DNA of 62,899 bases, the filler included, from Basidioascus undulatus (lineage: Eukaryota), in assembly GCA_000826855.1 (NCBI GenBank). It is 8 parts of 8 records of this genome, joined end to end, with 100 filler letters (N's around TTAATTAATTAA, not from the genome) between each part and the next. Parts side by side here need not be neighbours in the genome. Positions count along the whole stretch, not along the records: positions 5,302 to 10,489 come from JTLS01001988.1; 7 more parts are not named here. The stretch is one strand, 5' to 3'. The notes beneath the pieces were generated by a model. The model saw nothing but the letters and a program-made list of their open reading frames with translations, made no database searches and was not told the origin of the DNA. Both the position numbers and the translations under genes were made by a program. Of the stretch, positions 1 through 62,899 are shown one piece after another (within the stretch, counting starts at the first letter, position 1; each line of letters begins with the position of its first letter).

Positions 1-1286
1 TCTACACTGGGGTGCTGAGTCCGGTCGCACGATGGGAACGGTGAAGGTATGAAGGGACCTGTCCTCTTGTGACGAATACAAGCGCGATGCATTGTACCTT
101 GTACCATGTAAACGCAGAATATCTTTATTACAGACGGCAACCTAAAAACTCATAATCATCGGATATATGTGATAAAACTGGTCATCCTGCATCGACCACT
201 GAAAATTGCGAGGCGTCTGTCGACAACGCAGCAGCAAGCGGCAGTCTCTGTTACCCTGGGCTCTTCTGCTGAATATCCGTTCCATTTGATGTTACAGGAC
301 GCAGAACTTTTCCACCGCTGCCCCGAAGCAGAGTTATCGCTCATCCTCACCGCCCACTGCAACTACTATGTGCATTGGCCGCCGTGCCCTCCCGCTCTCT
401 TACCCCAATAACATTCATATACCACATTTCCCTACAGAATAGACCATAAAAAGGTCACTACTAGGTTGTCGGAGGGCGAGTGGGAAGACAGGACCGTTGA
501 CGTCGCCCACTGCTGTAGAGTGTAGACCGCCGCACAAAAGGCATACAACAAAGTCCTGTGCGTTGCTTCTCCAGCAGCAGCTAGTGGCCGGGTCTTCGGA
601 CCTTAAAAAATCTTCTAATGCCCTTTCACTCTTCTCCACATTTTTTTCCACATCCTCCACATTCTCGAGCTCAGCTCAATACACCATCGACACCTAAGGG
701 TCAGCGCTGGTGTTCGCGCATCCTCAGCGTATCTGTTACTTAGGAAGTCCCCTTTAAGAAAACTGTAATGATGATTCCTGCTTATTTTTGTTCATTCTAT
801 CTAAAGCATCAGGGAAGCCAACTCCTGCACTGCCTACCGTCTTTGTCATCACTCACGCAACGCATAGGGTGGGTACGCCAGCCGCTGATGGGCCTGGTCG
901 GAAGGGTTGGAAGGGAGGTCTTGCCTCTTTCGATTCCTGGACATAAGTATGCTGAAACATGTTGTTCTTGACCCTAAAGTCGAGTGAGGGGGGGACGTAG
1001 TATCGGCGGGTGACCTGCGACTTCGTTGCAAGGGTATCTGCCAAAACAGCCTTGTTCTCATTGCATTGGTAAACCATTACTGTTTGTCCATTTCAGTTCA
1101 GTTACTTTCAGATACTCAAGTGCGTGTGGGTGCGTGTTCGTAAAGGTTGAAATTGGGACGCAGCCGAGTGTCAGGTTAGGTCCGGTCTGCCCTTGCAGCT
1201 CGGCCAATCGACAAGTCGTTGTCTCCACACCAATTCCATCCCTCCAGTCGCTCGTTTCTCCGCTCGGCTGGACCCGAAATCCCAAC

Positions 1287-3319
1287 ATGTCTTTCCGCAC
1301 AGGTCCGGCGCGCTTGAGCTACGGGAGCGTTAGGAGGGAAAGGAAGGACGTGGTGCTGACGGGGCTCGTTGGGCTGGGTGCGGTCGAGCAGCTTCGCGTC
1401 GGGTGCAGCTGCCCAAGCCCGCTCGGGCGGTTCCCTCGGTGCGTCCACCGTTTGTTCTCCTTTACGGGCCTTCTTTTCAAAGTGATGCTCAAATCTACCC
1501 TCCGACGATTACAGACTTCGGCAGCGCTCCACGATCTGACCATCAGCCCCAAGTCCAAGTCGCCCATCTTCCGCCAGGGCCCCGGCGGGCGGAGCAGCAC
1601 CACTGGCCACGTCGCGACTGTCTTCGGCGCGACGGGCTTCCTTGGGCGGTACTTGGTTCAGAAGATCGGTGAGTGGGTGGGCTGCGGAGAGGACGCGAGG
1701 TGCGGGGTGAGCGAAGGCTGGGGCTGGGAGGAAGGCCGTTGGAAGCGGGAAAGCGACCGCATGCTGGGAACGTTCAGGTGGTTCGGTTGGAAGTGGATCC
1801 TATCGAGGGCGGACAGGAGGATAGCTTTATCGCGATGGAAGGACCCGAGCGCACACCTGAACCCAGCGTCTTCGCAAGTCCCGCATTGACACCTTCTTCT
1901 TCCCCACCCCCCCTTCGCCTAGCCCGCACCGGCACGCAGGTGATCATCCCTTACCGCGACGAGGATGAAAAGCGTCACCTGCGCCTCATGGGCGACCTAG
2001 GACAGATTGTGCCCATGGTCCGTCCTTCACACCACTCTCCCTCGCCCTTCGTCCCTCGTTCCCGCACCGCCCCTTGCTCAACCGTTCGATTCACGGTTTG
2101 TAGGAGTGGGACCTCCGCAAGCCTCACCAGATCGCTGAGAACCTGCGCCACTCGGACATCGTCTACAACCTCGTCGGCCGCGAGCACGAGACGAAGGTAG
2201 GTCCTTGTCCCTGCGCTCCATGCCCACCTTGCACGCCTCCGCCCTACCGACTCATGAACGCACTTTTCTCCCCAGAACTTTACCTACGACGACGTCCTCG
2301 TCAAAGGCGCGCGTGACATCGCGCGCATCGCGCGCGAGGAGGGTGTTGAGCGCCTCGTCCACGTCTCGCACTTCAACGCCTCGCACGACTCTTCCTCCGC
2401 GTTCTACCGCGCCAAGGCTGCGGGCGAGGACGCGGTGCGCGAGGAGTTCGCGAACGCGACCGTCGCGCGCCCGAGCACCATGTTCGGGCACGAGGACAAG
2501 TTCCTGAACCACATGGCCTGTGAGTTGACGAGCGAGTTCAGAGGCGAGGTGGACTGGGAGGAATGGGATGGCTGACGGGTCGTGGGATTGCATCGGATGG
2601 GGGATACGGGGACGCAGTTTGGCCGATCGTCTATCGCCTGAACAAGGGCCAGACCCGCGTTAAGCCTGTCCACGTGTTTGACGTCGCCCAGGCGCTCTCG
2701 TACTTCCTCGTCTCCCAAAACGCCGTCGGCCAGACGTACTCGCTTCCGGGTCCGAAGGAGTACACTTACGAGGAGGTGCGTTGGTCGCCTTTCTGTTTCT
2801 TCCGTCCTTCCACTACCACTTCTCCCTTCCTTTCCCTTTTCTTTCCTGTCTCTCTTCCAGCGCGCTCAGCCGATTGACACTCTCGCCGGCATGCCCGCAG
2901 GTGCTGGACATTGTCTCCACCTTCACCTACAAGACGCACCACGCCCCGTCCGTCCCCAAGCCGGTCGCCAAGCTCGTCGCGAAGACGATGGACAAGGCGC
3001 TCTGGTGGCCGACCATCTCAGAGGACGAGGTCGAGCGCCGGCACATCGACGACCTCCCCGCTGTCCCCGCGGGCCACAAGTCCTGGGACGACCTGGGGAT
3101 CACCCCCGAGGTCTTGGAGGACGTCGCGATCGCTTACCTGCGGAGGTACCGTGACTTGTGAGTCGCGGAGTCTTTCTTCTTCGGGGGATGGCGGAGCGGG
3201 GGGAAGGTAGGAAGACGGTGCTGATGCGGCTGGTCGGGAACAGCGCCGTCTACGACAACCCGATCGAGCGCGGCGGGAAGCCCCTGCGCACGAACAGCGC
3301 TTACCACACCGTCGAGTGA
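1287..3319 (+). CDS. NDUFA9: NADH:ubiquinone oxidoreductase 39/40-kDa subunit (atypical SDR), multi-exon
   Basis: Spliced reading: MSFRT|ASRRVQLPK...|GPGGRSSTTGHVATVFGATGFLGRYLVQKI|ARTGTQVIIPYRDEDEKRHLRLMGDLGQIVPM|EWDLRKPHQIAENLRHSDIVYNLVGREHETK|NFTYDDV...VKPVHVFDVAQAL...AYHTVE*. Introns are GT-AG. Confidence 0.95.
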
Positions 3320-4019
3320 TCGCTCGGCCTTCGCCGTTCTGAGTTAGACGGGTTGGTTGTGGTGCGGCGTGCGGGTGCGGCTGGGGGTGGGAGTGGAGCT
3401 TAGACCGGTGGATCGGTGGATGATGCTTGGAGGCGGGAGAGGAGCAGGAGATGGAGTGGATGGGTGGGAAGACGAGCCGTAATGCGATGGGATGGATGGA
3501 CGAGAGGTGCAAATACAAGGCTCGGTTTTGTGGATCCCGCTTGGCGTCCCGTCCGCACATGTTCGGAGCGGAGGACGGCCTGATGCGTGCGGCTGCGATG
3601 CTCTGGAGGACATAGGCCTGTGAGGAGAGCTTGCTTGCTGGGACACTTCATGGGGACAGTTCATGGCATCGAGTGGGCGTACTGATGGGTCAGGCAGAAG
3701 CCATTGTCCCTCCTTGGTGCATCGGGGAAGACGCTGGTTTAGAGCGTAGTCCAACTTGTCTTCAAACCATTTCCGGCTTCACATGCCCCCTTTTGCTTCG
3801 GCTTCGGCTGATGAGTCGAGGCGAGGCAGAAGGCAGAAGGCAGAAGACGGGTGCAAATAAAATTCCCACGGTCGCGGGGCTCAGAATTTGGGAGCCCTGC
3901 CTGGGGCGACGCGTCTTCCTTCGTCGCTCCATCCATCGACCATTTATCGCATTCTGTTTCGTTAGAAAGGACTGGATACCTCGCCGCGGATCGTATTTTT
4001 CCACAGCCCCGCATACAGA

Positions 4020-5201
4020 ATGTGCGTCGCTTTCCATCCTGCCCGGCCGCGCACTCGTCCGCTCATCTCTGACCTCCCCCGCCTCAGGACCCGCTACACC
4101 AACATCGGCCGCAAACGGACCTACGTCGAAGCGACCGGCTTCGTCCCCCGCTCCCCCTCACCCGGTCCCCAGCCCGAAACCTCCGCCGCTGCCGCCACCG
4201 CCGCACCGGAGCCCACAGCGGACGCGGAAGGCGCACCGGCGGACGGCGAGCCGCCCAAGAAGAAGAAGCGCATCCGCAAGTCAGCGAAGAAGTACAAGCG
4301 GGCCGCAGAGCGTGCTGAGGCGGAGGCGGCTGCGAAGGCCAAGGCTGAGGTCGAGGGCGGCGAGGCAACTGGGGAAGGTGAGGGGGAGGGTGAGGGTGAG
4401 GGCGAGAAGAAGGAGAGTGGGCCGAAGAATGCGAAGGAGCGGAAGAAGGAGAAGCGGAAGAGGGAGCTGAAGGCGCAGCTGAAGGCGCAGAGGCTTTCGG
4501 CGAAAGGTGCGGAGATCATTTCTTGGCTTCGTACTGGAGAGGCGGAGGAATGGGGGCTGATATGGAGGGATTGGGATCGGTCGGGTCGCAGAGCGCTCCG
4601 AGCAGCGCAGGCAGGCACGCATCACCGAGCGCAACGCCACGACGACGTGCTTTGCGTGTCGGGAGCGCGGGCACTCTGCGCGGGACTGCCCGCGGGCGCT
4701 CGAGGGCGAGAAGGCGGGATTAAAGGGCAGCGAGATGGTCGGGATCTGCTACAGGTGCGTGCTGCCACTTCTCTCAGATAGTCATGCTGAGATTGGACTG
4801 ATTGCGGCTCGGTCCGGGTGGTGGTGGTTGCTGTAGATGCGGTTCGACCGAGCATGCCCTGCGCGACTGCAGGGCCCCTCTGCCGAAGAAGGGCGGCTCG
4901 CTCCCGTTCGCGTCGTGCTTCATCTGCTTGGAGAAGGGCCATCTCGCCTCGAAATGGTCAGTTATCGCTGTTCCTTCTTTTCTCACCTCTGCTCGCCTCA
5001 CATAGCCACCTCTTCCTTTTAGCCCCAAGAACCAAGGCCGCGGCGTCTACCCCACCGGCGGGAGCTGCAAGATCTGTTCGTCGGTCGAGCACCTTGCGAA
5101 GGACTGCCCGACGCACCAGCCCCGTCCGTCTCCCCCTTCCCTCCCTCCCCCTCCTTCCTTCTTTCCCCCTTCCCCCTACGCGTTCACCCCCCGCCGCCGC
5201 C
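4020..5201 (+). CDS. CCHC zinc-knuckle protein (ZCCHC9-like), 3' end truncated by gap
   Basis: N-terminus MTRYTNIGRKRTYVEA, a K/E-rich region, then four knuckles across exons: CFACRERGHSARDC, CYRCGSTEHALRDC, CFICLEKGHLASKC, CKICSSVEHLAKDC. Confidence 0.85.
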
Positions 5202-5301
5202 NNNNNNNNNNNNNNNNNNNNNNNNNNNNNNNNNNNNNNNNNNNNTTAATTAATTAANNNNNNNNNNNNNNNNNNNNNNNNNNNNNNNNNNNNNNNNNNN
5301 N
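5202..5301. other. Artificial contig linker
   Basis: N44-TTAATTAATTAA-N44, which gives stops in all six frames. Confidence 0.99.
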
Positions 5302-5823
5302 CCCATTCTCGTGGGCTCACAGTCAACCTCACCACGTGGCAAGTCCACCCTGATTAAATTGGGGCAAGTGTACCTGCTCCTCCCAAGAGCCCTCGGCTTG
5401 CACAGCGATGAGGTCCGCAGACATTTTGGCGGTGAAAATGGGGGAAAAGGGGGGCGGGAAGGGAGAGGGGACGAGCGGAAGAGCGCGGTGTAAGGCGAAC
5501 AAGAGCAAGGAGGAAGGCCACCTTTCAAAGTAGCGCGGGCGAGAAGACGCTGACTAAGCACGTCAACCGGTCACTGACAGCTTCACAGTCGCGGCAGCCA
5601 CAAAATATGACAGTCACTTTCTGCGCCAGGCCAACATAACTGGGTGTTTAGATTCCATATAACGGTATAAAACATCATGCAACGTAATACATGCGACCGG
5701 CCAGGCGCGAGCGTTGCGCATACAGCACAGTGGACGACGACAGCGACTATTCACCTTCAACAAGCCTGCAGCCCCTCGACTTGAAACAGATTCATCATGG
5801 AACTCATGCATCAAAACCTCCCC

Positions 5824-7002
5824 TCACTTCAGCTCAGCCATCAACGCCAGCCTCTCCTCCCTCTCGCGCTTCTCGATCCTCGCATGCCTCCTCCATCCTT
5901 TCCCGAGCCCGTCCTCATGCCTCTGCCTTCTCGCGCGCTCGCACTCAATCTCACGCACCTCCGCAGCAGTGTACGTGATCTGCTTGCGCTTCTTCGAGGA
6001 CGCCTTGAGGCCGATGCCGAGCCGGTCGGCCTTGAGGTGCACGGCGATGGGCGTCACGCGCGGGCGCTCGGAGGGCGGCAGGTTGGCAGAGGCGGCGGCG
6101 GGGGAGGGTGCGGTCGGGCGGAAGATGGAGTCGGGTGGTGTGGGCGAGCGGGAGGAGCCGAGGGAAATGGGCGAGTCGGAGCGGTGGAAGGTGGGCTTGA
6201 CGTCCTCCTCGCCCTCCTCATCCGAATCGCCTGTCAGGTCCACCACCTCCCTCTCCTTCCCCTTCCCTCTCCCTCCGCCCTTCTCCTGCTCCCTCTTCAC
6301 CACACATTCCCTGGGGCGTGCGCCCCTCCCCAAACCCTCGCCCTCCGTCCACCCCTGCCCAGCTAGCATCGCGTACCCCCTGTTGCCCGGCCCCAGCGCG
6401 AGCCACGGCGGCGGCTCGTAGCGCTCCGTCCCGGGCAGAGGGGGCGGGTCGGACGCGATGAGGTCCGCGAGCGACGGGGGAGTGTTGGTGCGCGTTGTGG
6501 GCGCGGAGGAGGCGAGGGAGCGGGTGATGAACCACGTTGGGTCGCTGCGGCGTGAGGCGGACGGGCGTAACGAGTGTGAACGACGCGGTGGAGGAGCGGA
6601 CCTCGATGGGGGAGGAGATGCCCGAGAAGAAGGACCCGCTTCTGCCTCCCTCTCCTCGCCCAACAGCGCAGCGTAGAACCCCCTCGCCATCTGCACCTTA
6701 TCCTTCCCTCCCTCCGACCCCAACCCAGGCTTCGCCGCGCCCCCGCCAACTGGGACGCCATACTCGTCCACCGCCAGCGATGCCTTAGTGAACTTGATAG
6801 GCCTGCGCCGGCGCAGCTGCGGGCCGTACGTGGGCTGCTTCCACGCGTCGTCGTCGGGTGGTGGGGCGCTGGGCCCGGCGACGGGCGCGGAGGAGACCGA
6901 GGAGGGGTCGTCGGTCTGCTCCGGTGCCGGAGGCGTGCGCGAGCGGATGTACACCGCTGGGGGCCACTGCGGGATCGGAGGGGGGGTGGCGGAGCGTGAC
7001 AT
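5824..7002 (-). CDS. G-patch domain protein (single exon)
   Basis: Long ORF containing the G-patch motif LGPGNRGYAMLAGQGWTEGEGLG...PIAVHLKADRLGIG. Likely start is MSRSATPPP at 7002. Confidence 0.8.
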   Translation of the reverse strand: MSRSATPPPIPQWPPAVYIRSRTPPAPEQTDDPSSVSSAPVAGPSAPPPDDDAWKQPTYGPQLRRRRPIKFTKASLAVDEYGVPVGGGAAKPGLGSEGGKDKVQMARGFYAALLGEEREAEAGPSSRASPPPSRSAPPPRRSHSLRPSASRRSDPTWFITRSLASSAPTTRTNTPPSLADLIASDPPPLPGTERYEPPPWLALGPGNRGYAMLAGQGWTEGEGLGRGARPRECVVKREQEKGGGRGKGKEREVVDLTGDSDEEGEEDVKPTFHRSDSPISLGSSRSPTPPDSIFRPTAPSPAAASANLPPSERPRVTPIAVHLKADRLGIGLKASSKKRKQITYTAAEVREIECERARRQRHEDGLGKGWRRHARIEKREREERLALMAELK

Positions 7003-7679
7003 GAGCGTTGGATATGGTGGCGACCGAAACGACGGGAGGTGATGTAGTCGAGAGATGAGAGGGAGAGGTGGGAGGGAGGAGGGCGAGGTCGACATTACGT
7101 AATGCAGCATGGCAGGAGTTTTAAGTGCCAAATTTCGGACTGTTTGAATCGCTTCGGACGTTGAGATGTCATCCATCTCTCAGCATAACTCCTGCATTGC
7201 TGACGGATAGGACCCTTCAACAGCCTCTCCGACTAGTGCTGCGCAGTCTAAGACTGCTGAACATCACCGACAACATGTCCAGATCCCGCTCCCCGAGGTA
7301 CGGCTGGTCTCAGTGAGCTAAGGCGAATCCCAGGGAATAAAGAGCAGCAACGAGGGCAGAACGGCACGAGTGCATCCACCAGTCTGGTGTTACGACTCGA
7401 CATTGCGGTCCTCAGCAACTCCCTGCCAGTGTTAGTTATCCTGCGCAGGCCTGCCGGGGGCTGCCGTCGCTGCAGTGCTTACTTGGTCTATGCACATGAA
7501 ATAGTGCGCAATTTGATCTCCCGAAGAACCCCAACCGTGAAGGAGTATCAGTAAATTCAAGTACAGCGGAGCTGCCGCCGAGAAACAGTAAAACAAACAT
7601 CGAGTCGCTGGTCAAACGGCACACAGCGCAAACAAGAAACATCATGCGATTATGAGCGGCAAGGAACAAAAGCGATAGC

Positions 7680-8260
7680 CTAAACCGAAGCTCTTCCATG
7701 TACAGCTTCTTCTAGTCCTCGGGGCGGAGACCGAAGCGCATTTCGCGAGACGAAGAAGCGGGAGGGGCGGTCACTGCGTTCGCGCCCGAGCCTCACATCA
7801 CACACGCCAGCCCGTCCTCCGCCAGAGCTCAGAGTTTCGGCACTCTCGAATCTTTCTTTCTTCTCCCGGTCCCAGTCCCAATCGACGCGAGGAAGCGAGG
7901 ACGCCTCGAACGGCCGGAAGAGTTGGGCGTTCTGAGTATAAGGATGCCCGTGAAGCTTCATAGCCTTGGAAGCTGGTATATGGAACAATGTTTTGAATTC
8001 AGGTTCGATAAATAACGGGAAGTACGCACTCAGCTCGTAATCACGGACAGGGCCTTCGACCTGCGGACACAGGAGATAGACGCCGACCATGACCTCCACG
8101 GTCCCACGAAGGTGCGAAAGCTTGGAGGACCAGAGTGCAGTAACACGGCCTATCCATAAAATCTCCTCGAAGTAGTCCCCGACGTCCTTAAGTCGCCTGT
8201 TTTTGAGAGGCGCCGAAGCGAAGGAGCCAAATACCAGCGTGGACAGGGAACAAACACGCT
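7680..8260 (-). CDS. Exon of a hypothetical protein (possibly BAH-like beta domain); gene may extend upstream toward ~10150
   Basis: Open frame ...DVGDYFEEILWIGRVTALWSSK...VEVMVGVYLLCPQVEGPVRDYELSAYFPLF looks globular, but I do not firmly recognise the family. Confidence 0.3.
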
Positions 8261-10423
8261 CGCGCAGAACGGTGGCGGTGAGTACGAACTCGGAAATGCA
8301 GGTGAATAATCTCTGGTTGGAAGCAGTTGTGGCGTTAGGTCTGGGCGTGGGGGACGGAACAGATCAGAGTAATGTCCGGCATGCTTTGAGGACAGTTTTC
8401 ACGTACAGAAATTCAGAGTAAGCAACGACCAGGGACTTCAGGATGTAAATCCTGCCTTTCGAACTTTCTTCGAGCTCGAGTGATGAAATAGTCGGGGTCT
8501 CACGCGCTTCATCACATTGCGCGACGAGGCGAATCTCTGGAAGCGAGCGGATGAGCGGGAGGATTTGCTCCCGAGTCGTATGCGACGAGGACGCCGGCGA
8601 CCGTGGAGTGTCGCATGCTCTTCGAGAACCCGGAGGACGGATTGAGTGAAGACCACCCGCCGTATGTCGTCGACGAGGAGGGCAAAGGCAGACCTGTGGC
8701 TGTCGAAAGGGTGCGGGCGGGCTCCGAAGGAGTAGTCCATGACCAGGAGAAGCTGAAGGCCGCCTGCGGAAGGGAGGGACTGTCTATCAAGGGATGGGGT
8801 ATTTGGAGCGGGGAGAGGCCGGCCATGGAGGGAGTCGGGCTTGCGAGGCGGCGCGGTGGGGGTGGACTTGAGAGGGGCGGGCGAAGGAGATACCATGGCC
8901 GGTTCGAAAGGGGCAGGCACAAGGTTTTGTGGAAGAGGGAATGAGGGAGTCGAAAGGAGACACTGAGGAAGCGGAGGTGTTGAGGGAGGGAGATGGCTGA
9001 ATGGCATGCCCCGCTGAGGCAGTCGTGTCGGAAGCACATTGAGGTCGGCATGAGCCTCCGCCTTCACTCCGCTCCTCGCTTTAACCATTCCATTCACGAT
9101 GGTCTAGACTCGAGTAAAGGTGAACCCAGAATATTCAAGTGCTACTACATAAGCACCCTCTTTCTTAATGGAGGTTCGCATCAGACTGTCGTCGCTCTCA
9201 GTCCCACATCAGCCCACCTCTTCCAGTTATTTCGAATGTCCTGCCCTCGAGGGTCAGCCTAAGTAGGGTGCAATGTTCCGAAGAGCAATATAGATCATTC
9301 ACAAGGGCTACGGAAAACAAAGGTGGGTCTCACTTGTGAGGGCCGAACTACGAGCAGAAGTTTCGGGCAGTCCCGACTGGATGCTTTCGACCGCACTGCG
9401 CTCTTGTCCCCATCCTGCAGTGTCGCTTTTGTACCGCGTAAGAGGACAATTATTAGGGCACTTAATTTGCCCGTGCATCATGTATGCGCCATAATCCCCC
9501 TGTCTCCCACCGTCGCACAGTCAGCATTCACGTTACAACAGGCTGTCTGCGACCCTGCGGTTCATCGAGCTCACCCTGATACAACACCTTTGATTCGCCG
9601 CTACCTTTAGCCGACTTTAGCATCGCTTCTTCTTCCGCCTGACTTTTTTTTTGGACTCCACTCTTCCCCTGCATTTTCCGCTCCGGAGGAGCAGAAGATG
9701 CGGAGCGGAGAAAAAAAGAGAAAGGCAGTCCGAAGGTGAGAGACGTTCGGCAGTCCAGCACGATGATTGCGGCGCACACTAGCGTAAAGTGTCGCAGGCC
9801 AGTCTGATGCGATTCTGACACACGGATCAGGCTGGGCTATCTTCCCCTGCAGACTGCGGCATTCTGACTGGGGAGAGGTACGCTGCATAAAGCCGTCCAC
9901 AGTCCGCATAAAGCAGGGCGGAGCGAGAGTAGCGCGCGGCTTGACCAGTTAAGTAAAGTATCGTGAGACAATTGTTAGGAACTGACGTGCGAGTGCGGCG
10001 TCGCGAGCCAGCTAAAGGAGTCGGACGCGATTCTGACATTACGTTCACCGGTACGTATCCAACTTGGCTTACAATCGGACTGACAGGAGCCGGAATTGGA
10101 ATTGGCATGATCTTTGCCGTCATATTATGAAAGGCTGCTGTGAGCGAGTTCATTGTCTGGATAAATCTGCGAGTATACTGGGTTGTAGCAAAGAGCAGCG
10201 GGCGGAAAGTCTGTACTTCATGATGATCGCTCAAAGTCGAGTCGGGTTTGGCAGACTCTACGCGATCTCCGTTACTTTACTCTAAAAAAAGGGGGATTTC
10301 TACACAGGTAAAACAGGCAGTCTTGTCAATCCCCCTCATGGTCGACAGCTTGGCTGCCAGCTGCGGGTGGACAAGCGGGAAGGCGAGCGTTGCCGTCCGG
10401 CAGAATACCAGCTTTTGTGACGC

Positions 10424-10429
10424 AAAAAA
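10424..10429 (-). terminator. RNA polymerase III oligo(T) terminator
   Basis: T6 on the minus strand, separated by one C from tRNA position 37. Confidence 0.7.
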
Positions 10430-10430
10430 G

Positions 10431-10489
10431 TCGTAGTCAGATACTCTACCATTGAGCCAGCCGGCCGTGACCGACGCAGGGATCGAACC
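10431..10489 (-). tRNA. tRNA-Arg(ACG), apparently circularly permuted (3' half upstream of 5' half); upstream part lost in gap
   Basis: Minus strand reads GG TTCGATC CCTGC GTCGGTC A | C | GGCCGGC TG GCTC AATGGTA GAGT A TCTGA CT ACG A | C TTTTTT. GGCCGGC (10466-10460) pairs with GTCGGTC (10475-10469). The D-arm is intact and the anticodon ACG is at 10434-10432. Confidence 0.8.
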
Positions 10490-10589
10490 NNNNNNNNNNN
10501 NNNNNNNNNNNNNNNNNNNNNNNNNNNNNNNNNTTAATTAATTAANNNNNNNNNNNNNNNNNNNNNNNNNNNNNNNNNNNNNNNNNNNN
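10490..10589. other. Artificial contig linker
   Basis: N44-TTAATTAATTAA-N44. Confidence 0.99.
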
Positions 10590-11313
10590 GTCTTCATCCA
10601 TCTTGCATCTTGACACCAACCCTGCTGGTAGTCCCCGCTGCGGTCTGTCTTACCCAGTCAAGTCCTGACAAAGTCTGCCTTCAGCCTTTCCAGGCCTGCC
10701 TTAACCATACAACCAACCAGCTCAGTGTAGTGGATCTGAGATGAGCACCTTGGCTCTAAATTGCGTGTTTACTTCTATACACAATTGCAGCACCCTGTCC
10801 ACAACTTTTGAATCGTCGGCGTAGCGATAACCTGGGTCATCATGTTCTGTACCACTCATGAGAATAAACGCTGGACTAGTTGGTACCCCGTTTCCCCCTC
10901 ATATTTCTGTACTCCCCTGACTTCTATAAATCGGCATTTAGTCATACACTCCTTCGCAGTTAACTTTCAACTCAAGACGTCGACGCTTGAAGTGTATGTC
11001 TCTTGACAGTGACGGGCCGGGGTGGCCCACTCACTTTTCTCGCCCGCAGCCTATACCGTTTCTGCTACATCCCCCGGGATCGTTTACCATGTTATGAGTA
11101 ATATACTCTGGAATTGAAACCAGAAGGACAAGCACAACCCGCTACTGGTTCCCTGTTGAAGCTCCAAACAAACAAACGACAAGTCAAATGACGTCAACTC
11201 AGACAGTCTTCCTCATTCCCGTCGCGCTTGGTCGTGCTCCCGCTCCGTTTCTGCTCCTTTTCCTCTTGCCCTCATCTTTACTCATCTCATCTCATCCAAT
11301 CCCAGCAACAGCG

Positions 11314-12787
11314 ATGAGCTGCCCACACTTCCTCACGCACTCGACCTCCCCGCTTAACGCCGAGCCGGCATCTTCGCGCCTCCTCACGCAGACGTACCTC
11401 ACGCCCCAGTCGCTCGTGTTCTCCCGCAACCACGGCGACATCCCCTCCATACAGGAGGGCGAAGCCGAGGCGTGGACGGTGGATGTTGTAGTGGAGGAAG
11501 GGATTCTGGGGGAGGCGGAGGGGGAGCGGAGATGGAGCGGGACGGTGGGCGAGTTGAGGCGGATGGGCGAGGAGGGGGAGGTCACGGCTGTGCTGCAAGT
11601 GCGTGGGCCGGACGAGCTGGAGGGGCCCAGTGTCGCTTACCCTACCTTGTCTCAACCAATCAGTGCGCCGGAAACCGCCGAGCAGAGATGTCCGATATTC
11701 GCCCGACCGAGGGAATCCAGTGGGAGCGCAACACGATCGCGAACGTCCGCTGGCAAGGTGCGCGGCTCCTTCCCACTCTCTTAATCCCTGCTTCCAAGAC
11801 CAACACTAACTGCTTCAACAGGTCTCCGCCTTTCAACCTTCCTACAGCACATTGGCATCCCCCCAGATCTTAAAGGCAGGCACGTGCACTTCGCCGCCGA
11901 TCAGAAGTGCGAAGAGGACAGCTACTATGGTGCTAGCGTTCCGATGGAGGACATCTTGTGAGTCCATCCGTTTCCCGCACCTTTCCTTCCATTAATTTCA
12001 GAAAGATGAAGAACCGTGATTCCCACTTGCAGAGAGGGCGACGCGATCCTGGCATGGGGGGCGAACGGGCAGCCGCTGACAGTAGAGCATGGCTGGCCGC
12101 TGCGCGTCATAGTGCCCGGCCAGTCAGTCCATCTCCCTTCGGTGCGTCTGCTTGGTCTATAAAATACTGAACAAAATCCCCCTGTCAACACAGCATCGGC
12201 GCGCGCAGCGTCAAATGGCTCCGGCACATCCGGATATCCCGGGACGAGGTACGCATTCTCTTTTCCCAACAATACCGCCTTCGAAACACTAACGCCGTAT
12301 CTCGCCCTCTACCCCGAAGCAGACTCCCAGCTTCTACCAACAATCCGACTACAAAGTCCTCCCACCCCACGTAACATCCGCCTCACAAAAGCCGGCAGCT
12401 CTAGCGTCCACGCCCGCGCTGCAGCACGCGCCCCTAAACAGCGCGATCTGCGACCCCTCTCCCGGCTCTACCATCTGGGCAGGGCAAGCGCTCAAAGTCT
12501 CCGGCTGGGCTGTCGGGTCGCGCGGGCGGCGTGTGACGGGCGTGCATGTGCGTGCTGGGGCGGGGGGTGCGTGGGTGTCGGCGCGGCTGCGGAGGGAGGA
12601 GGACGCCAAGTGGGGCTGGACGCTTTGGGAGGCGGAGGTGCGGGTGCAGGGGAAGGTGGGAGAGGAGGTGAAGATTGCTGCGTGGGCGGAGGAGGAGGGG
12701 GGCGGGAGGCAACCCGAGAAGGCACAGTGGAACTTGAGGGGGGTCGCGAATGATGGGTGGAGTGTGGTCAAGGTTAAGCTGTGCTAG
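11314..12787 (+). CDS. Sulfite oxidase-family molybdopterin oxidoreductase (Moco and dimerisation domains, no cytochrome b5), multi-exon
   Basis: PLNAEP...YLTPQSLVFSRNHGDIP; LQ|CAGNRR (Mo-ligand Cys); IANVRWQG; YGASVP; HGWPLRVIVPG|IGARSVKWL; YQQSDYK; WGWTLWE; QWNLRGVANDGW. Confidence 0.9.
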
Positions 12788-12876
12788 CTCGCACAGTAGT
12801 CATGCGCAGTTCCATCCATAGCTTGAGGTGCAGGATCGAGACACTATGTGTGATTCATCTTTCAAGCGCTCATCCC

Positions 12877-14749
12877 TTAATAGTCGTAGAAACCCTTGCC
12901 AGCTGCACGACCAGAAGCATCGAATCAGTATCTGCACCAAAGCGAGGTAATCTGGGACGAGAATGATGAGAACGAGACGCACACTTCCTGCCCAGCCGGC
13001 CCGCCTTGACCTGCTCTTCCAGCAGCGGGATCTCCGCGACGAGGCTCGGCTCGAGCTCGACGTCGCCCTTGGCCGCTGACTCGCGCCAGCCACGGCCGAT
13101 GTGGGACATGGTCTGCGGAAACCAATCCACCCAAATCAGCGCTGGCATTCCCTGCGGAAGTAGGCTGGGAGGGATTGGGACTGACGTCGAGCCCCACGAA
13201 GTCCGCCAGTTGGAAGGGACCCATCGGGTAGCTGGGATAGGAGCGAGCGATTAGAGGATGCGGAGTGGGAGTGGAATAGTTATGGAGGGACGGAGGATGG
13301 GGTGAGAAGAGACCCACCCGGCACCAAGCATCATCGCCGCGTCCACGTCCTCCTTCGTCGCGTCCCCACGCTCAACCATGCGGATCGCCTCGAGCATGTA
13401 CCTGTGGGACCGCCGGGAATAATAAGCACAGCAGCCATGTTCAGAGCGAGCTGAAGCGACGACTCACGGGACAAGCAGACGGTTGACGATGAACCCGGGC
13501 GTGTCATTGCACGACACCGCGCGCTTCTTCATCTGCTCGCAGACGGCCAGCAGCGCCTGCTTCGTCTCGGGGGAGGTATTGGTGGTGGAGATGACCTATA
13601 GAGCGCACCGGACCCTCAGTGTCAGCGTGCGCGTCCTTGGATTCGAAGCTTCCATGGCCTCGGTATGAGCGCGCACCTCGACAAGAGCCATCTGCGGGAC
13701 GGGGTTGACTGCGAGACGGGAGTTGGCCACCATGAGCGACCGCAACGCTCGAGTCGCAGGTTCACAAGACAGGCTCACAGAAATGCAATCCGGCGAACCT
13801 GAATCCCACCAACCCGAGCTCGCATGAGCTTCCCCCTCACGCGCTTTTCGAGAGGGGGTGAGAAATGAAAAACGCACTGCTTCTTGCGCTCGTCGGACAC
13901 GGCCTGGGCGATCTTGGTGACGGAGAGGGAGGAGGTGTTTGACGCAAAGATGGCGTCCTTCTTCGCCTTCTCGTCGAGCAGCTTGAACAGGTCCTGCTTG
14001 ATCTTCTCGTTCTCGATGATCGCCTTCACCCCCAACCCGAAAACCCGCGTCAGAGGAAGATCCACTTTGATCCCGCAGAGAAGAACACCAAGCGCACCTC
14101 GATGACCAGGTCTGCGTTCTTCACCGCCTCCGCGGGGTCGGTGGTGGTGACGATCGAACCGAGCACGTCCGCGACGAGCTTCTTCTGCTCGTCCTCGGAC
14201 GAGGGGTGCGCCTTCTTGGCGACGCGCGCGAGCGATTTAGAGATGATGTTCTTGCCAGACGAGAGCGCGTTGTCGGTCACGTCGGAGAGAACGACCTGCG
14301 CGGGGATGACATTAGGGAGGAGAGGTGGACGGGGGAGGACAGAGCGGCGGACCTTGAAGCCGTTGTGCGCTGCGACTTGCGCGACGCCGGCGCCCATCAG
14401 ACCTGCCCATCGGAGAATTATTGTCAGTTCACCGAACTCTAAGATGTACCCATCCTTGTACGTTCTCCCAGCTCAAGTCCGTGGAGGTCAATCCTACCCC
14501 AACGACGTCCCCGCCGACCCACGGACCTCTCGCTCCGCTTCCCTTCCTCATGAAGCACAACCACTCACCCGCTCCAAACACAGTGATATTCTCGATCTTC
14601 TTCCCCTCTCCACCATTCGCGCCTGCGCCGCTGGCCGAGCCAGACGCAGACGCGGCGAGGCCCACCGCAGCAGATGACGAGAGGTGCCTGCTGACGCCCG
14701 TGAGGCGCGTCGCGGCGCGGGCGGCGGTGGTGGTCGGCGTGCGTAGCAT
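12877..14749 (-). CDS. HADH: Mitochondrial 3-hydroxyacyl-CoA dehydrogenase, multi-exon
   Basis: Presequence MLRTPTTTAARAATRL; ITVFGAG|LMGAGVAQVAA; ADLVIE|AIIENEKIK; FASNTSSLS; FAGLHF|FNPVPQMALVE; DTPGFIVNRLLVP; YPMGPFQLADFVGLD; GRLGRK|.GKGFYDY*. Confidence 0.95.
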
Positions 14750-15198
14750 GGCTGATAGGTTCAAAGGTGGCTGCGGGTGGATGAGGAGGAGGAGGTGATG
14801 AAGATCAGGAGAAGGTGGATGGAGGAAGTCGGAGATTGAGCTGGACGACGAGAGCCGGTTCAGGTAGCCGGCTCCCGAAATGAAATGACATCACGTGCAA
14901 AAAAGCTGGAAATGATACGAAACGAAACGTTTCTCGAAGGCTGCGCTGTTGCAAAACTGAGGTGAATATCTGAAGGTTGGCGTAGCAAAGACAGAAGAGC
15001 ACGGAGCGCACTCAGAACCTGATATCGAAAGGCAGACAGACGTGTACAGCGACCACATCTCCCGCAAATCGCCCGCTCAACAACGCTCAGCACCAAGTGC
15101 AATGTCCCAGGAAGCGAACAACAACACATCAGTAAAGCATTAACAAACCTCAACATCGTACAAGAAATACGCCCAAAATTAACAAGAACAAGCCCCAT

Positions 15199-15690
15199 CA
15201 CTCTCCCGCCTCTTCCAGCGCCCGCAGCGCCTCCTCTACCCCCGCCGCGACGTCCCTCATCTGCTCAAGCACGCCCCCGCCCTCCGCAACGCGCGGCAAG
15301 AGCGTATGCAGTGCAGCCTGCATTCCCTGGTCCGTCTATCCACATCCACCCCAATCGTCAGCCGCGCGTTCCCGTCAAAAAAAGAACCAGCCAAAAGAAA
15401 CGCACCGGCACATCCCCCCTTCGGTGCCCCTCCTCCCCCGCCTCGCCCTCGCACCACGCCTCCCTCGCGCCCTCCAGCCCTTCCAACCACCCCATCGCCG
15501 CGACGCGCTCCTCGCGCTCCGCACGCTCGCGCGCCCAGCGCTCCTCCACCGCGCGCATGCGCCGCCCGACGTCCGCCCGCTGCTTCTGCACATCGAGGAC
15601 CTGCGCGCGGAGGGCCTGCTTCGCCAGGCGCGCCGCGCGCAGGGAGGAGAGGACGGTGAGGAGGTGCGTGTGGGATTGCGTCTGCGGGGA
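15199..15690 (-). CDS. Hypothetical coiled-coil protein, 3' part only (5' lost in gap)
   Basis: GC3-rich helical exon HLLTVLSSLRAARLAKQALRAQVLDVQKQRADVGRRMRAVEERW. The frame of the last exon is ambiguous. Confidence 0.45.
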
Positions 15691-15776
15691 GGGAGGGTTA
15701 GTGAAGGAGAGGGAAAAGGGGGTGGTGGATGGGTTATCGGGACGAGTGGCTTGGCTAGTGGCGTTGACGGTGAGGT

Positions 15777-15876
15777 NNNNNNNNNNNNNNNNNNNNNNNN
15801 NNNNNNNNNNNNNNNNNNNNTTAATTAATTAANNNNNNNNNNNNNNNNNNNNNNNNNNNNNNNNNNNNNNNNNNNN
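15777..15876. other. Artificial contig linker
   Basis: N44-TTAATTAATTAA-N44. Confidence 0.99.
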
Positions 15877-16474
15877 CTGGATAGGGGAGGGGGGTCAGGG
15901 AGGGTGCGAGTGAGGTGAGGGCTGGTTTTGGGAAGGAAGAGCTGGCGAGGTGCGTGAGGGGTTGGTTTGGGAAGAGGGAGTGGGGAAGGAGGGAGGAGGA
16001 GCTGGAGCTGGAGCGGGAAGAGGAGGAGGATGGTGATGACGGGGAGGGGGGAAGTAGTTGTTGATTTCCGCCTGTCGAGAGGGGGTGAGTGAGGAGGTGG
16101 GGCGTGGGGATGTCGACGAGGAAGGGGAGGGCGCACGTATTTAATATAGTACACGTTGGTGGATGGTTCGTTTGTGGAGGTGGGTAGGAGGCTGTCATTT
16201 TTGGTATGGATGTCGGTGTGAGAGTGGGATGTGGATGTGGGGAGAGAAGGGGGTATGGGACGGAAAGAATGGAAGGAGGGAGGGCGATATCGAGTGCGCG
16301 TCCTTGACGCGCGCCCGGCACTTCGGCGAGGGGGACTTCTGGCAGCCAGTGTCGAAACTGGAATTCGAGGCTGTCGGGTTGGACAAAGGACGACCTTGAG
16401 CTGCTTCCACATCGACCACGACCACGTTCATTCTCCAGATACCGTCGTTTCTTCTTCTCAGATACCCATCAACT

Positions 16475-16500
16475 ATTCACATTCGCATTCACATTCACAT
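16475..16500 (+). repeat. (ATTCAC)n microsatellite, ~4 imperfect copies
   Basis: attcac attcgc attcac attcac at. Confidence 0.7.
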
Positions 16501-18294
16501 CCACTTTCTCCCGCAGCCTCCTCCCACCGCCGCTCTCTAGCGCCCTCAACCTTCTCATCCTCCTCAATCTCCACAACCTCCTTCTCCTCTTTCTCTTCCT
16601 CCCGCCCTCAATCCTTCTACCATCCACACGCGGTGCATTGCAGTCCGTCCATACACACCGCCGGCCCGCCGGCGGTCGAGGAGGAGGAGGAGGAAAGGCG
16701 GGAGGGTGAGGGCGATACGGGGTTTGGGAGGAGCGCTTGGGCGGAGGATGGCTGGCGCTGACGGTGGGGGCCAGTCCCGATCGTTCGTGGCTCTGATTCA
16801 GGTGCAGCCATCTTTTCCGGGTTGCTTGACTTTTCGTGAGGTGTTGGGCACTGGGTTCTTATGAACACTTGGATAGTTGGTTTCTTTATCAATTCGGCCT
16901 TCCATTTCCGATCTTCCTTTTGATTTTGTCTCACCCGCTGTACCATCGCGAGATGGACGTAACGATGCATTGCATGACGACGAGCCTGTCCGTCCTATAT
17001 GCTGCATACCGAGAGCGTCGGGTTTTTCAGGCTACCTAAGTCTGTATGGTAGGTGGGACTTACAGTTCGGACAGTGGAGGACCAAGTCAGCGCAAAGTTC
17101 GAGGACCGGATCAGAGGGATTGTGGTTCGCTCTTCGGTATAGAACGCTTTGTCTCAGAAACTCCTCAAATATTGTGAGCGGCAACACTCAAATCGGTTCA
17201 GGTTCTTTTGGTGTACGATCTTAGGACCGGTTCAGTTTGTGGTTCAAACGGTTTCTGAGCACATGCAACAGAAGACGTACGCGCCGAGGAGTTTAGGCTT
17301 TAGGCCTGATGGTATTCAGGACATGGAAAAAAAGATACGTCGGAGGATTATGATTATGAGCGTACACTGTTGAAAGATCCAGTGTGGCCAGGACATGGGA
17401 CGCAGTGGGACTTTGAACTGCGGCGGCAGGCGGCTGAGCTGAGCTGATGCGCTGATCAGGTTATCCATGCAACAGCCAAAAGGCTTTCACTCACAAAACA
17501 CACCATATATCAAGGGACTACGGGCAATGCCATTCAATGCAACGAGGAGGGTAGTAGCTCGCTTCCCGTCAGACACCCCTGGGCGTCGGTAGTGGCAACT
17601 TCCATAGGCGCCGGCGGAGCACATTGGCGTACGCACAAAAGAAAGGTCGAACACACTTATGAGTGACTCCAGAGCATCGGAAATCTGATGAAGAAGGTTT
17701 CAAGCGCTTAATACTGCTCGACGGGCAATGAGTTGCCGACTCGCGGATTAGCATCGCTGCTCTGCTCTAGCGGTCTCGCATTCCTGCCGAACTTGACGGG
17801 TATCCCCACTGTTGTAAAGGTTCGTCTAAGGCCACATAAATATAGAGGGTTTGAGACCGAGTTCAATGAAGTTTTTTTTTCGCGTGGCAGTGGTTTCCGC
17901 GCGTTGAACCAGGTCTGAGAGGTTCACTGGCGGCTTGAAGCTTTGCCCAACAGGAGCATTAACTGGCGGAGCGGAGGCAGCCTTGCGCCGAATCTTAGGC
18001 TTTACTGTATGCAGACGAAGTGAGCGTCCTTGCAAGACGGACGACAGCGACTCGATAGGCGACCAAGCAGTGAGGAACTCCTTTTGGTCCACAACGGCTT
18101 TCCTTGCCTCAGTTGTAACACTTTGGGATATACCAAGCCACCTTGTGGAAGCAACATGGCATTTCCTGAACCTCATCTAGCCACAAACTATCACATTAAG
18201 ACACCCCGCATGCGTGCGCGCCCACTCATAGACTTGATGGGCCAGGTCAACACGTCATTCGTCCCCACGTCAACAGCACCCGAGAACCTGATGC

Positions 18295-19083
18295 TCAACA
18301 CTTCCCGGAAATAAGCATGTAGCTGCAAAGTGTGGAGACGAGCTCAGCGCACGTCGCGGTTGAGAACAAGAACGAGTAGGCGAAATTCGGCGCCGCGCTG
18401 AGGGGTGCGAGGTCGGCAGGTGGCACCACGCGGAGTTGGAAGCGTTCCACAGCGAGGTCGAAAATACGGCGATCTATTCCTGTCATCCCCTCCAGCTCGC
18501 ATGCTACCTTAAAACTGTCGACTTTTGGTGGCACTGGTTGAGGCCGGACTTGGCAAGGAAGTGGACGGCACCGAACTTGGACGTCATGCCGCGGGAGACG
18601 AGCCGCAGACCGTACTGACGAGACAGGGCGGAGATTCAGCATGCAAGAACCAAATGGAGCAGGCTGTAGCGCACAACGTACCGGTCGAAGCATGGCGTAT
18701 GCCAGGCGTGCCGAAGCGAGCGTGAACTTGTGGTCGATGAATCGGCGCGCGATCGACCGGACGCAGCTTTCATAGCAGTCGCACTTCTCCGGCCCGTCCC
18801 ACGCACATTGGTCGTGATACGCCCGTTTCGCACTGTTGATGGTCTCCCGCGACGCCTCGAGGCCAGACTGGACGAGCACGTCGCCGATGATATCGAGCAG
18901 CTCGCGTGCGGAAGCAAGACGGAAGAGCGGGCACTTTGCGGATTTGGGATCGAGGCTCGCGGGTGATCGGGGGTTGATACTGAAGACGAGAGTCCCGGAG
19001 CGCGAACGGTGGTGGAGGAGAGCGAGGAAGGCGAGCCCGCGTTTGAAAAGCTCGTAGCCGTCGACAGCTAACGAGAGCGACAT
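18295..19083 (-). CDS. Hypothetical lineage-specific protein with an F-box-like motif
   Basis: MSLSLAVDGYELFKRGLAFLALLHHR...CPLFRLASARELLDIIGDVL, followed by a Cys-containing segment. Probably spliced. Confidence 0.45.
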   Translation of the reverse strand: MSLSLAVDGYELFKRGLAFLALLHHRSRSGTLVFSINPRSPASLDPKSAKCPLFRLASARELLDIIGDVLVQSGLEASRETINSAKRAYHDQCAWDGPEKCDCYESCVRSIARRFIDHKFTLASARLAYAMLRPVRCALQPAPFGSCMLNLRPVSSVRSAARLPRHDVQVRCRPLPCQVRPQPVPPKVDSFKVACELEGMTGIDRRIFDLAVERFQLRVVPPADLAPLSAAPNFAYSFLFSTATCAELVSTLCSYMLISGKC

Positions 19084-21898
19084 AGCATCGACAAGAAGAA
19101 CGAGAACAGTGACTGGCATAGCCCTGAATTGAGAAACGGGTGAGTTCACAAAATGAGCAGGGGCTACGGCGGCTAAGAGAGGAAAGCGAGGGGTGATCGG
19201 AGAAGGCAGAAAAGAAAAGCCCCGCGAACGCAAGCGAACGAAAGGACGAGGTCGTGAGGTCCGACCGTGAGTCGTCGGTGACCGGAACAGATTAGACAGC
19301 GGTCCACTTTGAAAGCTATGCAAGCTTTAAAGCGGGGTGCAAGGTTACGATAATTTCTTGAACGACATTTTTTACCTTCGGTGAGTGTGAGTTTCGTCTG
19401 AACGTCGCTCGCCTAAACATGCTGTCTTGTGGTAAACACTTCAAGCACTGGGTATTAAGAGGGAGGAGCAATATCAACGGCCGAGTGGGTAAATTCTTTT
19501 GCGTTCTTAAGCTCCAAAAAAGCACACACAGGAGAGGACGTGGACATGCAGCATATCTGTCACAAGTATCAGAAAGGCTCAGACAGGTTGGTCTTTCCCG
19601 GCAAGGCCGATGCTTAATTCTCCTGCGTGGGTCTGACGAGGGTTGGTTATCTGGTGAGGCCTTTAGTAATATGTCCCTAGCATCTCAATCAAGTGTTTCA
19701 GCGGCCCTGCTACTTGCTTTTTCCACAGCTGGCCGGACTGGCCAATAAGTGCAGCAAAGAACTCCACGCCACTGATGGCCACAGTCTCATTGTCATGTTC
19801 TCAGTACCAGATGCAACTATAAGAGCATATGAGATGTGTACCTCTCATCAAACTTTGAGGACTGCTCTATTGTCAAGCTGTATTTCGGCAGCATAGACCA
19901 CTCGCCTCGCCTTCCCTCTCAGCGAGCTCTGCTGAACACAACGCACTTCATTACCGAGTTGACATACCGAGACTTCCATTTGTGCCCAATGCCAGGTGAA
20001 TTTTCAGTGCATTTCCTCCTCATCAGCACAGGCTTACTCTTACTTTGAGATGCTTGACATGATGGTGCCTTTCACTCATTCTCATAGCATCAAAACACTT
20101 GTCCGATATCATTTCAAGGGCATGTGAATAATGACTGAGAGCTGAAACTGGGTTTCTTCCTAATACGCTTTCTGATAATTAAGAACCGCAAGACCTGAGG
20201 AAGCGGCATCGGTGAAAGAACCCAACAAGGAAATGCTGGTCTGCAAGGCAGGCAACGTGCAACTTGCTGGCTTCCGTTGCCAAGAGCGGGTCAAGAGTGC
20301 CTTCCATGCGAGTAGAGAAAAACTTCTACTCTCATAAAGTCTGAAAAAATATCTAGAAGAGCTAGTTGCTTGCAGGAAAGATGAGAACGTCTGTGACTCA
20401 GTTGCTGCACTTGGATGCTGGCTTTCTGCCGATGCCTTCTGCGGTGATCGTAAAGAAACTCCAGTCAACTGAAGGATAAGTTACTTCCGAAGATTTTGGG
20501 TGTAGTTATTGTGGAATATCGCCTCAAGTGGTGCTTTGACCCCCAAAAGAAGACATCCACCTGGCAACACGGGTCAGGCAATGTCCGCACCACTTGATGG
20601 ATAAGTCTGGATGCCCGTAGAGCAGATGCTGATCAAACGAACATCCCCAAACATTGTCACTTTGGACACTGCTCTTAGTTTTCTCGGGGGGCGGGTGCAT
20701 GGGTGTGCCGCGCCAGAGCAGCGAAGGCTTTGCCTCGGAGTCGCATGGACGGACGGACAACCGTCCCGGAAAGGGTCTATAGGCGTAAGTAAGTTTGTAT
20801 GCAGAGGCGCAACACTATTAATTAATGGCGTGTAAATATGTGAAATCATCAGGCCGATGCAACCAGTGCTATTAACTGCGCATCTCCAGCCCACCCACCC
20901 TAAACCCGCGCGCGCCCAGCCGGTCCTGGACAGAACACAACTAACTGCCTTCTAATGAAAATCCGTGATATTAAGATACTTGGTGAATTAAACATCGCAT
21001 CCTTGCAAGTAATTATCCTTGCAAACCACACACCATCGTGGATGTTCGTGGATGTTCGTGAAAGTACGATAAAGCACGACGAGCGTGGGCCGCAAAAGAC
21101 CGGCCAGACGTGCGGCATTTTTCCGGATGCGGTATCTACTTACTTTTGCATCCGGCCCTTGCAGCTGCCTTGCAGCAACGATCTTGCGCGTGCCCTCCTC
21201 ATCAAACCTCCGCACCGCGCGTCGCTGCCGACGATCTCGGAAGACCTTTCGCACAAACTCGCATCGCTCCGGCAAGAGTACATCTCTGTACGGAAAACGC
21301 ACCTTTGTGCTCCTCAGCGGGTGTACAAAAGGCCGGCCGGACAAGACCGGATAAACAGAAAGAAGGGCAAAAACTGAATGTTTGCCCTGTTGTGGTGCTG
21401 CACGGACGAAGCAGAAAGGGCCTCGGCCTTAGACTCCCTCCAACGTCATTCCCGCCGTCGAGATCGAGCTTGTGCCGAGGATTGTTGTCGTCACCTGCAA
21501 TTGATTTTTTTTCTTGTTGATATAGCAGCTTTACAAGGATTATAACTTCCAGACCAAGCCGAATGACAGCAAGGAAGCAAAAAGCTCCGGTGGGGGCATC
21601 TATATCGAGCATTAATGAGGATCTTCTTGAAAGTGGGGGCAGGAGGCAAAGAGGCGGCGGGCAAAGAGGCCCATGAGGTTCGGGGCGAGGTGATGTAAAA
21701 GGCTGAGTGGGGCGCGGGGAAAGTACGTATTCGGTAATCCAACCCCGCGATCCGGCAAGCATCGAAGTGCGACATCAGAGAGCGCTCTGCGCACCTCGTC
21801 TCTGTCGATCATTCGGTCCCCCCTTCGCCTCCTCCCACGCAGCTCATCAGACCACCGTCCCCGATTCCCACCTCTTTATTGCTCGCTCCAACGCAGCC

Positions 21899-24800
21899 AT
21901 GGGTGGAGACCACGCTTGCTCCCTATGTGGCGCAACATTTACTAGGCCGCAACACGTCTCCCGTAAGTGATCCACAAAGGACTTTCGGTGGAGCCGCCTC
22001 CGGCGACGGGGCGTCGTCGTGGAGCCTCATCCTGTCCTTCGGTGAACCCCCGCTAACCGCTTCCCGTTTATTCTATGGTTTTCAGGGCATATGCGCAGCC
22101 GTGAGTCGTCTTCTTCCTTGGGGAGGGCAATCCACGCCGGTGGATGGGAGGGCACTGGACGGGGCAAGGATCGTCGCCCTCTCGTCTAGTGATCGACTCG
22201 CCGATGAGCAATCGTCTGCATTACTACACCTCCTTCAGATGGACGATAGTACACCAGAGGTGTAATAATCGAAGCAATGTCGAGTGCCTGAGGGATGGCC
22301 GCTGTAATGTTGTGGTTATCGTGAACGACGTCGCGACGATCCCTTGAGCTCACACGCCCAGCCCTCGCCTGCAGACACGGGCGAGCGTCCATACCCCTGC
22401 ACCATCTGTTCGGAATCTGTGCGTTTGACATCACTCTTCATGGTACCTATGCATTGTGAACGCCTGTTGACCTGTCTTGTTTTTGTTATTCAGTTTTCTC
22501 GCAGGTGAGCCTTGCTGTCGTCACCTGGCCTGCTTCTCAAATCTTCGCGGCATCGTCATGCGGTTCTTCGTCGTGCACATTGCACATCTTCCTTCGCACC
22601 ACAGCGCATCGGTGTGTTGGATTGACGTTGGGAACGTTGTCATCACCGCGGTCGTTGGTCGTCGACAAGCCCAACATGTTACGAGGAACCGTTGACTAAC
22701 CTCCACCTCGCGTCCTGCCCATTTCACTTTCGCAGCGACCTCCTCGCCCGACATCAATCCAAATGCCACCCCGAACATCCTCTTCCTCCAAGACGCGGCG
22801 GCGGCAAGCGCGGTCCACGCAAGAACTCCAACCCGACCGCGTCCACGTCGGCCCCTCCAGGTGACGGCGGCTTCACGGCGACACTGCCACTCGGCGGTGT
22901 CAACTTTGGCGCAGCACCGTCGGCGTCAGTACCTCCGTATAGCTCGTCGCCGGCATCGTCATCGCGCAGAACGAGCGAAGACGTCGTCCAGCAGACGATC
23001 GTCAACGAGTATGGGGAGTCACCGTATGGTACGGTTTTTGTCCTTTTTCCAGGCCCGCCTACGCTCGACGCTTACCTGCAATGTGTTTTCACAGCGTACA
23101 ACACCGCTATGGGATCGAGCGCCTCGGTGCTCTCTCCACCGTCGTTCGGCACGTCATCTCGGTCGGGCTCAGGCAGCGACTCCAGCGCCTCGCCCGCGGA
23201 CGTGAGCAACCCGGCCACGCCGGCTTTCAGCCACGCCGAACCGGACGCCGCACCGTACCAATATCTTGGACAGGGACGCGGCGGCGTGCCGGTGTCTTAC
23301 CTCGCCCACCGCGTATATCCCGACAAGGCCGTCGATGTTTACGGCGAGCCCTTCTACAGCCTCCCGGACGGTCGCATGACCGTCCCGGCAGAGCCTTACG
23401 CGCCTTCCCAATACCCGCCCCTGCCGCCGGCACCTGCGTCGTCAGGCTGGAGTGTCCCGCATACCGCAAGCCGCGCCACGAGCGAGAGCGGCTCCAGCTC
23501 GGTCGCGCCTTCGCTCGGGCGGCAGACGTCCCCGATCGTGTACCCGGCATCGCTGCCTCGGTCCTCGACCGACCTTTCGCTCTATCCGCCCGCATCCGAC
23601 CAATCCTCCACCTTCGCTGCCGTCACTTCCTACCCTCCGACAACTGCGTCCTTCACCGCGCCCGTGACAACTGCGAGCGTGTCATTGCCTGCCTCCTCAT
23701 CTGCGCCCGCGCTCGCAATGGCGTACTCGCAGGCCGCCCCGCCGCAGACCGCGGGCGCGTACATCTCGCATCCGGACCCGCAGTACATGGGCCAGCACCA
23801 GCCGCGGTCCGAGTATGGCGTGCAGCATCAGCAGCAGGGGCAGTTCCCGACGACGCCGCTCGCGTTCAACCTCCCCATCTCGCCGATGGCAACGTACGTT
23901 GCGGGCACATCCTCTGGTGCCGCGCAGGAGGTTCCGCCACCGCCGCCGTCGGCGTTCGTGTCCTCGTTCCTCGACCAGCTCGCGCTCGACGGCTCGCTCT
24001 CTGAGCCGGAGCTCGGCGGGTACTCGTACACGTCGTTCCCGTTCGCGGCTCCCGTCGACGCGTGGCAGGGCGACGCGGAGGAGCAAGCCCGCCGGCAGCA
24101 ACACCGCGTCGTTCGCGAGATGTGGAAGGAGTTCGTCTGCGAGCCGTTGACGAACAGCACCGCCGTCGGGCTTACCCCCGGCCCGGGTCCGGGGCCCCCA
24201 CCCATGGTCGGTCCGCTCGGCGAGCACCTCGAGTCGCCTGTCGCGGCGGCGCCCTCTTCGCGCCCATTGTCCACGGAAGCTGCGGCGCCAGCGAGCAGAC
24301 CCCCCATTCCGACGCCTTCACCCTCCTTCACCCGGGCTTCCATGTCCGCGATCCCTTCATCCGCGCCTCTCGAGCCCCACACCCTCGCCGTCACTCCTCG
24401 TCGAACGTCCGCCCCTGTCGAGTCCTACTCCGCCTCCCTCACCTTTGCCCCCATCTCCGATCCCGCACCCGCTCCTTCCGACGCCTCCTACCCTATCCAC
24501 CCCCTCCCGCCTCTTCCGCCCGCACCCAAAGTCACGCCTGTATCTGCCCCGCGACAACCGCCCGCTCCGCCCACGCAGATGCATCAGCCGTCCGCGGACG
24601 CGAGCGTAGAGGACCTGCGCGCGTACGAGCGCGCGTGCCTCACTCGCGCAACGCCCGTCCTGCGCCTCGTGCCCAGGAGCTGGAAGCGCGCGGGCACCGG
24701 CGGTGCATCGCCGAACGCGCTCTTGAACGCGTTGGGCAGCACGTCGCTCGGCGACAATTACGGCAACGGCGAGCGCGGCGGTGAGGCCCCACCTGTATCG

Positions 24801-25154
24801 GAGCCGACCAGCGCGCTGTCTCAGCATGCCAAACGCGAGCTCTCGACGCCGTACGACCTCGCCGACGTCAAGCGGACGGCCTTCTCGCTCCACACGCCGC
24901 TGAGTCCCCCGGACGACGAGACGCTGCAGGGCGGCGAGGGCGCAACGTCGCGGGCGCGCGGACCGAGCAGGCAGCTCTTCGCGGCTTCGCTCTCCATCCC
25001 TTCCGCACTTGCTGGTCCGTCTGCTGCGCCGAGCCCGGAGGACCGCCCGAAAGCTCTGTTGCCGGGCACGGACGCGTCGAATGCTCGCACAGCCGCCGTC
25101 GCCGCCGCTGCTGCTACCCCCGTCGCTGTCTCTTCCTCTTCCCCATCCTCATGA
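21899..25154 (+). CDS. C2H2 zinc-finger transcription factor (two N-terminal fingers, long P/S/A-rich tail)
   Basis: Exons 21899-21962, 22086-22100, 22375-22418, 22494-22504 and 22736 onward splice to MGGDHACSLCGATFTRPQHVSRHMRSHTGERPYPCTICSESFSRSDLLARHQSKCH. All intron phases are compatible. Confidence 0.92.
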
Positions 25155-25762
25155 ACTTGGACATTCAAACATTCTCACGACTTTGACGATTCCCTCATCT
25201 TACACCTACAAACGTTCCCCCTTTTAACCTTCGCATTATACACGCTGCTCTTTTATTTCCTCTACCCGTCCCGTGGTCTCTGGAACCGCCTCTGCGCCAC
25301 CCGCATTGGTATGGTATATACGCGCCCGCATCATCCTCTTTCGTAGCACTTGTCCTTACTACTCTATCTTGGTCTATTATCTCGTACACTCCATACACGC
25401 AAAGTTTTCGTTCGCTGCTCAACGCTGTCTCTTGTTACCCCTCTTGCTCACCCCTTCATGCGATGATACCATAACTGATATAGTACCTTCGCTTGTGCTC
25501 GGTGAATGAAACTGGATATTGTTGGCTGACATCGGTCGACAGAGGGCGCAACGCTAGCGAAGGCCGCGAGCGATCTTCATCTCGGTTGCAGTGCTTGGTG
25601 GCCTTCGCCTATCCCGGGTCTCGACGCATATAAGCATTTAGGGGCTTTCATGATGATGTAGCCCAAAGCAATCGCAAAGGCGCCATCGGTTGATAACTGT
25701 GTCACAGGCTACAGACCATCGTATGCCGGTCAAGTTCCAGTCGTGAAAGCGTTCGCTCGGTA

Positions 25763-26357
25763 TCACAGGTGTTCTTCACCAATCTCCACGGCCTCAACGT
25801 CTACGCCGTCCTTGAACCACCTGTCCTGCTCAGAGATTGCAACGTCATTGCCGCTCATCTGGCGCTTGCGCATCTGCCCAGAGTCGGTGAATGTCCAATC
25901 CTCCAGGCCGTACGTCCGCCACCACTGGCCTTTGGCGTCTGCGCGTTCGTTCCACTCGTAAAAGAACTGTTGAAGAAGAAAGGTTAGACTTCGAAGTACA
26001 CAGAGGCCAAGAGAGAGCAGCCTTGTCGAGCCTCACCTGCACAGCGATCTTGTTGTCCGTGAAGGCAAACAGCTCCTTTCGAAGCCTGGAGACGAAACCG
26101 TGTCAACTACTTCTTGGCAGGCCTACGAACGCAGATCAGAAAACGTACACGTAGCGATGCTCCTTGGCCCATTTCTCCTTCAAGAACGCCTCGACCTCCT
26201 CGCGGCCCTTCATAAACCGGTCCCGGTTCCGCCAGATCGTGTCCGGCGTGTAGGCCTGCGCAACCTTTGCTGCATTCCGAGTGTTCCACAGCGCTTGAGC
26301 CGCCTTGACCTTTTCGTGCGCGGAGGATGCGGTGAAGGGTGGGCGGAGGTGTGACAT
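25763..26357 (-). CDS. DUF1348 / SnoaL-like (NTF2-fold) protein, 3 exons
   Basis: RPPFTASSAHEKVKAAQALWNTR...AYTPDTIWRNRDRF...KWAKEHRYVLRKELFAFTDNKIAVQ|FFYEW...GQWWRTYGLEDWTF...MRKRQMSGND. Confidence 0.92.
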
Positions 26358-27247
26358 CGTTGGCGGATGGGCGGAGCAGATGATGATGGCAGGAAGGAAG
26401 GAAGGAGAAGATCGGTGGATGCCGTTTCCAGGTTTAGACGTGTGCAGTACACTTCTCCGGCGGCGATTTTCAAGAGTTAATAGCCGTAAACACCGCGCAG
26501 TTTTGAAGTCCTCTAAACGTGCAGACTCTACGCTTGGCTACAAAAGGCTGCGCCTTCGAGTTATTCAGTCCATTCGGAAGCTCGCAGGGCCGTGCCACAA
26601 TCTCCACTGGAGGCCGTGACGCAATCACCTCCTCAGGCAAGTACCAGGAGCTGAAGCACCCACTCGTCAAGCTGTCGTTCCGGTTGCCGGTATTTGCGCA
26701 TTCAAAATGATTCGTCGCCTATTTCCATTCCCCAGGCTGTCTGCGAGCTTGGCCCGCACGCGGTAGGCTATCCGCCGTTTCAAGGTATGCGTCCACTGTC
26801 AGGAAGCAGTCTCGCAAAGAGGCTCTTCAGGGCTTCGGAGCCGTCTCTGGTGCGTGAAGCTCACACCTTGTGATGCTTGTTCAATGGGCCTAGCCAGTGA
26901 CAGGCTCACCCTTAAGGGAATGGGGAATGCTGTAGAAGAACATCTGATCCTGCAACTCGCTCGAGGCACTCCAAGACTGGATATTACCCTTGAGGTAGAA
27001 ACTCAGTTAGTACATTAGTAAATTTTAGTACTGTCTAAGGAACCCCAGACAAGGTAGGTTTGTCCTTCCTCGAGGACGATTGAAGTGATTCAAAGTGACT
27101 GTTACTGTACTGTGGATTCCGCGGAATGTCCGTGTGAGAGCGCGACAAGAAGGGCTCCCCAGGGGCTCGCTCGTCGCGTCCAGCCGCGTCCTGGCTCTCA
27201 CCTTCATTACCCATCGTCATCACTTCGCAACCAGAGCAACAGAGACG

Positions 27248-28980
27248 ATGGCCCAAACACAGCAACCCGTATGTGCACTCCACGCGGTGCCACACTTTTC
27301 CATCATTGAGCCCCCTTGCCCGCCGCATTCAGCCCGAGCACTTCCTGCACGCACCGTACAACATGCCGCCCACTCCGCAACTCGCAGCGGAGCAGGCGGC
27401 CGACTTGCTGCTCCGGAGCGCGCAGGCTGCGGCCATGAACCCCTTCACATGGCAGAATATCGACAAGCCTCAAGGTGAGTAGGGTCGCAACGCGAAGGAG
27501 GCGTTGGGAGATCGGGCGCAGGCGCAGCACGAGCAGCCTCACAATATGGTCGAGACGGGCTGATCCACCTGCGTAAACAGAGGGTGAAAACCACGTCATC
27601 GCACAAGTGACCCAGATCTTCCCCAACGACGGCATTCGATATCTCGAACCTGGTCAGCCGGTCACGTACTCACTCGCGAACGGAAGGGTGGGCACCTGTT
27701 GTTATGATCGCGGTGCATCGCCGGGGCACTGATGGGTGTTGGGCGCGCAGGGCGAGATTGAGATCACTGAGGATAAGGCCGGCTATATACCGGTGCGCCG
27801 TGCTACCTTGGCACGCATTCGAGGGAATGCAGCTGAACATGGCCTCGCGACGCAGGGCGTCGACCAGATCGCGTGGAGGGCGCGAAAGAGGTTCCGGCTG
27901 CCTCGTATGGGACATCCCGCCCTGATACTTATAAACTATACTAGATTAAATACGCTTGGTGCGTCCTTCAGCTTCATTACATGCCTCTCATTACACTCAC
28001 ATTCATCCCCTCAGCCATCCCCGCCGGCCTCTTGCACCTGCCCGTCCGCGGGCCTCTTCGCCCACCCACTGACCCTCCAGTCAACATCTACCAGCTCCCG
28101 AACGGGCCCCGTCTCCCCCCGCAGGTCGCCGCCGCCGCCGCCGCCCAGGCATCAGCGCAGGCGCAGCGGCCGAGCAATGCGGGCCACCCCGGCGGACTGA
28201 CGCCCCAACAGATGGCTCAAGTCCAGGCGCAGCAGCAGGCGGCAGCGATCGCGCAGCAGCAGCAGGCCGCGGCGGCGGCCCACGCCCAGGCGCAAGCTCA
28301 GGCGCAAGCTGCAGCCCAGCAGCAGGCGGCGGCGCAGGCGGCGGCGATGAGGCAGGCCCAGCCTGCTGCGGCTGCTCAGGCCGTAAGGGGCGCGCCGGTG
28401 CAGTCCGTGCAGCCAGTGAAGAAGGAGAGGAAGAAGGTGAGTCTATAGCTCCATCTGAGCAGCGGCGGACGTCCATTTACGTAGCGCGAACGGCTGCAGT
28501 CTCTTGCAGAGGCCGAGGACACGCTGGGTACGTCGGTGCTCGTTGGCAGTGTAAAAGCAATGACGCTGATACACTTCCACAGAGAACCTTGATTCCTACA
28601 CACCTCGCGACCTCGCCGTCTCTCGTTTCCGCACGAATCACAACTACCTCGCCGAGGTCTTTTCGGCATACTCCATTCGTGCGCGCATACCTTCCTCGTT
28701 CACCACGCTTCGGGTCTGACCCCCCACAACAGATCAATACGAACTTCCACCGTCGCCGTGGGCGTCCAAGGACAAGGTGGCGCTCGAGGAGCAGCTAGTG
28801 CGTCTCTTCCAAGGCCCAGCCGCGCTAAGTGCGAGTGAGCTGATACGTTGTGACCGTCTTTAGGCGAAATTGGAGAAGGAGAACGAGGAGCTGGAACGGG
28901 CGGGGCAGGAGAAGATAGCTCGTGTGAAGGGGACATTCAAAAGCTTGGCTGACGGCGGTCCGCTGCCGGTGGAGGAATAG
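27248..28980 (+). CDS. SSR4: SWI/SNF and RSC subunit Ssr4-like (DUF1750) with a polyQ/A tract, multi-exon
   Basis: AADLLLRSAQ...PFTWQNIDKPQ|EG...FPNDGIRYLEP...RARKRFRL...LILINY, a Q/A-rich linker, then RDLAVSRFRTNHNYLAEVFS and a C-terminal coiled coil ending LPVEE*. Confidence 0.72.
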
Positions 28981-30605
28981 AGCGCGGCGTCGGCGTTTCT
29001 TTCGCGGCCTTTCGAGGGACTGCGCTTGTATTATTCCTTTCTTCTTAGTGGTGCCGTTGTATTCATTATCTACTATCGTCGGCTGTGGCGCTGTGTCTGC
29101 ACCGAAAAATATGGCTCTACGGCGTTGGAGGTCGTGAGAATGTACACTCAGTCTCCAGACGTCAATGCGGAGACAATGATTACAGTATGGGGGGCAGCCT
29201 CGTCCGTTATATTTTTCTGTCACTTAGACTGAAGCTGCTGCCACCCCGACGGACTGGCTCTCAGCGGGCCAGCATAGCGAGGTCCATGTAAGTCGTAGTT
29301 GGCGACAAGAGTGAATTTGTGAACACGTTCCGCTTGAAGAACTTACCGTAGCTGTAGGGGAAAACGGGTGTTCGCCGGTCGCAGCTTTGATGGGACGACG
29401 CCTTGTGCGTACCCACGCCCACAACGCAAGTAGTTGATGCTGCGAGGGCTCTTGCTGTAACTCGTATTAAACTTTTGAGCTCATTTTAAGCTGATCGGAT
29501 AGGCAACGTGTCCTGCAACCTCGTCGCAAACTGTGATGGAGCAGCCTTCGGCTGCGCCGCCGGCACAGTGTGCCGGAGGCGTCCCAAGTCGATTCATGGT
29601 CGGACGACTACAATATTTGTAGGTACAATGGGTGTCAAATTCTTTCAATTCCCCAAAGTGCATTCGACCTGACTTCTTTGACGAGCGCCAGACGATGAGT
29701 GTTGAGAGTGGGCGGCACCGCTGCCAGTGAATTGTGAGCGTTTTAGCCGACCCATGCACACTGTTCGATGACTTGAGGCTGTTGAAATTTTGTATTCATA
29801 TCATAAAAGAACATTATTGTTGCTTCCCACCCAGAGACTCCAGGGAAGTCAAGTCGGACCTGCTTCGCAACAAATAATGTGACTGCCTCTGGCAGGAAAA
29901 TCCGAGTCGTTGAGTCGCTGCGCTGTCCCAGATCTCCGTTGGACTCTCTAAAGTTAAGCATTTGCCCGTGTAGCTTTTGGACTTGATAACCAAAGGTCAA
30001 TGATAGTGTCCATACCTGTTCCAAGCAGATAAAGTAAAGATTGGGTCCACGTGAATTTACGATCCACGGTATCATGATTCCTGTTCACACCTCTGCACGG
30101 TGCATACCTGTTGCTCCCCTGTAGCTTCCGACTGTGCCGAAATCAATTCAGTCAGACACGATTTCGCCGATTGGGCGTATACCGCGCGTCTATGGACGGT
30201 GTCGATGCCTCCGGTGCAGCATCTGGCGAGGGAAACTCCTTGTAGGCCCGCCCGCCAATTTCTCCCACACCCAGGTTCCGACCAGGGTGGCCCCTTCGCG
30301 CACAACTTTGTTCTGCACTTCCATCTTCGTTCGCTCACTTCAGAAATCACATCGCCAACAGATTTGCGTTGAATGGCATGGGCTATCGCTAGCGCCGGTC
30401 CGTGCCACAAGCGCTGTTGAGGCAACGTCCACCGTTCGGAAGTCGGACAGCTGCCCCGCTGTCCTGCTCGCTTTCTTCTCCTCACGTCCGAGCTGGACTC
30501 TGTCGTCTCCCTTCTTCGCATTTTTCTAATACTCACGACTTATACCCGGTTCGCGAGATACCCACTCACCCCATATTTTTTTCTTCGATCACAAAAGAGG
30601 ACTCG

Positions 30606-33600
30606 ATGTCACTCACGCCTCTGCTGCCATCTCCGCCTCCGCCGTACGTGGCGGAGACCGCAGCGGGCCGCACGGGAATGTCCCATAAGCCGCTGCCGTC
30701 CCACCCGCGCAACGTTCGCGAGGCCAGCTCTGGCGCAAAACAATCTATCGTGCCCGCGCACTTCGACACCAAATCACGCTTCCTCCTCGCTTCCTTTCTG
30801 GAGTCCATGGCCCGCCATCAACCGCCCGAGCTCGGCTCGCTCAGGGCGCAGACGGTCACTCCCCCGCCACACGAGAAGGTCGCGTCGTGGGCATTGCAAA
30901 TCCACGCTTTGGCGGACCCGAATCCCCCGCCGATTCAGAGAGTAACGACACCCCCGAACTTGGTTCGTACTCTCCTCCCGGTCTGTAGCCGCGCTGTGCT
31001 CACTTGCTGCAGCACGCGTTCCAGGACGCCCCGCTCCCTCCTCCGCCCAAGTCCCAGTACGAACACATACCCTCTCCCACGACCCACACGATCCGCACGA
31101 CCGCGCACCAGACATCTTCATCCGCCCGCGCAGCGCAGCTCGACAAAGAGGTGTACGGCTCTTCTGGTCGGAACCGCCCGGGCGATATCGCAGCGGGCGT
31201 CCCCAGTCCATTTTTGGGGGAGGCAGAACTTGAGCAGGACAAGGTGTGTTGCAGGGAATTGATGAGAGTGGTTAATCGGCGCTGAGTCCGTAGCATCTGT
31301 TTGACTAGACACACCCTTTACCACGGACGCCGCTCGAGGTTCGTGTTCAGCCTCCGAGCGACGAACGCTCTCAACCGGTGCGTTCTTCCCCTTGCATTCG
31401 AGTTCCCACACCGGCTGACGCTCGTCCAACGCGTCTTCGCGCGTGTAGACTGCTCGGCCAACTGGACCGCATCAAACTGCGCATTCATCACCTTCGATGC
31501 CCGTACGCCACATCGACTCGTCGCCCGAGTATCAAAAATACTGACCGTAGGCACATACGAAAGATCTCCCCCCGCCGGCCTCACGACGTACCCCTTCCTG
31601 CCTCCGATCCAACCATCTCTTCCCCTCCTACGGTCCACCCGACGCTACAGCACCCGACCGGCGCTACATTGCCCAATTCTTATAACGCTGAGAATCAACA
31701 ACCGCCCGCCTCGCGCCCGCAAGTCAACAGCACCATCGAAACCCGCATGATGTCCTCGCATCCGGTGCGTCTTACTTTGACTCTTCGCGTGCTTGACAGC
31801 GGAACTAACAGATTATTTGACCGCCCCTTTACCCATGAAGTCCGCTCCGAACGTCCAGACCGCCGCAGCGCCGGCTTCAGAGCGCACAGCCGGTCACGGT
31901 CGACGCCCGTCCCACGACACGCTACTCTCGCACCCGCACACTTTCGGTAGCCGACCGGCCCACGAGCGTAGTGAGCGATCTGTGCGTCTCGACATGTATT
32001 CCGTTCCATCGCCTTAGTATGCCTGATCTGACCGTCGTGCTTGGTCCGGTTCGCCAGCTGCCGATGTCTCCGCGCTCTGTCAAATCCGCCAAATCAACGA
32101 CGTTCACTGCTGAACGGCATCATGTCGGTGAGTGTGTGGTGGCTCTCTCATTTCCTTCGAGTACCTCTGCTAATGGAAGGGATCTGCCCTGCCGGTATCC
32201 TCCAGAGGATGACAAGGATCTGCGCGAGCTGCTCAAGGGCGCGACTGATCCGAAGCTGGACATGGCCGTTCGCAATGCCTTGAAAACGGCGGCGAAGGTG
32301 CGGATCGAGACGCTGAAGAGGGAGGACGAGGAGCGTATGGTGCGTCGTCTTCCTATGAGTGGGCGGGCCTCGGTTAGAGCGCAACGCGGGGGAATGTGGT
32401 TCTGATGACAGGCAGTTGGGCAGCGTCTTGCACGCGAGGCGCGCTCGCTCCAAAGCGTCCAGGAAGATCGAGTTCCCAAGTGGGCCATGGCGCTGCAACA
32501 CGTTCGTCTTCGATTCCCGTCTACGTTCGACGCCGCTTCCAGCTCACCAGTGAACAACATCTACAGCTCCTCGAGCTCACCCATGAGCGCTTGGATTTCC
32601 TCGACCGACAACGCCCCCCATCGGGCAGCGATATCGACCTGTACCAGTCTGACGGCGCCGTACGCTACCCTCCGATCCCCATGACCCCTACGCAAGGTCT
32701 CCCCCACTTCCCCACCGTCCCTACCACCCCACACGTGCAACGCTTCACGCCCTACGACTCGCCCACTCCGCACATCCCGCCAGCGCAGCAGCATCAACGG
32801 GAGCAGGCGTTCGAGTCCACGCCAACGGCACAGCAGTACGACCCCTCGCTGGGCGCGCGGGACTTCGCGACGCCGCGCGACCAGGGCCGGGAGATGAACA
32901 TGCCCGAGCCCCAGCACATGTCGATGGGCGGCGAGCCGATGCAGAGACAGTTCGCCTCGTGGGGTGGCGCGCCGGCGACGTGCGGGATGCCCCCCGAGAG
33001 CCCGCCGTGGGCGAGCGCGGGCCCAGGACAGTTCCACTACCAGACCCAGATCCACCAGCCGCAGCCGCAGGCGCCTGCCTTCCCCGTTCCGTCCGTCGCG
33101 CATACCCAGACGCCCGGCCTAGGATCAGGCCCGTCTTTCCCCGCACCGCCGACGCATCAACCGTACTCGGCCGCAGGATCGCCTACCCCCGGTGGCGCTC
33201 AAGCCGAATCATCGATCAACGTTCCGAGCTTCCCGCCTCCCCCTCCTCGAGACGCCGTCGGCGCCGGTGCGGGCGCGCCGCCGCCGCAACCACCGCTCTC
33301 GCCAGGCCCGTCTCAAGCACTTCCAACGACGGCTGCCCCCGTTGTGCGGTCGCCCACAGCGAGCGGGCTGCAGCCATGGGAGCGCGTGCGGGAGCGACTG
33401 GACCAGTGGGCAGCGATCTGGGAGAATAACAAGAACGATCAGGTGCAACAGGCGCTCGAGTCGACGCACCATGGGCAGCAGGTGACGCTTGTCGCGATGG
33501 ACATTGTACGTTACCACTCCGTATGCGCTGTCCCCCTCGTATTTGGCCTGAGGTTGCTGATGCTACATGACGTAAACGAGTAGTTCTGCGCTCAGGTCGG

Positions 33601-34531
33601 TTGCTATTTGCACTTCAAAAGCGAGTCGTTCGCTAACGGTGTATCAGCACTTCCCGACGAGCAGGTCTACAAGCGTTGGATCCGCACGATCATGGGGCGC
33701 TATCCGCCAGTCCACCCCGACAAGCTCTTCATCCCGCCGTCTTTCTCGGACGTGCTCAACGGCGCGGTGTTTGCCGACCCGTTTGCAGACACGGCAACCA
33801 CTTTCAGAGAGTGCGTCCCGTTTCGGCGCGCGCCCTGCGACTCGCTGTTGCAGAACCTGCGATGGGTTTCAAAGTAGGTTTCAAAGTACTAACGTTGCCC
33901 GGCCGCGTTGCTTAGATTCTGGTACGGACTTGGATTCACCGGTTCCCCGCGGCTCGTCGTGGCCCTCGCCCTGTACCGCACGGACCGGCATCACCTGCAG
34001 GTTCTCAAGTTCGACCTACAGCACGGTTAGTTGAGCGCCGACTCCGTCTTTCATGCTCTCCCGTGCTCAAACTTTCTGCCTCTCACCGTGCGTTCCACAG
34101 GCATTTTAATCCGCTACGACCCGTACGACGAGCCCGCCCTGCCCGACAAGCGCCCCATGCTCTGGTGGCCGGGCCTGCGCGCCACCTTCCCGGACGCTGG
34201 AATCCCTCCGACTGAAGCGCTGGTCGAGCACGTCGTACCTCTACGTCGTGCCAAGCCGAAGCGGCACGACAACGCGCTGGCCGCGCTGGCGGTCTGGCGG
34301 CACTTGCTGGTGGACAAGCGCGTCGACAAAGAGACAGGTAAGTCCCGGCGGCGTACGATACGCAGAGTGGAATCTGATAAGTAGCTCTCTGGGGCAGATC
34401 TGAAAGCCGTCCGGACGCTCGTGGCTGCGGAGGTGGAGGGTTTGTTGCACAAGGTTGATAGGAAACGGAGAAAGGCGGGCGGCGCGGCGCCGAGGTCTGC
34501 CCAACTACGTGAGCCGGGGGTGGAGATATGA
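30606..34531 (+). CDS. Uncharacterised multi-exon protein: P/Q-rich middle and a globular C-terminal domain (possible Ulp1-like fold)
   Basis: Coherent exon chain MSLTPLLP...; DDKDLRELLKGATDPKLDMAVRNAL; PWERVRERLDQWAAIW...MDI|FCAQ|VYKRWIR...; ending EPGVEI*. The exact 5' structure is uncertain. Confidence 0.7.
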
Positions 34532-34733
34532 GGGAGGACACGTCGGCCGTTGACGATTTCTGTATTATGGGTCTGTATGGCTGCCCGGAAGATTTGAGAT
34601 GCGGAACAGCGTTGCAAAACTGCGGGCGAGGCTGCATGCCGTATGATGCACTGCATATGAAGCAGGCGATCACTCTGATTCATGAAACGCATATAAACAA
34701 GACACAATACTCATGGGTACCATGACAGAAAGA

Positions 34734-36071
34734 CTACCTCACGGCTTCGGTAAAGGAAACGGCAGAAAGCGCTCCCGCACGAGCAACCTTGGACCTCATC
34801 TCTAGCACGCAGCTTCTCTCACATTGCGTTACAACGATATCGCGAACTGTGCATACTCTGTCTAAAGATACTACGTCGCAACTGCGCGCACCCAATCCCG
34901 TTCGAATAAAAGAGTGTAACTTCTCTGGCGAGTTCGAACGAAAGACTGAGCGCCCACCGGCAGGCGCCGTCTTGATCTGCCGGGGAAGCGTCGTCTCCTC
35001 GCCACGAGAACGGCGCATCATTCATCGTAATGTGGAGGGCAGTAAGGGTCGACGGAGAACGGGAAAAATGCTTCTCAGGTGCTCGGCAAGAGTGACTCGA
35101 AAACCAGCCGCGTACGGCACTTTGAGATGGAGACTGCGAAGCGGGGACGAGATGGTACTGAACTCTACAGCGTCCGGGTAGTCTTTGAAAAAACAAGACT
35201 TTCGAGTGAGGTACAAAGCCCCAGAATTTGCGCAACGCGCGTCGAGGGATTGTTCAAATTGAGCCCGAGTCAGGTGCTTGAGGCCATGCCCATGAGCATC
35301 GAAAAAGGGGACGAGCGCTGGATAGATGCCAGCGCGGCAGCTCCAAGTGAAGCACAGTGAATAAAAGGAAATTGCTACGGCCGAGTAAAGCAAGGAAAGA
35401 TGGAAGCGGTGCGGACGACTGGGCCGACCAATGTAGTGAGCTGAGATGCGGCATGTCGAATGCTGGCACACCGGCCACGGGTGCTGTGACAGACTCTTTC
35501 GGTCAATGTCCGCCCAATCGAAGATGACCTATATAGCGAAGCTTCCTCACCATACCGAGTGTAACGCCCCCTTCGCAGCCAGCGCTCACGTCGAGTTCCC
35601 GCAGAGTCTGGGCGCAGCTTCGAGACAGCATTGCGAGAGTATTCGGCCCGGCACCGGTTTGCGCACCAAAGGATTCGAGACGGGGAAGGAACGAAAGCAA
35701 GGCGGTAGATCAGTAAAATTGGTTCAGTTCATGAGCGAATGGTCATGGGCAATGTCGATTTTGAGATGGCGGACAGCGTCACCTTGTGACTGGCCAGCGT
35801 TGTCGAACGAAAGCAGAGCAGCCTCAAGAAATTTTAGAGAGGCGATTGACGTGAGCGTGATTGATCGATATAAAACGGTAGAGCGATTTCCTGGATGAGA
35901 AGGTATCAGGACAGCACATTTCTATCGTCAATGAACGAGAGCAAGTCCTACGTTCCAGCCACGACAAACGAGACAGCACGCCTTGATCGTGGCGCTGCCG
36001 GCCTCGATCGTCGTGAACTCGAAAATGCGTGAGAGATCGTCGATGGGAAAGTCGTTAAGGGACAGCGGCAT
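34734..36071 (-). pseudogene. Decayed F-box/LRR(RNI)-like gene
   Basis: F-box-like start MPLSLNDFPIDDLSRIFEF. LRR-like segments (LPRLESF, QTLRELDVS, MPHLSSLHW, PLRSLHL) are broken by in-frame TGAs (e.g. GGH*, TLR*) and frameshifts. Confidence 0.6.
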
Positions 36072-36672
36072 GGTGATTTATGATGTGGTGGTAGAAACAT
36101 GGGGTGAGGACGGGTGAGCAAGGGTGAGGGATGCGATTCCTTCGAAACGACGTTCTTCAGGCCAGGTCGCTATCCCCGAGTACCGCCAATGATATCAAAT
36201 TTAGCAGCCTGATTCAAAAAGGGAAACGGGCCTACGTTTGGTCTCACTTGTACTATATTGAGCAAAGACTGAAAGGGAATCGTACACCTTTGCTGGCTCC
36301 GAGACTCTGCAGCGGACGGGAGTGCACATACAGCGCACATGTAAGCTTGCGGTCCAATGTGGACATGCTTATCCTAAATTATTCCTCAAAAGGGGGCCTT
36401 GTCCTAGACTTTAACAGACCATAATCACCAGCACCGCACTGTACTCTGAATCGCCTTGTGCTTAAGAAGCCTTGCACATTTGCATGCTTACCATCCCGCA
36501 ACCACGGCAACAGTCAACGTATAGCTATCCACCAATCCCAGGAGTCGCTATGCGTGTTTAGAATCTCTGGGCTCCCACTCGGTCATGCACTTTCAAGTCT
36601 TGCCTGAAACTGGCCCTACCCCACCTCCCGGTCCCCCTTTTCCTCTCTCGCCGCCTCATCGCTCCCCTTTCC

Positions 36673-38870
36673 TTATTTCTCCGCCTTCTCCACCGAGTAC
36701 GTCGCCCCCTCATCGTCTTCCGATGAGCCGAGCTCCACATTCTCCTTTTCCTGAATCTTGCGCATCCGCTTCTCCCAGTACGCCAGGGAGGCTACGAGCG
36801 AAAGCGTAAGGATCGCTAACGCGGAGACAATCGCAGACTGCCTAATAAGCACATCAAAAGGGGTTGTAAGCATTATGGGTCTGATCGTTGGGATTGAACG
36901 GATGATGGTGGAAGGAGAGCCCAGTGGATCTGTTGGAAGTAGACAAGCGGAGCCCAGAGTTGGGTGATGTCTGATTTTATGTGAGTCAGAGCTGGAAATT
37001 CAGGTATAAAGGATACACCGACACTGCATCGTGTTCACTACAACAGCGGCAGACAATTGGTCAAAGCATGTTCAAGCGGAATATGGCGAGAACTGTGCTG
37101 CATGCACTCGCTCCGATTGCGAACGCCCGCTGCTGAGCGTCGTCTGAACAGACCTTGTTCATCCTGAGGAAGTACTTGAATCAATAACCTATATGTCGGA
37201 GTGCTACATGGCAAGTTCCGACCAAATACTTACCATGTACAGACGATTGGGTATGACGCCACAGCTGTTGAGCATTCGTGTGTCAGAAACGAAACACCAC
37301 AACCTAAGAGTCCGTCTGCTGATATGTGAGGTGGAGAACTGAGGTTGGTCAAGGCGTAAAGCCCGAATCTTTGGCTGAGCGGAACGTCCAGCGGCTGGAC
37401 GGCCAGTCCGACGCAGACTCCGAGTTGTATAAACTGCGTGGATGCAGTTCAGTCTCACGCCCTCGCCTCGCTTGCTTGAGATTAAGCCATGGTTGACTTA
37501 CGTAGCTTGCAATGGTAGTGGGCCGTCTCCTCCCACGCATGGATCCGTCTGTGAGCCACCCAAAGAAGAGACACAGGAACGCGTAGACGGCGGAGGTGAC
37601 TGTCGGGTAGTTGCTGTGAGAAAGACAGGGTTCAGAATTAGTCTCGCTTGGTTTTGATCGGCGTTGATATGAACACACTTGATTTGAGAGACAGAGTAGC
37701 CTTTGGCTTTAAGCCAGAAAGCTGCCAGGCCACATTGTCAGGAAGTGGGTTCGTGAGAGCTTTTTTGCGCCCGGGGGCAGCTCACAGGAAAGACTGTGAG
37801 GTCAAGGACGGGAAACCTGTTGCGCAAAAACATGTGCGTGAGTCACGGGAAACTATATTTCCGAAAGTCATAGAACGCAGACGCACCCTGCATGCCGTAG
37901 TATAGCATGAAAAGCTGTGGCTCCCTGTAAGAATAATTGCGACGCGAAAGTGCATAAGCATCACAACACACCGGAGTCTGTGGGAGACATCCAAACGCAT
38001 AGCTCTTTAGTCGGTCCTGAAGATGTCCTGTTCTGAAAGACCGCATACCTTCCAACCAGTCAGCCATTTGCAGAGCTTCGCGCAGCTATACGGCTGCAGG
38101 CCCTTCCGTTTCGCCGCCACAAGGCGACGCTGGGCAAGAGCGATTTCCTGGAGTTGCTGTAAATCAGAAGCCGGAATGTTTCTCGATAAGAACAGAAAGA
38201 CTGCCTCTTCCGTGAAGATGCCTGGTCTCGTGCGGTCTGGCACGCCCGGGAGGAGGAAGTAGACCGCGAGTGCTACCGGAAGGGTGATGACACTATCAAT
38301 CTAGGACGATTCCAATCAGCAAATGTCAATGTTCAGGGCCAAGGAGTAGGTTCCACTTGTGATGAACTGTCGGTAAGGCAGAGCAGCCGTCAACAAACTA
38401 TCGCGACTGCACCATGTGAGGCTCGCGAAGACTTACAAGCCAACGCCACCTAGACATCCCGTGCACACCGTTGAGGCATTGGTGAGAAGCGGTCTGCAGG
38501 TATCCTGCAGTATTGAGAATCTTTCAGTATTTCGACCTGCATAGGCTGTGTCCTGTTTCACGCACCGCTGAACATCGGCCCGAACAGCCTCCGAGAAAGC
38601 GAAGATGGCAGAGCGCTTTGCCAGCTGCAACGCACCCAAACAAGACCCTTGTTAGACCTAGATGGGGTTGTAGACGAGCCTGATTTTATACCTCGCTAGG
38701 TGTGTACCTGCGTGCGGCCGGAGAAGATAATTATCAATGTAGGCTTCGAGCACGCGACACGCTGCGCAGAAGACGTTGCCTGGACCAACAACGATACAGA
38801 TGGCGCTGTTCAAACTTCACCCAGGGGAAGTACCCCACGTGTATTGTACCGGTTGCGAAGAAAGCGGGAC
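36673..38870 (-). pseudogene. Decayed MFS transporter (anion:cation symporter, Liz1/Fen2 pantothenate-type)
   Basis: LAKRSAIFAFS.AV[frameshift]GPMFSG; YLQTASHQCLNGVHGMSRWRWL; DSVITLPVALAVYFLLPGVPDRTRPGIFTEE|EIALAQRRL; YPTVTSAV...FGWLTDG; final TM AIVSALAILTLSLVASLAYWEKR. Confidence 0.75.
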
Positions 38871-39261
38871 TCCGCAGTGGAATCGAGATAACGAGCTTTG
38901 TACTCATCGGATGCCGCGATGGCGAGCGAGCTCTGCTGGTTTGTCGCAGAAGAGCGGAAAATGTTGCCATTCAGCATAGGTCCACAGCTTCTTACATGAA
39001 AGAAAGGTCTGGAATTTAATCTAGTAGTAGCACCATCCACCGCTTCGAATGGTACATGCAGGTAAACGATGCTCGGCTGACACGGATGAACGGTCAAAAC
39101 TGCACAAACTCTCACTTCACCCACCACCCGTTGACAAACAGGCTTTATGTACAAGGTCAAAGAACAATGAGGCGCGTCCGTTTATCAGTGTGCTCCCGGG
39201 GGAGACGCCCAAGAGTCTCCGGCATCTCAGCTAGACATGGGTCAAGAAAGTCAATCTTGAC

Positions 39262-40134
39262 CTGAGGCGGGTCAAGTGTGTAGCCGTGAATGCCAAGCTG
39301 GGTAACGTAGATGTCAGTAGCCCAGCATCCAAGCGCATAGAGATTATCTGCGTTGAAGTATTTGAGAGCGGGAATGAATACAACTGTAGTAAAAGAAGGA
39401 CGTACGCAGGGCGATGAGGAGCTTGATGCCTGCGCCCCGCCCCAAAAATGAGCATCTTGTGCCCCTCAGGCTGTGTTCCGAATCATGACTGCAAGAGGGC
39501 CCACTATACTGAGACGCTTCGAACATCAGCTCTTCGGTTTGTTCTGAAGGGGGAAACATGCATGTGAGCATGTGGTTCTGGGACGCTGCGCAAGTGCAGA
39601 ACGTTACCCAGGATGGTGTCGTTGTACGTGCCAGATGTAATCGACCTCGACGTCGTGTACGGACGCAGATGCGCTCTTCTTCTCGGACCCCTGCTGTTCG
39701 CGTGATGTTTTCCCGTGCTTGAGCAACGGCCTCCCATAATGGAACATGCCAGTAGGACGGTGCTAGCTCACCGATGAAAATGCGCAGAACTTGCATCCCA
39801 GCATCGGAGAACCTACAGCGAAAAATGAATCTGGTTTAGTTTGAAATTCGTGAAAGATTTCGGCAAAGGCGGCCTACCTGTCTTCCGGCGGAAGCACGTA
39901 CATGAAGTAGCTGTTGCCGCCTGCAGTTGAAGAATGGATGTCGGGCAGTGATTAGAACAAGCGTTTAATGCGTCAATCCTCTTTCTTGCACGGAAAGTCT
40001 ATTGTTGCCCACTGCGTCAGGCTTCTCACCTATCCAATAGAGTCGATATCCCTCGCTGAGAGGTGTGTGGCGGTCGAAGCCGACGTAGCTGCTGCCAGCG
40101 CAGCGACCAAGGGAGGGATGAAAGAGAACCGCAT
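39262..40134 (-). pseudogene. Secreted glycoside hydrolase family 5 gene, 5' fragment with frameshifts
   Basis: Signal peptide MRFSFIPPLVAALAAA; GGNSYFMYVLPPEDR; DAGMQVLRIFI; SVHDVEV[frameshift]GTYNDTIL; ELMFEASQY|GIKLLIAL; NLYALGCWATDIYV. No catalytic NEP region was found downstream. Confidence 0.65.
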
Positions 40135-41418
40135 CGCGTTGAAAGTGAGTTGCTGGAAAGTGAACGCTGTTTCCGAGAAGGTGGGAGCCTTATACCATGA
40201 GTTCCGGCCTTCCAGAAGCATTGAAGTACCTCATTCGTTGTGAAAACGGGGTGTGGCGGCAACGACGCGAGGCGGAAGACACAAGGCACAGAACAATGTG
40301 CGCGGGGAGGGAGCCGGAGGACGGGAGGAAAGGTACTGCTCGGGGTTTTGGGGACCAGGGATGAAGAGAGCAACCCTACGTCTGTTCATGTGTTTTCTTG
40401 CTTGGAGGCGGCCTGGGCGTTTCGAGGTGTGTCGCCCAATGTCGCCAGAAGATCAACGACGGGGGGACCGACTCCGCTGAGGATCAACCGTTGCACTGAA
40501 ATGCGTTCGACTGTGACGCTTGACGTCTCCCATCAGCGTCTTCTGAGACATTCTTTACCACAGTCTGCAATAATACCCAAGCTTACCAGAAAAACCACTT
40601 TCGACAGTGCTCAAAGCTTCTCTGAAAGGCAAGAGCGACAACTAGCAACGAACCATCGCAATGCTCAGCCCACTCGATGTTGGCGAGCATGCAACACGCC
40701 GGACCCTTTGAGACTGTTCTTCTCTGAAGCCGGACATACTCAAAGGCCGGGGTAGCTACAGAGCGCAGACACACCGAACGCGAGCCTCGACGGCGCGCCG
40801 ACTTCCCTTCACCGACGCCATCCGCGGCCGCTCTGAAGGCTGAAGCTGGCTTCCTTCAGGCACAGTGTGCAAACCACTTGCAGCTCTTCCAAACTTGGTT
40901 ATTCGAAGCAAACAGGTCTGAAGCGACCCCGAAACGCGATACTGAGATCGATCGAAGGCAGGCATACTGCCGCAAGACGCCCCCCCCCCTTTACCCAACC
41001 CCAACCCCCATCTCCGTAACCGCCTCAAGATGATCTTCAGGCGAAGCGTATGGACCCACATCCAAGGACAGCGGGTCAAGCAGAGCTCGAAGCGCTATGC
41101 AAATGCTTTTCGTGGGCAGAGTGTACTAAACTAGTTGGATATGTTGGGTGGGGGTGATGCGAACGAAGTCGACTGAACTCGAATAGCGAAAGAAAGGAGA
41201 AAGATGCGCGTATGCGTTGGGTGTATGGAGCAATGTGGGTGATGGTGTGGATGGGTATGTGTGACAAGAAGCAGCGAAAGCCGGGGAAGAGGGCGAGGGA
41301 GATGCGGGGCATGCGTATGTGGGTGGGTGGTCTAGGAGCACTGGGGTATGTGAACGATCAAAAGATCAAGAAAGAAAGAAAGAAAAGACGAAGCAGCGTA
41401 AGAGGAACCTACTCTACG

Positions 41419-41760
41419 CTACGCGAGGCTCACGAGGGGCCTGAATGCGCTCACCCATTCGCCCACCTTCTCCAGCTCCCTCTCAAACCCGCTCACCTCC
41501 TCCCTGACAACTTCCTGCACCCTCCTCCTCCCCGTCCCCTCCTCCCCTTCCCCGAACTCCCGCACAAGCAACCACCCCCGCGCCCTCTCCCACTGCTCCT
41601 CCTCGCCTCTCCACCCGCCCAGCACGGCTTTCACGCTCCGGATGCGCCGCCCCCCGTCTGTCAGGCGCGCCGCACGGATCTGCGCTTGCTCGGAGATGGA
41701 GGAGAGGGAGTGGAGTAGCGCGGTTGTGAGCGTGTGCAGCGGCGGGGAGAGCGGGGACTA
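41419..41760 (-). CDS. Hypothetical fungal coiled-coil protein, last exon only
   Basis: LHSLSSISEQAQIRAARLTDGGRRIRSVKAVLGGWRGEEEQWERARGWL...EEVSGFEREL...LA*. Confidence 0.5.
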
Positions 41761-41803
41761 TGAGCAGGAACAAAGAGGGAGGTTAAAGGGAAGGGCATGG
41801 CGT

Positions 41804-41903
41804 NNNNNNNNNNNNNNNNNNNNNNNNNNNNNNNNNNNNNNNNNNNNTTAATTAATTAANNNNNNNNNNNNNNNNNNNNNNNNNNNNNNNNNNNNNNNNN
41901 NNN
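41804..41903. other. Artificial contig linker
   Basis: N44-TTAATTAATTAA-N44. Confidence 0.99.
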
Positions 41904-42668
41904 TGCCCTGCCCGCGCCAGCCCGCGGTGGGGGGTGCCGCCGCCGCCCGTGCTGGATGGGTCGACGCTTTCGCCTGAAGTGCGCTCGTCGGTAGGTAACA
42001 AGCCGTCCAGCTGCTGGTGTTGGATTCTTTTTCTTCTTCGCAGTTTGTACTACCTTCTCTTTCTCGTTCTTTTGCCGCTTTAGTTGCCTTTTCTACGCTC
42101 GCTTCGTTGTTGTCTGATACCCCTATGAGCATCGCATTGCATCTTGCTGATTGGGCTGCTCGACGTCTGAACTGTGCGATGCCCAAGCATCCAAGTGCCT
42201 GAACGCGACCAAAGATTTCCGATCCATTTCGCGTTGAGGGAGATTCTCGAGGTGACCGGTTCTGTTGTATTTGTTGACCTTGAAGTGTTCTGATTGGAAA
42301 GAAAGGGATTGAAACGGCGCTAGTTGAAGCATGACGAAGTGAGCGATCGCGAAGGCAACGTTACGTTTCAGAACGCGCCCTTGCCGCGCAGGAGGTCGCC
42401 TTGGGTCGCCAGGCGCTGGACAACTTGGACTCTGCTCACGCCCACTGCGGCAGCTCGATCTTTTGGGCTCGACGACCTTCACGCTTCCTTTTTTAAGACG
42501 ACGATCTAGAGCAGACTTACACGACACTCGATACGGCGTGCCAGCTCACGACTCACGACTCTCCTCCTCGCTATCCGCGGGCTTGTCGAGCCCACAGCTC
42601 GTTCAGTGACCCCGCGCGCCCGCTCCCCCTCTCCCTTCCCCCACGCTGGCACCCCCGGCGTAACCGCG

Positions 42669-45600
42669 ATGGACTCGCTGTTCCGGTCGACTAAGAAAAA
42701 GTCGCGGCAGCAGCGGCAGTCGACGGACCCCGCCGAGGGCTCGGTGCCGTACGACCGCCTCGACCCGGCGACGCGCTCGCCCATCCCCGTCCACACCATC
42801 TCCTCCCGTGGCTCCTCTGCCAGCGTCGCGCCCTCCTTCATCTCCGCGCCCAACACGAACCCAACCCTCAGCGCGTCCGGCACCGACGTCAACCTCCACA
42901 CCCTCGGGGCAAGCGCGCGCGGGAGCGCAGGCTCCAGCAGCCACCACCGCCGCACGGCGGGCGGCGGAAGCGAGGACAGCGGCGATGGGAGAACGACGGT
43001 GCGCAGCCCGACGGTGAGCAGCTTTGGGAGCACGGGAGGGAGGAGGTCCCCTTACCATTCTGGCGCGGGCGCGGGCGGCGGCGGGCCGGAGGACCCCCCC
43101 GGCCGGATGGGCCCGCCGCAGGGGGGCGGCGTGTCCGCAACGCTCGCGTCGGGGGGTCGAAGACCCTCGCGCAATCCTGCACCGCCGTCATCCGACACCG
43201 CCTCGGTGCGCTCTGCACGCTCGTCCCAGTTCTCCTTCGCAACGTCCGAGCTGGCACAGCGCGCGCTCGCGGACTTTGGGCTCTCCCCCTCCGGCACACC
43301 ACCCACGACCGCCTCCGCCTCGCATCGCTCCTTCGGGTCCTCCTCCACGCTCTCCCATCACCGCAGCGGCGGCGGTGGCGCGGCGGTGAACGACGTTGCC
43401 TCGCTGTCGTCGGAGGAGGTCGAGGCGCGCTTCGAGCGCCTTGTCGCGAGCGTGACGCAGGGCGGCGGCGACGCGGCCAAGCTCCGCGCCGTCTCGCTCG
43501 AGAACAAGCGCGCTATGCTCCAGAGCTACAACGTCCAGCAGAAGCAGGCCGTCGAGGGCAGCCGAGCCGGACACTCCCCCGAGTGGTACATCCGCAAGTT
43601 CGTCAGCGGGACGGTCGTGCATACGGATGTCGGGCACTTGGCGGTTAGCTTGCGGACGATGCCGATCGAGTGAGTTGGTTTTCAGATTTGGGATGTATTG
43701 GAATGTGGCGGGTGATTGGGGCTGGTTGGATGTGGCGCTGTGATGGGGTGCTGACTGCTGCCCGTTTCACTTCGTCGCAGATGGCTACGGGAGTTCATCC
43801 AGTGCAAGGGGCCTCATGTTCTTGCAACTGCATTAGAGAAGATCAACCACCGGACAGTACGGTACGCCATGGGTTTCTTGTGTGGCCACGCATGCTGCAG
43901 CTCATCCTACTTTCCTGCACGCAGACGAGAAGGCGACGCTGCGCTCGAGTCAGAGATCCTGAAGTGTTTCCGCCATGTCCTCAACCATACTGTAAGTCTC
44001 AAAGTTTGATTGTGTTAAGAGGAACACTCCGCTGACAGAGTCGATGCAGCTCGGCGCGACAGATGTCACGTCTCAGCCCGACGCAGTCTACGCCATAGCC
44101 GCGTCGATCCTCAGCCCCCAGCTCCTGACGCGCAAGCAGGCGGCCGAGATCCTCGTCTTCCTCTCGTCATGGGAGAAGCCGCACGGGCACCACCTCGTCA
44201 TGACCGCCTTCGACAAGCTCGCCGAGCAGTGGAACGACCCGGCGCGCTTCGACCCGTGGCTCAAGGCGTTCGAGAGCACGATCGACGGCCGCGGACGCAT
44301 GGGCAGCATGGTCGGCGCGAGCGAGGAGCTGCGCAAGGCGGTCACGGCGGAGCAGTCACTCATCGACTATGCGGTGCGTGCTGCTTGGATGCGGCTGTCT
44401 TTGTTCTGCACTGAAATTTTACTAACGCGACGCGCTCTTTTTTGCTTCACAGGCCATAAATCTCATGCTCGTCAACCAGATCCTGGACCTCGACGACTCG
44501 GATGTCCGTGTGCACCTTCGCACGCAGCTCGAGGCGTCCGGCATCAAGCGGATCTTCGAGAAGCTCCGGACGCTACGGAGCCCGAAGCTGGAGGACATGA
44601 TGGTCACGTACGAGGAGTACGCGGAGGACGACTTCGAGTTCCTCGTGCAGTCGCAGCGCGCGCAGCTGCTCAAGGACCTTCGAGATCCAGAGGACGTCTT
44701 CCGCGCGATCCTCGCGCAGGTCGAGGGCTCGCGGGCCGCTGACTTCTTTCTCGCGCTCCTTCAGCACCTCCTCCTCCTCCCGACCGACTCGGAGCTCCGC
44801 ACGCGCTACCTCCAGCTCATCGACAGCCTCGTCGCGGGCGTCGTTCTCGACCGCAAGGGCGTCACGAACGACTTTTCGTCCCTCGCCAATGTCTCGGTCA
44901 GCAGCGTCATCTCGCGCTTCGCTGACCAAGACCGGCTCCAGAAGCTCGAAGAGCAGCTCGAGGCCGAACGCGGCACGACGTACAAGCTCCGGCGCCAGAA
45001 CGAGGAACTCCTCGCCGAGCTGCCCTCCGCCGCGGGCGGCGGCGGCGCGGACGCAGGCGCGGTCGTGGCGCTCAAGGCGAAGCTGAAGGAGACGGAGGAG
45101 GCGCTCCACATCTCGCGCAGCGCGACGATCACCGTGCAGAGCAAGATGGACGACATGGAGGCCGAGCTCAACAAAAAGATCGCCGAGCTCGAGTACCTCG
45201 TCCGCGAGCTGTTCGCCATGCTCAAGCAGCTCGGCGGGTTCGAGGGCTTCCTCTCCGCCAGCGACGTGGCCACGGACACCAACCATCTCGAGCGCGCAGA
45301 GCTCGTCGCCGATCTCGAGCGCCGACTCGCTCGGCAAAAGACCGTCCGCAAGCTCGAGGGGCTCGGCGACGGTGCCGCTGCCTCGGGTAGGTCGCCGCCG
45401 CTCCCGAACGACCTCCCTTCGTCCGCATCCGATCCGTCCGGTCTCACTGACGCCGCCGAGATGGACGCGCGCTCAGCTGCTGCGGGCGGAAAGGGCGGGA
45501 AAGGCGGGAAAGGCCACGATCGCGCGCAAAGCCTCGGGCGATCGTCGCAGTTCATGGACGCGGAGGACGAGCGGGTCCGGCAGCACATCGAAGACTCGCT

Positions 45601-46400
45601 CGCGACGGGCGTGCGACAGCTCTACCCCGTGCGCCCGAATGGCGTCGACCGCGCCAGAGTACCTTCACCTCGCTCCATCCGCTCGCGCGACCTCGTTCCG
45701 CACGGCGACGACGACCCTTCCCATCGCCGAGCGCTCGTCCGACCTCAGCTTCGCGCGTCCATCGGAGGTCCGACCTCGTCCAGAAGTCCCACACCCGGCG
45801 CGGCTGGCTCAGCGGACAGCCTCAGCCCGAGCGCGCCGGGCACGCCGACCGCGGGGCTTCGCTCGTCGAAGCGGCTTCCGAGTGGGCTCGGTCCAGGGCG
45901 CAACCTCAGCCTGCTGGTGGAGATCCGGAACCGGGGGAAGCGCACGCCGTCGGGGACGCTGCTCAACTCGGACGGCGTGCCCATAGACGAGGATGCGCCC
46001 TTGCCACAGGTCGACGAGGAGACGGGCTCGGATGACGGCGCGAGCGAGGCAACGCGCATGCGCGGCAGCGGGTTCACCGCACGCAGCGACGACACGCAGG
46101 TCACGAGCGTCGCGTCTGTGGACCTCGCTAGTCGCGGCGTCAACAGCTTCGAAGCAATGCTGCAGCAGAAGGCGAAGGCGCTGCGCCGCGCTGGGGAGAC
46201 TGACGATGACGTGCCGTCGAGCGGCCAGGTCTCCCCACCGCTGCCGACCCTCGCGGAAGAGGCAACACCGTCATCCGCTGCTCCCCCGCCGCCACCGCCA
46301 CCACCTCCCCCTCCTCCATCGATCGCTGGCGTCAACGGCGGCTTCCCCCTTTCCCGTCCTTCCTCCCCTTCCCCTGCCCCTCCGTCGTCCCTTCTCTCGT
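42669..46400 (+). CDS. Diaphanous-related formin (SepA/Bni1-type): GBD/FH3, coiled coil and start of FH1; FH2 absent
   Basis: SPEWYIRKF...LAVSLRTMPIE|WLREFIQCKG; FESTIDGRGRMGSMVGASEE; RVHLRTQLEASGIKRIFEKL; LLQHLLLL...RYLQLIDSLV; polyproline at ~46283-46320. Confidence 0.9.
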
Positions 46401-46554
46401 ATGTGGCGTGCTGCGAGATGTGCACCCGTTGCTAGCGCTTATATGTCATGACCGCTTCGCTGCAACTGCGTTTGGAAGTGCAACAGAATTGGGAATGAAA
46501 ACCCTAGAAGGTCTTCACCGTCTGACGCTTCCTTCTCCTTCCTTTCCTTCGCAG

Positions 46555-46999
46555 ATCTCCGCCATCCTCACTCGCGCGATCCCGCTCATGATCAACAGAT
46601 TTGCAAACTTCCTCGTCCAGGTTGCCTTGGAGTTCGGCACCCCCGCGCAGAAGGCCCAGCTCGTCGGAGCGATGGCGTGCGTCCCGCCTACTCTCCCTCT
46701 TCCCCCTCTCCTCTCCTCCCCCAGCCCCTCCTGGCATTCTCCAACCGCCTGTTGGAGCTCACGAAGGCATGATGGACAACCAGCGGCAACGTCCCCGCCC
46801 TCGCCCTCTCCCCTTACGGGACGCACGTCCTCCAGAAAGCGCTGGACGTGTGCGGGGAGGAGCTCAAGGTCCGTTCTCTGAAGCTTGTGCCTCCCGACTC
46901 TGTGCAGGTTGGGCAGAGCTCAGTTTGAGGTGCGGGGGACAGGCGGCGATTGTGGCGGAGCTGCTGGAGGGCGATGTGGCGAAGAGTTTGGTGCAAAAG
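46555..46999 (+). CDS. Pumilio/PUF-repeat RNA-binding protein, internal exons
   Basis: AIPLMINRFANFLVQVALEFGTPAQKAQLVGAMA|GNVPALALSPYGTHVLQKALDVCGEELK|AAIVAELL. NxxxQ/THxxQ Pum recognition helices are present and the introns are phase-compatible. Confidence 0.85.
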
Positions 47000-47083
47000 G
47001 TGGGTTGTCGGTTGTTGTTGTCCTCTTCGGTTTGTGACAGGGTGAAAGGGAGACTGTGTTCTGATGCAAGGGGTTGGGGGGGG

Positions 47084-47183
47084 NNNNNNNNNNNNNNNNN
47101 NNNNNNNNNNNNNNNNNNNNNNNNNNNTTAATTAATTAANNNNNNNNNNNNNNNNNNNNNNNNNNNNNNNNNNNNNNNNNNNN
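47084..47183. other. Artificial contig linker
   Basis: N44-TTAATTAATTAA-N44. Confidence 0.99.
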
Positions 47184-47899
47184 GGCGCACCCCCTCGACG
47201 TCCTCCTCCTCCGCCTCCGTCTCCTCCACCTCCTCCTCGTCCCACAGCGCCTCTCCCCAGCCGAAGCCCAAGCCGAAGCCAACCAGACGCCAGCGGCTAG
47301 CGGCTGAGGCGGCGGCGCGGGAGCGCGAGGCCCGAAGCCATCGCCATCCGGCCGACGCGCTGGCTCCCCCGCGTGCGCGCGGGTTCGAGGAGACGGCTCA
47401 GAGCCAGATAGCGTGGATGGTCGGTGGGGGGGCGGTGGTGAAGGTTGCAGAGGAGGAAGAGGAGGAGAAAGTGGGCGTGGTCTGTGAGGCGATGATCGGC
47501 AAGGGAGAAGGGGAGCGGGATCCAATTCGGTGCGTCTCCATTTCTTCCTTACTTCCTTCTGCTCGACCTGCTCACCTCGCCCGTTGCCACTCAGCGAAGA
47601 TCCCATAGCGCCGTCTTCCGCTCCCATTCTCCAAAAGCGCAACTCCTCCCTCCTCCCCGTCGATCCGGCAAACCTCTTCCCCCTCCCATCCACCGCTTCC
47701 CCCGACCTCGCCGCCGGAAAGTCGCGAAGTTCAGAAGACCACCGCTCGCGCCGCGGACGGCGAAAACACACTCTCCGACCCCTTTCTCAGCCACTCCCTA
47801 CTGTCCCCGAGGACGAGGACGCCATCCCTCCTTTACCTTCCCCCCAGTCCTCGTTATTCGATGCCTCTACCATCTCCGACGCTGCGCCTTCACCTGGTC

Positions 47900-48928
47900 C
47901 ACTGTATTCTTCGCTGCCGAATGTGAACATCGAAACTTAATTACGTTCTGGCTATACGTATACCGCATTTTGTACCACGCCCTTGATTATTCGCATGACA
48001 TTCACACTTTCCTCAGATACGCACGCTGTGAGCTCGCAGAAGCGCTTGTCGACCGGATTACTTCCAGCCCTTTCTACACTTCGCTTCAAACTTCGATTGT
48101 CGGGAGACCTTTGCTTCAAACCAGAGAGAGCCCCTCTTTACCTCAGTCATTGCACGTCTCGTTTCGACTAACTTGGCCGCATCGCTGCGGGATCTCACTG
48201 TTGAGTTTGTCTGCTCTCCCGATGTCGCCGCACCGCATCTTTCTTCCCTTCGGTCTTCAATCCGTATCCTTGACATTCGTTCTCCCCCCGGCACTCATCA
48301 TGTGGACGGACGTGCTTTACTTGACCATCCGTGTCTGATATCTTGCCGCTACACCGATTGTGCGTTCCACCCCTCTCACGCTCAATTGGATCGCCGCCGA
48401 AGTGCTCATTCCACTCTCACGTGCGAGCATGCCCTGCCGAAGTCAATCCATTTCGACTATCTGCACTCAACTCTGAATGGACACACCCTCGCCGCCGTCG
48501 GACATGGCTTGACGGACCTGTTCCTGGACTCCGAGTGGTCGTCCGCATCCCTTCTTCCTCTGGCAGAAACCTGTCCATCTCTTCGTTTGTTCTGTCTGTC
48601 CAGTTCCGTCCACTCCCTCCCAACGCTCGCCCATCCGGTTCTCAAGACTATCGAGATGCCTCGGCTTCGCAGAGACACCCTGTCCATGAACCCCTCATGC
48701 AGACGCTCGATCTCTCCCATCTTCTTTGGCCCAAGTCCCTCTCGGGACAATTTCACAAGACACTGCTCTATCTGCATCAATTCTTCTCCTGCTGATGATG
48801 TTGATCTTTGCGGGAACCTGAAGAGACGGGCGGAAGACATGAGGCTTCTGAACGAACTCGCTGCGGCTTGCGTTGAGCGGGAGCTGGTCAAGGGCACATG
48901 CGTTATGATTCTAGACGGTCTGGAGTAA
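47900..48928 (+). pseudogene. F-box/LRR-like hypothetical gene, apparently disrupted
   Basis: LRR-like pieces (SLRDLTVEF, SSLRSSIRILDIR, GHGLTDLFLD, ETCPSLRLFCL) are distributed across frames. Confidence 0.4.
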
Positions 48929-50503
48929 ATAGAGGAGAAACGGGACGCCTGCGCTTGCTTTGCACTGTCTCTACTATCGTAGGCGAGTGCTTGAAGCTGG
49001 TGGGTGGGTTCGGTTGCCGTACAGCTCCATACTCTAATATCCCCGATCCAAGGGGGAAAACATCCTTCTTCCAAGTTCTGAAGAGCCGGAAAATGGTCAT
49101 GAATGGGCCTTTGCGGAGAGGGCAGCGAAGGTCTTCAGGTGCAACGATGCGTTGTCTCTTGCTGTCTTCCAGTGCGCCGCAAATTGTTTTCTCAAGACGT
49201 CACCAGGGCCTGCAGCAGATGTACAGTTAATTCGCTTTTCTTACCAGGTAAAAGGCGTAATTGCGGTGTCAGTCCGCGTTCAGCACATTCCAGTCCTCCA
49301 GCACCCGCATCCGCACCCGCAATCAATCGCCACTAGCTCGCCTACCTGCGACGCTCAAGACCGTTTTATATCATAGACTGCTAGGTGTTCCCCAACGACA
49401 CCCGTGCATCCTCCGGATTGCACGGGCGCCCAGCCCTGCTGTTCTCCCTCAATGTAAGGCCTCTCACCTTCATTCACCCCCTCCTTCAATTCTGCTATCC
49501 TCCTATCCTAGTGTCTTAGTATCCTTCTAATCTCTCAACTCTCCTCTTTTCACTGGCTTATACCTAGGGCAGACTTCTCCGAACTGCTCTGCGGAACCTC
49601 AAGCTTACATCCGCCCTCCCACAGAGGCTCATTAACTGTAGCTTCATCCGAGGCTACTCGAAAGGGATTTGACAAGTCCTTTTTTCATTAGTTTTGTAAC
49701 CGTACCCGGGTGGATGAGATCTCGGAGACTTTTTCGGTTGCAGGTGCTCTTGCTCACCCTGGCAACACCTCGCACAGGCACCCAAGCTCACGTCTGGTAT
49801 GCGTGAAAGCAGATCATGCAGGGGGTTACATGTTACAAATATTGTGTTTGAGGACCCGGTATACTGTCAATCGATGTCCACCATGAAAGTTTCAGGCCGA
49901 GATATTTGGGAACGCCACTGTCGACTTTGTTTCGCGGTTGCTCCTTCCAACAGCAGCATTGGACGCAGGCTCCATGGCTCAGGTGAACATGACATGAGTA
50001 AGACACGGGTGGGTGTTAACCCGCAGAGGCATGTTGCTCTCAATATAGCAAATTGATCTGCCGGGCAAGCACTATTAATGTTATTTCGTGGAACTTTGAG
50101 CTGGTATTTATACCACTGCCGCAACGATCCTGCGGCTGCACGGAGGTGGAATCTCGACGGATTCAGGATGTAGTTTAGGGCCTCCCAGTCCATCGCACGG
50201 AGAGACTTGCTCAAACTTACTACAGCATCTCGGTACATATGGCATGCCCAGCCCTAATGACCGTGGCATGCAGGTCGAAAGAAACGCAGTGCATCCGTGG
50301 TTGATCCGCGGCCTTTCGTGACTACCCAAAGCGTCAAAAAGCGCGATGGCGCTCTGGCGGGGTTTGCAACTGCCCGTCCACGCACGGTGCCCCTCTTCAA
50401 TCGCACATCCCATCGCCTTATTTCTTTCTTTCCACGACGCACGACCCATAGCGTCCACAAAAAGCACAACCGATACCCTTTCACACTCATACCCACACCC
50501 CAG

Positions 50504-52361
50504 ATGGCCACTCTCGAAGCGGTCCATTCCCCGACGACGACGACGACGGTAGACCCGTCGACGGCGCTGCCTGCGATTGATAGGACGGATGCGCTGGCGG
50601 GGCTAGAGGAGCTCATGCGGAGGACCGAGGAGGAGCGGGGGACCGAGCGTCTGGAGGGCGTGACGCAGGATGAGCTGGCTGATGAGGATGCGCAGGTGAG
50701 TTTGGTTGCGGATGTTCGGGTGAGCTGGGAGCAAGATGGTGGGCTCTTGATAGGGAGTTGGGCAGTCTTAAGGACCCCAGAAGCTCTTGGATAAACGAGA
50801 AGGCTGTTTGATCAGGATCTGCGCGGTATTGATCCTAGTCTTGTCCTTTCCCAGACCGACGCGCTCTTCGCGTCGCTCACGACGGTCGAGCACGCCTCGC
50901 TGCTCGCGCTCAACACGCTCCTCTACGCCTCTCTCTCAAGCATCCTGCCCCTCACCACCTCCTGGCAGCACCCCTCGCCCACATCCACGTCCGACGCGCT
51001 CCCCCTCGTGCTCTCCAATGTCCGCACCGCCGCCTCCCTCTCCTCCTCTCTCTCTTCCTCCTCCGCTTCCTCCCACCCGCAAATGTCCGAGCGCCCCGTG
51101 TCCTCCTGTGCCGAAGGCGAGCTCCACCGCGCGGTCGAAGAAGTCGCGTACCTCCTCTCCCCCCCGGACGCGAAGCTCGCCCTCGCCCTCGCGTCCCTCG
51201 TGCACGCGCTCGACCTCCTCGCGCACTCGAACCTCCGCCTCGCATCCACCGCCGCCGCCTCCCCCGCATCCCCGGACGACCCCTTCGCGGATCCCACCGG
51301 GGAAACTGACGTGTACTCGACGCTTCAGCGCCAGCTCGCGGACCTCCAGATCAGGAGGCAGGAGTCGCACGCCCGCCTGTCGCTCCCGCCGCGCGCGCAC
51401 ACGTCCGAAGAACACCTCTGGCAGCGCGTCGATGTCCTCCTCAACACCGTCAGCCTCCTCTGCAGCGAGCGCGCGGTACAGACGCCCCACCCGCGCGAGG
51501 ACGACGAGGTGTCCCTCCCGCCGTCGTACGTGGACGAGGACGAGCAAGTTCCCACGTACCACCTCCCCGCCTCCTCCTCCGCCGCCGCCGCCGAGAAGGA
51601 GAAGGCCCCCGGCGGTGGAGGAGAGCGCACCTCGACCTCGGATGAAACGATGCGGCGCGACCTCGAGTCCGTCACCGCGGCAATCGACCGGCTCATCCGG
51701 GCCGCGCCGCAGCTGGCCGACCAGCGCGTCGAGCTCTCGCGCCGGCAAGTGCGCGACATGGACCTCGCCCGGCTGGAGGGGACGATCGAGCGCCTGAGTG
51801 CGCGACGGCTCGACGACCAGCGCGCGACGGCCAGCCCCGCCCCAACGCTTCGGGCGAAGGGGAAGGAGAGGGCGGAAGTCCACGAGAATGAGATGTTTGA
51901 GCGGATCGAAAAGGCTGCTGGGCGGAGGATGGAGGACCAGCGGGTGGAGATGGGGAGCAGGATGAGGGACGCGCAGAGGGCGGCGGGGAAGAAGGTCCGT
52001 GTTCGGTCATCCTTTACCTTGTTCCCTCCTTATCGCCCTCGCTCTCCTTGGTTGATTGAGGTGGCTGACTAGAGGAGAGGTACAACAGAAGGACGCAGAG
52101 CTTTCGGACATCCTCGCGCGCAACCACGCCGGCCGGCTGACGAGCCAGGAGGCGGTCCTCAACGACCCGCGCATCCAGAACAGCCTGCTCACGCTCGGCG
52201 AGTGCGTCCATTCCCTCATTCCCCTTTCCCCCGCTCCCTCCCCCTTTATTTTTCCCCGACCTTCGTCTTCATTCCAAATGCTCACCCACCTCACCCCCGA
52301 CGTAGGTTCATGTCCGAGCCCCTCTCAGCAAACACCGCATCCACCTCCACGTCCTCCTCGA
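50504..52361 (+). CDS. Basidiomycete HECT-like E2-binding (HECT_2/UBE3D-type) protein, N-terminal part; truncated by gap
   Basis: MRRDLESVTAAIDRLIRAAPQLADQRVEL and repeated RLDDQRA/RMEDQRV/RLTSQEA motifs, which I recall from the N-terminus of this family. The HECT_2 domain itself is not in the window. Confidence 0.6.
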
Positions 52362-52461
52362 NNNNNNNNNNNNNNNNNNNNNNNNNNNNNNNNNNNNNNN
52401 NNNNNTTAATTAATTAANNNNNNNNNNNNNNNNNNNNNNNNNNNNNNNNNNNNNNNNNNNN
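52362..52461. other. Artificial contig linker
   Basis: N44-TTAATTAATTAA-N44. Confidence 0.99.
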
Positions 52462-53173
52462 GGAGGGGGGGTGCGGGGAGGCGGATGGGCGCGGAGGGGG
52501 AGCGGTGGGGAGGGAGAGCGGTGCGGCGCGCTTGGAGGTTGACGAGGAGGAGGAGGCGGAGGCCGCGCGGTCGTACGTTAGGTGCAGGATCGAGTTGAGT
52601 CGGTCGAGGGTAATAGTCTGTCCGTCGAAGGAATGGAGGGATGAGCCACAGGACGGAGAGAGGGAGATGGGATGGAGGAGGATAGGACGCACGCCGGTAG
52701 ATTCGTCGTAGATGAGCACGCAGTCGACCTCCCTCGCAGGCTGGATCGACCCCGTGAACACCGCATCGCCGTTCTGTGCGCACACCAATCAGCATATTCG
52801 CATCCGAGCACAAGCAACGAAAACATACAGCCGTAGAAGGCAGCTCAACGCGCACGGTCGTCTCCCTTCCCTCATCCACCTCCAACCTTCCCTTCTTCCT
52901 CCGATCCACGCTCTCCGGTCGGAAGTTATCTGCCCTCCCCCAACGCACCTCAATCAGCTCTCTTCCCCTCTCCTCTCCTCTCCAAATGCTCTCCCCCAAT
53001 GTACATCTCAGCGCATAGTGCTCGTCCGCCCCGTCCGGGGCAGCACGCTTCTTGCCCGCCCCCGAAGCGGGCGGGGTGCCCCCCCGCTTGGACTGGAGGA
53101 GGCTGAGGAAGGCTGGGCCGAGGGAGACGGGCGTGGACGTTGATGGCCAGTTTGAGAGCGCGGCGTCGGACAT
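52462..53173 (-). CDS. EAF: ELL-associated factor (EAF) N-terminal domain protein, 3' truncated
   Basis: PVSLG...HYALR|YNFRPESVDRRKKGRL...|VFTGSIQPAREVDCVLIYDESTG|TITLDRLNS. Confidence 0.85.
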
Positions 53174-54949
53174 GAGCGTGGTGGAGATGGGGAGGAGGAG
53201 AGCAGGACGCGCGGCAATCTGGGCGAGGTGTTTTGGCCTAAAAGCAGCCGTCGCTTGTCACCTCGCGAATGTGGATAGACCCTCTCGTCTGTCGCCCGCT
53301 TGGGTCGCCTTCAAAAGACATGCCATCAAGCAAATATATGGCATAAATAAAACTCTGGTATCGTTGCAGGTGAGTGCAGGCGGTACCTACAAACATGGCA
53401 CTCGAAAACTCCCTTTGTCCGGCTGTGTACCCGTTGCAGCTCACTTCAACTCATTCGTTTCACGGCCTAGGCTGTGGGTTTTTTCAAGTCAAACTTTGGA
53501 GCAAATGGGGAGTGTGACTGCGTTCTGCTGAACGCGAGTGTGTCCAAAGTGCCATACGACACAGCCGGCCATCGATGCGCAATGATTGCCGCTGCGAAAC
53601 CATACACAAACCACGACTCGCCACCGAAAGCTTATCAAGGCCAGATAATGTACTGATCGGTCTTCGAGTTCAAGCAAGGTGCAACTCCAGCCGAGCGCAA
53701 CGATACCCATTCATTCCCTGCAGCCGGCCCACCTTTCCGCTGCCGGGTGAAACCCTCGCAACGGGCTGCTTCTGCAAATTGAACTGAACAATATCAACAG
53801 AAAGTCCCCGGCATGAACTTCACCAAGTGTACCACCAAGAGACTGACCGTCGTATCCCACTTCAGCGGTGACCTCAGCTCCCTAAACGCACCCTCAAACA
53901 TCACTCCCCTCTTCTCCGCCTCCTTCATAAACGTGTAGTGACGGTACAACAGACCTGAAGTTCCATTGAACCTGGATCAGCAGCCCGAAGCTCACTGATA
54001 TACTCCAGCTGCTCCCGGACCTTCTCCTCAAAGTCCGGGTCGACCGGCACCCCCTCCTCAGCCAGGTCCTCGTACTCGACCCAGTCCCGCTTGTGATCTA
54101 CATACCAGACCTTACAGTCGCGGAAGACAACGTGGAGCCGGTCCTCCAGCGTGTAGTTGGACGGGACTTGAACTCTTCTTTGGGTAGGCGCAGGAATTCC
54201 CGGGGGCGCGGTTCAGAGACAGCGGCAGGGACGGTGGGCTGCGTGAGGACGTCTGCTGCGGTTGGAGTGGATAAGTGCGCGCCCATGGAGGGCGGATGAC
54301 TGGATGAGGCGGAGGAGTGTGGTTCTGTTGAAAGGTCTGTCGAGAACATTTTTTGCGCGCGGGAGGCGTCCTTTTGCCTCCTGGATCGCATCCTGGCATG
54401 ATGCTTCCTTCGCCTTCTCCCGGTCCCACGCGTCAAGACCCTTGCATTTTCAGGTGTGAGTGTGTCAATTTATCACAGCCCGGACTTCTTGGTGAGTAAC
54501 GGAGGTGCTCCAAAAGGTTCCACAATGCTGCCGGTCATCCATATGATTCATAGGACCCAGGGGTACCGGGCATCATTTACGGATTTCATCTCGTATTGAG
54601 GATGTTGAATTACTGTCACACTGATGTCTAGCTCACTTGAAAAGGTTGAGCACACTGTAATACGGAATCCGACCAACACGCACTTCCTCGACAGTGGACG
54701 CTTGTTACGCAAATTGTACAACCCGACCTCAAGTTGGCCCTCCACCCCTGCTGTCCCCCCATCTACTCCTACTCATACGGTTCTTACGGAGCCACCGAAA
54801 TGTGCAAACACGACCACTCCTCGTCAAACAGGCTCACCCCCAACTTGTTGTGCTTGACTCGAGAGGGTGTTTCGAGCCCCAGTCAACGGCTCGCATTGGA
54901 GAAGAGAGAAAGATGGCGTGGAGGCTCGCCGCTGGGCTGGACGCGCACA

Positions 54950-55850
54950 GTTCGTCACAAATCAGAGATGAACTGGCGCTCATGAGGACGCTCTCCATCA
55001 GTAATCAGGCGAGCTTCTATTTCGGTCGTCTTCAGAGAAGGAGGTAGTAAAGGAATCAGAGCTGGGCTGAGACATGAGGCTGGGAGCCAAGTTCGAGCAA
55101 TGACGAGCAGAGGCGGACAGCCTCGACAAAGGCAGGGTTTGAATCTTGATCGGCTCGAAGTGCCAGCATCGGTAGGTCTTCCCCAATTCGAACGAAGAAC
55201 TGTCTAAGGCATGGGTTCAGGGAAGCTTCGTCCAGATAGATTGAGAGTTTGTTCAGTTCGGGAAGCTTGAGCGAAGCAAGACACTGCTCCGCCATTGCGG
55301 ACGTGAACCGTCGGCTTAAGCCTATGGATTCAAGCTCCGGAAGGTATACAGTAGGAAGAGGGTCAGGGGCAGTTTATGTACGAATGGGCGTAAAGCGTGA
55401 GGTGTCGGAGATTCGTGAACTGATTCAAGCAAGGTAGGCCATGGTGCGCGCCACTGCCTGAAAGGTCGACATCTAGTTCGAGCTCAATAACCGACGACGG
55501 GCATGAAGTCGAAGCGCATGAAGTAGTTGAGAGCCAGAGATCAGACCCATGGAAGTCCGCCTGAGCCGCTCACTAAGAGGATATGAGCCGCGGTGTGAGA
55601 GCAATGATAGAGCGCAAGAGGGAGTATTGGACGTGGTGGTCTGCCTGCCGGGCGTCCTCAGGCAGATTCACCTCCAATGCATTCCCCGCCGGAAATATCG
55701 TTACGCCTGGCAGTGAGCAGTGCGTCGTAACAGAGTCCGACGGCCGTGAAGCTCGTGATAACGACCGTGCTGAGAAACGCCCGCCGGCCAGCGGTCTATT
55801 GCAGTATCATCAGATCGAGTATCACCCCTTCATAGCATAGTATGGACTCA
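54950..55850 (-). pseudogene. LRR-like gene remnant
   Basis: Fragments such as LASLKLPELNKLSIYL...LRQFFVRIGEDLPMLAL...AVRLCSSLLEL are interrupted by stops. Confidence 0.35.
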
Positions 55851-57248
55851 CCGCAAGAAATTTTCATATCAAAGTCAGATTAGCCCTGTCGGCCGCATCA
55901 CTCTTGTCGTTGCCAGCAACTCGAAATTCCGATTGATGACCTCGGATGGACGCGAAAGGAATGGACTTTGGGACATGGTGATGCCCCGAAATTCGATCGA
56001 AAACAAAGCGAGATTTCGGCGAGACCGGAGGCGTGAAAGGCACGAGAGCCCGAAGGGGAGTTTGAAGAGAGGTGATGGGGGAGAGGCGATGGGGAGCGGA
56101 CAAGACGGGAGCGGCGGAACAACGGTCGAGGACGTCTCTCAAGTCCGGGGCTCGACTTCTCCGCCACTTCGATGGATCAATTTACAGTGGTAAATATGCG
56201 ACTGCCAAGGCATTTGCACGACCCGAGGGTTTCGTGCGCTTTCAAGCAGTATATCCCCACAAGGAAATTTGGAAAGATCCATGTATTGAACCTGACCTGC
56301 ATTTAGGTAACTTCAGCTTTCAAGTGTACTGGAGAACGGGTTGATCGTTTCGAGTTGCAGCGCTGCCAACAGAGACAAAACATCTGATTGAAAGGAAGAG
56401 GGGTGTTGTTCCCGGAAATGTTGTGACAGGCAACCGCAGTCGTAGTGGTCGAGAACAGAAGACAAAAAAAGCTGGAACAGCCAGCTCCAGTCCATACTCG
56501 CTTCAATGTGTGCTCCTGATTAAGCCGTTCAATACTGTTCGCCCATCCGTTGCCGAGTTCTTCTCTTCCAATAACCACCAATGATCCTGTTCATCCTCTG
56601 CATTCAAGGCTGAGAGCCGAACGCCTCTTTCAAGATTTGCCCGGTGCCACTGTGCACTCAAGTTGAACTGCGAGCTGCAAACACGACACGGAGGTGAGGA
56701 AAGCCGAAACCAAAAGAACAAGCTTAGCTGAACAGTTTCATTATTCCTTCTCTCTAACAATTTTAATATGCCGGAAGATCGACGGGAAGCTAGCACGAAA
56801 CGATGCGATGCAACTCAGACTTCAAGCTGAGCGTGTTCTTCTCCCTGCATAGTATAGCCCGGTAAACATTGCTTCATAAGAGAATGTTGCGTTTTGACCT
56901 CCGCCTGAACGATTTGAACTCCGGCAGAGAGGGAGCGTAGACCACATTGATACAGTGAGGGCGCAGGCCGGCGCCCGCGCGCAGTCGTCTGGACTCTTCT
57001 CCTTTGATCTTTCAAAAGCGAATGCCAGCACCGAGCTGTTACACTTGAAACAAGACACTTTGGCCCGACTAAGGCCTGCAGAGCGCATAACCGGCAGTCA
57101 ACCCTTCACCACAGCCCCAACAAGCCATCCACACAACTCGATTCGTAAACAAATGCAGTGCGTTATGTGTTTCATTCTCATTCGCCTCCGATCATCAAAA
57201 TCCAACGATTCCTTCTTCCAGCACTCTGAAAGACCTCGCGCGAGCAAA

Positions 57249-57361
57249 TCACTGCTCAAAGCGCTCCTCGTAGCCGCGGCGGGCCTCCTCCTGCGCGTGG
57301 CGCTTCGCCTTCTCGCGGTCCCACGCATCGAGGCCCTTGGTCTCAAAGAGCTTGTCGACCT
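57249..57361 (-). CDS. CipC-like protein (DUF3759), last exon; rest lost in gap
   Basis: VDKLFETKGLDAWDREKAKRHAQEEARRGYEERFEQ*, preceded by a CAG acceptor. Confidence 0.8.
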
Positions 57362-57634
57362 GTAGTGTGACGAAAAAAGAAAGAGAAATCAGCACATGGT
57401 TCCGGGGAGAAGGCGTAGTGCAGGTGAGGGATTTGGGCCCGAGGGGGGGGCGTGCAAAGAGGAAGAGGGAGAAGCGGAGGGGGAGGGGGATGTTGCCCAG
57501 CGTGCGAGGACGAGGATTGCCAGGGAGAGGAGGGCGAGGGGGATGGATGCGGATGCGGAGGAGCAAGAGCAGGTGTATCATGGGACGCAGCGTGTGCGGC
57601 GGCGCCGACAGAGATGAAGATGGAAGTAGTATCA

Positions 57635-57734
57635 NNNNNNNNNNNNNNNNNNNNNNNNNNNNNNNNNNNNNNNNNNNNTTAATTAATTAANNNNNNNNNN
57701 NNNNNNNNNNNNNNNNNNNNNNNNNNNNNNNNNN
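57635..57734. other. Artificial contig linker
   Basis: N44-TTAATTAATTAA-N44. Confidence 0.99.
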
Positions 57735-59721
57735 CGAGTCGCGCCCCGTTGCCAAGCGCGCGGGAGACGCCGTCTTCACGGGCACGACGAACCTCGGCGC
57801 GCCCGTCGTCCTCCGCGTCACGGCCGTCGGCGGGGAGACGATGATCGACCGGATCGTGCGCATCGTCGCGGAAGCGCAGGGGAGGAAGGTGTGCCTTTGT
57901 CGCCGGTTTCAACTCGCGCTGCTGCTTTGAGTACTTGCTGACCTTGGAGTTGGACGCGGCCGGCAGGCACCGATCGAGAAGCTCGCGGACGCGATCGCGG
58001 GCGTATTCGTCCCCGCCATCGTCGCCATCGCGCTCGTCACGCTCGTCGTCTGGCTCGCGGTGGCCGTATCAGTCGACACGCTGGACGGCAAGACGGACAG
58101 GGGGGACAAGATCTTCTTCGCCATCCAGTTTGCGATCGCGGCGCTCGTGTGAGTGTTCCAGAGTCGCTTCAGGCTGTCATCGTGCGTGCATAGGAGCGCT
58201 GACTGACGTTAGCGCTTTGCTGGTGCGTGGGCGGATGGACAGCATCGCCTGCCCTTGCGGGATCGGGCTCGCCGCGCCGACAGCCCAGGCAGTTGGCAGC
58301 GGTCTTGCTGCCAAGTACGGCGTCCTTGCGCACGGCGGTGGAGAGGCGTTCCAAGCTGCGACGCAGGTGGACTGTGTCGTGTTCGATAAGACAGGCACGC
58401 GTGCGTATCCTCCTCGCTCCACACTTTTTTCCATCGGAGGGAGGCGAGCTGACGTGTTGGTCGAGACGCAGTCACTACCGGCGACCTCACCGTGACGGAC
58501 GAGACGATCCTCCTCCCCGACATCAGCGCGGAAGTCGCCGCCCCGCTCTGGAGCGCGCTCGCCCAGCTCGAAGACGGCTCGACGCACCCCCTCGCGCAGG
58601 CAGTCCGAGCCACCGCACGCGCGCGCCTCGCATCGCTCGCGTCTGTCCCGTTTCCACGCCTCCTCTCGTCCGAAGAAGTCCCCGGACGGGGGGTCATGGG
58701 CGTCTTTCAGTGTGTCGACACGGCGGGCAAGATCGAGGTCCGCGTCGGAAACGAGCAGTTCATGGACGGCGCGGCGCCCCTCCACCCGCGCACCACGACG
58801 CTCCTCGACACCTGGAAGGGCGACGGCAAGTCGGTCGTCCTGGTCTCCGTGCGTGCCCTCCAGCCCTCCGCGCCCTCCACCAGCGGCTTCACACCCCTTG
58901 AGGGCCAGTCGACAGTCGCCTTTGTCCTCGCCGTCGCGGACGCTCCGCGCCCTGAAGCGGCGTCGACCGTCTCCGCCCTGCGCAGTTCCGGCAAGGCGGT
59001 CTGGATGCTGTCTGGCGACAACGCCATCACAGCGCGGACCGTCGCGCGGCAGGTCGGCATCGAGGACGCGCACGTCATCGCGGACGTCCTGCCCGCGGAG
59101 AAGGCGGAGCGCATCCAGTGGTTGCAGGCACATGCGGGCATAAAGACTGGGGCCGCTGGAAGGAGGCTGGGGAGGTGGTTCACGAGGAGGAAGGGCAAGG
59201 CGGAGAGGGAGACGCGCGCGCTGGTGCTCTTCTGCGGGGACGGCCTCAACGACGCGGCAGCGATCGCTATGGCCGATGTTGGGTGCGTCGTACCACTGCC
59301 GCATCTGCTTTGTTTCTGGAGTGCTTACCCTTCCGTCGTTCTCGGCTATTCGCAGCGTGGCCATGGGCACCGGATCCCAAGTTTCCGTCTCCTCAGCTCA
59401 CGTGCGCCTTCTCCCTCTTCTCTCCCCCTTGCTTCGCTAGACTCCTCATAAGTCGTCGCTGTCCAGTTCATCCTGCTCCACTCGACGCTCTCCTCCCTCC
59501 TCACGCTCCTCTCCCTCTCGCGCAAAGTCAAGTGCCGCATCGCGCTCAACTTCGCCTGGGCCTGCATCTTCAACGTCGCCGCCATCCCGCTCGCCGCGGG
59601 CGTGTTCTACCCGCTCGGCGTGCGCCTGCCCCCCGTCTACTCGGCCCTCGCGATGGCGCTGTCGAGCGTTAGCGTTGTGGGGTCTAGCTTGGCGCTGCGG
59701 CTGTTTAGGCCTCCGCAGTAG
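57735..59721 (+). CDS. P1B-type copper-transporting ATPase (Ccc2/ATP7-like), 5' truncated
   Basis: ES.PV.K...GTTN; IACPCGIGLAAPT; FDKTGT; HP; MLSGDN; DVLPAEKA; GDGLND; NFAWACIFN; AMALSSVSVV. Confidence 0.95.
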
Positions 59722-62350
59722 TGTGTTTTTGGAGGGGACGGTCCCGTGGAATGTAGGTGCGGGCTTTGTTGACAGGCGGCGCGAACAGCGGGCGGACTTT
59801 GGGCGTGTTGAGTCGTGATGTGGACTTTTCCGCGAAATCGAGAACTGTGTGCCGCTGTGCTCCAGCAATCCAATAAGGACAGCGTAGGCTGCAGTCGAGC
59901 ACACCATCGTCTAAGATCCCTGCGAACTGCAAGGCGACCTTTGGGTCGTCAGCACGTGCAAATCGCGCCTACACAAGGTAAGAATACCTACAGAGCGGCC
60001 CAGGATATAAATTCTGTGAATAGAGTCTCGGAACGTCGGAGGTTTCCGAACGGACATGAGAGCCTGGTGATGCGGTCTCCGCTTCGCGCGACGGTCGGCT
60101 ATTGAGTGCGGCCGAAACGGCTTCCGACAGAGCGAGAATGCCGTTGAGTGGCGTCCGAGGCTGGTGCTGGCACTAGGATATCATGGAGAAGAAGAAGGTC
60201 AGTCCGGCAAACATTCGAGTGCGGCTTCGTCGAGCCTCACTTGGCGAATCAAGGTCTGCCTGTAGGCGGATGGATACATCGTCAGATAGCGTTCGGAAGT
60301 GTAGCAGGTGGACGCACTGTGCCCTGTCGACATCCTCGACCCTCAACCACAGTACGCCCGCAAGGAGACTGCCCAGAACCGACAGCCGGCCCATCCCATC
60401 GCCCACGTTGAGCGTGGATTCGGCGGTCCCGCTCGACGTAGTCGACTCGTGAGCGGACGCTGACGCTGAAGAGGACGAGGTATTTCTGGGCTGCTGGCGC
60501 TCCAGGTCGTCCATCGGAAAAGACGAGATGTCGATGCAGATGACGACCTCGACCTGCGCGGTGAGCTTTGCGAAACGACCTCGCAGGCAAGCGTGAAGAG
60601 CGTCATCGAGTTGTTTTCGGCGGAAGAGATGGTGCCGCTTGACGTTGAGCCTGAGGAGATGGTCGAAGGCTGGCCAACGCTGCCTTCCTCTAGCTTGCGA
60701 CTACTCGAGCCGGTACTCGCGCGCGAGGCGTGAGATGACGGCGCCGCCGACGAGGCTCTGGCGGAGCAGCTGTATAGTCGCAAATTGCATCGACGAGTTC
60801 CGGTCGACGCGAGTGCGAAGGCCCTGTTAATACGCTTTTCAGTATGTTGTATGTTGATTACATGTTATCATGATCTCAAGCTACTCCGTAGGCTTAGGGT
60901 CAGGCCGTCTGTCAGGGCTTGGTGACGGGGCGGATTCCGACGACCAGCTCGCGCGGATAGCGGGACTCATTCGGCCCTCCCTCAATGTGCCATTTTGCCG
61001 CCCTGCCCTCTCGCATGCGAAAGAGACTGATGCCCATGCGTCGGTTAGGCCACTAGCGCACTGATTGCCTGCGCAGACATGGACGTGCTGCGCGTCGTGT
61101 GTGTGAATGCCGTCCTGGGACCGTTGCGGCATCCCCGTGCATTCACAGCGATGTTCTTTCAAGTTGCAGCGCGCAGGACGGCATGAGCGTGCAGGCGTCG
61201 GATCTTCGAGGGAACGTTGCCCTACAGGTTTCTCGGGCCTGAGCCGGGCATGCACAAAGCGCGGGACGCTGCCACGGACTCGGGGGTACGCTTGCCTGGT
61301 GAGTTGCAATCTCCGAAGGCGCCTTCACTGAAACTGGTGCTGAAGGTTGTTCACGAGTACTTCAGACCTTGGGTACGAGCGCGAAGCCAGCCCGTGGCGT
61401 AGTTTCTCTGCCCATCAAATTGCCGCCTCTGGACAAGGCGCCCGAACCACAACGCATCCCGATCGGGTACACAGCTCTGTTATGCGGCCTTTTCAATTCT
61501 TCATATTGCTCACGTACGTCTCTGAAATCGCAGCATCGTCTTGGCAATCTGCAATGAGCCCTGGCTGTGCTCGGATGCCGACATCATGCTACTGCAAGAG
61601 TACGTTACCGCCTGATGGCTCAGTTCCGTTTCTGGAGGCCGAAAGAGGTCATGTCTGCCAAACAAAAGGTTTCGTGCGTCAGCCCGCTTAGGCGGGCGAG
61701 ATTCATTCGGCTTGGGATGGCGAGCTCCGCGAGCTCGGAGCAACACAACGCGTTAAGAGTGAGGAACGATGTACATGGCAACACGTCCCACAGCCCGTCA
61801 TCATATTCAACATGTCCCCTACTTGCTCTTGTTCCACAGAGATACCTCCCAAGACCAGGGAAGAAAGGAAAACGCACATGATCGCTGCCCTGCGCCGCCG
61901 CACCTGCTCATCCTCGCCGCCCACCACCGCCCCTTTGGCTCCTTCCTGGCCCAGCTCGTACCCGGGTGGGTGCATGCTGTTTGGAGTTATGGGGAGGAAG
62001 CTGTGTAAAGGCTGGTGGAGGTCGTATGCAGAGGACCGGAAGACCCGTCCATTCTGGCGGCGTTCCCGGTGCGACAGGCGTTAAAATGCGTTGTTGGCAA
62101 GTGTCTGGTCTCGCATTGACAGGCGCCGCCGCGAGAGGCGTATCGCGATAACGCCCTTGCGATTGCGCCCGATCTGGATCCGCGCCGAGAAAAGCGGGGC
62201 ACACTAGTGACTGGTTTCGCTATTTTTGGCTCCCATCAGAAGTGTAGGCAATATTTACCTTGATCGTCATACTAATTTACTAAAAGACGTATGGCCGAAG
62301 CGAAAAGGCATTTTTACAGGCGTGTAAGTTCTTATGCAGAATCGGGTGTC

Positions 62351-62446
62351 GGCCTGATGGTCTAGTCGTATGATTTTCCCTTCGGGTCACACCGGTGCGC
62401 AGCACTTGCATGGGAGAGGTCCCGGATTCAATTCCCGGTTAGGCCC
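62351..62446 (+). tRNA. tRNA-Pro(CGG) with a 24-nt canonical intron (62387-62410); two conserved positions altered
   Basis: Acceptor stem GGCCTGA/TTAGGCC, anticodon stem TTCCC/GGGAG, anticodon CGG at 62383-62385, T-arm CCGGA TTCAATT CCCGG, followed by T6. Confidence 0.85.
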
Positions 62447-62452
62447 TTTTTT
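62447..62452 (+). terminator. Pol III oligo(T) terminator
   Basis: TTTTTT directly after the discriminator base. Confidence 0.8.
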
Positions 62453-62744
62453 CCAAATTTATTGACGGGCCCATATATCTGGGTAAGATGGGCGGCGGTT
62501 TCAGGCTAGGTCCGTCCTTTCAAAGACTTTCTTTTTCCCCTTGATCGATAAGGTTTCTCTTCCTCTGCCTCTAAGTCTATCTATCATGTTTATGTGTGCG
62601 CCTGTGCTTACCGGAAGCTACTCGTCGGGCGGAAGGTCTCTTGACAGCGAGGAGGGCTGCGATGCAGTGGCAGGGCACTGGCCGAAGGAATGAAAGATAG
62701 ACCAGTACGGGACACAATGAAGACTCACTCTCAAGAAGCTCACC

Positions 62745-62899
62745 CGTCTGGTACTCGATGGTGCTCCGCAGGACCTCGTCCTGGTCCCGGGTGATGTACG
62801 GGTTCAGGGCGTGATAGGCGGTCGGTGAAGGTGTTGTAGGACGTCTCGAGCGGCGCGCTGAGTGACCCGAGCTCGCCGTTGAACTTGTCGAAGAGGAAG
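62745..62899 (-). CDS. Coding-like exon at the window edge, unidentified, possible frameshift
   Basis: GC3-rich FLFDKFNGELGSLSAPLETSYNTFTD, then AYHALNPYITRDQDEVLRSTIEYQT|gtgag in another frame. Confidence 0.3.

Follow-up and report, generated by a model that had tools for sequence, protein, structure and literature searches.

Only red and green algae, a nucleomorph and archaea have permuted tRNA genes on record, as far as the excerpted text of two reviews from 2014 and 2026 goes (PMC3978253, PMC13578239). The closest described counterparts of the locus presented here are the type II genes of Ostreococcus, Micromonas, the Bigelowiella nucleomorph and Cyanidioschyzon merolae, which, like it, carry the 3′ half upstream of the 5′ half on one strand. 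In the same partial text of the 2014 review, these genes also share with our locus a break after nt 37 (37/38), a T-stretch after the 5′ half, a terminator-free spacer and a CCA that is not encoded, and their intervening sequences measure 1-74 nt (PMC3978253). Our locus departs from them in several respects: its host is a fungus, whereas none is on record outside algae and archaea in those excerpts; its spacer is a single base without an encoded CCA; it apparently exists in tens of copies, where the algal genes are single; one run has a stub of the 5′ part upstream; and the circle is putative. Soma 2007 and Maruyama 2010 are reportedly the names attached to type II (37/38) permuted genes. As here, a single intervening nucleotide is also described as separating the 3′ end from the 5′ end in the permuted tRNA-Tyr(GTA) of Thermofilum pendens, which differs, in the portion of the review that covers it, in being an archaeal single gene, broken at 59/60, with an encoded CCA and hence a longer acceptor loop (Chan, Cozen and Lowe 2011, via PMC3978253). 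No fungal permuted tRNA gene appeared among the titles and abstract openings of the literature searched, which agrees with an earlier note on this DNA that knew of no fungal example.

In yeasts, dimeric tRNA genes such as Arg-Asp in S. cerevisiae and Ser-Met in S. pombe are co-transcribed. They resemble the present locus in that two units on the same strand, only a very short spacer apart, end at a shared terminator, but both of their units are complete and encode different tRNAs, whereas here the second unit ends at nt 37, with no T arm after it, and is cognate to the first. Among basidiomycetes, the excerpted account of Helenus (TRIMp3) describes miniature LTR retrotransposons, their LTRs tRNA-like, from Pucciniales and some Agaricomycetes, and thus, as here, a dispersed, multi-copy, tRNA-like sequence in basidiomycete genomes (PMC10886601). 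According to the same excerpt, Helenus has paired LTRs, a primer-binding site, a polypurine tract, 5-bp target duplications and the normal tRNA-like order (PMC10886601). In contrast, the order here is 3′ end then 5′ half, the end is a T-run, the flank is single-copy, and no 11-mer of the feature has a second copy in the adjoining 5.1 kb; the upstream side lies off the contig.

The window, by which we mean the whole stretch of 62,899 nt analysed from the fungus Basidioascus undulatus, consists of 8 contigs, of which one measures 25.9 kb and the other seven ~5.2 kb; between them stand linkers of N44 + TTAATTAATTAA + N44 at 5202-5301, 10490-10589, 15777-15876, 41804-41903, 47084-47183, 52362-52461 and 57635-57734. 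Because it is a chain of separate contigs, adjoining stretches are not genomic neighbours. A feature with the layout of a permuted tRNA-Arg(ACG) gene occupies the right end of the 5188-base contig at 5302-10489, where the minus strand reads, from 10489, T-loop, T-stem, acceptor 3′ strand, A73, C, nt 1-37, C and T6. Its parts are as follows, with reference to contigs from public runs (X1, X2 and X3) that are described below.

10476-10489, minus strand: remainder of the tRNA 3′ half, G52 G53 + T-loop TTCGATC + CCTGC; the contig ends here
Within 10476-10489, minus strand: T-loop with the B-box-like GGTTCGATCC, and T-stem 3′ strand CCTGC, from sequence anatomy
10469-10475, minus strand: acceptor 3′ strand GTCGGTC, nt 66-72, pairing 7/7 with 10460-10466
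10468, minus strand: discriminator A73, from sequence anatomy
10467, minus strand: one-base spacer C between A73 and G1; the junction is present in a 53-nt X1 contig with 0 differences
10431-10466, minus strand: complete tRNA-Arg(ACG) 5′ half, nt 1-37, from Rfam and anatomy
10430, minus strand: C directly after A37, first base of the trailer; other loci align through this C into the T-run
10424-10429, minus strand: T6, a Pol III terminator-like run; likeness to other copies stops at 10419-10426

From G1 (10466) to A37 (10431), the 5′ half reads GGCCGGC, TG, a D arm of GCTC/AATGGTA/GAGT, A, TCTGA and CTACGA; it contains an A-box-like TGGCTCAATGG, and TCTGA and CTACGA are the 5′ strand of the anticodon stem and the loop, with the anticodon ACG. 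All seven acceptor positions pair (10469-10475 versus 10460-10466), with 5 Watson-Crick and 2 G-U pairs, a result with a chance expectation of ~0.001, and the D stem is paired 4/4, with 3 Watson-Crick pairs and 1 G-U. Taken in isolation, the 5′ half matches the Rfam tRNA model RF00005 over positions 1-36 as a 3′-cut match with 16.9 bits (E 0.072), a score below the gathering score of 29. Neither ARAGORN nor an Rfam scan called a whole tRNA in the region, as is expected for a rearranged layout; over 10000-10900, Rfam gave two chance matches only, to mir-784 (E 0.83) and a snoRNA (E 5.1), and for the lone 22-nt 3′ piece only a chance match to a CRISPR repeat (E 8.3). The fold stability of the 66 nt did not exceed that of shuffles (z 0.59), a test that is uninformative on the cloverleaf because the fragment does not include nt 38-51.

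Runs of at least six T or A occur 26 times in 62,283 window bases, so a T6 that begins two bases past nt 37 is not a chance expectation. The spacer joining the 3′ half to the 5′ half has no terminator, and nt 52-73, C and nt 1-37 lie uninterrupted on one strand. The T arm GGTTCGANNC has its sole window occurrence in the feature itself, and there is therefore no 3′ half in the 5.1 kb downstream; the other 11-mers of the 66 nt do not recur in the window either, bar one chance match at 45801. A long-intron reading was discarded for this locus, since the supposed intron would begin with a T6 and no T arm follows within 5.1 kb. The layout that the earlier note had read from the minus strand (3′ end, A73, C, 5′ half) thus holds base by base, at what is indeed the true right end of contig 5302-10489; recomputation returned its acceptor counts of 5 Watson-Crick and 2 G-U pairs, the 5′ half does end at nt 37 and pass into C and T6 (10431-10424), and its statement that no 3′ half follows stands, the T arm not being repeated in 5.1 kb.

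The contig that carries the tRNA feature also encodes a G-patch domain protein (5827-7179, minus strand), for which the nearest Atlas clusters are mostly basidiomycete. A formin gene with Diaphanous GBD and FH3 domains, at 42510-46432 (plus strand), is spread over three or more open frames, in keeping with an intron-bearing fungal gene, and an open frame at 58453-59448 (plus strand) has a HAD-type hydrolase domain (PF00702, E 1.9e-14) and could be a piece of a larger enzyme. The Pfam domains (G-patch, formin GBD/FH3, HAD) point to a eukaryote, and for two of the frames the Atlas clusters closest to them most often belong to Basidiomycota, which makes a fungus a reasonable lead without proving it. 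The longest open frame (22626-25151, plus strand; 842 aa) has no Pfam match, and the same holds for the remaining long frames on the 25.9 kb contig. Purine-only or pyrimidine-only contig ends (GGGAGG-like or CCCTCC-like) were noted at 5110-5201, 15690-15776, 15877-15970 and 52462-52550, and such low-complexity ends probably caused the assembly breaks.

The layout is not confined to this contig. At 90% likeness, 38 contigs of X1, 39 of X2 and 4 of X3 aligned to 10090-10489; X1 and X2 have contigs of 3014, 1818 and 1235 nt in common, may represent the window's own source and are counted as one source, which is not independent of the window. Contigs of this kind, from which variants have been dropped, show presence and not absence, and summed k-mer depth is no true copy number, the copy-equivalents given here being rough. 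In X1, where unique flank sequence has a k-mer depth of 16.4 and the flank contig ends at 10448, inside the 5′ half, the junction is carried by a 53-nt contig at a depth of 298.3 with 0 differences (~18x the unique flank) and by a 56-nt contig at 175.4 with 1 difference (~11x). The bin at 10482-10489 holds exactly 4 X1 contigs with a summed depth of 508.8, versus 16.4 for the flank, and besides the two high-depth contigs it includes two of unique depth with 6 and 4 differences. Judged roughly from depth, this amounts in X1 to ~29 copy-equivalents of the junction, with two diverged copies on top, and the same rough estimate for X2 (1605.1 versus 50.1) is ~32.

Contigs that leave the unit on its downstream side extend this picture. 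Ten of the 38 X1 contigs match the 5′ half, the C and 4-6 T's and then diverge at 10419-10426 into five different flank consensus strings; over X1-X3 there are 7 distinct strings, and at least 11 contigs lie on the downstream-flank side. A 3014-nt contig of unique depth joins its own flank to a T-run, the 5′ half and the junction (10422-10474, 3 differences), and another of 4220 nt runs from flank to junction (10424-10489, 6 differences) and 17 letters beyond. The copies differ by 1-6 letters, 26 of the 38 X1 contigs being at least 99% alike, and their trailers range from T4 to T6 and longer matches. The layout thus recurs at many loci with unrelated downstream flanks, and since both high-depth contigs and two diverged ones carry the junction, it cannot be put down to an assembly error or to an accident peculiar to this locus. 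Identity that ends at the terminator is the pattern of a gene family. In 3 of the 7 flank strings, a further T-run of at least 6 follows within 30 nt, where ~0.006 per string would be expected at the window rate; these extra runs resemble backup Pol III terminators, a hint that is weak because two of the three strings are the consensus of two contigs. The earlier note had guessed at multiple copies, and the junction contigs at 11-18x unique depth and the downstream-flank contigs, at least 11 in number, bear this out; a junction without support from reads, which it had named as a possible refutation, is countered by X1 contigs that span the junction, one of them with 0 differences. Beyond this genome, the junction pattern was found in metagenomes at 2 loci, both chance matches in a GC-rich, coding-looking stretch without a tRNA. 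The junction and the 5′-half motif each had 0 matches in prokaryote genomes and viral contigs, and a search of literature text with a 15-nt D-arm string gave no relevant match.

Sequence upstream of the junction comes from X3. This run derives from the same sample as X2, with neither its kind (DNA or RNA) nor the strain on record, and contains almost no surrounding unique sequence, although one of its flank strings also occurs in X1 and X2. The high-depth junction contigs of X1 reach only 8 letters past 10489, and nt 38-51, which lie beyond the contig end at this locus, are known solely from X3. There, a 93-nt contig (at 10446-10489 on the window) fits the stretch twice with 19 letters between, which read on the tRNA strand TTGAG / A / TCAGG / GGGTT / GCA, an orientation chosen because it makes structural sense of the stems and loop. 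By eye, GCA + GG pairs 5/5 with CCTGC as the T stem and TCAGG pairs 5/5 with TCTGA as the anticodon stem, with one G-U; the variable loop has 5 bases, its terminal T opposite A15, and the anticodon loop is CTACGA + A38. The halves of this composite of window and X3 fold into one cloverleaf with four G-U pairs in all. The earlier note had predicted that the upstream side would read N38, the 3′ strand of the anticodon stem, a variable loop and GCA before GGTTCGATCC, and A/TCAGG/GGGTT/GCA is what X3 contains.

The X3 path also constrains what stands ahead of the 3′ half. Upstream of A38 is TTGAG, which is preceded by a 22-nt stub (nt 1-22) and not by a complete 5′ half, and the stub itself follows on the acceptor 3′ strand, A and C. 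The first 30 letters of the 93-nt contig equal its last 30, so that the path closes after 63 nt into a head-to-tail unit of nt 38-73, C, nt 1-22 and TTGAG, without nt 23-37. This contig, over TTGAG and A38, and a 45-nt X3 contig from the junction to A37 are both unbranched; in this run, then, nothing but the junction leads into the 5′ half, and no complete 5′ half stands ahead of the 3′ half. The earlier note gave a complete ordinary tRNA on the upstream side as a refuting observation; none was seen, X3 having nt 1-22 and TTGAG only. The TTGAG branch was not seen in X1 or X2 contigs. In none of the three runs does an aligned contig extend from A37 into nt 38 or reach G1 other than through the junction. 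The contig that enters from upstream (2580 nt in X1, 50,729 nt in X2) has a single place of fit on the stretch, with no second 5′-half match in its 2.5 kb and 50 kb, respectively, and no conventional Arg(ACG) gene is present among the 38, 39 and 4 contigs at 90% likeness, in what are presence-only data. The absence of a conventional neighbour and of an A37-nt 38 link is suggestive only, because contigs drop variants and a conventional branch with an overlap of ~30 nt may escape alignment. Inspection of the X3 leader by eye adds a possible anticodon-intron pair, between a G at -3 and C32, as well as central-helix pairing at 3 of 4 positions, the latter weak in that at least 3 of 4 has a chance of ~0.15.

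We favour the reading that this locus belongs to a multi-copy family of circularly permuted tRNA-Arg(ACG) genes, with the break at 37/38, the canonical site for introns, and tentatively assign it a probability of roughly 0.4. In such a gene, Pol III would transcribe the leader, nt 38-73, C and nt 1-37 and stop in the T-run, and the precursor RNA would fold into a cloverleaf open in the anticodon loop. The tRNA splicing endonuclease would then cut off the leader before A38 and the trailer (C + U's) after A37, and the fungal tRNA ligase would join A37 to A38 into a circle. A cut by RNase P between the spacer C and G1 would open this circle; with only one C between A73 and G1, this single cut would leave a 3′ end of A73-C. 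The CCA-adding enzyme could complete such an end, so that the C at 10467 could serve as C74, which would explain why a one-base spacer is conserved. This pathway is modelled on the algal permuted genes, as the partial text of the 2014 review presents them, and on established fungal tRNA splicing (PMC3978253). The 22-nt stub of X3 could have survived from the founding tandem duplication; it could also work as a promoter element, its A-box-like motif standing upstream of the B-box-like T loop.

The permuted reading builds on the gene order, the recurrence, the terminator and the lack of a downstream 3′ half, all of them observed, and on the fact that the halves belong together and break exactly after nt 37. 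CGC, CGT and CGA are the codons read by tRNA-Arg(ICG). In four Pfam-supported ORFs, 110 of 168 Arg codons are of these three kinds, and the organism therefore needs this tRNA. Against the permuted reading, the acceptor stem would be closed by A73 + C alone, which is tighter than in any described case without encoded CCA, and the tRNA that we infer has four G-U pairs. The 63-nt unit in X3 looks like a tandem repeat of crippled units, the excess of junction copy-equivalents over downstream-flank contigs suggests more than one junction per locus, and the upstream nt 38-51, the leader and any promoter of this locus are off the contig; moreover, no fungal permuted tRNA gene is on record. Of the earlier note's proposal of a permuted gene, the multi-copy state, the predicted upstream sequence and the failure to see a full tRNA have gained ground, whereas the X3 unit fits a tandem repeat equally well. 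The boldest form of the permuted reading, in which the major Arg tRNA is encoded only as ~30 permuted genes, matured through a circle by ordinary splicing enzymes with the spacer kept as C74, is slightly less probable.

We consider it unlikely, on balance, that the copies form a tRNA-derived repeat family without tRNA function, but this is the alternative that survives best. It would have begun as a decayed tandem duplicate of tRNA-Arg, in head-to-tail units, and spread as short arrays or via copying of a Pol III transcript, with arrays ending in the 5′ half and T-run. The X3 contig, which repeats its first 30 letters after 63 nt in a unit devoid of nt 23-37, is just such an arrangement, and the ~29-31 junction copy-equivalents set against 11 downstream-flank contigs suggest more than one junction per locus. 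The four G-U pairs of the inferred tRNA and the 1-6 letter differences among copies are likewise in keeping with decay, and interspersed tRNA-like repeats of basidiomycetes are known from the excerpted description of Helenus TRIMs (PMC10886601). Mobile-element hallmarks are nevertheless lacking, the unit ending in a T-run on the tRNA strand and not in poly(A) or TG..CA; its left flank is single-copy (depth 16.4), and the 5.1 kb contig has no second copy. A likeness of at least 99% in 26 of the 38 X1 contigs also speaks against this reading, as does the lack of a separate conventional Arg(ACG) gene among the aligned contigs, and identity that stops at the terminator, together with the further T-runs in 3 of 7 flanks, suggests selection on a Pol III unit. 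Two more specific forms were rejected: a SINE, since the terminal run is T on the tRNA strand and not poly(A), and a primer-binding site, since the left flank, where an LTR would be expected, is single-copy. Should the copies be a tRNA-derived repeat after all, they would represent an uncatalogued, new kind of basidiomycete tRNA-like repeat, one that tRNA finders miss or miscall.

In line with the co-transcribed, closely spaced tRNA pairs known from yeasts, the locus might comprise an ordinary tRNA-Arg(ACG) upstream, one base, a truncated duplicate of the 5′ half and then the terminator, in which case RNase Z would remove the 5′ half as no more than a long 3′ trailer. Unequal duplication would most simply give this layout; an intact tRNA 3′ end lies directly upstream, and the contig ends before a full gene could be excluded. 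We nonetheless judge it improbable, because X3 has only TTGAG before A38 and only the junction before G1, in two unbranched contigs. In the presence-only data of X1 and X2, moreover, no aligned contig passes from A37 into nt 38, and the upstream contig has no second 5′-half match in 2.5 kb (X1) or 50 kb (X2).

A little less probable than this is a working Pol III unit with a product that does not decode, for example pieces released by RNase P and RNase Z, or a U-tailed small RNA resembling a 5′ half. Conservation over multiple loci that stops at the terminator would suit such a unit, as would its A-box-like and B-box-like motifs, which the X3 stub arranges with the A box ahead of the B box. 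It has no precedent in the literature searched, however, and leaves the exact 37/38 break and the retained pairing of the halves unexplained. Finally, that tRNA fragments were falsely joined where a repeat broke the contig, as might be suspected from a feature at a contig end inside a repeat and from a unique X1 contig that stops at 10448, is very hard to credit when the junction is present in k=31 contigs at high depth with 0 differences and two diverged contigs of unique depth span it into their own flanks.

If the permuted reading is true, neither fungi nor any other opisthokont would have yielded permuted tRNA genes before, and this would be the first case of a whole multi-copy isoacceptor family being permuted. 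What is new, if they are permuted, is the kingdom, the one-base spacer and the multi-copy isoacceptor family. A fungal case would show that the standard opisthokont splicing machinery is able to mature permuted tRNAs, and that such genes have arisen repeatedly from tandem duplicates, with the upstream stub as a relic caught in the act. It would also show that annotations can silently miss an essential tRNA, and would give the circular pathway a genetically tractable kingdom.

Follow-up and report, generated by a model that had tools for sequence, protein, structure and literature searches.

A likely case of a main arginine tRNA gene written back to front is found in a mushroom-class fungus. 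With a probability of roughly 55%, the minus-strand segment 10424-10489 of the window, i.e., the whole stretch of 62,899 nucleotides of Basidioascus undulatus DNA that was analysed, represents the downstream two thirds of a type II (37/38) permuted tRNA-Arg(ACG) gene, which would be one of about ten dispersed family members in an Agaricomycete. The layout would be new for fungi, and its spacer would be the shortest among eukaryotic permuted tRNA genes.

Read on the minus strand from 10489 to 10424, the sequence of the locus is GGTTCGATCCCTGCGTCGGTCACGGCCGGCTGGCTCAATGGTAGAGTATCTGACTACGACTTTTTT, and its elements follow one another in the order T loop, T-stem 3′ strand, acceptor 3′ strand, A73, a single C, G1 to A37, a second C and T6. 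The T loop and the 3′ strand of the T stem (G52-C65) occupy 10476-10489 and are cut at G52 because the assembled contig ends there. By parsing of the sequence, G52-C60 fall at 10489-10481 and the T-stem strand CCTGC at 10480-10476, and the segment includes the B-box-like GGTTCGATCC (10480-10489), which is the only occurrence of the T-loop motif GGTTCRANYC in the whole window. The acceptor 3′ strand GTCGGTC (nt 66-72, 10475-10469) is paired at 7/7 positions with 10460-10466 and is followed by the discriminator A73 (10468) and by an intervening sequence that consists of a single C (10467). The 5′ half of tRNA-Arg(ACG), G1 to A37 (10431-10466), then starts with G1 at 10466 and the acceptor 5′ strand GGCCGGC (10466-10460), continues with U8, G9, the D arm GCTC/AATGGTA/GAGT, A26 and the anticodon-stem 5′ strand TCTGA, and ends in the loop CTACGA, with the anticodon ACG at 10434-10432 and A37 at 10431. 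An A-box-like TGGCTCAATGG (10449-10459) is located in the D arm, downstream of the B-box-like element. The trailer C (10430) is followed by T6 (10429-10424), a presumed RNA polymerase III terminator that stands one base behind A37 and belongs to a T run conserved at other loci. The permuted order, the 1-nt spacer, the trailer of C plus oligo-T and the inverted boxes had all been reported in a first-pass annotation of this DNA, and the sequence readout confirms each of them, with every coordinate correct.

The acceptor helix, fully paired, includes two G-U pairs (2-71 and 6-67), the D stem is paired at 4/4 positions, and the visible part carries U8, A14, G18 G19, U33, T54 T55 C56 and the G53-C61 pair. 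Indeed, every visible cloverleaf pair of 10424-10489 is intact. On one strand, the 3′ half, visible from G52 onward, precedes the 5′ half at a distance of one nucleotide; the junction is at 37/38, and a T-stretch comes after the 5′ half, with no such stretch between the halves. A composite pattern (B box, 19-45 nt, A box, 11-15 nt, CTACGR) has a single match in the window and none in 100 shuffles, which argues that the arrangement is not due to chance. Beyond G52 lies an artificial contig joint (N44, TTAATTAATTAA and N44; 10490-10589), which the first-pass annotation leaves unmentioned, and nt 38-51, the leader and any promoter of the locus are situated on its far side. A scan of 10200-10489 for bacterial-type promoters and terminators returned none, a type of scan that has no relevance to RNA polymerase III.

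Standard tRNA and RNA family searches pass over the locus. ARAGORN called 0 tRNA genes in the whole window, Rfam gave no match there at gathering score, and the contiguous tRNA family RF00005 reached 13.8 bits against a gathering score of 29. When the two halves are swapped and completed with 14 letters borrowed from the contig of another sequencing run (X3, see below), ARAGORN calls a tRNA-Arg(acg). The Y RNA-like family YrlA (RF02553) was considered and rejected, as its score of 20.4 bits falls below the gathering threshold of 69. YrlA has the module order T arm, acceptor and D arm in common with the locus, hence the cmscan alignment, but it is bacterial and devoid of an anticodon, whereas the locus carries the anticodon ACG and sits on a fungal contig.

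The fungal origin of the contig follows from a G-patch protein encoded on it (5824-7176, minus strand), which has Agaricomycete relatives: nine relatives were found at E<=0.001, six of them with an organism name, and all six names belong to what we take to be Agaricomycetes species. The codons CGC, CGT and CGA make up 110 of the 168 arginine codons of four window ORFs. With such demand, tRNA-Arg(ACG) should be a multi-copy major tRNA, and a number of about ten copies fits this expectation.

Copy number was assessed by comparing the assembly contigs of two sequencing runs that hold this DNA, X1 and X2, dated 2014 and 2025; both runs are perhaps sources of this same DNA and hence not independent of the organism, but they are independent of the contig building of this assembly. 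No RNA run figures among the sequencing runs listed with this DNA. In both, the junction is traversed by a 56-base contig made of 10442-10489 and 8 further bases. Its depth is 175.4 in X1, where neighbouring single-copy contigs are at 16.4-20, and 472.7 in X2, where they are at 31.6-50.1. The junction is thus present at about ten times single-copy depth, i.e., at about ten loci of the genome. To the left of the T run, each run offers six alternative flanking contigs, two joining at 10422 and four at 10424, which correspond to at least six other loci with different downstream flanks; the alignment of these loci with the window begins at 10422-10426, and to the left of it their sequences are different. 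Together, the depth of the 56-base path and the diversity of the flanks indicate a dispersed gene family and not an assembly artefact. The element does touch a contig end and an artificial linker, as would be expected if assembly or concatenation had created the junction, but the junction is carried by contigs of both runs, some at ten-fold depth, and such an origin is hardly credible.

Summed contig depth in X1, which amounts to 3448-4444 over the 5′ half, far above the 791 over the junction, was dropped as a measure of copy number, since it adds up overlapping short contigs; the depth of the single 56-base contig was used instead. The excess fits additional 5′-half copies that may be unlinked to any 3′ half, though overlaps may inflate the figure. 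It also bears on another explanation, in which the 5′ half is a stand-alone gene, giving either a trans-joined split tRNA or a small 5′-half-like RNA, and the upstream 3′ piece is incidental. The 5′ half does possess its own A box and terminator; polymerase III is not known to use an A box by itself as a promoter. Only one base separates the 5′ half from the matching 3′ strand upstream, with which it pairs at 7/7 positions, and the junction itself recurs in about ten copies. Split tRNAs are moreover known from archaea only, according to reviews that include the consulted part of PMC3978253. A stand-alone 5′-half gene is therefore very improbable. Two other discontinuous arrangements were also discarded. 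A Nanoarchaeum-type split tRNA differs from a locus in which the halves are one base apart on the same strand and the junction is multi-copy, and a distant 3′ exon reached through a long intron was rejected because the window holds no second T-loop motif and the flanks of the other loci diverge right behind the T run.

The region upstream of G52 lies beyond the contig end, which leaves room for an ordinary reading of the locus: a complete tRNA-Arg(ACG) gene would extend across the contig end, and the duplicated 5′ half, one base behind the discriminator, would be a mere 3′ trailer reaching to T6. RNase Z would then free a normal tRNA, leaving the half copy as a by-product or as a remnant of tandem duplication. 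Tandem tRNA pairs with short spacers are indeed common, as they account for 50 of the 74 matches of a pattern scan of metagenomes and for the one match obtained in a scan of prokaryote genomes (an ordinary tandem pair in an Anaerolineae bin). Furthermore, for Ostreococcus lucimarinus, tandem repeats as well as an additional 5′ half are described next to a permuted gene (PMC3978253, in the part consulted). Several observations speak against this reading. The half copy stops exactly at nt 37 and is conserved among loci as well as the 3′ part is, whereas a mere trailer would drift, and it would be unusual for about ten loci to have their terminator 38 nt past the 3′ end. In each run, one contig comes to the junction through upstream DNA, of 2.5 kb in X1 and 50.7 kb in X2, and no second, upstream 5′-half piece or joint to one is listed for it.

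The only upstream view of the 3′ half comes from X3, a run from the same sample as X2, and X3, for its part, does list a joint to an upstream 5′-half piece. Its contig places 14 letters (nt 38-51) before G52, which comprise A38, a 3′ strand that pairs at 5/5 positions with TCTGA, a 5-nt variable loop and three bases that pair at 3/3 positions with the T-stem strand. Further upstream, it carries a 5′ remnant (nt 1-21) with an A box, located upstream of the B box, and ahead of this remnant another acceptor 3′ end. The arrangement forms a 63-base loop in the assembly graph, which could reflect a tandem array or a satellite rather than a clean gene. The upstream piece has no nt 22-37, so that the anticodon can there come only from the downstream half, which again weighs against an ordinary gene. 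Altogether, an ordinary gene followed by a half copy appears improbable, and the absence of an intact 5′ half upstream of the 3′ half is what we infer for the window locus. Two features had been predicted for the leader region, and both are borne out in the X3 contig alone: a G three nucleotides before nt 38 is present there, and, of the expected TATA element or A box, the 5′ remnant provides the A box. TATA-like motifs appear in related genes (see below). In the X3 leader TTGAG, C32 can pair with the G at -3, A34 with the U at -5 and C35 with the G at -6; RNAfold favours another register.

Complete genes of the same design exist elsewhere. Of 73 loci from the metagenome scan, 18 together contain 19 complete permuted tRNA-Arg(ACG) genes, with spacers of 4-26 nt and trailers of 1-19 nt. 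Counting in the window gene with its X3 letters, ARAGORN called 20/20 of the swapped versions as tRNA-Arg(acg). The closest relative is 82% identical to the window tRNA, the value found for the GC-rich relatives L006, L022 and L066 compared as tRNAs, and a scan of the metagenomes for the exact 28-base word of the 5′ half gave 0 matches. Fourteen of the loci have AT-rich flanks and are taken to be algal-like; together with L006, L022, L066 and L048, they have the isoacceptor Arg(ACG) and the 37/38 junction in common with the window gene. As in the window, a T run stands 1-19 nt behind nt 37, and in the acceptor helix a 3′ strand from upstream pairs with a 5′ strand from downstream; L006, L022 and L066 additionally share with the window gene the G2-U71 wobble pair and A37. 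The metagenome genes differ in their intervening sequences of 4-26 nt and in their leaders, which are visible and have no 5′ half ahead of them. A TATA-like motif is found 38-61 nt upstream in 9 of 14 related genes. Open frames in the 300-base flanks of L006, L022, L066 and L048 encode nothing recognisable.

In an alignment of 15 rows (A1), window included, the swapped fold pairs 95.8% of cells, and 8 of 21 pairs are changed on both sides; within the acceptor helix, compensatory changes affect 4 of 7 pairs. None of 500 shuffles reaches the observed values, and slid controls are paired at 31-57%. These comparisons of sequence provide strong support for a swapped fold that is conserved with compensatory changes in the relatives.

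Such conservation is also relevant to the view that the locus belongs to a non-functional tRNA-derived repeat, whether retro-copied or recombined tRNA-Arg(ACG) fragments, a SINE-like family or the edge of a 63-base tandem array, from which, transcribed or not, no decoding tRNA would be made. The family is multi-copy, and its copies differ from the window copy at 1/47, 3/53, 4/48 and 6/66 bases, a divergence greater than expected for identical functional copies. The excess of summed depth over the 5′ half, the absence of the anticodon arm from the 63-base X3 loop, the two G-U pairs in the acceptor stem of the window copy and the break of the contig at the locus, as expected at a repeat, are all compatible with this view. 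Conversely, the loci cease to resemble one another at the T run, and they are flanked by long contigs of single-copy depth, which is the pattern of a dispersed tRNA gene family. The break falls at 37/38 and is followed by a terminator, all visible cloverleaf pairs are intact, copy number matches codon demand, and independent lineages keep the same design under covariation. A non-functional repeat is accordingly unlikely. A tRNA-derived SINE in the strict sense was set aside, given that the order of the boxes is wrong for a SINE head, that similarity between loci does not pass the T run and that the downstream flanks are single copy.

Dimeric or tandem tRNA genes expressed as one transcript occur in yeasts, such as tRNA-Arg/tRNA-Asp in Saccharomyces cerevisiae and tRNA-Ser/tRNA-Met in Schizosaccharomyces pombe. 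They resemble the window locus in that a second tRNA begins within a few bases of the 3′ end of the first and a single terminator stands after the second unit. In the yeast genes, both units are complete and differ in identity, whereas at the window locus the second unit goes no further than nt 37 and is paired with the first. Among the titles listed by our literature search, none reports a permuted tRNA in fungi, and the matches listed for Agaricomycetes were all mitochondrial genome papers.

The permuted layout has so far been described in a few algae and one archaeon, as set out in the consulted part of PMC3978253, where type II represents 25 of the 32 algal permuted genes listed and has the T-stretch behind the 5′ half. 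Hosts of type II genes are Cyanidioschyzon merolae, Ostreococcus, Micromonas and the Bigelowiella natans nucleomorph (Soma 2007 and Maruyama 2010, as cited in that part of PMC3978253). As presented there, these algal and nucleomorph genes agree with the window gene in several respects: on one strand, the 5′ half comes after the 3′ half and the junction is at 37/38, the T-stretch directly follows the 5′ half while the intervening sequence is free of terminators, the B box precedes the A box, and CCA is not fully encoded. The window gene differs by its fungal host, as 0 of the 34 genes in the table of PMC3978253 come from an opisthokont, by its isoacceptor Arg(ACG), which is absent from that table, and by an intervening sequence of 1 nt versus the 5-74 nt given for eukaryotic permuted genes. 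It also belongs to a family of about ten copies, versus one or two genes in the algal type II systems covered there. The comparison covers the visible part of the window gene, from G52 to the T run.

A spacer of one nucleotide has a single counterpart among the permuted tRNAs described in the consulted part of PMC3978253, namely tRNA-Tyr(GTA) of Thermofilum pendens (Chan 2011, cited therein). The same source calls the mechanism by which so short a bridge is removed unclear. The Thermofilum gene shares its 1-nt intervening sequence with the window gene, but it is archaeal, has its junction at 59/60, contains an intron and encodes CCA, which results in a longer acceptor loop.

Under the preferred reading of a permuted tRNA-Arg(ACG) gene, maturation can be envisaged as follows. 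RNA polymerase III would start beyond the contig end, at a point ahead of the 3′ half that is set by a TATA-like element or a remnant A box, and transcription would stop in the T6 run, one base past A37. The transcript would fold into a cloverleaf with its acceptor stem closed by A73-C-G1 and with its open ends in the anticodon loop, i.e., a leader ahead of nt 38 and, behind nt 37, a trailer of C and U's. The tRNA-splicing endonuclease would remove both at the canonical site, 37/38, and the tRNA ligase would join A37 to A38. A ruler-type eukaryotic endonuclease acting at 37/38 should not require a long bulge-helix-bulge (BHB) motif. The trailer had been considered too short for such a motif, a point that does not single out the window gene, since the trailer of the relative L034 is likewise 1 nt long ahead of the T run, and since the U run itself is able to form pairs with the leader. 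The related proposal that the machinery must be adapted finds no support here.

At the acceptor end, RNase P would cleave between the spacer C and G1, the spacer C would be kept on A73 as C74, and the CCA-adding enzyme would then add C and A only. If the spacer C is reused in this way, RNase Z would be unnecessary, and the earlier claim that RNase Z has to act on the loop may not hold. A one-base bridge seems sterically awkward for a circular intermediate of the algal type. Because it could hardly close an intact acceptor helix, cleavage by RNase P may precede ligation, and the intermediate may consist of two pieces held together by base pairing instead of a circle.

A more far-reaching version can be put forward tentatively, and we regard it as doubtful: all or nearly all of the roughly ten major arginine tRNA genes of this Agaricomycete would be permuted, as the first such case in fungi and opisthokonts, and would have originated by reverse transcription of a circularised, end-processed tRNA precursor with a 3′ end of A73 plus one C, not by tandem duplication. 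Such an origin would account for the single C as spacer as well as for the spread of the genes to many loci. The same version has RNase P acting alone at the acceptor end, the spacer C serving as C74 and, perhaps, a two-piece rather than a circular intermediate.

The metagenome loci add the isoacceptor Arg(ACG), absent from the table of permuted genes in PMC3978253, to those found in this layout, and the one-base spacer touches on a question left open in the consulted part of that source, i.e., how a short bridge at the acceptor end is opened. If the fungal case is true, an organism that has a ruler-type eukaryotic splicing endonuclease and uses TFIIIC tolerates the permuted layout. It would also explain a possible hole in automatic tRNA annotation, given that ARAGORN and Rfam both miss the window gene, and the recruitment of polymerase III to inverted boxes would become a question in a group with genetic tools.

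The locus is read here as a type II permuted tRNA-Arg(ACG) gene, i.e., one whose halves are swapped at the 37/38 junction, a reading to which we assign a probability of roughly 0.55. Read directly on the minus strand, the full element GGTTCGATCCCTGCGTCGGTCACGGCCGGCTGGCTCAATGGTAGAGTATCTGACTACGACTTTTTT (10489-10424) runs from the T loop and the 3′ strand of the T stem (G52 to C65, 10489-10476) through the acceptor 3′ strand GTCGGTC (10475-10469) and the discriminator A73 (10468) to a spacer made of a single C (10467). Next comes an entire 5′ half of a tRNA, from G1 to A37 (10466-10431), with U8, the D stem GCTC/GAGT, G18 and G19, U33 and the anticodon ACG; behind it come a trailer C (10430) and a run of six T (10429-10424). 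The two acceptor strands pair at all seven positions, two of the pairs being G-U. On this re-reading, the coordinates and anatomical statements of the first-pass annotation, which had described a one-base spacer, a very short trailer and inverted promoter boxes, all prove correct. The composite pattern (B box, A box, CTACGR) has one match in the window and none in 100 shuffles, and the arrangement is not due to chance; the motif GGTTCRANYC occurs once in the whole window. The gene lies at the extreme end of the second contig (5302-10489), which cuts it at G52, a truncation that the first-pass annotation does not mention; nucleotides 38-51, the leader and any promoter lie beyond the contig end. 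The window itself comprises eight contigs, seven of 5165-5201 bases and one of 25.9 kb, separated by artificial linkers composed of N44, TTAATTAATTAA and N44 (5202-5301, 10490-10589, 15777-15876, 41804-41903, 47084-47183, 52362-52461 and 57635-57734), and the truncation of features touching these linkers is an assembly effect, not biology.

Standard finders do not recognize this layout: ARAGORN calls no tRNA gene in the window, and no Rfam match there reaches its gathering score. With relaxed Rfam thresholds, the tRNA model scores only 13.8 bits on the gene. The best relaxed match is to the Y RNA-like YrlA (20.4 bits versus a threshold of 69; 10414-10489, minus strand), because the tRNA-like domain of YrlA has the identical module order of T arm, acceptor and D arm.

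Assembly contigs of three public sequencing runs (X1, X2 and X3) were compared with window 9990-10489. X1 and X2 contain 99% of the sampled words of this region and may be the sources of the window DNA itself; their evidence is independent of the contig building of this assembly, not of the organism. Both contain a 56-base contig that covers 10442-10489 plus eight extra bases and spans A26 to G1, the spacer and A73, to about nucleotide 44. Its depth is 175.4 in X1, versus 16.4-20 for the adjoining single-copy contigs, and 472.7 in X2, versus 31.6-50.1; the junction is therefore common to about ten genomic copies. In each run, six further contigs, 1.8 to 18.5 kb long and of single-copy depth, join the element from the left with their own flanks (two at 10422, four at 10424), and one contig comes from upstream DNA (2.5 kb in X1, 50.7 kb in X2) and stops at A26. 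Among the copies listed, 1/47, 3/53, 4/48 and 6/66 bases differ from the window locus. The swapped layout is real and dispersed in the genome, and the contig break at 10489 is the expected behaviour of an assembler at such a repeat; that the whole is an artefact of some kind has a probability close to nil. Likeness between the loci stops at the T run, which is the appearance of a tRNA gene family.

Summed contig depth over 10415-10489 in X1, a measure that adds overlapping short contigs together, is 3448-4444 on the 5′ half, 791 on the junction and the acceptor 3′ strand and 509 on the T loop, the 5′ half standing at 4-6 times the depth of the other two. This excess may be bookkeeping from the overlapping contigs, or it may come from extra copies of the 5′ half only. 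That the locus is itself a stand-alone 5′-half gene is very improbable, the junction to the acceptor 3′ strand being present in the 56-base contig of both runs. A separate short repeat occupies window 10058-10125, where contigs of 324-330 bases reach depths of 578 (X1) and 4025 (X2), which puts its copy number per genome in the tens; the repeat occurs in X3 too.

Searched with a 28-base word from the 5′ half, the metagenome collection yields no exact match. The looser pattern (B box, 19-45 nt, TGGCNCAATGG, 11-15 nt, CTACGR) gives 74 matches in 73 metagenome loci. Nineteen of these matches are permuted tRNA-Arg(ACG) genes, distributed over 18 loci, 50 are ordinary tandem pairs and five are neither; the prokaryote scan (one genome per species) matches once, at a bacterial tandem pair of the ordinary type. 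The permuted set was flagged by script (17 genes) and then curated by hand: locus L052, which repeats the ordinary tandem of L042 in truncated form and has acceptor 6/7 and anticodon stem 4/5 paired, was removed, and L066 and both genes of L035, paired 7/7 and 5/5, were added. The 19 genes correspond to nine distinct mature sequences. Their 3′ half starts at A38 and is preceded by a non-tRNA leader, and a T run lies 1-19 bases behind nucleotide 37 except in L035, where two permuted units stand in tandem and the second follows the first gene. ARAGORN calls tRNA-Arg(acg) in all 20 swapped versions, the window's included. On an alignment of the window gene with 14 permuted genes (exact duplicates left out), 95.8% of the cells of the swapped cloverleaf are paired, and in 8 of its 21 pairs both partners vary. 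Of the seven acceptor pairs, which link the upstream and downstream strands of the swapped gene, four belong to this group. None of 500 shuffles reaches the observed values, and slid controls are 31-57% paired. That the window locus is a non-functional tRNA-derived repeat or array is unlikely.

The closest relatives, L006, L022 and L066, lie on three GC-rich contigs from a single metagenome; their identity to the window tRNA is 82%, and they share with it A37 and the G2-U71 wobble pair. The remaining permuted loci are 65-71% identical, and complete type II permuted tRNA-Arg(ACG) genes with AT-rich flanks are found in L013, L015, L024, L027, L032, L034, L035, L037, L041, L044, L048, L049, L056, L063 and L068. 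An 8-base leader motif, AATCGTCA, lies directly before A38 in L006 (1-140) and L022 (minus strand, 270-400) and recurs in the L006 trailer, 16 bases behind A37, its start being visible in L022 as well. The repeated motif resembles both ends of an intron once located at 37/38, as would be left over if the genes arose from a duplicated intron-containing gene. In the window locus, the T run is followed by a GC (10422-10429 for run and GC together) from which other loci of the genome align onward, and TTTTGC is also present in seven related genes (L022, L024, L032, L035, L048, L049 and L066); this GC may be a terminator context effect.

A view of the upstream side comes from X3, a run that shares its sample with X2, contains almost no unique words of the region, and could be the organism's DNA, a relative's DNA, or RNA. 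Its 93-base contig (on window 10446-10489) aligns twice, with 19 letters, TGCAACCCCCTGATCTCAA (plus strand), between the two pieces. In the tRNA orientation, the final 14 letters stand directly before G52 and supply A38, TCAGG, a five-base variable loop and GCA. TCAGG pairs 5/5 with TCTGA of the 5′ half and GCA completes the T stem (3/3); because all eight new pairs form, the contig offers strong internal evidence that nucleotide 38 is the true start of the family's 3′ half. With these 14 letters added to the swapped halves, ARAGORN calls tRNA-Arg(acg). The G three bases before nucleotide 38 that the first-pass annotation had expected for an anticodon-intron pair is present in this contig, where TTGAG precedes A38. 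TTGAG is itself preceded by nucleotides 1-21 of the 5′ half, with the A box among them, and these in turn by the spacer C and the tail of a further 3′ half. Because the same 30 bases open and close the contig, it forms a 63-base loop in the X3 assembly graph, produced perhaps by a short tandem that combines a remnant 5′ piece with a 3′ half and a full 5′ half, perhaps by a longer array. The loop represents either tandem units that all lack the anticodon or a leftover 5′ piece by which an A box comes to lie upstream of the B box. A surrogate upstream A box had also been proposed; in the X3 arrangement it does occur, in normal order and 21 nt upstream of the B box, yet this counts for little, given the several possible identities of X3 and the lack of a comparable joint in the records listed for X1 and X2. 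Were an ordinary complete gene to lie upstream, the half copy in the window would be its mere trailer. The contigs of X1 and X2 show, among the records listed, no joint or second piece indicating that the 3′ half has a 5′ half in front of it, and the X3 remnant stops short of nucleotides 22-37, so that the anticodon would be supplied by the downstream 5′ half only; we consider the ordinary gene unlikely.

Among the minimal signals of the window gene, the spacer is the sole extreme feature: it measures 1 nt, versus 4-26 nt in the 19 environmental genes, and the published table gives 5-74 nt for eukaryotic genes and 1-7 nt for those of Thermofilum pendens (PMC3978253). The T. pendens Tyr gene likewise has a 1-nt bridge, whose removal is called unclear in that text (PMC3978253). 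The trailer also measures one base before the T run in L034 and 3-6 bases in several other relatives, and that of the window gene is therefore inside their range. Constrained folds of the relatives show three kinds of leader pairing: in L013, L027, L034 and L044, a leader GUAG three bases before A38 pairs with C32-C35; in L032, leader and trailer form a long helix; and in L006, L022 and L066, the leader has a conserved AAUCGU whose partners are A34-A37 and the U's that open the trailer. When the X3 leader is borrowed for the window gene, the canonical register gives C32:G-3, A34:U-5 and C35:G-6 with one U-U mismatch, while RNAfold prefers another, continuous helix. The ruler mechanism with an anticodon-intron pair, put forward in the first-pass annotation, would be reasonable because the junction is at 37/38, described in the available text as the position measured by the ruler-type eukaryotic endonuclease (PMC3978253). 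Of the 14 related genes examined (L006, with 20 upstream bases only, was left out), 9 have a TATA-like motif 38-61 nt upstream of A38, in agreement with the TATA-dependent transcription model for permuted tRNA genes set out there (PMC3978253).

For the permuted gene, polymerase III would start upstream, transcribe first the 3′ half, then the spacer C and finally the 5′ half, and stop in the T6 run, giving a precursor that would be a cloverleaf open in the anticodon loop. Splicing endonuclease and ligase would excise the leader and the trailer and connect A37 with A38, and RNase P would cut before G1. Because the spacer is a C next to the discriminator, RNase P alone would leave A73-C, an end that the CCA-adding enzyme normally accepts; the spacer C would be kept, the CCA-adding enzyme would complete the end and RNase Z would probably be dispensable. 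A single base is hardly long enough to close an acceptor helix that is still intact; RNase P may therefore act first, on the linear precursor, in which case two base-paired pieces would be spliced and no circle opened. As to origin, model C in the available text of PMC3978253 proposes a precursor circularised at its acceptor end, reverse transcribed and integrated. The one-base C spacer would fit such an RNA-mediated origin better than a tandem duplication, because the latter would leave trailer, terminator and leader between the halves.

The contig of the gene also codes for a G-patch protein rich in proline and serine (5824-7176, minus strand) with nine relatives at E<=0.001, six of which carry an organism name (Lentinus, Peniophora, Antrodiella, Pyrrhoderma, Vararia and Candolleomyces); we take all six genera to be Agaricomycetes. 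Another window contig encodes a Diaphanous-type formin whose nearest protein-atlas clusters are basidiomycete, and the host is therefore a basidiomycete fungus, of about 35 Mb judging by the size of X1 and X2. In eukaryotes, the inosine-modified product of an ACG gene decodes CGC, CGT and CGA. These codons make up 110 of the 168 arginine codons in four ORFs (within window 5824-7176, 42510-46432 and 58453-59448), where CGC is by far the commonest (82/168) and AGA is rare (7). It follows that tRNA-Arg(ACG) must be the major arginine tRNA of the host, for which a multi-copy family is expected.

Permuted tRNA genes as such are of an already known kind. No report of one in fungi was found in the available literature text, supplements aside (PMC3978253, PMC13578239, PMC8450103, PMC12633428), and the 2014 table of 34 permuted genes is without the Arg(ACG) isoacceptor (PMC3978253). 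If the reading holds, the gene would bring permuted tRNA genes to a new host kingdom and add an isoacceptor to the published table; the occurrence of permuted genes as a multi-copy family would be new, and the intervening sequence would be the shortest in any eukaryote.
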